A DNA stretch of 25,585 nt from Patescibacteria group bacterium (GTDB lineage: Bacteria; Patescibacteriota; Patescibacteriia; 2-12-FULL-60-25). The stretch's first letter is position 1. Every line of letters begins with the position of its first letter. Shown here piece by piece: positions 1 to 25,585 of the stretch. The position numbers were made by a program, and so were the translations under genes. The notes below the pieces were generated by a model. The model was not told the DNA's origin, did no database searches, and was given only the letters and a program-made list of their open reading frames with translations. The DNA is taken from contig JAHJFW010000077.1 of NCBI GenBank assembly GCA_018824765.1, positions 1 through 25,585 of the forward strand, in the 5' to 3' direction.

Positions 1-606
1 ATAATTTTCAGGCCGCGTGTATTGCGGATATTCCAAATCCCCTCCGCGACCCCAAGACTCTTCCCGTAAAGATTCCGCCTTGCCCAACACGCCGGGGCGG
101 TTGCGCACAATCGCATCTGTCATAACCAAAGCTGCCAGCTCGCCGCCGGTCAAAACATAAGGTCCGATAGACAATTCCTCGTCCGCCAGCTTTGCCGCTA
201 CGCGCTCGTCTACGCCCTCATACCGACCGCATAAAAAAACCAACCTGTCATACTTGGCTAAACGCCGCGCTTCAGCTTGATTGAAAAGGCGGCCTTTGGC
301 GCTGGTCAGGATCACTCTGGTTTTTTTGGCGGCTGCGGTTTTTGTTCCATCTTTTTTGCGCAATTTCAAACTTGCCAACGCTTTATGGAAAGGCTCGACT
401 TTCAAGAGCATACCGGGGCCGCCGCCGAACGGACGGTCGTCAACCGTGCGGTGCTTGTCGCGGGTAAATTCCCTCAACTGAACCGCATCCACCTTCAGCA
501 AGCCGGACTTTTCCGCGCGCCCTAAAATCGACGCGCCGACATATGACGCGATCGTTTCAGGAAAAATCGTCACAATATCAATTTTTAGAATTTTTTTCTT
601 TGGCAT
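1..606 (-). CDS. trmD: tRNA (guanine-37-N1)-methyltransferase TrmD, 3' end runs off the window start
   Basis: Not in the ORF track; translated by hand from ATG at 606: MPKKKILKIDIVTIFPE...HRTVDDRPFGGGPGMLLKVEP...LCGRYEGVDERV...SIGPYVLTGGELAA...EES...LEYPQYTRPENY. All classic TrmD motifs present. Confidence 0.97.
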   Translation of the reverse strand, partial: MPKKKILKIDIVTIFPETIASYVGASILGRAEKSGLLKVDAVQLREFTRDKHRTVDDRPFGGGPGMLLKVEPFHKALASLKLRKKDGTKTAAAKKTRVILTSAKGRLFNQAEARRLAKYDRLVFLCGRYEGVDERVAAKLADEELSIGPYVLTGGELAALVMTDAIVRNRPGVLGKAESLREESWGRGGDLEYPQYTRPENY

Positions 607-618
607 ATTGACATATTC

Positions 619-648
619 AAAAACCGTGAGCATAATCTCACGGTTTTT
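619..648 (-). terminator. Intrinsic terminator-like hairpin between khpA and trmD (symmetrical, possibly bidirectional)
   Basis: AAAAACCGTGAG-CATAAT-CTCACGGTTTTT, a perfect 12-bp stem including the A/T tails. Confidence 0.7.
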
Positions 649-675
649 GTTTATTGTCGACTTTTGTTTCGGAAA

Positions 676-1038
676 TTAAATTCCGAGATCAGCTAGGTCG
701 GAATCAGAGACCAATCCTGCATCACCATGGCGACTCTCTTCTTCGCCTTGCGGGGAACGGTCTTCGTGATGCGCACGGCGCGCACCCTCTGGTTCGTAAA
801 TTTTCAAGTTAACGCGGGCATTGGCTTTGGCGCCTACGGTCTTGAGCAAAATGCGCAAGGCCCGTGCCGTCTGCCCCTGACGCCCGATGACATAACCCAT
901 GTCATCCTGATTTATGTGAAGCGTTATGAGGACGCCCCGTTCATCAACGGTGCGTTCCGTCTTAACGTCTTCCGGGTGATTCACGATGGACTTCACCACG
1001 TACTCGATAAACTCCTGATCGTTAAACGTTTCTGCCAT
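676..1038 (-). CDS. khpA: KH-domain RNA-binding protein (KhpA/YlqC family) with acidic C-terminal tail
   Basis: DMGYVIGRQGQTARALRILL GxxG KH motif and its usual position after rpsP. Start placed at MAETF (1038) rather than the track's alternative start at 1062. Confidence 0.9.
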   Translation of the reverse strand: MAETFNDQEFIEYVVKSIVNHPEDVKTERTVDERGVLITLHINQDDMGYVIGRQGQTARALRILLKTVGAKANARVNLKIYEPEGARRAHHEDRSPQGEEESRHGDAGLVSDSDLADLGI

Positions 1039-1139
1039 ATCGGCTAAAAAATTAATTTTCAAGAGAGCTTTTCGGAAACGGGTTCCTAATCAGACTCGAC
1101 CAACAGAATAACACCTATCCTTTTTAAAGGGAAGCGGCT

Positions 1140-1457
1140 TTAACTCGCAGTTTCTTTCTTTTTTGCCAGCTTTTCCTTGCGGGCTTTGGATAATTTGATT
1201 TTATTGCGCTTTTCGCCTTCCACTAATTTATTTTCCACAAATAGGTTCCAAACCGTATCCGAGGGCTGGGCGCCTTTTTCAAGCCAATGCTTTACCCGGT
1301 CGGCCTTTACCTCCAAGGTAGAAGGAGACGTATGCGGATTGTAATTACCGAGAATTTCAAGCGAACGCCCCCATGGATCGCGTGTTTTCTCCAACACTAT
1401 CAACCTGTAGAAAGGCTGTTTGCGCTTACCGACGCGCGTTAATCTGATGCTTAACAT
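1140..1457 (-). CDS. rpsP: 30S ribosomal protein S16
   Basis: MLSIRLTRVGKRKQPFYRLIV...LGNYNP...RVKHWLEKGAQPSDTV. Confidence 0.98.
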   Translation of the reverse strand: MLSIRLTRVGKRKQPFYRLIVLEKTRDPWGRSLEILGNYNPHTSPSTLEVKADRVKHWLEKGAQPSDTVWNLFVENKLVEGEKRNKIKLSKARKEKLAKKKETAS

Positions 1458-1499
1458 GAATGGATGAAAATAAGGATATTAATTGTTCCAATGCGCAAA

Positions 1500-1528
1500 A
1501 TGATAATTAAAAATGGCTTTTTTGTCAA
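1500..1528 (-). promoter_or_regulatory. Sigma70 promoter for rpsP-khpA
   Basis: TTGACA (1528-1523), 17 nt, TATCAT (1505-1500) on the minus strand. Confidence 0.75.
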
Positions 1529-1583
1529 TTCTCCGTATACCAACCTTTCCTATGGACCATTTTTGATTTACTAGGACTGAAAC

Positions 1584-2513
1584 CTACGAATTAAGGTCGT
1601 TCAAAAACCTTTCCGCCTCCAAAGCCGCCATACAGCCTGATCCGGCGGCTGTAACGGCTTGGCGGTATTTCGCATCCTGTACATCACCGGCGGCAAAAAC
1701 TCCCTCGACGTTGGTTTGTGCGCTGTCCGGTTTTGTCTTGATGTATTTTTTCTCATCCAGCTCCAAGACGCCTTCAAATAGTTTCGTATTCGGTTCATGC
1801 CCGATGGCTGAAAATACGCCGTCAGCGGCCAGTTCGCGAGTTTCTCCGGTTTGCGTATCTTTAAGGCGAACGCCGGTTACGCGCCCGACATCCACGCCTA
1901 AAATTTCCACCACTTCCGCATTCCAGATGACGTTTATTTTCGGATTTTTCAAAACCCTATCCTGCATAATCCGAGAAGCACGAAATGCGTCGCGGCGATG
2001 GATGATCGTAACTTCGGAAGCAAAACGCGTCAGGAAATCCGCTTCTTCCATGGCTGAATCACCTCCCCCGACTACCAAAACTTTTTTTTCTTTAAAGAAA
2101 AATCCGTCGCAGGTTGCGCAGGCTGACACGCCTTTGCCATAAAGCGCTTTTTCACTTTCCAGACCAAGTCGTCGTGCAGTGGCTCCAGTCGTGATGATGA
2201 CGGATTCGGCTTCGTATGTCTTGCCCTTGGCCGTGATTTTCAACGGGCGGGCGGTAAAATCCACGGCTTCAACGGTTTCTGAAATCACTTCAGTACCAAA
2301 ACGCTTGGCCTGCTGCTTGCATTTTTCCATCAATTCAGGGCCCATTACACCCTCGGGAAAACCGGGGAAGTTTTCGACTTCCGTGGTGGTTGTTAATTGC
2401 CCACCCGGTTCCGCGCCTTCGAATAACACCGGCTTCAACAAAGCGCGCGCCGCATAAATCGCCGCAGTCCAACCGGCCGGACCTGAACCGATGATAACAA
2501 GCCTATGAGTCAT
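1584..2513 (-). CDS. trxB: Thioredoxin reductase (NADPH)
   Basis: [17 protein letters not shown] motif, CATCDG active site, [17 protein letters not shown] motif, GVFAAGDV. Start placed at MTHRL. Confidence 0.98.
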
Positions 2514-2520
2514 AAAAATT

Positions 2521-2556
2521 TTCAATAATCAATTTACAATTTCCAATGATCATTGG
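2521..2556. repeat. Degenerate heptamer tract (NNCAATN) ending in palindrome CCAATGATCATTGG
   Basis: TTCAATA ATCAATT TACAATT TCCAATG ATCATTG in the trxA-trxB spacer. Confidence 0.5.
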
Positions 2557-2570
2557 TTGGATATTTGCTA

Positions 2571-2894
2571 TCAAGCTATGTGTTTTTGAATACGATCCTT
2601 TAGCGTTTCTTTATCTATCGAGCCACTGAACTGCTCAACCACTTGTCCGTTCTTAAAAATCAAAAAGGACGGAATGGACATAATGCCGTAAGTTTGCGCC
2701 GCCTTAGGATTTTCATCCACATTGCATTTCCCGACTTTCAACACCTCGGCAGACATTTCTGCTGCGATCTCCTCGATTACAGGAGCCATCATACGGCACG
2801 GCCCGCACCACGGCGCCCAAAAATCGACTAAAACAGGCACGGATGATTTGAGTACATCCGTTTCAAACGCGGCATCAGTAAAGGTGTGTTCCAT
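2571..2894 (-). CDS. trxA: Thioredoxin
   Basis: VDFWAPWCGPCRMM active site and cis-Pro motif SIPS. Confidence 0.98.
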   Translation of the reverse strand: MEHTFTDAAFETDVLKSSVPVLVDFWAPWCGPCRMMAPVIEEIAAEMSAEVLKVGKCNVDENPKAAQTYGIMSIPSFLIFKNGQVVEQFSGSIDKETLKDRIQKHIA

Positions 2895-2923
2895 AAAAAA
2901 TAAACTCTTAATAATTTGTTCTT

Positions 2924-2952
2924 AGACTACGACTTTATCCAAAAGAGGACAA
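2924..2952 (-). promoter_or_regulatory. Probable sigma70 promoter for trxA-trxB
   Basis: TTGTCC, 17 nt, TAGTCT. Confidence 0.5.
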
Positions 2953-3073
2953 GGGATGCGTTGGCCCTATGTATTAATTACACATATTTCCATCATCGAT
3001 TTGGAATTATTGGGATGAGCATTCACAGTCGCCTCCATATTTTTTCCACAGCCCCCAATCCACCCCCTTTCCC

Positions 3074-3111
3074 ATTATCAATTTTATCTCGATAGAGAAA
3101 AAATTGATAAT
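3074..3111. repeat. 38-bp ATTATCA...TGATAAT palindrome, copy 1
   Basis: ATTATCAATTTTATCTC-GATA-GAGAAAAAATTGATAAT; 16 of 17 positions pair. Confidence 0.85.
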
Positions 3112-3175
3112 TAACCTAAGTTTCAAGCCCTTGACACGCAATAAATTATATGGCAGCGGTATATGTAGGAGGACT

Positions 3176-3733
3176 ATGAAAAGAAAAACCCGAGAAAGTG
3201 CAAAAATCATCTCGTGCTCATTACTGAAAATCTTGGCAATGGGAACGTTAGTAACGATTGCCGGTCTGCTTTCCCAAGGAAAAACGGCCGACAAACTCGT
3301 GAAAGACCTTGGAAGATATTCTGCCTGGGAAATTAAACAACTACTGAGAAGATTAAAGGTCAGAAAACTCATCACATATGATGAAGAAGACGAGCACTCG
3401 CCCATTATGCTGACAGAACGGGGTTTTTCACGTTTAAGTAAGGATAATTTTAAAGTTATCAAAGGACGGAAATGGGATCATTTTTGGAGATTGATACTAT
3501 TCGATATTCCCGAATACCCGAAAAAGCGCCAGAGCTTCCAACGAATGTTATGTTCCCTAGGTTGTTTTCAAGTCCAAAAAAGTGTCTACGCCTATCCATT
3601 TGATTGCCAATCAGATCTAATTCGATTAGCCTCACAATACAAGGTCGGGGGTTACGTTACAGTCTTAACGATACCTACCCTCGGTCCACATGAAAAAAAC
3701 GCGCGGGATTTTTACTTTAAAAAATCGCGTTGA
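3176..3733 (+). CDS. Stand-alone PaaX-like protein: probable N-terminal winged HTH plus Cas2-like (ferredoxin-fold) domain
   Basis: KWDHFWRLILFDIPE...LCSLGCFQVQKSVYAYPFDC matches the PaaX-central/Cas2-like pattern common in CPR. The N-terminal L..L...KLI.Y....IMLTERG resembles a wHTH. Start placed at ATG 3176 after AGGAGG (3167-3172); 185 aa. Confidence 0.8.
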   Translation: MKRKTRESAKIISCSLLKILAMGTLVTIAGLLSQGKTADKLVKDLGRYSAWEIKQLLRRLKVRKLITYDEEDEHSPIMLTERGFSRLSKDNFKVIKGRKWDHFWRLILFDIPEYPKKRQSFQRMLCSLGCFQVQKSVYAYPFDCQSDLIRLASQYKVGGYVTVLTIPTLGPHEKNARDFYFKKSR

Positions 3734-3736
3734 GCA

Positions 3737-3774
3737 ATTATCAGAAAAAGCCCTATCGGGCTTTTTCTGATAAT
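3737..3774. repeat. 38-bp ATTATCA...TGATAAT palindrome, copy 2 (may also act as a terminator)
   Basis: ATTATCAGAAAAAGCCC-TATC-GGGCTTTTTCTGATAAT; perfect 17-bp arms, starting 3 nt after the stop codon. Confidence 0.9.
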
Positions 3775-3844
3775 TTATTTTTTGTATGCTGGATTATCCG
3801 GTGTCTTAAAATTATTTTATTATTCGGCTACCGCTTAGAAAATT

Positions 3845-3878
3845 GGATCCCTCGACTAGCTGTACTCGCTCAGGATGA
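3845..3878 (-). repeat. CGTC/GTCAT-type REP-like half element downstream of infB
   Basis: Minus strand reads TCATCCTGAGCGAGTACAGCTAGTCGAGGGATCC, matching the GTCATCCTGAGCGA...GTCGAAGGATC pattern of this repeat class (pattern recalled, not searched). Confidence 0.55.
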
Positions 3879-3886
3879 TTGTTTAG

Positions 3887-5902
3887 CTATCGCTGAACAA
3901 TCACTTTCCTCTCCTTCACATCCTCGTGATACACCTCTAGTTTATCACCAACAATAATTTTCACCTTCCCCTTAAACGCCAAACCGCACTCTTGGCCGCT
4001 GTAGGCTTCTTTTACGTTCTGCTTGCCGGATTGGACGGATTCGATAACTCCCTCACCGACAGGCTCTTCCCCGCGCCAGACACGCACCTTTTCTCCAGCT
4101 ACAATTTTCCCATCTCTCACGGATCCGCCGATAACCATGCGGCCGTGTTCAGTCCGGAAAATGGCAGCCGTCATGAATTCTCCAAGCGGCGTAACAATAA
4201 CTTCCGGCGGAACCATGGCATTCAAACGCTCCACAACATCGTCAAACAAATCATAGATAACTTTCCACTCTTTCACTTCCACGCCTTTCTCGCGCGCAAG
4301 TATCGCCGCCTGCGGCGTAATCGCTACGTTAAATCCATACACAACAGCCGGCTGCGCATCCTCTGCGCGCAAGATGTCATTTTCCGTAACATTGCCCAAA
4401 CCTTTTTTAATAACTTCCACGCCGATCTCATCGTGCTGTATTTTTTCAAACATTCCCAGCAATGCTTCCAGCGAACCCAAAACGTCACATTTCAAAACCA
4501 CATTCAGCATCTTTTTCGCTTCGGTCTTATCTTCCTCAGCGACAGCAACTTTGGTTGCTGAAAGTTGTGAAGCTACCTGATACGATGATTTCACTTTTTT
4601 AACTTGCAGCGTCTTGGGATCTTTCGGGACTTCCAAAATATCTCCGACAGACGGTGCGGCCTTGAAACCCAAAATCTTCACAGGGGTCCCCGGCGGCGCG
4701 GCTTCGAGCATACCCCCGTTCCAATCACGCATTGCCCTGACGCGACCGTAAGCGGCGCCGGCAACACCAATATAATCGTTGCGCTTAAGAGTTCCGGTTT
4801 GCACGAGGACGGTCGCAACAGGCCCTTCGCCCTTGTCCACGTGAGCTTCGATAACTGTGCCGGCTGCCAAGCGTTCGGGATTAGCGACTATTTTATCGGC
4901 ATTTAAATCAGCCACCAACAAAATCATGTCTAAAAGATCATCAATTCCCAATCCGCTTTTGGCTGAAATTTTCACCAACGGAACTTTGCCGCCCCAATTT
5001 TCAACGGTTACGCCGTTTTCCGCCAACTGTGCGAGCACGCGGTCCGGATCCGCCTCCGGCTTGTCCATTTTATTCAGCGCCACCACGAACGGCAGTTTCG
5101 CCGCCTGGATAATGCTGATTGCTTCCTTTGTCTGCGGCTGGACGCCGTCATCCGCTGCCACCACCAAAACCGCAATATCAGCCACGCGAGCGCCACGCGA
5201 GCGCATGACTGTAAATGCTTCGTGTCCGGGGGTATCGATAAAAGTAATCCTTCTCCCCTTCTTTTCCACCATGTAAGCACCGATATGCTGCGTAATTCCA
5301 CCAGCTTCTCCGCCCATGACATTGGTCGAACGAATAGCATCCAGAGTTTTGGTTTTTCCATGGTCAACGTGACCCATAACCACAACCACCGGGGGACGCG
5401 CAATGTTGTCTTCCGATTTCTCACTGTCCATAATCTCACGCACCCGATCGCCCGCCTGCATCACTTCCGCCAAATCGTCGCCCTTCGCTTCTTCCGGCAG
5501 AGCTTGAAAACCCAACTCCTCGGCAATGATGGAAGCTGTTTCAAAATCAAGACGCTCGTTTTGTGTGGCTAAAATGCCGCCTTTCATCAACTGCTGGATC
5601 ACCTTGGTAACCGGCATATTCAACTTACCGGCAAAATCCCTGACAATTATCATTGGCTGTAAATGTATCTCTTTCAATTTCTGCGTAGACCCCTCGCCGA
5701 TCCCCGGTTTGGCTTCAACAATCAAAGCGTCGCGCAGCTTTTTGCGGCGTTCCATCTCTATCCATTTCCGCGCGATCTGTTCGCCGGTTCTGTCATCAAT
5801 TTTAATGGCACGCCTGCCGATATCAAAACCAAACTCCGGCAATCTTTCCAAAAGCTCACTTGGGGTAACACGCAATCGGCGCGCAAGATCTGATACGTTC
5901 AT
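3887..5902 (-). CDS. infB: Translation initiation factor IF-2
   Basis: GHVDHGKT, GGITQHIGAY, DTPGHEAFTVMRSRGA, NKMD GTPase motifs. Start placed at MNVSDLARRL (5902), which is supported by the promoter position; 671 aa. Confidence 0.98.
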   Translation of the reverse strand: MNVSDLARRLRVTPSELLERLPEFGFDIGRRAIKIDDRTGEQIARKWIEMERRKKLRDALIVEAKPGIGEGSTQKLKEIHLQPMIIVRDFAGKLNMPVTKVIQQLMKGGILATQNERLDFETASIIAEELGFQALPEEAKGDDLAEVMQAGDRVREIMDSEKSEDNIARPPVVVVMGHVDHGKTKTLDAIRSTNVMGGEAGGITQHIGAYMVEKKGRRITFIDTPGHEAFTVMRSRGARVADIAVLVVAADDGVQPQTKEAISIIQAAKLPFVVALNKMDKPEADPDRVLAQLAENGVTVENWGGKVPLVKISAKSGLGIDDLLDMILLVADLNADKIVANPERLAAGTVIEAHVDKGEGPVATVLVQTGTLKRNDYIGVAGAAYGRVRAMRDWNGGMLEAAPPGTPVKILGFKAAPSVGDILEVPKDPKTLQVKKVKSSYQVASQLSATKVAVAEEDKTEAKKMLNVVLKCDVLGSLEALLGMFEKIQHDEIGVEVIKKGLGNVTENDILRAEDAQPAVVYGFNVAITPQAAILAREKGVEVKEWKVIYDLFDDVVERLNAMVPPEVIVTPLGEFMTAAIFRTEHGRMVIGGSVRDGKIVAGEKVRVWRGEEPVGEGVIESVQSGKQNVKEAYSGQECGLAFKGKVKIIVGDKLEVYHEDVKERKVIVQR

Positions 5903-5909
5903 GCGTCGC

Positions 5910-5938
5910 ATCCTACGGGAAAACCGCAATTTGGTCAA
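5910..5938 (-). promoter_or_regulatory. Sigma70 promoter placing the infB TSS at or next to the ATG
   Basis: TTGACC (5938-5933), 17 nt, TAGGAT (5915-5910), 7 nt, ATG (5902). Confidence 0.7.
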
Positions 5939-6056
5939 CCTTCTTTTCCATGTAATTCGCACTTCGCATCCGGTGCAAAATGAACTCCGGCGATAATCCG
6001 TTTACCATCCCCCTGAAAGCCTTCGCAAGGTTGTCAGAGTGTGAGAGGATGTCCAT

Positions 6057-6704
6057 ATGGACCAAATACTCCTGATTGATAAACCCGCCGGAATAACCTC
6101 GCATGATGCGGTTGACCGCGTGCGTCGCATTTTCAAAACGCGCAGGGTCGGCCATGCCGGAACGCTGGATCCGTTCGCGACCGGACTTTTAATCTTGGGC
6201 ATTGGTGATGCGACGAAGCGCTTATCGGAATACGTCGGACTGGATAAGACCTACGAGGCGACCGCGGAACTTGGAGCCACAAGTACCACATTTGATCCGG
6301 AGGGCGTGATAGTGCAAAGTACCGAGTGCCGAGTGCCGAGTGAAGAGGAAATCGAAAAAGCCTTTGAAAAATTCCGTGGCGGGTATGATCAAAAAGCGCC
6401 AATCTATTCCGCAAAGAAAGTCGGCGGAAAAAAATTGTATGAACTCGCACGCAAAGGCACGGCAACCGAAAATCTGCGCCCGACAAAGCACGTCATTATT
6501 TCCGAACTGATACTGATTGAATATGAGTGGCCAACACTGCGCTTCCGCGTCACCTGTTCTTCCGGCACATATATCCGCTCACTAACCGATGACATCGGCC
6601 GCGCCTTGGGTTGCGGCGGTTATTTATCCGCCCTGAAAAGAACGCGAATCGGCCACTTTTTCCTGATAAACGCGCAAACACTCGACACGCTGGAAAAAAA
6701 CTGA
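6057..6704 (+). CDS. truB: tRNA pseudouridine(55) synthase TruB (short form without C-terminal PUA domain)
   Basis: DKPAGITSHD, VGHAGTLDPFATGLL, KTYEAT, CSSGTYIRSL, LKRTRIG. Confidence 0.97.
   Translation: MDQILLIDKPAGITSHDAVDRVRRIFKTRRVGHAGTLDPFATGLLILGIGDATKRLSEYVGLDKTYEATAELGATSTTFDPEGVIVQSTECRVPSEEEIEKAFEKFRGGYDQKAPIYSAKKVGGKKLYELARKGTATENLRPTKHVIISELILIEYEWPTLRFRVTCSSGTYIRSLTDDIGRALGCGGYLSALKRTRIGHFFLINAQTLDTLEKN
6322..6342 (+). repeat. (CCGAGTG)x3 heptamer repeat inside truB
   Basis: Three perfect 7-mers (21 bp, frame-neutral) encoding part of TECRVPSE. Confidence 0.8.
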
Positions 6705-6739
6705 TACCTTTAGATTACCGACCTTAATTATTATCAGTA

Positions 6740-6904
6740 CCGGACGTAACGACAGATCTAAGCCCATGGCTTAGAAAACTACCAGCCCGTGGTCGGCTCT
6801 TCCTCGCAATTGTATCGGCCGTTATTGGAAAATTAAACACAGGCCACTGTCAAAGCCGAAGAAGCCCGTTCCCTGCTTTTAGGGATGTCTGTCTTACGTC
6901 ACGG
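6740..6904 (+). ncRNA. Structured RNA upstream of rny (6S RNA-like or cis-regulatory leader)
   Basis: Long-range stem CCG-GACGTAA-C-GACAGA (6740-6756) pairs with TCTGTC-TTACGTC-A-CGG (6888-6904). It encloses hairpins CTAAGCC-CAT-GGCTTAG and TCCCTG-CTTT-TAGGGA and an inner GGCTCTTC/GAAGAAGCC pairing. Family assignment is inference. Confidence 0.5.
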
Positions 6905-6914
6905 ATCATGTTTT

Positions 6915-8456
6915 ATGACATTCTTTTATATTATTTTAGGGATTATTCTAGGATCGTTTTTTGGTTTTATAGCGGCCAAATCAATTGTCTCATCAAAAGG
7001 AAAAAAGCTCCAGCAGCTGGTTGATGAGGCTGAAGCCAAGGCTAAAAAATTGACTGCCGAAGCTGAAACCAAAGAAAAGGAGGTCTTAATCAAGGCAAAA
7101 GACAAAGCGGTAAAAATTCTGGAAGATGCGCGTTTGGAAGAAAAACGGGCGCTCGAAGAATTAAAAAAGCAACAGAACGCTCTCTCCGAAAAGGAGAATG
7201 TTTTTGGTACGAAATTATTGGAAATCGAGGACGCCCGCAAAGACATTGAAATTAAAAATTCCAAGCTGTTGGAGGACCAGCAAATCATCGAACAGATGAA
7301 ACAGGATGAAAGCGTCAAGCTGGAGGAAGTGGCCGGCTTGAACCAAGCAGAGGCACAAGAAAGGCTGTTGAAGCTGGTTGAAGAACAGAGCCAGGAGACT
7401 TTGATGTCGCGCGTCCGCAAATTGGAACAGATGGAATCGGAGGAAATTGACCGCAAAGCGAAAAATATACTGGCCGTGGCCATCCAGCGTTTGGCGTCCT
7501 CAACTGTCGTGGAAACAACAACCACGAACGTTGAACTGCCCAGCGACGAAATGAAGGGTCGCATAATCGGACGCGAAGGCCGGAACATCAAAGCCCTTGA
7601 ACTCTTAACCGGCTGCGAATTAATCGTGGATGATACACCCGGCATGATTACAATCTCCGGCTTCTCCCCCATCCGCCGACATGTGGCCAAACGCGCGCTG
7701 GACAAACTGATCGCCGATGGACGCATACACCCCGGCAGAATCGAAGAGGCTGTTGAAGAAGCTAAAAAAGAACTGGCGCTGGATATTAAAAAGGCTGGCG
7801 AAGACGCGCTGTTCCAACTTGGCATTGGCGTTGCCGGCATTGATCCCAAACTGGTGCAAATTCTAGGTCGCTTAAAATATCGAACTTCCCACGGCCAAAA
7901 TCAGCTGCAACATTCTACGGAAGTCGCTAATCTGGCCAGTTTGATGGCGGAACAATTGGGAGCGGATGTGACAATCTGTAAAAAAGGCGGGCTCTTCCAT
8001 GACATTGGAAAAGCTGTTGACCATGACTTGCAGGGCGGCCATCCGGAGCTCGGCTACCAAATCCTGAAAAAATTCGGATTCCCGGAAGAAATCTGCTATC
8101 AGTCGCTCGGCCATCATGAAGACAAACCGAAAACGCTGGAAGCGGTTATTGTGAAGGCGGCTGACGCCATCTCCGGCGCTCGGCCCGGAGCCCGGAAAGA
8201 GTCTCTGGAGTTTTACATCAAACGCTTGGAAGAGCTGGAAAACCTCGCCGCGGGCTTTGAAGGCGTGGAAAAAGTCTACGCCATCCAGGCTGGCCGCGAG
8301 ATTCGCGTCTTCGTTAATCCGAAAGAGATGGACGATTTCGGCGCAACAAAATTGGCGCGTGAAGTAGCCGCAAAAATCGAACAAGAATTAAAATACCCGG
8401 GTGAAGTGAGGGTAACCCTGATCCGCGAAACCAGAATCATCGAGTACGCACGGTAA
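6915..8456 (+). CDS. rny: Ribonuclease Y
   Basis: N-terminal TM helix, coiled coil, KH motif KGRIIGREGRNI, HD motif FHDIGKA, DAISGARPGAR. Start placed at MTFFY (6915). Confidence 0.98.
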   Translation: MTFFYIILGIILGSFFGFIAAKSIVSSKGKKLQQLVDEAEAKAKKLTAEAETKEKEVLIKAKDKAVKILEDARLEEKRALEELKKQQNALSEKENVFGTKLLEIEDARKDIEIKNSKLLEDQQIIEQMKQDESVKLEEVAGLNQAEAQERLLKLVEEQSQETLMSRVRKLEQMESEEIDRKAKNILAVAIQRLASSTVVETTTTNVELPSDEMKGRIIGREGRNIKALELLTGCELIVDDTPGMITISGFSPIRRHVAKRALDKLIADGRIHPGRIEEAVEEAKKELALDIKKAGEDALFQLGIGVAGIDPKLVQILGRLKYRTSHGQNQLQHSTEVANLASLMAEQLGADVTICKKGGLFHDIGKAVDHDLQGGHPELGYQILKKFGFPEEICYQSLGHHEDKPKTLEAVIVKAADAISGARPGARKESLEFYIKRLEELENLAAGFEGVEKVYAIQAGREIRVFVNPKEMDDFGATKLAREVAAKIEQELKYPGEVRVTLIRETRIIEYAR

Positions 8457-8460
8457 AAAA

Positions 8461-8580
8461 AGAATCTAGAATCTGGAATCTAGGTTTGGGAAGACGCAGG
8501 ACATAGGACGTGAGACCCCGCAATGGGCACTAAAAACTTTTATTCCCATTCGTCATTCGGATTTCATAATTCGTCATTCC
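8461..8580. repeat. Three adjacent degenerate heptamer tracts in the rny-hup spacer
   Basis: AGAATCT AGAATCT GGAATCT (8461-8481); AAGACGC AGGACAT AGGACGT GAGACCC (8491-8518); TTCCCAT TCGTCAT TCGGATT TCATAAT TCGTCAT (8543-8577). Confidence 0.6.
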
Positions 8581-8592
8581 TTACTTCCCCGC

Positions 8593-8621
8593 TTGCCCTG
8601 ATGCGAAAAAAGGTTTACGCT
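8593..8621 (+). promoter_or_regulatory. Possible sigma70 promoter for hup
   Basis: TTGCCC, 17 nt, TACGCT. Confidence 0.4.
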
Positions 8622-8655
8622 TAATTAAATCCCTTTTATTATTAACGCAAAACCT

Positions 8656-8964
8656 ATGAATAAGGCAGAGCTTATCAGCGTCATTGCCGAAAAAATAGGC
8701 GTGACCAAAAAACAAGCCGAAGACATGGTCGAGTGCTTTGTCGACATTGTCACGGAAACTCTAAAAAAAGGAGGCGAGGTAACGATCGCCAGTTTTGGCA
8801 CTTTTTCCGCCAAACGACGCGCCGGACGCATGGGCGTCAATCCGCAAAACCCGTCAGAAAAGATTCAAATAAAAGCTGTTACAGTTCCCAAATTCAAAGC
8901 TGGCAAAGGTTTAAAGGATGCGCTGAAACACTCGCCTGAAGCGGAGGAACCGGCGGCAATGTAA
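8656..8964 (+). CDS. hup: HU family DNA-binding protein
   Basis: MNKAELISVIAEK...GEVTIASFGTF...R.GVNPQ....IQI....VPKFKAGKGLKDA. Confidence 0.96.
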   Translation: MNKAELISVIAEKIGVTKKQAEDMVECFVDIVTETLKKGGEVTIASFGTFSAKRRAGRMGVNPQNPSEKIQIKAVTVPKFKAGKGLKDALKHSPEAEEPAAM

Positions 8965-8975
8965 AGAGGTTCCTG

Positions 8976-9007
8976 AAAAAACTTCCGGTCTCGCGCCGGC
9001 GGTTTTT
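8976..9007 (+). terminator. Weak terminator-like hairpin after hup
   Basis: AAAAAC-TT-CCGG-TCTCGCG-CCGG-CG-GTTTTT. Confidence 0.4.
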
Positions 9008-9085
9008 ATTTTTGCATGGAAGGAAAATTTTACTGCCGAAGCAATATAATTTTTTCTAGGTGATTTTTTATGCTATTCTATTTCT

Positions 9086-10141
9086 ATGCCGCCAAACAAT
9101 AATTCGCTTATACACAAACTATTCGGGCAAGCAGTTTCTTCAAAAGCTTCCGATGTCCACATACACACCGGCGAAAGGCCGATCTTTAGAATACAAGGCG
9201 ACTTGAAAGCGCTTAAAAACGAGGCTGCAGTCGAGGAAAAAAACTTATTGGCTGACATAAAAAAAATACTGCCTGCGAATAAATTCGAAGCTTTTGAAAA
9301 AAAACACGACATTGATGCTTCTGTCGAACTGGAGGATCGCAACAGGTTTCGCATCAACTTTTATTGGACGAAAGGCAAGCCAGGTTTAGCGGCGCGTTTG
9401 ATTCCAGCTGCCATTCCTAAGCTTGAATCACTGGATGCACCGGAAGTGACGGATGAATTCGTAAAACTCACTCAAGGTCTTGTGCTCGTTGCCGGACCGA
9501 CGGGCGCAGGCAAATCAACCCTGCTCGCCAGCATGTTGGAGCACATCAACCAGAATCGCGTCGAGCATATCGTTACATTGGAAGATCCGATTGAATTCGT
9601 TTACGAATCCAAAAAAAGCTTGGTTACGCAGCGCGAATTGGGGCTTGATTTTTTGACTTTTGCAGAAGGCCTCAAACATGTGTTCAGACAGGATCCGGAT
9701 ATTGTTCTGGTTGGCGAAATGCGCGATCCGGAATCAATCTCATTGGCTTTGACTTTGGCTGAAACCGGACATTTGGTGTTGACGACTCTGCATACTAACG
9801 GCGCCGCGCAAACAGTTGAGCGCATAATCGATTCATTCCCGGGCGCGCAACAGCAGCAAATCAGGCTTCAGCTCTCACTTATGCTGAAGGGCGTAATTTC
9901 ACAGCTGCTTCTGCCGAGTTTGGACAACAGGCTCATACCGGTCCATGAAGTTTTGATAAATACGCATGCGGTCTCCAATCTGATAAGAGAGGGACGAACC
10001 GAACAATTACAAAATACGATCTTCACCTCCAAAGACGAGCACATGGTTGATCTGGATCAAGAATTGCAGTGGCTGGTAAAAGAAAAAATAATAAGTCCGG
10101 ATGTTGCGCTTATCCACGCGCATAATCCGAAGAATTTTTAG
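9086..10141 (+). CDS. pilT: Type IV pilus retraction ATPase PilT
   Basis: SDVHI, Walker A GPTGAGKST, EDPIE, RQDPDIVLVGEMRD, AETGHLVLTTLH, and an AIRNLIRE-like motif AVSNLIRE. Confidence 0.92.
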   Translation: MPPNNNSLIHKLFGQAVSSKASDVHIHTGERPIFRIQGDLKALKNEAAVEEKNLLADIKKILPANKFEAFEKKHDIDASVELEDRNRFRINFYWTKGKPGLAARLIPAAIPKLESLDAPEVTDEFVKLTQGLVLVAGPTGAGKSTLLASMLEHINQNRVEHIVTLEDPIEFVYESKKSLVTQRELGLDFLTFAEGLKHVFRQDPDIVLVGEMRDPESISLALTLAETGHLVLTTLHTNGAAQTVERIIDSFPGAQQQQIRLQLSLMLKGVISQLLLPSLDNRLIPVHEVLINTHAVSNLIREGRTEQLQNTIFTSKDEHMVDLDQELQWLVKEKIISPDVALIHAHNPKNF

Positions 10142-10222
10142 ATCCGCTTTTTTTGAATTTATGCCTGCGTTTACAGATTCGGAGGCAAAGATTCTGTTCG
10201 CGCTGCGGAAAAAAGAGAACTT

Positions 10223-11221
10223 CTATTTGATAAACTTCACTTCAAAACCCAATAAAGATCCCTTCATGCAAAACCAATCATTCGAACCGCCAACGCTCCC
10301 TAAAACCGCCTTGTGCGCCGTTGCATTACTGTCGGAAAAAATCGAAGGACACCAGCGCAAATAGTCGGGTTTCAAATTCGACGTCTCATTGTCAACCGGT
10401 TTTACGCTTTGCATAAGATAATATATATTCGGATCTGCAGGCGTGGCAGTAAACACGTTGTCGCCGTATTTCCGGTTATTCCACAGATAACCGCCGACCT
10501 TGTCTAATGATGCATCGGTCAACAATTCTATTTTTACAGACATCGATTGCGGCGCAAGATCAATTACAAGTTCGACATCCGCAGATAATGTAATGGTGTT
10601 CTGATTTCCGAGTTTGAATTCTTTATCTTTCGCTGTTACGACCACAATAAACTCCTCATCATCCACATCTGGTTTTGGGACGGAAATTATACTCTCTGAA
10701 TCCCCTTTCCCAACATGGAATATTTGTTTTGTCCCTGTTGCTCGATAGGCGACAATTGAAAGCGGCGTAAGCGACGTTGCGGTCTCTGAAAATCCTGCCA
10801 AACTGAATTTCGACAGCTTCAAACCCCTGGTCACAGTCAGCGAATAAACCAGCTGTTTTATAGTCACGTCCCCAAATTGTTCCTGTTGCTGTAGAGGAGT
10901 TGCGCTGAATGAAAACAGTTTGACGTTCTGTGTCGATCCGCTGCTTTTTAGGGAAACTAAAATAGGGGCAAGGGATCGGGCAAGCAAAGGCTCATTCTCC
11001 GCCTTTGGCATAATGATTGGCCTTGAAGCCTCTGGCGATACTTCGACGACATTAACCGCTACTGGCGGTGGAGCGATTTTGGTTTGCAGCCTTGTTATAA
11101 AACCATAGCCGTAGCTGTACCCGTATGCCGCAAGCCCCATTAGGGCAATTGCCGTTACTCCGATTAAAATGCGAGTGGAGGTTTTGGACGCAACGCGCGT
11201 CTTAGTTCTTGTTTTTGGCAT
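10223..11221 (-). CDS. Hypothetical membrane-anchored or secreted protein
   Basis: 332-aa ORF filling the gap between pilT and proS. Basic N-terminus plus one hydrophobic segment, then a beta-rich region. Confidence 0.8.
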   Translation of the reverse strand: MPKTRTKTRVASKTSTRILIGVTAIALMGLAAYGYSYGYGFITRLQTKIAPPPVAVNVVEVSPEASRPIIMPKAENEPLLARSLAPILVSLKSSGSTQNVKLFSFSATPLQQQEQFGDVTIKQLVYSLTVTRGLKLSKFSLAGFSETATSLTPLSIVAYRATGTKQIFHVGKGDSESIISVPKPDVDDEEFIVVVTAKDKEFKLGNQNTITLSADVELVIDLAPQSMSVKIELLTDASLDKVGGYLWNNRKYGDNVFTATPADPNIYYLMQSVKPVDNETSNLKPDYLRWCPSIFSDSNATAHKAVLGSVGGSNDWFCMKGSLLGFEVKFIK

Positions 11222-11293
11222 ATAAAAAAATCAAAAAAATAAAACCGGTATGGATTGTACCATAGCAACATATAAGTAAAAACCCTCTCCTTT

Positions 11294-12568
11294 CTACTCT
11301 TCCGCGGCAAACGCAATCACTTCATCGCGTATATCCTGCACAGTCACCAGCGACGATGTTTTTTCTTGCCGCAATTTCCACTCGAATGCATTGTCTTTTA
11401 AAGTCTTCTCCGAAATTATCAAACGCAAAGGAAATCCGAGAAGATCCGCGTCCACCAACTTCTCTCCGGCGCTCACATCTGTGCGGTTATCCCACAAAAC
11501 TTCAATCCCCTCTTTTTCCAAATCATCATAAAGCCCCTCTGCCGTTTCACGAATGCGCGCCTGCAAACTTGCGTCTTTTGACGACAATGAAACCAGATGG
11601 ACTGCCATGGGCGCGACGGATTTCGGCCAAATGATACCGCGATCGTCATGCGACGCCTCAACAATGGCGCCCACCAGCCGCGTAATTCCGATGCCAAAAC
11701 ACCCCATATACACCAACTGCTTTTCGCCGTCTTCAGTAGTTACTTCGACATTAAAGGCCTCGGCAAATTTATGTCCCAGATCAAAGATATTGCCGATCTC
11801 GATCCCTTTTGTCATGCCAAGTGCGGCGCCGCATTCAGGACAGGAGCCGCCTTTTTTCACCGTCGCGATTTCCGCGTTTCGCGCAAAACTGCATGCTGTA
11901 CACGCTAAAATGTTATCTTCTCCCGCCGGTGTTTCCAAATGAAATTCGTGGGAAAACTTTTTGGAAAAATCACCGCCCGACGCCTCCGTAACTTTCGCGC
12001 GAATGCCGCACCGCCCAAAGACCCGCATATACGCCTCCATGGCGCGTCCATAAAAATCCTCCAAATCTTCTTGCGACAAATGAAATGAATACAAATCCTT
12101 CATTCCAAACTCACGCCCGCGCAAAACGCCGCTCTTAGCCCGCAACTCGTCGCGGTATTTTGTCTGAATCTGGTATACCGCCAATGGCAAATCCTTGTAA
12201 GATGAAATAAACGACTTTACGAGGGGTGTCACAATCTCTTCATGCGTGGCCCCTAGCGCAAATTCTTTTTTCGTCTGGCTCTTAAGCTTAAACAACACAT
12301 CAACCGTGTCCCAGCGGCCGGTCGTCATCCAATTCTCTTTCGGTTGAAGGCCGGGCATCAAGATCTCTTGCGCACCCAAGGCATCCATTTCCTCACGAAT
12401 AATCGCTTCCACCTTCCGCAACGTTTTAAGCCCCAACGGCAGCCATGAATAAACCCCGGCCATTTCTTGATGCACAAATCCGCCCTGCACCAGCAGTTTG
12501 GCATTCGCGGATTCGGCGTCGTGCGGCGGCTCTTTCGCGGTCTTTGTAAAAAGTTGTGTCATTCTCAT
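11294..12568 (-). CDS. proS: Proline--tRNA ligase, bacterial type lacking the INS editing domain
   Basis: MRMTQLFTKT, GGF...AGVYSWLPLG, LGATHEE, YQIQTKYRDELR.KSGVLRGREFGMKDLYSF, MGCFGIGITRLVGA. Start placed at 12568. Confidence 0.97.
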   Translation of the reverse strand: MRMTQLFTKTAKEPPHDAESANAKLLVQGGFVHQEMAGVYSWLPLGLKTLRKVEAIIREEMDALGAQEILMPGLQPKENWMTTGRWDTVDVLFKLKSQTKKEFALGATHEEIVTPLVKSFISSYKDLPLAVYQIQTKYRDELRAKSGVLRGREFGMKDLYSFHLSQEDLEDFYGRAMEAYMRVFGRCGIRAKVTEASGGDFSKKFSHEFHLETPAGEDNILACTACSFARNAEIATVKKGGSCPECGAALGMTKGIEIGNIFDLGHKFAEAFNVEVTTEDGEKQLVYMGCFGIGITRLVGAIVEASHDDRGIIWPKSVAPMAVHLVSLSSKDASLQARIRETAEGLYDDLEKEGIEVLWDNRTDVSAGEKLVDADLLGFPLRLIISEKTLKDNAFEWKLRQEKTSSLVTVQDIRDEVIAFAAEE

Positions 12569-12624
12569 ATTCCGCAATACTATCGCAAAAGAGAGCATTA
12601 GTGGCAAGTCATTTTCGCGTATAT

Positions 12625-12649
12625 AAAAAAACCGGTGGTAGCACCGGTT
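12625..12649 (-). terminator. Intrinsic terminator after the Zn-finger gene
   Basis: Minus strand reads AACCGGTG-CTAC-CACCGGTT followed by a T run. Confidence 0.7.
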
Positions 12650-12674
12650 GAGATCGGACTTCGCGACACAAGCG

Positions 12675-13001
12675 TCAACGCAACTTCAACTCGTAGCTTT
12701 TTTTGAAGAAACGGGGCTTTTGGTTTCGTCGCGCAAAACGCCGACTGCAAACATTGCAGATCTGCTCGGAGTGCAAGTTGTACCTAGAGATGATAGTGCC
12801 GCACATGCGGCCATCGTCCAGCAAGGCTTTGCAGGGTTTTCCGGCAAAACCTTCTTTTGGCCTTGCAACACGCACATGCGCATGATCGTCGCTGCCGGAT
12901 TCATCGGCTTGCGCGCAATCTTCATCTTCATCCGAGTCCGCATCCTGCTCCTCAATCTCATCAACCGGATTGATGACGAACTGGGTTGTGACAAACGGCA
13001 T
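12675..13001 (-). CDS. Small hypothetical protein with acidic N-terminus, putative 4-Cys Zn finger and basic tail
   Basis: Preceded by GAGGAGG (13012-13006) and a good promoter, followed by a terminator. Contains PCKALLDDGRMCGTIISRYNLHSEQICNVC. Confidence 0.7.
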   Translation of the reverse strand: MPFVTTQFVINPVDEIEEQDADSDEDEDCAQADESGSDDHAHVRVARPKEGFAGKPCKALLDDGRMCGTIISRYNLHSEQICNVCSRRFARRNQKPRFFKKSYELKLR

Positions 13002-13041
13002 GCGTCCTCCTCGCTTGCATTAGAAAAGAACGGGAGCAAGA

Positions 13042-13070
13042 AGAATATTTTTTCTTCAAGGAATTGTCAA
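13042..13070 (-). promoter_or_regulatory. Sigma70 promoter for the Zn-finger gene
   Basis: TTGACA (13070-13065), 17 nt, TATTCT (13047-13042). Confidence 0.75.
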
Positions 13071-13102
13071 GGACAAGATTTCCATCGTGCCAGACAAATG
13101 CC

Positions 13103-13140
13103 ATTATCAAAAATTTCCCGATCGGGAAATTTTTGATAAT
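13103..13140. repeat. 38-bp ATTATCA...TGATAAT palindrome, copy 3, abutting the tRNA-Arg 3' end
   Basis: ATTATCAAAAATTTCCC-GATC-GGGAAATTTTTGATAAT; extends to a perfect 42-bp palindrome at 13101-13142. Confidence 0.9.
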
Positions 13141-13214
13141 GGTGCACCCGCCAAGAATCGAACTTGGATCTCGGGCTTCGGAGGCCCGCATTCTATCCGT
13201 TGAAATACGGGTGC
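13140..13214 (-). tRNA. tRNA-Arg(CCG) with encoded CCA
   Basis: GCACCCGTATTTCAACGGATAGAATGCGGGCCTCCGAAGCCCGAGATCCAAGTTCGATTCTTGGCGGGTGCACCA; full cloverleaf, anticodon CCG. Confidence 0.97.
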
Positions 13215-13227
13215 TAAAAACGGAAGG

Positions 13228-13256
13228 AGCATAGCGGAAAACATCAATTGCTACAA
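13228..13256 (-). promoter_or_regulatory. Promoter for tRNA-Arg
   Basis: TTGTAG, 17 nt, TATGCT, 13 nt before the tRNA. Confidence 0.55.
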
Positions 13257-13266
13257 GGTGAATCAC

Positions 13267-13296
13267 TTGACTACGGGCACTAAATTCCTTTATTAT
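13267..13296 (+). promoter_or_regulatory. Promoter for the repeat plus tRNA-Lys transcript
   Basis: TTGACT (13267-13272), 18 nt, TATTAT (13291-13296). Confidence 0.6.
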
Positions 13297-13323
13297 CCAT
13301 AAGCTTCATAAAAATGAAATATT

Positions 13324-13487
13324 GCGTCGGTAATCGGCAGAGCCTCTTGCCGACGCGGCGTTCGGTCCATATGGTAGAGTAAACTCTCCCGCATTTCCCT
13401 CACTTGCGTCGGTAATCGGCAGAGCCTCTTGCCGACGCGGCGTTCGGTCCATATGGTAGAGTAAACTCTCCCGCATTTCCCTCACTT
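13324..13487 (+). repeat. Two identical 82-bp tandem units, each starting with a collapsed tRNA-Lys hairpin
   Basis: GCGTCGGTAATCGGCAGAGCCTCTTGCCGACGCGGCGTTCGGTCCATATGGTAGAGTAAACTCTCCCGCATTTCCCTCACTT at 13324 and 13406. The tRNA starts exactly one period later, at 13488. Confidence 0.95.
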
Positions 13488-13563
13488 GCGTCGGTAGCTC
13501 AATTGGCAGAGCAGGGGCCTCTTAAGCCCAAGGTTCTGGGTTCGATTCCCAGCCGACGCACCA
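13488..13563 (+). tRNA. tRNA-Lys(CTT) with encoded CCA
   Basis: GCGTCGGTAGCTCAATTGGCAGAGCAGGGGCCTCTTAAGCCCAAGGTTCTGGGTTCGATTCCCAGCCGACGCACCA; 76 nt, anticodon CTT. Confidence 0.97.
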
Positions 13564-13594
13564 AAAAAACAATGACAAACGTCGTTGTTTTTTT
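13563..13594 (+). terminator. Terminator after tRNA-Lys
   Basis: AAAAAAACAATGAC-AAAC-GTCGTTGTTTTTTT. Confidence 0.7.
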
Positions 13595-13643
13595 AATAAA
13601 GAAGCTTGGAATCGAGGGGTATTCTAAAAATAATTCTCCCGAT

Positions 13644-13675
13644 AAAAAAACCGGACGTTCTGTCCGGCTTTTTTT
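13644..13675 (-). terminator. Bidirectional-type terminator after the DUF378 gene
   Basis: A7-CCGGAC-GTTCT-GTCCGG-C-T7. Confidence 0.7.
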
Positions 13676-13679
13676 AATC

Positions 13680-13901
13680 TCACATCTTCTTTTCTCCGCC
13701 CCCTTTGGCTTTGCAGGAGCCGCCGAACAACATTACCAAAGCTGACAACCCGACGAGGATATACACAACCCTCACGAGCGTTGGCCATAACCCGAAAATC
13801 AGATTGACAAGATCCAAATCAAAGGCTCCGACCAGCCCCCAATTTAATGCGCCTACGATCACGAGGATCCAGGCGACTTTTTGTAATAAGCCTGTCTTCA
13901 T
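13680..13901 (-). CDS. DUF378 family small membrane protein
   Basis: LVIVGALNWGLVG.F..DLV..IFG......RVVYILVGLSAL signature. Start placed at MKTGLL. Confidence 0.9.
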   Translation of the reverse strand: MKTGLLQKVAWILVIVGALNWGLVGAFDLDLVNLIFGLWPTLVRVVYILVGLSALVMLFGGSCKAKGGGEKKM

Positions 13902-13961
13902 AAAAAAATAAAACAATGAATTAATCTGCAATTCATTATAGCATTTTTAAGCCCTAGGCTG

Positions 13962-14765
13962 TTATTGGATGGTGAATACAAGCCTGGTTGTCGAGCTGGA
14001 ACCTTTATATTTCGCCGTAATATCAATATTTATCGTGCTGCCGGCGGGTACGGTTTCCGGCAGCGACAATCTATTAACATACAGCTCTCCGGTTGAAGAC
14101 GCCGTTGCAATTTTATCTCCTTCCGGATAATGAACAACGGCTGAAACCTCGGCGTCTTTTACGCTTCCGCCTTTTTGATCATTGACGATTGAGAATATTT
14201 CCATTACTTCGCCGGCCATTGGAAAAGAATTGGATAAACGCGCGCTCACGCCAATGCTTTCAATCTCGGTTGAAGAAGCTTGCGAGGCTTTTAAATCGCC
14301 TTTCGTCGCATATGTCCCAGTTGAAACAGGCGGGATGGCGAGCGGCGGCAAATCTTCTTCAGGCACAATGATCTCTTCTCGTTCGTCAACCGTACAATCT
14401 TTTACATTCAGACGCCGAGCCGGAGAAGCGCGGCGATCGCCCAGCAAGGCACGCAAAGAAACCTTTTCTCCAATCTCCGTTTTTGGCAGATTGCTAAACT
14501 CAAAAACGCCGTCACCGTCAGCCGACGCCGAACTAACTGGTAAACCCCACTCATTAAATATTACGATTGACGCATGCGGGTATGTTTTTCCCTTTATAAA
14601 AATTTCATTGCCCGCTCCTTTGAATTCCAAAATTTTCGGCATGGGCAAACTCAAAATATACGTGCCCGCCAAAAAACCTATGCCACAAGCCAAAAAAACA
14701 GCTATGGCAATTTTTAAATCAAAAGCGTCCAGCACCCGACTGAACAATTTTTTCAGCTTCTCCAT
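13962..14765 (-). CDS. Hypothetical membrane-anchored protein with probable Ig-like beta domains
   Basis: One N-terminal TM segment followed by beta-rich segments. Start placed at MEKLKK, overlapping the end of the femABX gene. Confidence 0.75.
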   Translation of the reverse strand: MEKLKKLFSRVLDAFDLKIAIAVFLACGIGFLAGTYILSLPMPKILEFKGAGNEIFIKGKTYPHASIVIFNEWGLPVSSASADGDGVFEFSNLPKTEIGEKVSLRALLGDRRASPARRLNVKDCTVDEREEIIVPEEDLPPLAIPPVSTGTYATKGDLKASQASSTEIESIGVSARLSNSFPMAGEVMEIFSIVNDQKGGSVKDAEVSAVVHYPEGDKIATASSTGELYVNRLSLPETVPAGSTINIDITAKYKGSSSTTRLVFTIQ

Positions 14766-15775
14766 CCTAATCGGTAAAAAATTAAACGGTATAAAGGCAA
14801 GTTTAACGGCAAATCCCAAGTTCCGTAAAGATCCAGCCTCTCCCCTCCCCAACCCTCCTTAAAACGCGTAATCCCCTCCCATGACCGTTTATAGGCAAAA
14901 GCTCCTTTTGACAAAGGGTTGATCCCCCAAAAATCATAATACGAATATCCGTCGCGTTTGGCTTGCAAGATCGCATCCCAATGCAAAAGATAGGGTGCCA
15001 TCAGTTGCCTGTCTCGCGAAGAAGATGCGCCGTGCAAATAAGTTACAGTATCTTCGCAGAGCATCTCCAAATTCGCGGCCAGCACCTTGCCTGCGCTAAC
15101 AGCCAGCCGCAAGCGCGCTGTGCCGGCAGCAATCCCGTTTTCCGCCAGTTTCCGCAAATACTCGCGGTCATGCTGGACGAATTTATCGCGTTTGGCCGTC
15201 TCATCCATCAAATCCAGAAACGCGTCCATGTCTTCCGTCTTTTCCACCAGCCGCACCAAAACTTTGCCGCGCTCGGCAACACGTATGTTGTAACGGGTTT
15301 TTTGTTTCAATTTTCCTGATATCTCCGCAATCGAAGGCGTCAAATCCAAAATCATGGTAGATGCCGGATTGGCCGAAAAAATCCTGCGCATAGACAATGG
15401 CATTAAGCCTTCTGGATGCCCCAAAGCTGCCAGCGGTTCAAACCGCCAAAATAATGCTCTGGCCATTTTTTGGCGTTTAAGATTCTCCAATAACGTTTGA
15501 AAAATTTCGCGCTTGTCATCGTCGCCTACATGGCGTGAAAAAACCGGGCCACGCGGCGCAAACCAGTAACCGCCGACGAATTTTTTCGGACGAAATTCCA
15601 TCTGCACTGCCGCAAGCCAAGCGCCGGCCTCGTCAACCAAAGCGAAACGCCGGACGTCCAGTCCGCACGAACGCCTGAATTCCCCCCACTTCCACGCTTG
15701 GGTGAACTGCGCGAATCGCTGCGCGTTTTGAAAATCATCCCAGAGCTCGGGTTTTGTGATTTCAACCAATTTCAT
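14753..15775 (-). CDS. FemABX/FemX-family peptidoglycan peptidyltransferase (lipid II aminoacyltransferase)
   Basis: FTQAWKWGEFR, YWFAPRGPV, LKQKTRYNIRVAER, YLHGASS, APYLLHWDAILQAK..G...YDFWGI, GITRFKEGWGG. Confidence 0.9.
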   Translation of the reverse strand: MKLVEITKPELWDDFQNAQRFAQFTQAWKWGEFRRSCGLDVRRFALVDEAGAWLAAVQMEFRPKKFVGGYWFAPRGPVFSRHVGDDDKREIFQTLLENLKRQKMARALFWRFEPLAALGHPEGLMPLSMRRIFSANPASTMILDLTPSIAEISGKLKQKTRYNIRVAERGKVLVRLVEKTEDMDAFLDLMDETAKRDKFVQHDREYLRKLAENGIAAGTARLRLAVSAGKVLAANLEMLCEDTVTYLHGASSSRDRQLMAPYLLHWDAILQAKRDGYSYYDFWGINPLSKGAFAYKRSWEGITRFKEGWGGERLDLYGTWDLPLNLPLYRLIFYRLGWRS

Positions 15776-16329
15776 TTTGAAACATTTTTTAAAATAAAGC
15801 GTATGCGCTCGGCTGTGTCCGTAAGCGAAGGGTCGAGATTTTTCAAAGCTTCACGCGCCTGACTGGAATTATACCCAAGCGACAAAAGCGCATCCAAAAC
15901 CTCGCGATCCTGCGGAGCGGTTTCCTTTTCTTCAATCAAACGACCCTTTAATTCAAGCACCACCTTTTGCGCGGTTTTCGTTCCGACGCCGGGCACTGAA
16001 GTCAGCATTGAAATATCACCGGCCATGACGGCATTTTTGACTGACTGGAACGAACCGGCTGACAAAATTGTCAGGGCGGCTTTCGGCCCGACGCCTGAAA
16101 CTCCGATCAATTGCCTGAAAAAATCCAGCTCTTCAGCCGTCCCAAATCCGTACAAATCCCTTACATCTTCCCTCACATGGTCATGAATATATAAAAAAAC
16201 TTCTGCGCATGCCTGCAAAACAGCCAAGGCCGGCAAACTCAAAGAGACGGCATAGCCAACGCCCTGTACTTCCAAGAGAATCGAGGACGCGCGAACTTCT
16301 AAAATCTTTCCGCGGAGTGATCCGATCAT
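15772..16329 (-). CDS. ruvA: Holliday junction branch-migration protein RuvA
   Basis: MIGSLRGKI, VQGVGY.V, HVRED..DLYGF, LIGVSGVGPKAAL, VPGVGTKTAQKVVLELKG, ALLSLGY. ATGA overlap with femABX. Confidence 0.97.
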   Translation of the reverse strand: MIGSLRGKILEVRASSILLEVQGVGYAVSLSLPALAVLQACAEVFLYIHDHVREDVRDLYGFGTAEELDFFRQLIGVSGVGPKAALTILSAGSFQSVKNAVMAGDISMLTSVPGVGTKTAQKVVLELKGRLIEEKETAPQDREVLDALLSLGYNSSQAREALKNLDPSLTDTAERIRFILKNVSK

Positions 16330-16335
16330 ATGAGT

Positions 16336-16364
16336 ATGCTATGTCAAAATACGCTTCCTGTCAT
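16336..16364 (-). promoter_or_regulatory. Leaderless-type promoter for ruvA
   Basis: ATGACA, 17 nt, TAGCAT, 6 nt, ATG. Confidence 0.55.
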
Positions 16365-16406
16365 CTAATGATTCTTGTATTCTACTTAAACTTGCAACAC
16401 TCGCTT

Positions 16407-16526
16407 TGTCATCCCGACCGAAACGGAGTTTAACGGAGTGTAGTGGAGGTATCCCTTTCCGTCCGCTACTTTGAGAGACTAAAAGGGATTCCTCCGCTCC
16501 TCGCGGACTCGTCGGTCGGAATGACA
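16407..16526. mobile_element. ~120-bp CGTC/GTCAT-type REP doublet (MITE/REPIN-like, non-autonomous)
   Basis: Outer inverted repeat TGTCATCCCGACCGA / TCGGTCGGAATGACA (14 of 15). Inner inverted repeat GTGGAGGTATCCCTTT / AAAGGGATTCCTCCGC (14 of 16). Confidence 0.7.
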
Positions 16527-16595
16527 TGAAATTCCGCTTTCCCCGCTGTTGCAATTTTTTTAAATTTCAAAATTGATTGGAATGTTGTGCGACAA

Positions 16596-16632
16596 TAAAA
16601 AAAACGGCTCAAGATATTATCTGGAGCCGTTT
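16596..16632 (-). terminator. Intrinsic terminator after the kinase gene
   Basis: Minus strand reads AAACGGCTC-CAGATAATATCTT-GAGCCGTTTTTTTT. Confidence 0.75.
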
Positions 16633-16643
16633 GAAGAAAAGGG

Positions 16644-18179
16644 CTACTTTGGCGGTTCCCTGCCGCCGGTCAGAGCCTCGTACTGCTTGAAGAAGGTTTC
16701 CGCCTTCTTCGCGTTTTTTTCCCGGGCAAAGCATTCGGCGACCCGATACTGCGGATTGGGAAAATTCGGGTACTTGGCCGTGATGTAGAGCAAATCCATC
16801 TTGATGCCTTGCCCGCATGGGAAATGCTTGGGCAGACGCTGGAAGTTCTTGTCGGCGTTATCGAAGCGCCGGCGATCCGGTGGCGGCAGCTCGTCTGCCG
16901 CAGTCAAAACCACGGCTGTTGGTGAGGCTTCGACTTGAGCCGGCGTGTTTGCAGGCGCACTCATCGCGAGCTTGGTGCTGCCAGAGGCAGTAGCGCGGCT
17001 GTCCTTGGCAATCGTTGCTGTTTCATCGCTGCCATGCAGCCATCTGGCGGCAATTACAGCGACAATGACGGCTAAGACTGCCAAGAAGACATAGTTGAAG
17101 TAAGCAATGCCCTTCGGATCCTTGGCCGCTGGCTTTGGTTGTGCTTGCGATGCGGGCGGACTTTCCGCTCCTGGCCGGCTGGCAACGCTCTCTCTCGCCT
17201 TCGGCGCCGGCTTCGTTTGCAGACTTGGAACGGACACGCGCTCCTTCTTCATTATCTCGCGGAAGCGCTGCAGGGCTTCGCCTGCGGTTTGGATGCGGTT
17301 TTCCGGATTCTTTTCCAGCAGTGCCAGAATCCACTTCTCCAACTCCTTGTCCATGCCGCCTGCAAATCTGCTTGGATGCTTGCTCTCTGCCAAAGGCTCC
17401 TGCAATTCGTACAGGTACTGCATCTGCCGCATTTTACGCACCTGAATTGTCGGCTTGCCGGTTACCATTTCGTAAAATACCGTGCCTAACGCATACAGGT
17501 CAGAACGGCTGTCGATATCGCGGCTGTTAAGCTGCTCCGGCGACAGGTACTCGGGAGTTCCGAGCATCACCCATTCTTCGGTCAACTGATTGCCCGCACA
17601 AAGCGTTTCCGACTCGCAGTCATCCAGCACCTTGACGATGCCGAAATCGGACAACTTTACGATCATGTGTCCGTTTTCGAGCCGACAAAAGATGTTCAGC
17701 GGTTTGATGTCGCGATGGACAAAGCCTTTCTTGTGAACCGCTTCGACACCCAAAAGCGACTGTTCAACGATTTCCGAAAAGAACGGCTGCCGGATTAGCG
17801 AAACGCCGATGTGTGCGCCCTTGGCAGCCGCTCTCCGCTCTTCAATGAGCTCGGCCAGCGTCTTGCCATGGAAGTACTCCATCACGAAGAACGGCACGCC
17901 CATGGACTCATCAATGCCGTGATCGAGATAGCCGACGATGTTCGGATGCCGGAGCTTCTTCAGCACCTGCATCTCGCGGCCGAAACGCTCCGGCGCTTTT
18001 TCCGTGTCATAAATCCTAGGATGCGGAAACTTGACCGCAACCTTGCGCTTGTCGCGCTGGTGGTCGAGTGCGGCGTAGACCATTGCCATGCCGCCTTCGC
18101 CCAACTCTTCAATCAATTCGTAGCGCCTTACGCCGTCGTCGGTTTCGATGAACCTTCTCACGAAAGAAGTTCCGTTCAT
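16644..18179 (-). CDS. Hanks-type Ser/Thr protein kinase with TM helix and C-terminal extracytoplasmic domain
   Basis: LGEGGMAMVY, VAVK, HRDIKPLNI, DFG, GTPEYLSPEQ, SDLYALG; TM YVFLAVLAVIVAVIAARWL. Confidence 0.93.
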   Translation of the reverse strand: MNGTSFVRRFIETDDGVRRYELIEELGEGGMAMVYAALDHQRDKRKVAVKFPHPRIYDTEKAPERFGREMQVLKKLRHPNIVGYLDHGIDESMGVPFFVMEYFHGKTLAELIEERRAAAKGAHIGVSLIRQPFFSEIVEQSLLGVEAVHKKGFVHRDIKPLNIFCRLENGHMIVKLSDFGIVKVLDDCESETLCAGNQLTEEWVMLGTPEYLSPEQLNSRDIDSRSDLYALGTVFYEMVTGKPTIQVRKMRQMQYLYELQEPLAESKHPSRFAGGMDKELEKWILALLEKNPENRIQTAGEALQRFREIMKKERVSVPSLQTKPAPKARESVASRPGAESPPASQAQPKPAAKDPKGIAYFNYVFLAVLAVIVAVIAARWLHGSDETATIAKDSRATASGSTKLAMSAPANTPAQVEASPTAVVLTAADELPPPDRRRFDNADKNFQRLPKHFPCGQGIKMDLLYITAKYPNFPNPQYRVAECFAREKNAKKAETFFKQYEALTGGREPPK

Positions 18180-18214
18180 CGCCTGTTTCCTTTCAGTAAG
18201 TTGTCAAAGTCCCC

Positions 18215-18269
18215 GATTCATTATGAATCAGTAACAGTTTAAAATATAGTAAAATCGGCATTTTGTCAA
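18215..18269 (-). promoter_or_regulatory. Possible kinase promoter with a downstream operator-like palindrome
   Basis: TTGACA (18269-18264), 17 nt, TATTTT (18246-18241); palindrome GATTCAT-N-ATGAATC (18215-18229); SD AAGGA 8 nt before the ATG. Confidence 0.45.
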
Positions 18270-18327
18270 TGCTGTCGATGTCCTACGTCGGATATAGAAC
18301 GTCGGGAATTAATTCGCAAATCAGGGG

Positions 18328-21273
18328 CTAAATCCGGCGCAGCCCCAGCTTTACCTCAATATCGCCCAATTTTATCTCTGACGTATACGTGAAATCAACA
18401 GCTGACGTCGAGACAATCTCAAACTTTTCAGCCCGTATCTCCCGCATAATCTGCTCTTTTGCTTGTTTTAATAATTCCAAAATCTCCTTATCTTTGACAA
18501 CCGCTACAGCCTCAATGCGGTCATCCGGCACCAACTCCGCCTGCTTGCGCAGATTCATAAATTGCCGCGACAACTCGCGCAACATACCTTTCTTCTTAAG
18601 TTCCGGGGTCAACTTTGTATCGAGCTCTATTATCCACTGTTCCGGTTCCGCTATATCATTCTGGCCGCCCTGTAGTAGAACTGATTCCACATTCAATTCG
18701 TCGCGTATCAATGCGATCAAATCCTGCCTGTTTTTCAAACGTTCAGCCGCAGAATTATCGCGCATCACTATCGTAAGCGAAGCAAGCGCCTGCCTTACCG
18801 GAATCTTGGCGGTTGCGCGCGCCTCCAGCCCGCGGCTTGCAACCTCGCGCGCCCACTCCATATCTTCCAATAGCTGTACGTCGAGTAGCCGCTCATCAAG
18901 CTTAGGCCAGCGCTCCAAGTGCACTGACATTTTCGAACCTTCCAAATCCTGATACAGCCGCTCGGCGAAAAACGGTGTGAATGGCGCCATCACCGTGCTC
19001 AAATCCAACAGGATTTCCCGCAATGTCCGCAAAGCGTCCTGCTTGTCATATTCATCATCGCCTTTCATCCTGTCGCGCGAACGCCTAAGCCACCAAGTCG
19101 AAAGATCGTCCACAAAGGGGCGGATGGCGCGCGCCGCTTCAACCAAATCATAGCCATCCATGGACTCGGTTACATCTTTATTCAGCTTCATGAACCTTGC
19201 AAAAATCCAGCGGTCCAAAATATGCGCTGAACGAGGTTTTACCAACGCGTTTTTATCGGTGCCGGCATACAGCAAATAAAACGCGCGCACATTCCATAGT
19301 ATTTGCAATAAGAGCCGCTGGAGAAGCTCGCAATCCTTATCAACAAAATTCAGATTCTCCGCCCTGATAACCGGCGAAGACAACAAGTAGTAGCGCAATG
19401 CATCAGCTCCTACATTAGTAATCAGCTCCCACGGATCAGTGTAGTTCTTTAATTTTTTTGACAACTTTTTCCCATCCTCGGCCAAAATCATACCGGTTAC
19501 AATTACGTGTTTGGCGGAGGCCTTGTTAAACAGCGCCGTAGCAAGGACATGCATGCTGTAAAACCAGCCGCGCGTCTGATCCTGCGCTTCGGCAATGAAG
19601 TTCGCCGGAAAATTATCATCAAACCATTCGGTGTTTTCAAAAGGATAATGCGCTGACGCATAGGGCATACTGCCTGATTCAAACCAGCAATCAAACACCT
19701 CTTTGATGCGCGCCATGCGTCCGCCGCAAGCGCAGGTAAATTCAATCTTGTCTATCTCGGGCCGATGCAGATCGGGTTTGGATGGTAATTTTTCAACCGC
19801 CGCTTTTTTCATCTCCGCGATCGAACTGATAATTTTGCGCTCATGACAGGATTCGCACTCCCAAACCGGCAATGGCGCGCCCCAAAAACGCGTGCGCGAA
19901 ATGCACCAGTCCGGCGCGCTCTGCAATCCCTTGCCGAAACGACCTTCCTTCAAATGTTCCGGATGCCAGTTAATCTTCTTCGCCGCCTCCAGCAGTTTGG
20001 GTTTCAATTTCGTGATATTCACAAACCAAGCCGATTGCGCCTTATAAAGCAACAATGTATTGCAACGCCAGCATACCGGAACGCTGTGAATTATCTTGTC
20101 TTCATCAAATAACAATCCGCGCGCCTTTAAATCGTCGATTATCTTTTGGTCTGATTCCTTAACTGGCAATCCCGCGAACTTCCCCATCTCCGGCCGTTGA
20201 CAGCCTTCGCCGTCAGTCGTCATCAATACTGACAAATCGTATTTTTTAGACGCGTTGAAATCATCCTCGCCAAAAGCCGGCGCAGTATGCACCAAGCCGG
20301 TACCCTCCTCGGCGCTGACATAGTCCGTAGCAATCACGCAATGCCCCTTTTTATCCAACGGCAAAAATGAATAAAGCGGCTCATATTCCCAGCCAACCAT
20401 GCGCGAGCCTTTGATGCGTTCCAAGATTTCAAAAGACATTTCACCTTTCAAAGGAAAAAACCTTTTCAAGACATCGTCTTTCCTATCCTTTGCAAAAATC
20501 ACTTCTTCGCCGGTTTCTTTCATCCTCACTTTGCAATACTCAAGATCCGGATTAACCGCAATGGCGGTATTTGCAAGCAATGTCCATGGTGTTGTCGTCC
20601 ACGCCAAAAGATACGTATTCTCCATCCCCTTAACCTTAAACTTAACGGTGATTGCCGGATCTTCGCGATCCTCATATGAATCTCCCATCGCGATTTCAAA
20701 ATTTGACAGCGGCGTTGCGCAACGCGGGCAATACAGAGAAACGCGAAGGTCCTTATAAACATACCCTTTGCGGTGCAGCTCCGAAAATATCCACCACACA
20801 GACTCGATGTAATCGTTGTCCATGGTCTTGTATGAATGTTCAAAATCCACCCAGCGGCCAAGGCGCTTGATATACCGGTCCCATTCCTGCTCATAGGTGC
20901 TGACAGATGCGCGGCACGCCTGATTGAATTTATCGATGCCGTACGCTTCGATGTCGCGTTTGGAAGACAGGCCCAGTTTCTTTTCGATCAAATTCTCGAT
21001 CGGCAACCCATGGCAATCCCACCCCCAGCGCCGCGGCACGCGATATCCTTGCATAGTCCAATAACGCGGCACCACATCTTTAATCGTGGATTGCAGAAGA
21101 TGCCCGTAATGCGGCAAGCCCGTGGCAAACGGCGGACCGTCATAAAATACGAAAACTTTGTTCTCCGGCCGCTCTTCAATAGACCGCTCGAAAATCCGCT
21201 TTTTCTCCCAAAAAGCGGAAACCTCTTCTTCCATTTTTGGAAAATCCGGACGTGATGATTTTGTGTCGCTCAT
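18328..21273 (-). CDS. ileS: Isoleucine--tRNA ligase, type 2 (IleRS2)
   Basis: FYDGPPFATGLPHYGH, GWDCHGLPIE, WTTTPWTL, GTGLVHTAP editing domain, DWCISRTRFWG, and a KMSKS variant KLSKK. Confidence 0.98.
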   Translation of the reverse strand: MSDTKSSRPDFPKMEEEVSAFWEKKRIFERSIEERPENKVFVFYDGPPFATGLPHYGHLLQSTIKDVVPRYWTMQGYRVPRRWGWDCHGLPIENLIEKKLGLSSKRDIEAYGIDKFNQACRASVSTYEQEWDRYIKRLGRWVDFEHSYKTMDNDYIESVWWIFSELHRKGYVYKDLRVSLYCPRCATPLSNFEIAMGDSYEDREDPAITVKFKVKGMENTYLLAWTTTPWTLLANTAIAVNPDLEYCKVRMKETGEEVIFAKDRKDDVLKRFFPLKGEMSFEILERIKGSRMVGWEYEPLYSFLPLDKKGHCVIATDYVSAEEGTGLVHTAPAFGEDDFNASKKYDLSVLMTTDGEGCQRPEMGKFAGLPVKESDQKIIDDLKARGLLFDEDKIIHSVPVCWRCNTLLLYKAQSAWFVNITKLKPKLLEAAKKINWHPEHLKEGRFGKGLQSAPDWCISRTRFWGAPLPVWECESCHERKIISSIAEMKKAAVEKLPSKPDLHRPEIDKIEFTCACGGRMARIKEVFDCWFESGSMPYASAHYPFENTEWFDDNFPANFIAEAQDQTRGWFYSMHVLATALFNKASAKHVIVTGMILAEDGKKLSKKLKNYTDPWELITNVGADALRYYLLSSPVIRAENLNFVDKDCELLQRLLLQILWNVRAFYLLYAGTDKNALVKPRSAHILDRWIFARFMKLNKDVTESMDGYDLVEAARAIRPFVDDLSTWWLRRSRDRMKGDDEYDKQDALRTLREILLDLSTVMAPFTPFFAERLYQDLEGSKMSVHLERWPKLDERLLDVQLLEDMEWAREVASRGLEARATAKIPVRQALASLTIVMRDNSAAERLKNRQDLIALIRDELNVESVLLQGGQNDIAEPEQWIIELDTKLTPELKKKGMLRELSRQFMNLRKQAELVPDDRIEAVAVVKDKEILELLKQAKEQIMREIRAEKFEIVSTSAVDFTYTSEIKLGDIEVKLGLRRI

Positions 21274-21281
21274 AATAATCT

Positions 21282-21310
21282 ATGATGCGCGAAAAAAATG
21301 GCAGGGTCAA
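21282..21310 (-). promoter_or_regulatory. Near-leaderless promoter for ileS
   Basis: TTGACC, 17 nt, CATCAT, 8 nt, ATG. Confidence 0.5.
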
Positions 21311-21332
21311 GGGAGCGGAGGATTCTCAAGTT

Positions 21333-21412
21333 CTCAGGACTCAGGGCTCGGGGCTCAGATCTCAGTTCTCAGTGCTCAGTTCTCAGTGCTCGGGGCTCAG
21401 GGCTCGGGGCTC
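21333..21412. repeat. Tandem array of 11 CTCRGNN heptamers in the divergent ileS-rpiB spacer
   Basis: CTCAGGA CTCAGGG CTCGGGG CTCAGAT CTCAGTT CTCAGTG CTCAGTT CTCAGTG CTCGGGG CTCAGGG CTCGGGG CTC. Confidence 0.92.
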
Positions 21413-21414
21413 TT

Positions 21415-21443
21415 TGGACTTTCTTTTCCGCGGGAAGTAAAAT
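21415..21443 (+). promoter_or_regulatory. Leaderless-type promoter for rpiB-rpe
   Basis: TGGACT, 17 nt, TAAAAT, 6 nt, ATG (21450). Confidence 0.6.
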
Positions 21444-21449
21444 ACTCAC

Positions 21450-21881
21450 ATGACAAAACTTATTCTCGGCGCGGATCATGCGGGGTTTGAACTTAAAGAG
21501 AAACTCAAAAAATATTTGACCGCGCAAAAATATAAAATCCAAGATCTGTCGCCGGAATTTATCGCCGACGATGATTATCCCGAGATTGGTAAACGCGTGG
21601 CGCGAATGATTGCGAAAAATCCGCTAGCGCGAGGCATTCTGATTTGCGGCAGCGGGGTCGGAGTCACGATCGCAGCCAACCGCATAAAAGGGGTGCGGGC
21701 TTTTGATGCGCACTCGGTCGAAGAAGTGAGGCTGGCGCGCGAGCACAACAATGCGAATTTAATCACGTTGTCCGGTTGGAGTATGGATGCGCGCTATGCG
21801 CTGCAATTGATTGCCGCCTTTTTATCAACTCCCTTTTCAAAAGCCGCACGGCACCACCAACGTGTAAAACAACTAGGATGA
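21450..21881 (+). CDS. rpiB: Ribose-5-phosphate isomerase B family protein
   Basis: GADHAGFELK, GILICGSGVG..IAANRIKGVRA, AREHNNAN, FSKAARH..RV. Confidence 0.93.
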   Translation: MTKLILGADHAGFELKEKLKKYLTAQKYKIQDLSPEFIADDDYPEIGKRVARMIAKNPLARGILICGSGVGVTIAANRIKGVRAFDAHSVEEVRLAREHNNANLITLSGWSMDARYALQLIAAFLSTPFSKAARHHQRVKQLG

Positions 21882-22513
21882 ATCAACTCATTCCAGCGAT
21901 TCTCGCACATGACGAAAAAGAATTCCGCGAACGCGTTGCACTCTTGGAAGCGGATTTTCCTATGATGCAAATCGACATCATGGACGGTGCATTCGTCCCG
22001 AACCGCACGTGGTTTGACATTTTGAAACTTCGCGGGTTGAAAACAACCGCGCAATTCGAACTCCATCTCATGGTGATGGATCCCGGACATTATATTGAAG
22101 AAGCCTCGGACATTGCTTCGATTACGCGTTTTATCTGGCATCTGGAAACACCAATCCATCACGATGCGCTCATCAACAGAGTCCATGCCTTAAACAAAGA
22201 AGCCGGACTGGCGATTTCTCCGGAAACGCCGCTTGAAAAACTTGCTCCGTATGTCGAGTCGCTTGAGGAAATCTTGGTGATGGGCGCGACCCCGGGATTT
22301 TCAGGGCAAAAACTCAACCATCAAAATATAAAACGCGCCGAACAAATACATTCGAAGTGGCCGTCAATCCCGATCGGTTTTGATATCAATGTGAATGTCG
22401 ATACCATTCCACTTCTCAAAAAAGCCGGAGTTACGCGCTTTTGCGCGGCAAGCGCGATTTTTGGCTCAGAGGATCCGCTCGCAGAAGCATTAAAGTTGCA
22501 AAGCCTCCTCTAA
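21878..22513 (+). CDS. rpe: Ribulose-phosphate 3-epimerase family protein
   Basis: IPAIL, QIDIMDGAFVPN, ELHLMV, AGLAISPETP, MGATPGFSGQK, SAIF. ATGA-coupled to rpiB, so the start is 21878. Confidence 0.88.
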   Translation: MNQLIPAILAHDEKEFRERVALLEADFPMMQIDIMDGAFVPNRTWFDILKLRGLKTTAQFELHLMVMDPGHYIEEASDIASITRFIWHLETPIHHDALINRVHALNKEAGLAISPETPLEKLAPYVESLEEILVMGATPGFSGQKLNHQNIKRAEQIHSKWPSIPIGFDINVNVDTIPLLKKAGVTRFCAASAIFGSEDPLAEALKLQSLL

Positions 22514-22582
22514 GAATGATCGGGTGTTGGACATTCGACTAAATAGGACGCGAACGTGAATTTTTGTTATCATACTTTCAAT

Positions 22583-23992
22583 ATGTATCTACGCAACCTT
22601 CTTCTCACAACTTTTCCGATTCTCGGTTTTCTTGCCGCAGGTCCGCTACATGCCGCAACGCTCGCCCCCGGCGACTTGATCAAAGCATCGGGCCCGTCAG
22701 TTTATTATTACGCGGAAAACGGCAAACGCTACGTCTTTCCGACGGAAAAAACATACCTGACTTGGTATGCGGATTTTGCATCCGTCAAGACAATCACCGA
22801 TGCCGAGCTCGGCGCCATTACGATCGGCGGCAACGCCACTTATCGTCCGGGCACGCGGCTAATAAAAATCACGACTGACCCGAAAGTATATGCCGTGGGT
22901 CCATGGAATTCTCTGCGCTGGATCCAAACCGAAGCTCTTGCAACAGAACTGTTCGGCGCTGATTGGGCGAAAATAATAGATGACATTTCTGACGCTTTCT
23001 TTATCAACTATTTAATCGGCAATCCTGTAGCCTCTGCCTCCGACTATGTAACGGAATCGGTCAAATCCGCCAACCCGACCCTGCAATCGGTCATTGCACC
23101 GCCAGTGCAAGTTACAACTCCGGAAACTCCGACAACCTCTACACAGCCAACGGCGCCGGCCGTGCAAGGAGGCGTGATATTATCACTCTCAAAACTGACA
23201 GCACGAGGCGGAGACGTTGAAACGCTGACCTCTTATGCCTCGCATACCACTGGCATTGTGAAAATCGAATTGTTTTTCGACAACCAACTTATTCAGACCT
23301 GCACTTTCACGCCCTGCACTGTCGAACATTCAATCCCTACCTCCGGCACAAAAGACAGTTACGAAGCCAAAGCTATTGCTTATGCGCTCGACCAAACAAC
23401 CCAAACCGCAACCGCCACAATCATGATAACCACGGATTCCGACGGCTTGGTCAAGCTGACACTCGGCCGCGCCAGCATCCGGCCGGGACAAGCCGGCGAA
23501 GCGGTCATTGACGTTGATTCTTCAATAGCCGTGTATAGGACTGAGATATCTGTCGGCGGAATCGTTAATAAATCCTGTAGCATCGGCATCAGGCAATGCC
23601 GCTGGTCCGAAACCATGACGGGCAGCGAGGGCGCGACATTCGACGTCTACGGAATAGTTACAGACACCATCGGGCGCACTTACCAATCCGCGCATAAAAC
23701 AATCACCATCGCCTCAAACGACAGCCCTGTCGTAACCGTGTCACCGGCCAAATCACTGATTTACAAGGGCGAAACTTTGGACGTTACAGTAACCGCCAAT
23801 GATGATAACGGCATTTCCAAAATTGAAATCCTAAGCAATGGCGCGATCGTGAAAACCTGCGACGGTGCGGCGCCCTGCACAACCACTACCGGCCCTTGGA
23901 ACGACTCGGGAACAATTATCTTTAACGGCCGCGCCACTGACGGCCTTGGTTTCACGGCAATCAATGACGATGTGCAAGTTACCGTGCAATAA
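22583..23992 (+). CDS. Secreted surface protein: CPR-type N-terminal repeat domain, Thr/Pro linker, Ig-like domains
   Basis: Signal peptide ending in LHA-A; GDLIK...GKRYVFP.EKTY.TWY.DF domain; C-terminal VTANDDNGISKIEI-type Ig-like repeats with paired Cys. Confidence 0.85.
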   Translation: MYLRNLLLTTFPILGFLAAGPLHAATLAPGDLIKASGPSVYYYAENGKRYVFPTEKTYLTWYADFASVKTITDAELGAITIGGNATYRPGTRLIKITTDPKVYAVGPWNSLRWIQTEALATELFGADWAKIIDDISDAFFINYLIGNPVASASDYVTESVKSANPTLQSVIAPPVQVTTPETPTTSTQPTAPAVQGGVILSLSKLTARGGDVETLTSYASHTTGIVKIELFFDNQLIQTCTFTPCTVEHSIPTSGTKDSYEAKAIAYALDQTTQTATATIMITTDSDGLVKLTLGRASIRPGQAGEAVIDVDSSIAVYRTEISVGGIVNKSCSIGIRQCRWSETMTGSEGATFDVYGIVTDTIGRTYQSAHKTITIASNDSPVVTVSPAKSLIYKGETLDVTVTANDDNGISKIEILSNGAIVKTCDGAAPCTTTTGPWNDSGTIIFNGRATDGLGFTAINDDVQVTVQ

Positions 23993-24034
23993 AACACGGC
24001 TTTATTAAAATTTATTCTTTAAAAATCTATAAAT

Positions 24035-24820
24035 ATGTTCATCCGGCTACTTGCATTTCTAGCTTCATTATCAATGTTCTTAATGCCCAATGCAGGCCAT
24101 GCGGCGGCTGCCGGCAATTTTTCTCCCGGCGACCTGATAAGGGGCAATGCCGTAAACACGGTTTATTATTTCGCGCCGGACGGCAAGCGTTATGTTTTCC
24201 CGAATGAAAAAACTTATTTTACTTGGTATTCGGATTTTTCCGGAGTCAAAACCATTACCGACGGCCAACTCGGCGCCATTCCTCTCGGAAAAAACATCAC
24301 ATACCGCCCGGGCTATAAAATGGTAAAAATCACTACTGACCCCAAGGTCTATGCGGTTGAGCAGGGCGGGATTTTACGCTGGGTCACCACGCAGGAAATC
24401 GCCGAAACACTGTATGGCTTGAGCTGGAAAAACCAGATAGACGACGTGCCTGATGCTTTTTTCACAAATTACACAATCGGCACGCCAATCACTTCGTCAG
24501 CCGCGTACGATCCGCAAGACACCATGACACTCACTCCCAATATCGCAATTGACAAACAGTTCGACGAGACACAAGCCACGATTACCATAAGCAGTGTGTC
24601 CAACGGCTTTGTCCCGCCGTCTATCACTATCCAAAAAGGCGAAATGATCATTTGGACAAACCGCGATATCGACACCCATACCGTAACAGGATCGGATTTC
24701 AGTTCAGGCACTCTTCAGCCAAACCAATCCTACAGCCGCGAATTTACATCCACCGGCTCATACGATTACAACTGCTCAATACAGCCCTCGATGAGAGGCA
24801 CGATCAATGTCGTTGACTAA
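24035..24820 (+). CDS. Secreted protein: same N-terminal domain plus C-terminal cupredoxin-like domain
   Basis: Signal peptide ending in AGHA; paralogous N-domain; FVPPSITIQKGEMIIWTNRD...HTVT...FTSTGSYDYNCSIQPSMRGTINV. Confidence 0.87.
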   Translation: MFIRLLAFLASLSMFLMPNAGHAAAAGNFSPGDLIRGNAVNTVYYFAPDGKRYVFPNEKTYFTWYSDFSGVKTITDGQLGAIPLGKNITYRPGYKMVKITTDPKVYAVEQGGILRWVTTQEIAETLYGLSWKNQIDDVPDAFFTNYTIGTPITSSAAYDPQDTMTLTPNIAIDKQFDETQATITISSVSNGFVPPSITIQKGEMIIWTNRDIDTHTVTGSDFSSGTLQPNQSYSREFTSTGSYDYNCSIQPSMRGTINVVD

Positions 24821-24867
24821 ACCTCCATCCGCAAAACAAAAAAATCCGTCATTGCGAGAAATTCCAA

Positions 24868-24905
24868 ATTATCAAAAAAAGCCCGATCGGGCTTTTTTTG
24901 ATAAT
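24868..24905. repeat. 38-bp ATTATCA...TGATAAT palindrome, copy 4 (may also act as a terminator)
   Basis: ATTATCAAAAAAAGCCC-GATC-GGGCTTTTTTTGATAAT; perfect 42-bp palindrome at 24866-24907. Confidence 0.9.
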
Positions 24906-25046
24906 TTTAACTACACCGAACCCCATGCGATGGACAAAATCTGAATTATATGACGTGCTATATTCCATGCATTTTTTTTCCTGCTCTTTTCTGCTATTCT
25001 GATATTCGATATTCCATCTTCAATATTTTATTTTCTTTTTCCAACT

Positions 25047-25585
25047 ATGCCCCCTTTTTCAATGCCGAGTAAAAAATCCGACCTGCTGATGTGGCTTGGT
25101 TTTGTCTTAGCAACGGTTATAGCAATCGCGGTTATCGCCGGCGCTTTCTCTAAAGCCCTGCAAAGTTTTTTCCCAGCTAAAAATAATGTGATGGAATACG
25201 CCGTAACTGCCGGTGCGCCGGGTGCGCCGCAAGCTACGGTGTTTTTTGAAAACAGAGACATGGCAGATGCAATGTTGCCCTCAGCAGAGCCGCAAATGCT
25301 CTTGAAAGCGACTTCAGCCGCGCCTGACACGACTTCACAACTTCAACAACGCATAATCAAAACCGGCGATCTAAGCATCAGAGTCCGCGACGCGGAAGAA
25401 GCCCTTGAACAAATAGTCAGCATCTCGTCCGAAAAAAAAGGTTATATTGAATCCTCTTCCATTACCGATCCCGGCACCGGTCCGCGCACAGCGTATGTCA
25501 CAATCCGCGTGCCGGCAGACGTCTTTGAGACAACTCTTAGCGAACTCAAGCAGGTTGGCGTCTTAACTTTGCATGAAAGCGTGCA
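25047..25585 (+). CDS. DUF4349 domain membrane protein, 3' end runs off the window
   Basis: Not in the ORF track; translated by hand: MPPFSMPSKKSDLLMWLGFVLATVIAIAVIAG...RIIKTGDLSIRVRD...GYIESSS...VTIRVPADVFETTLSELKQVG. Open to the window end. Confidence 0.85.
   Translation, partial: MPPFSMPSKKSDLLMWLGFVLATVIAIAVIAGAFSKALQSFFPAKNNVMEYAVTAGAPGAPQATVFFENRDMADAMLPSAEPQMLLKATSAAPDTTSQLQQRIIKTGDLSIRVRDAEEALEQIVSISSEKKGYIESSSITDPGTGPRTAYVTIRVPADVFETTLSELKQVGVLTLHESV

Follow-up and report, generated by a model that had tools for sequence, protein, structure and literature searches.

A winged-helix/Cas2-fold gene bracketed by palindromes in Patescibacteria: evidence for an inserted cassette and for palindrome spread into terminator positions

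How does a small regulator-like gene come to stand between two long palindromes among core genes, and does its protein have anything to do with them? The mini-PaaX gene (3176–3733, plus strand; 185 aa) lies in a 25,585-nucleotide stretch of DNA from a Patescibacteria group bacterium (the whole of which we call the window), with trxA, trxB, infB and truB as its neighbours. The core gene trxA (2571–2894, minus strand; Pfam Thioredoxin, 1.9e-32) lies beside it and the core gene infB (3887–5962, minus strand; Pfam IF-2/GTP_EFTU) is convergent with it. A sequence-only reading had placed the gene between two 17-4-17 palindromes with ATTATCA and TGATAAT ends, with inner arms that differ and yet pair, and with GATA and TATC loops that are reverse complements and so set the two sites in inverted orientation; we confirmed each of these features. 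The upstream palindrome (3074–3111, unstranded; 38 bp) has one arm mismatch, with 16 of 17 arm positions paired around a centre that reads GATA on the coding strand, and occupies the divergent trxA/mini-PaaX spacer, ending 64 nt before the ATG. Its downstream counterpart (3737–3774, unstranded; 38 bp) begins 3 nt past the stop codon and is inverted relative to it; its centre reads TATC, and all 17 arm positions pair (18 if the adjoining A/T is counted). Common to the two copies are only their ends, their geometry and the C-GATA-G centre. The downstream copy is terminator-like on the plus strand and has the sequence features of an intrinsic terminator (a GC hairpin and a T-run at a gene 3′ end), whereas the upstream copy has an AT-rich stem with neither a GC stem nor a T-run, and no upstream gene to terminate. 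Folded as RNA, the hairpins gave −15.4 and −26/−27 kcal/mol (z = −6.3 to −9.1 relative to shuffled sequences). The pattern ATTATCA-N20–28-TGATAAT occurred four times in the window (0.00 in 100 shuffles), with exact ATTATCA-N24-TGATAAT matches at 3074, 3737, 13103 and 24868.

The reading frame has its real start at the ATG at 3176, behind an AGGAGG, and its stop at 3733; the assignment draws on Pfam, a PDB profile, AlphaFold, Foldseek, invariant alignment columns and metatranscriptome contigs. Two further remarks of the sequence-only reading were borne out: the gene is more AT-rich than infB (40.7% versus 50.7% G+C, against 48.6 ± 4.2% for the genes of the genome, which puts it in the lowest 4% and 8 points below its neighbours), and its Shine–Dalgarno sequence is unusual, AGGAGG preceding 10 of 640 crudely called genes in the genome (~1.6%). 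Between the upstream palindrome and the gene, inside the cassette, lies a −35-like hexamer TTGACA (3131–3136, plus strand), which is invariant across three orthologous loci and is found 19–45 nt past the upstream palindrome in most loci of the subfamily. A conserved TGGCAGCGG-TATATG-T-AGGAGG block (3151–3172, plus strand), comprising a −10-like TATAT and the Shine–Dalgarno sequence, directly precedes the start codon. The order in the subfamily, from the upstream element to the ATG, is TTGACA, 23 nt including GCAGCGG, TATATA and Shine–Dalgarno sequence; the 23-nt spacing between TTGACA and TATAT exceeds that of a standard sigma-70 promoter. TGGCAGC was considered as part of a sigma-54 promoter and rejected, as no GC element stands at −12. 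Given the position of this promoter-like block between the upstream palindrome and the ATG, the unit holds its own putative expression signals within its repeats, and its mRNA probably does not include the upstream palindrome. Groundwater metatranscriptome contigs match exactly over 3098–3264 and 3323–3610, at a depth similar to that of trxA and infB; being of low depth and possibly DNA carry-over, they provide weak evidence that the gene is expressed.

The encoded protein combines a PaaX-type winged helix (residues ~1–80), a linker helix, a Cas2-fold domain (~100–166) and a C-terminal helix. Pfam matched PaaX_M (PF20803) at 4.3e-14 and CRISPR_Cas2 at 19.0 bits, under the gathering cut-off of 23.8, and no PaaX_C (PF08223) match was found at E ≤ 0.01. 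A profile of 24 members searched against the PDB recovered Escherichia coli PaaX (8a39; 5.5e-5), matched over residues 53–167 (recognition helix, wing and middle domain), and Cas2 (3exc; 1e-3), the Cas2 proteins being matched from strand 1 to strand 2. The AlphaFold model (pLDDT 78) shows the winged helix, the linker helix and a beta-alpha-beta-beta-alpha-beta domain followed by one helix, and Foldseek matched it to PaaX, Rv0674, several Cas2 structures and MarR-type regulators, with 8a39 on top (179 columns) and the Cas2 structures at probability 1.0 (r.m.s.d. 2.4–3.9 Å over ~70 residues). A homodimer prediction with two copies of the protein scored 0.19 against a mark of 0.32, which speaks neither for nor against a dimer. 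The hydrophobic residues 13–32, where pLDDT is only 57–74, had been considered as an N-terminal transmembrane helix; this was dropped, as they align as helices 1–2 of the PaaX-type winged helix. In the family, F109-D110, R118, Q134 and S136 are invariant or nearly so, and D110, R118 and Q134-x-S136 align with the Cas2 signature residues, where E. coli PaaX has LSEGL and APS. The Asp of the FDIP motif, which the sequence-only reading proposed to compare with the Cas2 site by structure prediction, is this D110: all 24 sequences have it, and it lines up with the Cas2 Asp of 3exc and 6qxf, within a domain to which AlphaFold and Foldseek assign a Cas2 fold. The protein contains no HUH, Tyr, Ser or DDE motif. 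The window holds neither cas1 nor a CRISPR array, as had been noted, nor was Cas1 (PF01867) found in the source genome or in four relatives (G002, G003, G010 and G049), in a search whose control matched 7 of 14 genomes.

Are such palindromes a property of this locus or of the protein family? The family is large (4,518 clusters at 50% identity and E ≤ 1e-10, almost all of 175–200 aa) and was present in 76 of 301 sampled Patescibacteria genomes (about a quarter) with 1–12 copies each, the 12 copies occurring in a 1.5-Mb genome. We aligned 260 nt upstream of each gene against 260 nt downstream and counted scores of at least 20, the maximum in shuffled sequences being ~16. This threshold was reached by 31 of 46 family genes and by 17 of 29 genes of an independent set used for replication, drawn from across the phylum at one locus per genome, so that 48 of 75 family genes from more than 40 genomes carry one gene-specific 30–45-bp quasi-palindrome in both flanks; in about a third of the family genes, matched flanks were not detected. 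The controls gave 27 of 759 genes of the source genome (3.6%) and none of 40 neighbouring genes, an enrichment of ~18-fold over both, and the proposal that homologue flanks are enriched for palindromes is therefore upheld. For the mini-PaaX gene of the window, the same alignment scored 10. Under a strict perfect-palindrome criterion, matched pairs bracketed 6 of 27 family genes, none of 111 neighbours and 3 of 903 genes of the source genome; this strict scan missed most of the flanking elements in 12 new paralogues, which local flank alignment recovered. The three strict pairs of the source genome belong to two Y1_Tnp/RAYT genes (contigs C94 and C116) with their own REPs and to one unannotated 95-aa open reading frame, which leaves the two RAYT transposases as the only Pfam-annotated protein genes with such a pair. 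Real RAYT genes thus give the same signature and serve as an internal positive control, and the REPtron likeness drawn by the sequence-only reading fits well. The five other paralogues in the source genome have no matched pair, two of them being cut by contig ends. The 95-aa open reading frame (contig C63), a tRNA-Val and, in genome G010, the open reading frame of a small membrane protein are also bracketed.

The elements of the family follow a common plan. Downstream elements begin, in most loci, at a point from 10 nt before to 25 nt after the stop codon, and upstream ones usually end 5–100 nt ahead of the start. The outer inverted repeats are gene-specific, and almost all centres read C-(G/T)AT(C/A)-G or differ from it only slightly (CTATAG, 11; CGATCG, 8; hybrid CGATAG/CTATCG, 9; CGGCCG, 4). 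The idea that ATTATCA-N24-TGATAAT is itself the general motif consequently failed, only the centre being common. Matched pairs are in direct orientation in 37 of 51 cases (~70%) and otherwise inverted, as in the pair at 3074 and 3737. In genomes of other genera, one of them a Berkelbacteria, distant homologues and paralogues have palindromes of their own that are identical on the two sides. G010 contains 17 sites of three subtypes, each bracketing one paralogue and accompanied by 1–3 identical solo copies, and G003 contains two flanking and two solo copies of the palindrome of a paralogue; the solo copies of both genomes likewise lie at gene 3′ ends. Hybrid palindromes, in which arms of two subtypes are joined at the centre, were found in G010 and G002.

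The centre of the palindrome also varies with one residue of the protein. Between Q134 and S136, the family has K/R in 6 of 8 genes with CGATCG centres, D/E in 11 of 11 genes with CTATAG centres and H in 2 of 4 genes with CGGCCG centres; the protein of the window has K135 together with CGAT-type centres. This correlation corresponds to about two independent transitions on the tree (phylogenetically independent contrasts yielded 1–2 pairs only, giving no statistical power) and is therefore only suggestive, a hint that residue 135 may read the palindrome centre directly.

Across the source assembly (0.9 Mb, 130 contigs, 87% complete), the two flanking sites belong to a wider family of 18 full copies and one truncated copy. 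Fifteen full copies have exact ends and three have changed ends (ATTATCC, ATTACCA and ATTATCG; two of the three compensated). Nine of the 18 are identical over 38 bp, and this master sequence reads A-tract, GCCCGATCGGGC, T-tract, enclosed by the 7-bp ATTATCA/TGATAAT ends; like the downstream palindrome of the cassette, which is identical to it at 35 of 38 positions (two of the three differences form a compensated pair), it has the sequence features of an intrinsic terminator. Sixteen of the 18 copies are found at the 3′ ends of genes or tRNAs (10 in convergent and 6 in co-directional spacers), so that the 38-bp family appears to behave as two-way terminators in this genome; the only two copies in divergent spacers are 3074–3111 and one upstream of the bracketed tRNA-Val. 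Four copies begin exactly at the A of a tRNA CCA end, as illustrated in the window by the copy at 13103–13140 (unstranded), which shares its last base, the A of the CCA end, with tRNA-Arg(CCG) (13140–13214, minus strand). The other dispersed copy of the window (24868–24905, unstranded) is one of the nine identical ones and lies 47 nt after a cupredoxin-like gene (24035–24820). Many unrelated long hairpins also abut tRNA ends in the source genome, where long hairpins are the normal terminator style. With 16 of 18 copies at 3′ ends, terminator function alone could maintain them. The two sites flank the gene but are not private to it, being members of a genome-wide family located mostly at terminator positions.

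Comparison with relatives points to recent arrival of the dispersed copies. At the orthologous position behind the cupredoxin-like gene, congener G001 has another hairpin, rich in GC, and G002 lacks one, and behind the tRNA-Val, G003 has a different, ordinary hairpin instead of a family copy; the differing ordinary hairpins at these two positions indicate that the copies in the source genome are recent replacements or insertions and, together with the nine identical copies, point to recent spread. Single ATTATCA-type matches in G002 and G003 are not orthologous to any site in the window.

The history of the cassette itself can be followed among the same congeners. Orthologues of the mini-PaaX gene in G002 and G003 (76% identity) adjoin infB and are bracketed by 38-bp perfect palindromes, the upstream one standing 61–62 nt before the ATG with compensated end changes. 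infB is the constant neighbour in these two genomes and in all strain-level contigs, and the protein, palindromes and synteny are identical in six contigs from other samples; across family loci, by comparison, the neighbours vary from locus to locus. The predicted empty site was found in congener G001, in which infB and trxA, on the same strand, are separated by 45 nt that hold neither gene nor palindrome; G005 likewise shows the order infB-trxA-trxB, with trxA directly behind infB on the same strand. These gene orders indicate that the cassette was inserted, in inverted orientation, in the lineage of the source genome, G002 and G003. The 38-bp class defined as ATT-RYMW-N9-CGATCG-N9-WKRY-AAT gave 10, 5 and 7 matches in these three genomes, respectively (controls, 0), and none in 58 other genomes of the taxonomic family, including G001. 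The infB-linked orthologue is known from these three genomes, which are also the only ones of the 61 with the 38-bp class. This co-occurrence of gene and palindrome class falls within one clade and therefore counts as one event only; it agrees with the independent cases in G010 and G003. The earlier proposal of a mobile cassette that seeds the other copies is accordingly split: the palindromes show recent spread, but the gene has stayed beside infB in three species and six samples. Joints expected from excision or inversion were absent from the assembled contigs of four runs, a weak result in that contigs drop rare forms.

Our preferred reading, to which we give about an even chance, is that a self-contained cassette was inserted here, that its protein recognises the palindromes of the cassette, and that these palindromes have spread in a REP-like manner into terminator positions in this species. 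Positions 3074–3774 form one unit (palindrome, putative promoter region of its own, gene, second palindrome) that entered the infB–trxA gap, inverted, in an ancestor of the three congeneric species. The winged helix would read the gene-specific outer arms of the flanking palindromes and the Cas2-like domain would read the family-wide C-(G/T)AT(C/A)-G centre; the upstream copy would mark the unit boundary or act as an operator, and the downstream copy would double as a terminator. In this species, a near-copy of the downstream palindrome has spread to about 16 other intergenic sites, occupying ordinary terminator positions, among them four tRNA 3′ ends, and replacing their former occupants in at least two checked cases. 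The sequences establish the anatomy, the flanking as a family trait, the insertion, the spread in this species and the fold; binding, any cleavage and a part for the protein in the spread are inferred. A specific relation between protein and element, as opposed to coincidence, is favoured by the conserved centre, the compensated turnover of the arms, the matched flanks, the RAYT-like signature and the fact that gene and palindrome class occur together. Against the proposal stand the low flank score of this locus, the unmatched paralogues of the source genome, the third of family genes in which matched flanks were not detected, the terminator positions of the dispersed copies, the stability of the gene and the few transitions behind the correlation with residue 135. 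In addition, the perfect complementarity of the arms, which extends to positions that a protein dimer would not need, fits a hairpin of RNA or single-stranded DNA at least as well as recognition of a duplex, and the upstream site lies beyond the −35-like hexamer and not over the promoter, which is no classical repressor position. Within this cassette reading, plain autoregulation and nuclease-driven spread carry roughly equal weight.

The alternative that survives best, although we think it somewhat unlikely, is a plain autoregulated, dimeric PaaX-like repressor in which nothing is mobile: the upstream palindrome would be the operator, the downstream one a terminator, and the dispersed copies ordinary terminators that share their ends through common descent or gene conversion. 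Such a protein would be at home in a gene that is syntenically stable, with the repressor PaaX as the nearest solved relative, palindromic sites and an upstream site whose position is kept in three species, and the correlation between residue 135 and the centre fits the reading of bases in a duplex. A repressor would nevertheless leave unexplained why ~64% of family genes have the same gene-specific element downstream, why identical 28–38-bp solo copies stand at convergent gene ends, and why 1–12 paralogues are distributed so patchily among genomes of 1 Mb. The operator would moreover lie upstream of the −35-like hexamer, and the Cas2 signature Asp, invariant in the family, is missing from PaaX.

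At the other extreme, the locus might be a true REPtron analogue, in which the Cas2-fold domain has nuclease activity and, by nicking or cutting the cognate palindrome in its hairpin or cruciform form, promotes the copying, exchange or integration of the palindromes and the cassette; we consider this unlikely. Several of the findings above are what it would produce: a bracket signature equal to that of the two RAYT genes, a star-like burst of nine identical copies in one species only, the replacement of ancestral terminators, the hybrid palindromes, the preponderance of direct repeats expected after integration, the invariant Asp and the empty infB–trxA site. Opposed to these are the absence of the HUH, Tyr, Ser and DDE motifs, a gene that has not moved in the lineages examined, low copy numbers (2–18) and, weakly, the lack of excision and inversion joints; Cas2 is not known to act as a transposase or recombinase. 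The boldest form of the idea, which we likewise regard as doubtful, assigns to the winged-helix/Cas2-fold protein the active role in a novel class of palindrome-propagating elements that do without HUH, in which the Cas2 fold would read and cut the cognate centre so that cassettes and solo copies are copied or exchanged. If it is true, Cas2-fold recognition of palindromic repeats exists outside CRISPR and might predate it.

It is quite improbable, in our judgement, that there is no specific relation between protein and site at all and that the palindromes are insulating terminators or scars left by the integration of any recently acquired small foreign gene. Other bracketed units (the 95-aa open reading frame, the tRNA-Val and the membrane-protein open reading frame in G010) and the prevalence of long hairpins among the terminators of the source genome would suit this explanation; the ~18-fold enrichment of matched flanks, the conservation of the centre throughout the protein family despite turnover of the arms, its tracking of a protein residue, and the joint presence or absence of palindrome class and gene would not.

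Least probable, and in our opinion very unlikely, is a function at the RNA level, in which the protein would bind or cleave the transcribed hairpin (compare Cas6 and the VapD/Cas2 RNases), process mRNA or tRNA 3′ ends and autoregulate its own message: RNases are known among proteins of the Cas2 and VapD folds (the title of 3exc calls it one), most copies lie in transcribed 3′ trailers with four at tRNA CCA ends, the two flanking copies are biased towards the same orientation and one metatranscriptome contig begins within the upstream palindrome, but the promoter-like block downstream of that palindrome probably places it outside the mRNA, ~30% of pairs, including 3074/3737, are inverted, the RNA data are low-depth contigs that may reflect DNA carry-over, and a winged helix is usually a reader of DNA.

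Among known systems, the closest layout is that of the REP/RAYT elements (REPtrons/REPINs; Nunvar 2010; Bertels & Rainey 2011; PMC3116915; PMC3337134). The likeness extends to one gene per palindrome class with its own extragenic palindrome on both sides, to additional copies in intergenic space, mostly between convergent genes, to paralogues with different palindromes, and to vertical and syntenic inheritance of the gene. The two differ in the protein (a winged helix joined to a Cas2 fold here, as opposed to an HUH/Y1 IS200-like transposase), in the palindromes (30–45 bp, often perfect and centred on C-(G/T)AT(C/A)-G) and in copy number (2–18 versus hundreds). In the RAYT/REPIN literature that we found, this protein is not covered and the word ‘Patescibacteria’ does not occur; nor did our search find a paper that links PaaX with Cas2 or describes the module.

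Judged by its protein, the cassette resembles two other systems. PaaX is a DNA-binding regulator with a palindromic operator, and the E. coli W protein (8a39; Pfam PaaX, PaaX_M and PaaX_C), a phenylacetyl-CoA-responsive repressor, is the best match in both sequence and fold. mini-PaaX, in contrast, has 185 aa without PaaX_C (versus 316 aa), keeps the Cas2 signature D/R/QxS that PaaX has lost, has no paa genes in its window, and has sites on both sides of its own gene and dispersed at 3′ ends. With Cas2 and the VapD-like RNases (SSO8090, 3exc), it shares the ferredoxin-like beta-alpha-beta-beta-alpha-beta fold and the aligned Asp at the end of strand 1, and the palindromic repeats around an inserted segment are reminiscent of the repeat–spacer–repeat arrangement; it departs from them in its winged-helix fusion, the absence of Cas1 from the five genomes checked and of an array from the window, and its sub-cut-off Pfam score.

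Viewed from the side of the palindromes, the master copy (A-tract, GC stem-loop, T-tract) and the predominance of 3′-end positions recall bidirectional intrinsic terminators, from which the family is set apart by its nine identical 38-bp copies, by conserved 7-bp ends that lengthen the stem beyond the A/T tracts, by the restriction of the 38-bp class to gene-holding genomes and by the site at 3074, which is without terminator features. Small gene units bounded by short imperfect palindromes are also known from the Xer-dependent dif modules (pdif) of Acinetobacter plasmids and from integron cassettes with attC, both of which are gained or lost as units. Here, unlike in those systems, the site sequence is particular to each unit, and the unit itself encodes the only candidate for a specificity factor.

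Should the protein read its own palindromes, as we propose, the Cas2 fold would have a sequence-reading use that has not been described before, and the family would offer a naturally diversified collection of compact protein/site pairs. Should it drive their spread as well, the REP/RAYT lifestyle would have been invented a second time, independently, and the homogenisation of terminators in these reduced genomes would be explained. Databases label members of the family as ‘Cas2’ or ‘PaaX’; in CPR bacteria, such genes should not be taken as a sign of CRISPR systems.

Upstream of the mini-PaaX/Cas2-fold gene of the cassette, window positions 3131–3172 contain TTGACA; a 23-nt stretch with GCAGCGG in it; and then TATATA with a Shine–Dalgarno sequence, followed directly by the start codon. 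The same TTGACA–23 nt–TATATA–Shine–Dalgarno block is conserved in this region of five other loci (L022, L029, L031, L034 and L035) and is common to homologues with just 50–57% identity. Given that the 23-nt spacing exceeds the standard sigma-70 length, the sequence suggests an unusual or factor-dependent promoter. On the other side of the gene, between the cassette and infB, a further palindrome with a 12-bp stem (TGATTGTTTAGC TATC GCTGAACAATCA; window 3876–3903) overlaps the infB stop codon. In the related genome G005, the infB–trxA spacer at the 'empty site', which lacks the cassette (L061:1380–1490), is made of short tandem repeats with units of approximately 24 nt and 10 nt.

In the genome from which the window derives, tRNA-Val(TAC) (G000:C44:9237–9500; L069) is enclosed by the ATTATCA palindrome, with one master copy on each side; the downstream copy begins at the tRNA's CCA end. 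In the congener G003, the hairpin that follows this tRNA is an ordinary terminator and unrelated. Long hairpins (15–22-bp stem) lie directly 3′ of at least ten tRNA genes in G000 (contigs C13, C34, C44, C56, C60, C67, C90, C98, C102 and C105); they start at or within the CCA end, which is often paired with a distal TGG. Such hairpins appear to be the usual style of tRNA terminator in this organism.

G000 also encodes two IS200-like Y1 transposases of the RAYT type (G000:C94:15827–16420, L063:528–1121; and G000:C116:11700–12251, L064:501–1052), each gene bracketed by its own short palindromic repeats. These repeats are of the GGTGCCAGGCACC and GTACGTACCTGGTAC types, both of which are also present on further G000 contigs, and each gene with its repeats has the look of a true REP/RAYT system, here in a genome of the Patescibacteria.

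Other small genes are bracketed as well. A 95-amino-acid open reading frame (ORF) without a Pfam match (G000:C63:10113–10683), which has its own promoter-like site and terminator, lies between two identical imperfect palindromes of 33–40 bp in direct orientation (L065:214–246 and 752–784). In the related genome G010, two palindromes of differing subtypes (G010:C9:33369–34028; L046:970–1629) enclose a small ORF that has a promoter and encodes a hydrophobic peptide, with a 21-nt direct repeat approximately 70 nt outside each palindrome. Several hybrid palindromes, in which arms of two subtypes meet at the centre, occur in G010 and the congener G002.

A solo palindrome in G000 (G000:C13:3717–3754; L067) has exactly the sequence of the palindrome found on both sides of a paralogue on contig C34 of G003; this paralogue has no close orthologue in G000 (top match, 36% identity). 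In both G000 and G003, the motif GTCATTGCGAG (window 24848–24858; L070:1300–1440 in G003) recurs beside palindromes and as a component of longer inverted repeats, and several G000 genes are also flanked by a GAATGACGAAATCCGAATGAC-type repeat; both are additional dispersed repeat families.

Follow-up and report, generated by a model that had tools for sequence, protein, structure and literature searches.

The 82-bp units that stand in tandem ahead of the tRNA-Lys(CTT) gene are one recently amplified instance of a conserved family of tRNA-leader cassettes in CPR bacteria, which may benefit the yield, folding or timing of the tRNA. We put the probability at roughly 0.55 that the units are tandem copies of a conserved, structured 5′-leader cassette of the tRNA-Lys(CTT) transcription unit, which would be removed at the RNase P site. 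In alignment A1 the cassette runs from a first hairpin (hp1) through a conserved linker and a second hairpin (hp2) to a C/U-rich tail whose last base adjoins tRNA +1, over a length of 73–82 nt. A search of the literature found no description of such leaders, and the family is apparently undescribed so far.

The array and its transcription unit

The window, that is, the whole 25,585-nucleotide stretch of DNA that was analysed, belongs to a 903-kb metagenome bin of 130 contigs that is 87% complete (labelled G000). The 82-bp repeat is the sole strong array that Tandem Repeats Finder detected in the whole window (13322–13496; period of 82 bp, 2.1 copies, 100% matches), and its last, partial copy consists of the first 9 nt of tRNA-Lys and the 25 nt preceding them. 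Two identical units occupy the interval between a promoter-like site and tRNA-Lys(CTT), with the following features:

13140–13214, divergent: tRNA-Arg(CCG), the neighbour of the array
13267–13296, + strand: promoter-like site TTGACT-18-TATTAT, matching the consensus at 10 of 12 positions
near 13303, + strand: predicted transcription start, with a leader of ~20 nt ahead of the first hp1
13324–13405, + strand: unit 1, from the sequence and Tandem Repeats Finder
13324–13356, + strand: hp1 of unit 1, a predicted 33-nt hairpin whose 5′ arm equals tRNA-Lys positions 1–9 and whose 3′ arm equals positions 65–72
13357–13367, + strand: linker of unit 1, GGCGTTCGGTC, conserved and single-stranded (alignment A1)
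13373–13390, + strand: hp2 of unit 1, a second predicted hairpin, weak here and strong in most relatives
13398–13405, + strand: tail of unit 1, CCTCACTT, C/U-rich and adjoining the next hp1; by alignment, the same tail precedes tRNA +1
13406–13487, + strand: unit 2, identical to unit 1 (hp1 13406–13438, linker 13439–13449, hp2 13455–13472, tail 13480–13487)
13488–13563, + strand: tRNA-Lys(CTT) with an encoded CCA (ARAGORN; Rfam tRNA model, 69.6 bits)
13564–13596, + strand: terminator-like hairpin (A-run, stem, U-run) directly 3′ of tRNA-Lys, from the fold of 13303–13600

The first-pass annotation had placed a promoter ahead of the units, and this assignment is borne out both by the consensus matches and by the relative G013, in which a comparable promoter-like site (TTGACT-17-TAATAT) lies ahead of a single-copy cassette. 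The terminator-like hairpin was not among the matches of the terminator pattern scan; because it stands right after the tRNA, the transcription unit appears to consist of the leader cassettes and the tRNA only. The minimum-energy fold of the whole predicted transcript (298 nt, 13303–13600) reaches −120.6 kcal/mol and pairs the hp1 arms with the tRNA arms over long range.

ARAGORN and the Rfam tRNA model (RF00005) called only the tRNA at 13488–13563 and tRNA-Arg, with no call in 13324–13487 at E-values up to 10, so the units are neither a tRNA gene nor a cloverleaf pseudogene. Rfam release 15, searched at E-values up to 10, likewise gave nothing above noise in 13324–13487, and at the other cassette loci the Rfam matches were tRNAs only. 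When scored against two covariance models, R1, built from Lys(CTT) cassettes only, and R2, a general model, the unit reached 72.8 and 70.7 bits, respectively. BLAST of the unit, the hairpin and the spacer against all 130 contigs of the genome returned no copies beyond the two, which disposes of a dispersed genomic repeat. As separate observations, many tRNA genes of G000 are flanked on either side by other partial self-copies, and a weak R2 match lies ahead of tRNA-Cys in the same genome. A FemAB-family gene is located 1.2 kb from the array; the idea drawn from it, that hp1 is a minihelix amino-acid carrier, was set aside because hp1 has neither a CCA end nor LysRS determinants.

The tandem repeat in independent sequencing runs

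The tandem arrangement had been proposed at first pass with the reservation that it could be an assembly artefact. We looked for the unit-to-unit junction at 13405|13406 in Logan contigs of three runs from other studies, comprising two DNA runs (X3 and X5) and one RNA run (X6, a metatranscriptome). A 112-nt piece (82 + 30) crosses the junction without differences in contigs of all three, and the depth over the unit in these runs is ~2.4–3.7 times that of the flank. Since the junction occurs in independent contigs, at least two tandem copies exist in nature, and judging from the depth the true copy number may be 3–4. It is accordingly highly improbable that a hairpin leader present in one copy was mis-assembled into two units, a reading prompted by the fact that short-read assemblies do not reliably count an exact 82-bp tandem repeat, here in a metagenome bin of 130 contigs, and opposed by the intact junctions, the raised depth and the presence in relatives of independent arrays with other periods. 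In the contigs of X6, the array region and an untranscribed spacer are covered at similar depth, and this run is therefore no evidence of transcription or processing. A metagenome scan for the unit-to-unit junction gave no matches, and a scan with the hairpin pattern found one contig, which is G013-like and single-copy.

hp1 is matched to its own tRNA

The 33-nt hp1 of the array folds with −19.9 kcal/mol (z = −4.8), and none of 200 shuffled sequences folded as well. It corresponds to tRNA-Lys positions 1–9, 15–25 (one mismatch), 32–36 and 65–72, so that 32 of its 33 nt match after deletions of 5, 6 and 28 nt, and its outer 7 bp are identical to the acceptor stem of tRNA-Lys in G000. The bases that follow are GGCG, not CCA. 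The derivation from the tRNA described in the first-pass annotation, including its three deletions and the missing CCA, is thereby supported for this genome.

The further claim that the hairpin represents a collapsed whole tRNA does not extend to the family. Across relatives, where hp1 measures 23–38 nt, only the 5′ arm (positions 1–9) follows the tRNA; the loops differ between genera, and the D-loop-like and CTCTT segments are common to G000 and G013 only. In this lineage these segments probably reflect a genuine tRNA origin or a conversion tract of greater length. The CTCTT segment is partly paired in the hp1 fold and is not displayed in a loop.

The hp1 helix consists of 10–15 stacked layers in 38 of 41 cassettes and is closed by a loop of 3–4 nt. 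Its 5′ arm is identical to positions 1–9 of the cognate tRNA in 28 of 39 cassettes, with a mean of 0.46 mismatches to the cognate tRNA versus 2.76 to non-cognate tRNAs, a difference that none of 10,000 permutations equalled. As this list of 39 cassettes admitted only those with at most two mismatches between the hp1 arm and the tRNA, independent evidence for cognate matching comes from the cross-tRNA result of R1 described below. The copy of the tRNA ends at A9: the tRNA has G at position 10, and position 10 of hp1 is never G in 41 hairpins. The base at −1 of hp1 is most commonly U (22 of 41), and the 3′ flank reads [GT][GT]C[GA] in 38 of 41 cassettes, with G or T, not A, at the discriminator position.

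In 33 cassettes the hp1 helix is 95.5% paired and shows compensatory changes at six of eight pairs, a score that none of 500 shuffles reached. The 3′ arm had first been taken for a faithful copy of the 3′ strand of the tRNA. It instead pairs with the 5′ arm: G·U pairs of the tRNA are replaced by Watson–Crick pairs in hp1 in 15 of 17 cases, including all three cases of tRNA-Ala G3:U70, the alanine identity pair that is the determinant for AlaRS. On these sequence comparisons, complementarity to the 5′ arm describes the 3′ arm better than does a copy of the 3′ strand of the tRNA. One 3′ arm, CCGCCGC, recurs in G137, G136 and G099, each time opposite a different 5′ arm. Approximately 60% of hp1 stems contain one mismatch, in most cases at position 4 or 5, including stems whose tRNA does not vary at that position.

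The linker, hp2 and the tail

The remaining 49 nt of the 82-bp unit, which had no place in the earlier reading, are also a conserved part of the element, consisting of the linker, hp2 and the tail. The linker is unpaired and of the GGCGTTCG type or a close variant, with a family consensus of [G/T][G/T]C[G/A]YYCG, and the C/U-rich tail, of the CCTCACTT type or a variant, adjoins tRNA +1. The sequence of hp2 is quite different in each genus, and the hairpin itself is present in nearly all cassettes. Folding of the 50-nt spacer gave a mean z of −2.3 (n = 38), compared with −0.12 for the 3′-terminal 50 nt of 82 Lys(CTT) leaders that lack a cassette (Mann–Whitney p = 3e-10, the genomes not being independent). 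Between G137 and G127, which belong to one genus, hp2 differs by three double changes, each of which preserves a pair. In G000, hp2 has a z of +0.2.

Distribution among relatives and tRNA species

To place the array among its relatives, we surveyed the Uhrbacteria-like family, which comprises 127 genomes from 33 genera; the order consists of the same 127 genomes. The tRNA-Lys(CTT) locus was compared in 102 of them, and a cassette of 73–82 nt was present at the same position upstream of the tRNA in ~20 of the 102 loci, representing at least 12 genera. The same-genus genomes G001–G003 have no cassette ahead of tRNA-Lys(CTT). Arrays with near-identical units or one and a half units were found in G028, G125, G130, G134, G036, G141, G136, G024 and G062; in G028 five hairpins follow one another in tandem at a period of 55 nt, the arrays of G130 and G125 comprise two units, and those of G141 and G136 one and a half.

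The first-pass annotation had suggested searching other CPR tRNA loci, and upstream hairpins that match their own tRNA were indeed found there. Second sites detected with R1 showed the same architecture, with hp1 arms matching the cognate tRNA, ahead of tRNA-Arg(GCG), Arg(TCG), Lys(TTT) and Ala(CGC). Because R1 was trained without the sequences of those tRNAs, these sites are independent evidence for cognate matching. At E ≤ 0.001, R2 identified the cassette in at least 31 of the 127 genomes and 15 of the 33 genera, adding loci ahead of Arg(CCG), Arg(TCT) and Ile(GAT) as well as further Arg(GCG), Ala and Lys(TTT) loci. In a sample of 150 genomes of the class, R2 detected cassettes in four other families, ahead of Lys(CTT), Lys(TTT), Gln(CTG) and Gln(TTG). 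By these model matches, the cassette family precedes at least 10 kinds of tRNA gene in the CPR class.

R2 matches weaker than approximately E = 0.001 are partly false, with five of 20 examined falling in coding sequence without a tRNA. A few of the weak matches lie ahead of sequence other than tRNA, including one in the leader of a dnaB-like gene that copies the first seven downstream bases. Among 185,579 species genomes scanned for the direct repeat GCGTCGG, five loci were real, all of them in Patescibacteria, and the other 15 matches arose by chance outside tRNA-Lys genes. The Lys(CTT) and Arg(GCG) cassettes of G136 are nearly identical in linker, hairpin base and tail. Cassettes of the same tRNA are alike among related genomes, and those of different tRNAs within one genome mostly differ (G137, G122 and G121), a pattern that fits long vertical residence.

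A structured leader and its proposed removal by RNase P

The conserved unpaired motifs, the two compensated helices, the fixed place relative to +1 and the promoter upstream together argue for a functional, co-transcribed leader. According to this model, the promoter would transcribe the cassettes and the tRNA as a single RNA, which RNase P would cut between the tail and +1 of the tRNA. Within an array, each tail|hp1 junction presents the same tail, the same nine bases and a helix of about the length of the acceptor/T-arm stack. Because the junction thus repeats the tail|+1 site over ~18–35 nt, RNase P may also cut the units apart and release unit-length leader RNAs.

RNase P is the only tRNA 5′-processing activity for which a candidate gene was found in G000. 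This candidate is a divergent RNase P RNA-like gene that scores below the Rfam cut-off; rnpA was not found in the 87%-complete genome. We also considered RNase Z as the partner enzyme, as the missing CCA gave hp1 the look of a substrate for it. The idea was rejected, since in G000 and all 127 family genomes no match to the RNase Z model (TIGR02651) exceeded the curated cut-off and weak matches to the beta-lactamase fold do not track the presence of cassettes. Two features sit less easily with RNase P. As read from the sequence, hp1 has no 3′ RCCA and no T-loop, which would count against it as a good bacterial RNase P substrate, and the weak matches ahead of sequence other than tRNA, such as that in the dnaB-like mRNA leader, speak against a role confined to this enzyme, as RNase P alone would not process such sites.

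RNase P does not require a match at positions 2–7, and the cognate match of hp1 therefore needs a separate argument, which recombination could supply. The match would arise from unequal recombination or slippage between the direct repeats formed by the tail and positions 1–9, and selection for acceptor-stem mimicry is probably not its cause. Unequal exchange would duplicate units into arrays (two or more copies here and five in G028) and, in the opposite direction, would delete a cassette precisely and leave a patchy distribution. Repeated exchange would also overwrite the 5′ arm of hp1 with the current sequence of the tRNA, and the 3′ arm would follow by compensatory change. The model fits the identity of the 5′ arm, the Watson–Crick pairing of the 3′ arm and the sharing of ‘old’ 3′ arms such as CCGCCGC. 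Simple lag does not explain the hp1 mismatches at position 4 or 5, nor does the recombination model account for the frequent one at position 5.

Alternative explanations

Several properties of the family would also be expected of a selfish or mobile mini element that has no enzyme of its own and targets the 5′ ends of tRNA genes and of some other genes. In this proposal, the 3′ arm of hp1 would guide the element to its target by complementarity, and arrays would grow through repeated insertion. The many target loci, the tandem arrays, the patchiness in close relatives (with the Lys(CTT) cassette absent from G001–G003 of the same genus) and the sharp, constant boundary at tRNA position 9|10 are all consistent with such an element, as are the near-identity of the two G136 cassettes in linker, hairpin base and tail, the matches ahead of sequence other than tRNA, in which the first 7 nt downstream are copied, and the many other partial tRNA copies around the tRNA genes of G000. 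However, the 49-nt spacer has no second copy elsewhere in G000, cassettes at one tRNA follow their hosts whereas the loci within a genome are for the most part unlike, and neither a recombinase nor terminal inverted repeats nor a target duplication of fixed length was seen. Both hp1 arms would, moreover, need to be rewritten for each new target. We consider a mobile element unlikely, though serious enough to keep in view.

The array could also be a neutral relic, in which the leader and tRNA-Lys were duplicated in tandem, the upstream copy collapsed by deletions and the remnant was recently re-duplicated by slippage, all without function. The loop shared by G000 and G013 retains D-loop-like (10 of 11) and anticodon-loop-like (CTCTT) segments in the order of the tRNA, short microhomologies flank the inferred deletions, and several arrays start with the spacer, which places hp1 where the upstream tRNA copy would be. 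The complete identity of the units points to a recent duplication, and the patchy distribution would also suit a relic. Direct repeats should nevertheless delete the cassette easily, yet it has been kept in 15 genera and in other families. Compensatory changes maintain hp1 and hp2, the linker and tail motifs are conserved though unpaired, and the same design recurs at no fewer than 10 tRNA species with a constant hp1 end at position 72 and a constant motif at the start of the linker. A functionless relic is for these reasons improbable.

A more speculative proposal, which we regard as similarly improbable, is that the cassette is a programmable RNA device. It might act as a strand-exchange switch between hp1 and the acceptor that times the access of RNase P, or as an element that propagates at the RNA level and retargets itself to further stable-RNA 5′ ends by copying the first nine bases of each.

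The first-pass annotation suggested tRNA-mimic small RNAs as one possibility, such as decoys for LysRS, RNase P or anticodon nucleases. In its broader form, this proposal holds that released hairpins bind LysRS, an anticodon nuclease, a toxin or some other factor specific for tRNA-Lys, or that strand exchange with the acceptor gates maturation. The arms do match the cognate acceptor, which RNase P does not require, several copies per transcript would raise the dose, and a folding switch is physically possible, given that the 298-nt fold pairs the hp1 arms with those of the tRNA. Co-transcriptional folding should, however, favour the local hairpins, and most hp1 stems carry a mismatch. A synthetase decoy, LysRS included, was rejected because the G·U pairs of the tRNA are not kept in hp1 (15 of 17 become Watson–Crick, the AlaRS determinant G3:U70 among them), the CCA is missing and the discriminator is G or T in place of A73. 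The anticodon-nuclease decoy was rejected because CTCTT is confined to G000 and G013, is not conserved beyond them and is partly paired in the fold. A decoy or regulator of this kind is, taken together, very doubtful.

Implications

In bacteria, the leader of a tRNA is commonly seen as a short stretch without structure that can be discarded. The streamlined genome studied here, ~1 Mb in size, has retained a structured cassette of 73–82 nt in that place and multiplied it. CPR bacteria are not culturable alone and have a reduced RNase repertoire. If the cassettes act in maturation, as the leader model proposes, they would point to a so far overlooked level at which these bacteria process tRNAs or control their dosage. 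If they are selfish, they would be a new kind of tiny element living at tRNA 5′ ends, and a programmable device would mean that ultra-small bacteria organise their tRNA genes on a new principle. The cassettes provide a testable set of substrates for the specificity of RNase P and a natural case of concerted evolution between a gene and its leader. They are also a pitfall for annotation, where they yield false ‘tRNA fragments’ and collapsed repeats in short-read bins.

Comparison with known systems

Two classes can be set apart by local features. The hairpins of the unit do not resemble an intrinsic terminator or attenuator, with hp1 followed by GGCGTTCG and hp2 by the C-rich tail in place of a U run; tRNA-Lys alone is followed by a hairpin of terminator type. 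Like attL/attR scars, the unit places a partial direct copy of a tRNA end beside the intact gene. Such scars are found at the distal border of an integrated element, mostly derive from the 3′ part of the tRNA and are accompanied by an integrase, whereas only 49 nt separate the copies here, the copy is folded as a conserved hairpin, and no integrase-type ORF lies between or beside the hairpin and the tRNA.

Model substrates of RNase P carry a 3′ RCCA and usually a T-loop. The cassette resembles the minihelix and precursor 4.5S RNA substrates in having a 5′ leader followed by a helix comparable to the ~12-bp acceptor/T-arm stack: hp1 numbers 10–15 layers in 38 of 41 cassettes, and ahead of it lies the single-stranded tail or the promoter-proximal leader. 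It differs from them in having [G/T][G/T]C[G/A] (GGCG here) in place of NCCA and a loop of 3–4 nt in place of the T-loop cap. Hairpin substrates of RNase P are described in PMC12439589.

The t-elements and acceptor-stem-like stem-loops of plant mitochondria have been proposed as signals that direct RNase P or RNase Z to cut at their ends (PMC1920247). The hp1 hairpin is likewise a tRNA-derived or acceptor-like stem-loop within a longer transcript, with an outer 7 bp equal to the acceptor stem and with covariation in 33 cassettes. In contrast, t-elements keep the T-arm motif GGTTCRANYCC, which is absent from the unit, and flank mRNAs, whereas hp1 has no T-arm, lies in the leader of its own tRNA, copies the 5′ strand of that tRNA, carries a conserved backbone and falls outside the t-elements.

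A further close parallel is with the tRNA-linked repeats of E. coli (the tyrT repeats and rrA/rrB/rrF), which lie downstream, end with 18–19 bp of the 3′ end of the upstream gene, are co-transcribed with stable RNA inside tRNA and rRNA operons and are mostly without known function (PMC8144298). Both are repeated, often tandem units (one to five per locus) that carry a short exact copy of the end of a neighbouring gene. As the first-pass annotation had recognised, the present units are distinct from that group. They lie upstream and copy a 5′ end: the cassette starts with 9 nt of the downstream tRNA (11 with two leader bases), folds this copy into a hairpin and has a backbone of its own, formed by the linker, hairpin and tail. 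The cassette mirrors the E. coli tRNA-linked repeats without belonging to their class.

Genomic surroundings of the tRNA-Lys(CTT) cassettes

The divergent tRNA-Arg(CCG)/tRNA-Lys(CTT) pair is syntenic in many genomes of the family, and in the window it lies among the following features.

11294-12607, minus strand: class II aminoacyl-tRNA synthetase gene with an HGTP anticodon domain
13101-13142, minus strand: terminator-like 19-bp near-perfect hairpin directly after tRNA-Arg(CCG), located by pattern scan
13680-13931, minus strand: DUF378 membrane protein gene
13962-14852, minus strand: gene for a Big_6-like protein
14753-15775, minus strand: FemAB-family/GNAT gene of the aminoacyl-tRNA-dependent peptidoglycan bridge type
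21333-21412: tandem repeat of CTCAGGG with a 7-nt period and 11.4 copies, or alternatively a 21-nt period (Tandem Repeats Finder)

The FemAB-family/GNAT gene is placed 1.2 kb downstream of tRNA-Lys, with the genes for the Big_6-like protein and the DUF378 membrane protein as its neighbours.

tRNA-processing enzymes

The tRNA-processing toolkit of the lineage looks divergent or reduced. A search for the RNase P protein (PF00825) found none in the genome that contains the window (G000), which is 87% complete, and RNase Z gave zero matches at the curated cut-off among the 127 family genomes. Matches to RNase P RNA in G000 are located at contig positions C22:3679-4042 and C94:17946-18260, with scores of 67 and 43.7 bits that fall under the Rfam gathering score.

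Partial tRNA copies and rearranged loci

Outside the window, the leaders of other tRNA genes in G000 hold differing partial copies of their own tRNA, the Leu, Pro and Cys loci concerned being located at C29 c[2244-2330], C89 c[5889-5962], C98 [3934-4008] and C91 [371-445]. A 30-nt repeat composed of 20 nt of leader and positions 1-10 lies 105 nt upstream of tRNA-Leu(CAG), positions 1-37 of both tRNA-Pro(GGG) and tRNA-Pro(TGG) are copied ~113 nt upstream, and for tRNA-Cys the copied segments are positions 1-20 and 17-43. Copies of the 3' end are also present 25-170 nt downstream of several tRNAs (Gly, Glu, Arg, Ala and Pro).

The tRNA-Gln(CTG) region of G000 (C69 17600-18100) is a complex rearranged cassette locus, in which a second cassette lies after the tRNA gene, as does a tRNA-Gln-like remnant truncated at its 5' end. 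The gene itself apparently sits within the loop of a long hairpin, both strands of which flank it. In a relative (L177; G066 C72:1911-2176), a full cassette precedes a degenerate tRNA-Arg-like sequence that was not called by ARAGORN, and this pair is arranged head-to-head with a second cassette preceding an intact tRNA-Arg(TCG); the locus may be a decaying duplicate. The ARAGORN calls in G000 also include an unusual tRNA-like gene of 95 nt (C102 c[8299-8393]); its anticodon has four bases, its acceptor strand (GCCGAGG) is identical to that of tRNA-Phe, and it may represent an interrupted or variant tRNA.

Expansion of hp2

Before tRNA-Arg(GCG) in two relatives (L174, G118 C3:69338-69595; L175, G130 C3:411490-411747), hp2, the second hairpin of the cassette, is enlarged to a ~130-nt stem bounded by the usual cassette linker GGCATTCGG and tail GCCTCACTG. 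The position of this stem between the usual linker and tail indicates that large insertions are tolerated at hp2.

Follow-up and report, generated by a model that had tools for sequence, protein, structure and literature searches.

The DUS of Neisseria and the USS of Haemophilus, which occur about once per kb, form inverted pairs that double as terminators. Integron attC sites are imperfect hairpins of about 57-141 bp with extrahelical bases, and they lie in cassette arrays next to intI. REP/REPIN elements and their RAYT genes together constitute REPtrons (Bertels and Rainey 2011, PMC3116915). The E. coli protein PaaX binds TGATTC-N27-GAATCA, an operator of 39 bp in total (PMC9493321). The palindromes described here share features with several of these systems, and a literature search returned no published description of them. 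They belong to a member of the Patescibacteria. These ultra-small bacteria have minimal regulatory equipment. They also appear to be without Rho, and how their transcripts end and how the 3' ends of their tRNAs mature is little understood.

Fixed geometry and compensatory change

The window (the whole stretch of 25,585 nt that was analysed) is one contig of a 903-kb assembly, designated G000, which consists of 130 contigs, is 87% complete with 4% contamination and has a GC content of 48%. Relatives of G000 all have genomes of ~1 Mb. Sequences similar to the window come from Patescibacteria MAGs, and the sequencing runs that contain it are groundwater and biofilm metagenomes. An initial annotation of the window had described four dispersed palindromes, and these are present at positions 3074-3111, 3737-3774, 13103-13140 and 24868-24905, each exactly 38 bp long. 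All four carry the ends ATTATCA/TGATAAT, around centres of GATA, TATC, GATC and GATC, respectively. The second and fourth copies are identical at 37 of 40 positions, the differences being a paired G-C to A-T swap and a loop change, and the replacement of AAG/CTT by TTT/AAA in the third copy, also noted in that annotation, is borne out. The end pattern occurs five times in the window, compared with 0.10 matches expected by chance. The fifth match (19612-19649) has one mismatch and a non-palindromic interior and lies within the IleRS gene; it was set aside as a chance occurrence.

A scan of the genome for ATTATCA-N24-TGATAAT, which the annotation had proposed, returned 15 exact sites. These ends are always 24 nt apart; all the other spacings between 8 and 44 gave zero matches in the 903-kb genome. 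When compensated changes in the ends are allowed, there are 19 full copies, ten of them identical, plus one truncated half copy at C25:544. The identical copies (masters) share a unit of ~42-44 bp, mostly with AA/TT flanks (AAATTATCA...TGATAATTT). An unbiased search for ATT...AAT-bounded, near-perfect palindromes found 19 at 38 bp and three or fewer at each other length, unrelated 28-bp families excepted. Two properties deduced from the window do not extend to the genome. The 7-bp ends, thought to be invariant, also occur as the co-varying pairs ATTATCC/GGATAAT, ATTACCA/TGGTAAT and ATTATCG/CGATAAT, and the density of about one copy per 6 kb is correct for this window but falls to ~1 per 45 kb genome-wide.

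A JGI contig from the same population contains one more master copy (L143:10815), past the end of contig C60; thus, the true copy number exceeds the assembly count. A metagenome scan with the master found six contigs, all from one sample and 99-100% identical to this genome. Since these contigs represent the same population, they provide no comparison of filled with empty sites. In four public runs (one of them RNA), searched with positions 5586-25585 in contig form only, contigs break inside the palindromes, and there are no skip joints at 13103 or 24868. When genome contigs were scanned for ATTATCA-N10-GATC-N10-TGATAAT, a pattern that itself fixes the ends and the centre, the palindromic matches were almost all in Patescibacteria MAGs.

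Other repeats are present in G000 as well. A second family of perfect palindromes, CTATTCTCTAATTCGCGCGAATTAGAGAATAG, has six copies of 28-32 bp (C13:3097, C121:3382, C67:2208, C130:912, C11:3347 and C28:2464), and there are smaller palindrome families, ATTCGCACATTCG..CGAATGTGCGAAT and TCCGACGTTCAAC... A role of the 7-bp ends as a DNA uptake sequence was considered and rejected: the genome contains 129 copies of ATTATCA and 123 of TGATAAT, compared with ~67 expected from composition (~1.9-fold), and no link to uptake is evident.

To score compensatory change, 33 copies from three species (G000, G002 and G003) were aligned on the 17-4-17 structure. The covariation that had been reported for a few window copies proved to be general, with 96.9% of cells paired and double-sided changes (82 cells) at 14 of the 17 stem pairs. 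None of 500 shuffles reached the observed values, and when the partners were shifted by 1-3 columns, 44-52% of cells remained paired. Only four cells of this alignment are G-U. Positions A1, T2, C17, A37 and T38 are invariant, and T3, C6, the GATC centre and G22 nearly so. In G000 the centre, which was not fixed by the search, is palindromic (GATC, CATG or TATA) in 14 of the 19 copies; the rest are the one-step derivatives GATA or TATC. An RNA loop has no need of a palindromic centre, and RNA helices normally contain G-U pairs; thus, the symmetry appears to be kept at the level of DNA, or for both directions of transcription. It had been argued that a dsDNA operator would need no paired interior. 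This argument is weak, since the palindromic CGATCG centre and the near absence of G-U point to two-fold DNA symmetry. A HIP1-like or restriction-site account of CGATCG was rejected, since genome-wide the hexamer ranks neither with the most over-represented 6-bp palindromes nor with the most under-represented.

Gene and tRNA 3' ends

Placement of the 19 copies was based on crude ORF calls and on tRNAs called by ARAGORN. By these calls, 17 of them lie just past the 3' end of a gene or a tRNA, with distances of a few to ~110 nt after stop codons. Fourteen occupy convergent spacers (that at C60:8582 was placed as convergent by orthology), three tandem and two divergent ones, compared with a convergent share of 19% among all spacers of 40 bp or longer.

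The window copies illustrate these contexts. The master copy at 24868-24905 (ATTATCA-A6-GCCC-GATC-GGGC-T6-TGATAAT), identical to nine others in the genome, has a palindrome that reaches 24866-24907. It lies 47 nt past the stop of a plus-strand cupredoxin-like gene (24035-24820), whose 3' end it would serve and which is syntenic with G001-G003, and 141 nt ahead of a DUF4349 gene. The copy at 3737-3774, which has terminator polarity (A5-GCCC-TATC-GGGC-T5), is found 3 nt past the stop of a gene termed here mini-PaaX, between this 3' end and that of the convergent infB (IF-2; 3887-5962, minus strand). The copy at 13103-13140 is fused to tRNA-Arg(CCG), which occupies 13140-13214 on the minus strand (ARAGORN and the Rfam tRNA family; tRNAs were the sole matches of the Rfam search). 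Its last base is the complement of A76 of the tRNA, and the palindrome reaches 13101-13142, so that the encoded CCA is paired with a distal TGG.

Six copies in the genome begin exactly at the terminal A (A76) of an encoded CCA; five of these are at tRNA-Leu, tRNA-Arg (twice), tRNA-Val and tRNA-Asp, and the sixth is at a tRNA-like 3' fragment (C13:2079). Hairpins are also common behind other tRNA genes. Approximately 27 of the 42 have a long hairpin, composed of an A-run, GC stem, loop, T-run and outer pairs, at -4 to +9 nt from CCA, and in these generic trailer hairpins the arms range from 8 to 20 and the loops from 2 to 6. They start at or inside CCA, the case in the window being 13563-13594 after tRNA-Lys (13488-13563), and in several trailers a distal TGG or TGGTG is paired with NCCA. 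The tRNA-like fragment, at C13:2117-2145 (L001), repeats the acceptor end of the neighbouring tRNA-Asp (...CGTCGGGACACCCGCCA) and is followed by the family palindrome; neither ARAGORN nor Rfam called it.

The master and 13 other copies in G000 consist of A5-7, a GC stem, a 4-nt loop and T5-7 on both strands, and the RNA of the master is predicted to fold at -24 to -27 kcal/mol from either strand. A search for the Rho RNA-binding domain (PF07497) in six genomes of the taxonomic family (G000, G001-G004 and G009, two of them 100% complete) did not find it. RNase III is present in G000 (C89:1209-1604). From the anatomy of the copies, their position and their interchangeability with ordinary terminators, we infer that most of them work as bidirectional Rho-independent (intrinsic) terminators or 3'-end hairpins. 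The initial annotation had held that they are not ordinary terminators, a claim that is contradicted by the 17 of 19 copies at 3' ends, by the A-run, GC stem and T-run of most of them, and by their standing in for terminators of sister species. It had also named the mark by which ordinary terminators would be known, namely coincidence with transcript 3' ends together with free variation in length and end sequence; the copies do coincide with the 3' ends of genes and tRNAs, but length and ends do not vary freely.

Copies at 3074 and C57:1151 have the T-run on the left and were not classed as terminators. The former (3074-3111) is located in the divergent promoter region upstream of the mini-PaaX gene, with its T-run on the left and its A-run on the right. 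It contains one A-A mismatch, and its end is separated by 64 nt from the ATG and by ~20 nt from a TTGACA that is conserved in three species. Judged by this inverted A/T polarity, an upstream copy of the 3074 type is not a terminator and should be unable to terminate in either direction. TGATAAT was also considered as a -10 promoter element and rejected, as the ends differ among species and there is no matching -35.

The mini-PaaX gene and the sister species

Copies 3074 and 3737 bracket the mini-PaaX gene (3176-3736, plus strand), which encodes a protein of 185 aa with a winged helix and a Cas2-like domain. The protein matches Pfam PaaX_M, the Cas2-like middle domain of PaaX, at 5.9e-14. E. 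coli PaaX (8a39) is the top Foldseek match to its AlphaFold model (pLDDT 78); the N-terminal domain of the model resembles the winged helices of MarR/LmrR and the C-terminal domain resembles Cas2. An Asp (D110) closes the first Cas2-like strand, within the motif FDIPE, and does not vary among 28 homologues. A sequence search of the PDB gave a designed repeat protein as the sole match, which was dismissed as irrelevant.

Homologues of mini-PaaX are found in 98 of the 401 sampled genomes of the phylum, often in multiple copies. Of 33 homologous loci, 26 have a long palindrome (12 or more paired positions per arm) no farther than 400 bp from the gene, and 12 of them have one on both sides. The two members of such a pair are 82-100% identical in 10 of the 12, yet the palindromes differ between genomes. 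Other lineages with this cassette contain only 2-6 cognate palindromes; thus, dispersal does not appear to be a general property of the protein. Bracketing by the 38-bp palindromes occurs in three species (G000, G002 and G003), and orthologous copies are present both up- and downstream of the gene in G002 and G003. The upstream copies of all three have non-terminator polarity, stand 59-64 nt before the ATG, and keep the length, the ends and the centre. Within the taxonomic family, the true 38-bp scaffold was found only in G000, G002 and G003, which are the genomes with a 76%-identical orthologue of mini-PaaX. Scaffold and orthologue are both absent from G001, which belongs to the same genus, and 37 other sampled genomes of the taxonomic family yielded single non-palindromic chance matches and no true scaffold palindrome.

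Sequence, modelled fold and analogy with PaaX make the mini-PaaX protein a likely candidate for the reader of the palindromes. The fixed 17-4-17 geometry, the conserved base and top, and the massive compensatory change argue for a function beyond termination alone. Together with the candidate cognate protein, these properties make the original description, a recognition site defined by structure or symmetry plus end sequence and REP-like in its logic, a fair one. The leader of the gene (3112-3175, compared with L103 and L104) contains CTTGACA, TGGCAGC and GTATAT(A/G)TAGGAGGA before the ATG, all conserved in the three species. TTGACA and TATAT are 23 nt apart, more than a standard sigma-70 promoter allows.

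G002 contains six members of the palindrome family and G003 eight. These members have ATTATCT, ATTATCC, ATTATCA or ATTGCAT as ends, and GTACCGATCGGTAC and CTCTCGATCGAGAG are among the interiors. All three species, whose coding DNA is only ~70% identical, retain the 38-bp length, the ATT/AAT ends and the CGATCG centre. Ordinary terminators occupy the G001 and G002 spacers orthologous to that of the 24868 copy, and the same is true of G001, G002 and G003 at the C18:1434 site, where filled and generic spacers were aligned but, at ~70% coding identity, are too diverged to define insertion borders. By comparison of orthologous spacers, the sites at 24868, C18:1434 and C36:9482 are new gains of the G000 lineage. 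The trailer of tRNA-Leu(UAG) holds a family member in G002 and G003 and a generic hairpin in G000.

Some sites are shared. The master at G000 C60:8582 is orthologous to G003 C29:4382, and the master at L143:10815 to both G002 C28:3408 and G003 C17:1870. The 13103 site corresponds to G003 C19:10084, beside a HisRS-type gene and a tRNA, where the member has three compensated changes. The interiors at orthologous sites are species-specific; thus, old sites seem to have been overwritten by each genome's own variant. As read from the sequences, this pattern of gain and replacement indicates concerted evolution plus spread of the family.

Several further features were observed. Contig C25 (1-4700), which matches parts of C18 and C44 at 82-92% identity, is probably from a co-binned related strain. 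Its half master copy is interrupted by a break in synteny 12 nt from its end, where the palindrome may be a hot spot of rearrangement or the contig may be an assembly chimera. At 24845-24858 of the window there is a remnant (GTCATTGCGAGAAA) of a GTCATTGCGAGGAG...GACGTGGCAATC repeat that is present two to three times in the orthologous spacers of G002 and G003 (L111, L112), and a further repeat, GTCATTCCCGCG..GGGAATCC, occurs in other spacers of these two genomes.

Possible roles and known counterparts

The best explanation, to which we give about an even chance of being correct, is that these genus-specific perfect palindromes have two layers, being terminators and at the same time a recognition scaffold for mini-PaaX, and that they evolve in concert. 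The interior (A-run, GC stem, 4-nt loop, T-run) would bring about termination for protein genes and tRNAs in both directions, with the polarity inverted in the promoter-side copy. The scaffold, formed by the ATT base, exactly 17 pairs and the C-GATC-G top, would be the cognate site of a dimeric mini-PaaX, whose two winged helices may read the ends and whose Cas2-like dimer may span the ~24-bp middle, as PaaX does on its box. In the G000 lineage the master variant would have been copied to new 3' ends, replacing ordinary terminators and overwriting older members. Gene conversion between hairpins, hairpin-templated repair or template switching, and a protein-assisted step are candidate routes for this copying. 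Several considerations weaken this two-layer explanation. Gene 3' ends are an unusual place for operators, the master has a GC stem of only 4 bp, short by the standard of canonical terminators, and perfect symmetry of the arms can arise without selection through quasipalindrome template-switch correction. In addition, G002 has a single orthologue, but its palindromes end in ATTATCC, ATTATCT, ATTATCA and ATTGCAT; thus, it is doubtful that one protein reads positions 4-7 in a sequence-specific way.

A simpler account would make the palindromes terminators only, with the hairpin duplicated by recombination or gene conversion, the arms kept perfect by quasipalindrome correction, and the bracketing of mini-PaaX a coincidence. 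We regard this as rather unlikely. It does fit the copies at 3' ends that replace generic terminators and the similarly long arms of generic tRNA trailers in G000, and the near absence of G-U intermediates is what mutational symmetrising would leave. However, variable generic terminators differ from a family in which 38 bp, ATT/AAT and CGATCG are fixed in three species, and termination explains neither the scaffold of promoter-side copies, kept despite their polarity, nor the centre, whose palindromic form would be of no use to an RNA loop. In addition, throughout the phylum, homologues of the gene have palindrome pairs of their own on either side. The opposite extreme is a purely transcription-factor regulon, in which the sites would be mini-PaaX operators for the neighbouring genes and the likeness to terminators incidental. 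The geometry is indeed of the PaaX-box type, the upstream copy precedes the conserved TTGACA, and in two Saccharibacteria MAGs the ATTATCA-ended palindromes are mostly in divergent promoter regions. Only two of the 19 copies in G000 are divergent, though, compared with 14 between convergent 3' ends; six are fused to tRNA or tRNA-like 3' ends, and the polarity of A-run and T-run tracks context, so that we consider a regulon highly improbable.

The family may also be mobile. If the winged-helix + Cas2-fold protein had the role of a RAYT, it would recognize the hairpin or cruciform and either nick it or promote its copying. Such a REP-like mobile element would have the layout of a REPtron (a gene flanked by its own repeats, with dispersed copies at 3' ends), and ten identical copies, a truncated half copy, lineage-specific gains with older members overwritten, and the invariant D110 on the first Cas2-like strand all agree with it. 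Against it, the partner protein is without an HUH/Y1 domain, the flanks have neither target-site duplications nor a common target motif, the four public runs, in contig form only, contain no presence/absence joints, several sites are old and orthologous between species, and other lineages with the cassette show no dispersal; moreover, a nuclease role of PaaX-type Cas2-like domains is only putative. We judge this mobile-element account to be quite improbable. Also unlikely is a second kind of repeat-plus-partner system, unrelated to REP/RAYT, in which a hairpin or cruciform of fixed length is both recognized by the winged-helix + Cas2-fold protein and copied under its drive, and the host has domesticated the copies as terminators, including the CCA hairpins.

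Under the two-layer explanation, one 38-bp design, fused to tRNA CCA with base-exact precision and homogenised in each species, would provide about twenty terminators and would be tied to a widespread, uncharacterised family of winged-helix + Cas2-fold proteins. If the protein reads the sites, an orphan gene cassette found throughout the phylum gains a concrete genomic function, and a 185-aa protein with a 38-bp DNA makes a simple experimental pair. If it also spreads them, a new mechanism of repeat propagation would be involved. What the present analysis contributes is the occupancy of terminator slots, CCA fusion as a general rule in the genome, overwriting across species, the rule of polarity, and the contrast with true REP/RAYT systems.

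Among known systems, Rho-independent terminators share with the family the A-run, GC stem, 4-nt loop and T-run as well as the sites at 3' ends, and the two are interchangeable at orthologous spacers. The 38-bp family differs in having ten identical copies, a fixed length and conserved ends and centre, in a stem that runs through and beyond the U-tract, and in the inverted polarity of some members. In DUS and USS, too, a motif recognized by a protein is arranged in inverted pairs with terminator function. The suggested likeness to attC fails on the hairpin itself, since the palindromes pair perfectly, have a fixed 38 bp and occur as single dispersed copies. A MITE was rejected as well, given flanks without direct repeats or a common target and a unit of 38-44 bp compared with the typical 100-400 bp.

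The resemblance to REP/RAYT lies in short extragenic palindromes mainly at 3' ends, a partner gene between two copies, and homogenisation within a genome. However, the partner here has a winged helix and a Cas2 fold, whereas that of REPs is an HUH/Y1 transposase, and the palindromes are single and near-perfect with ~20 copies, whereas REPs are imperfect, usually form inverted doublets and number tens to hundreds. G000 itself contains two Y1_Tnp/RAYT genes (PF01797; C116:11733-12065 and C94:15908-16237). Each of their loci, C116:11565-12333 (L140) and C94:15687-16453 (L141), is flanked by its own short palindromic repeat, of the GTACGTACCWGGTAC type and the GGTGCCAGGCACC type, respectively, and members of both repeat families are scattered over other contigs as well. 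They appear to be true REP/RAYT systems, here in a Patescibacteria genome of ~1 Mb. Since the RAYT genes of this genome are flanked by other repeats, the ATTATCA family is not a REP in the strict sense.

With the PaaX box the family shares two short inverted half-sites ~2.5 helical turns apart (39 bp in E. coli, 38 bp here), and its invariant spacing, 7-N24-7 or 6-N26-6, agrees with the ~26-27 bp between the inverted 6-7-bp half-sites of a PaaX-type operator. The candidate reader likewise has the PaaX winged helix and Cas2-like core, and one copy is upstream of the protein's own promoter region. The differences are the symmetric interior, the lack of the C-terminal ligand domain of PaaX in mini-PaaX, the location of most sites at 3' ends, and the orientation of the half-sites, which are everted relative to TGATTC...GAATCA. 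We describe the family as a REP-like repeat with a probable terminator role and a putative partner of the PaaX type.
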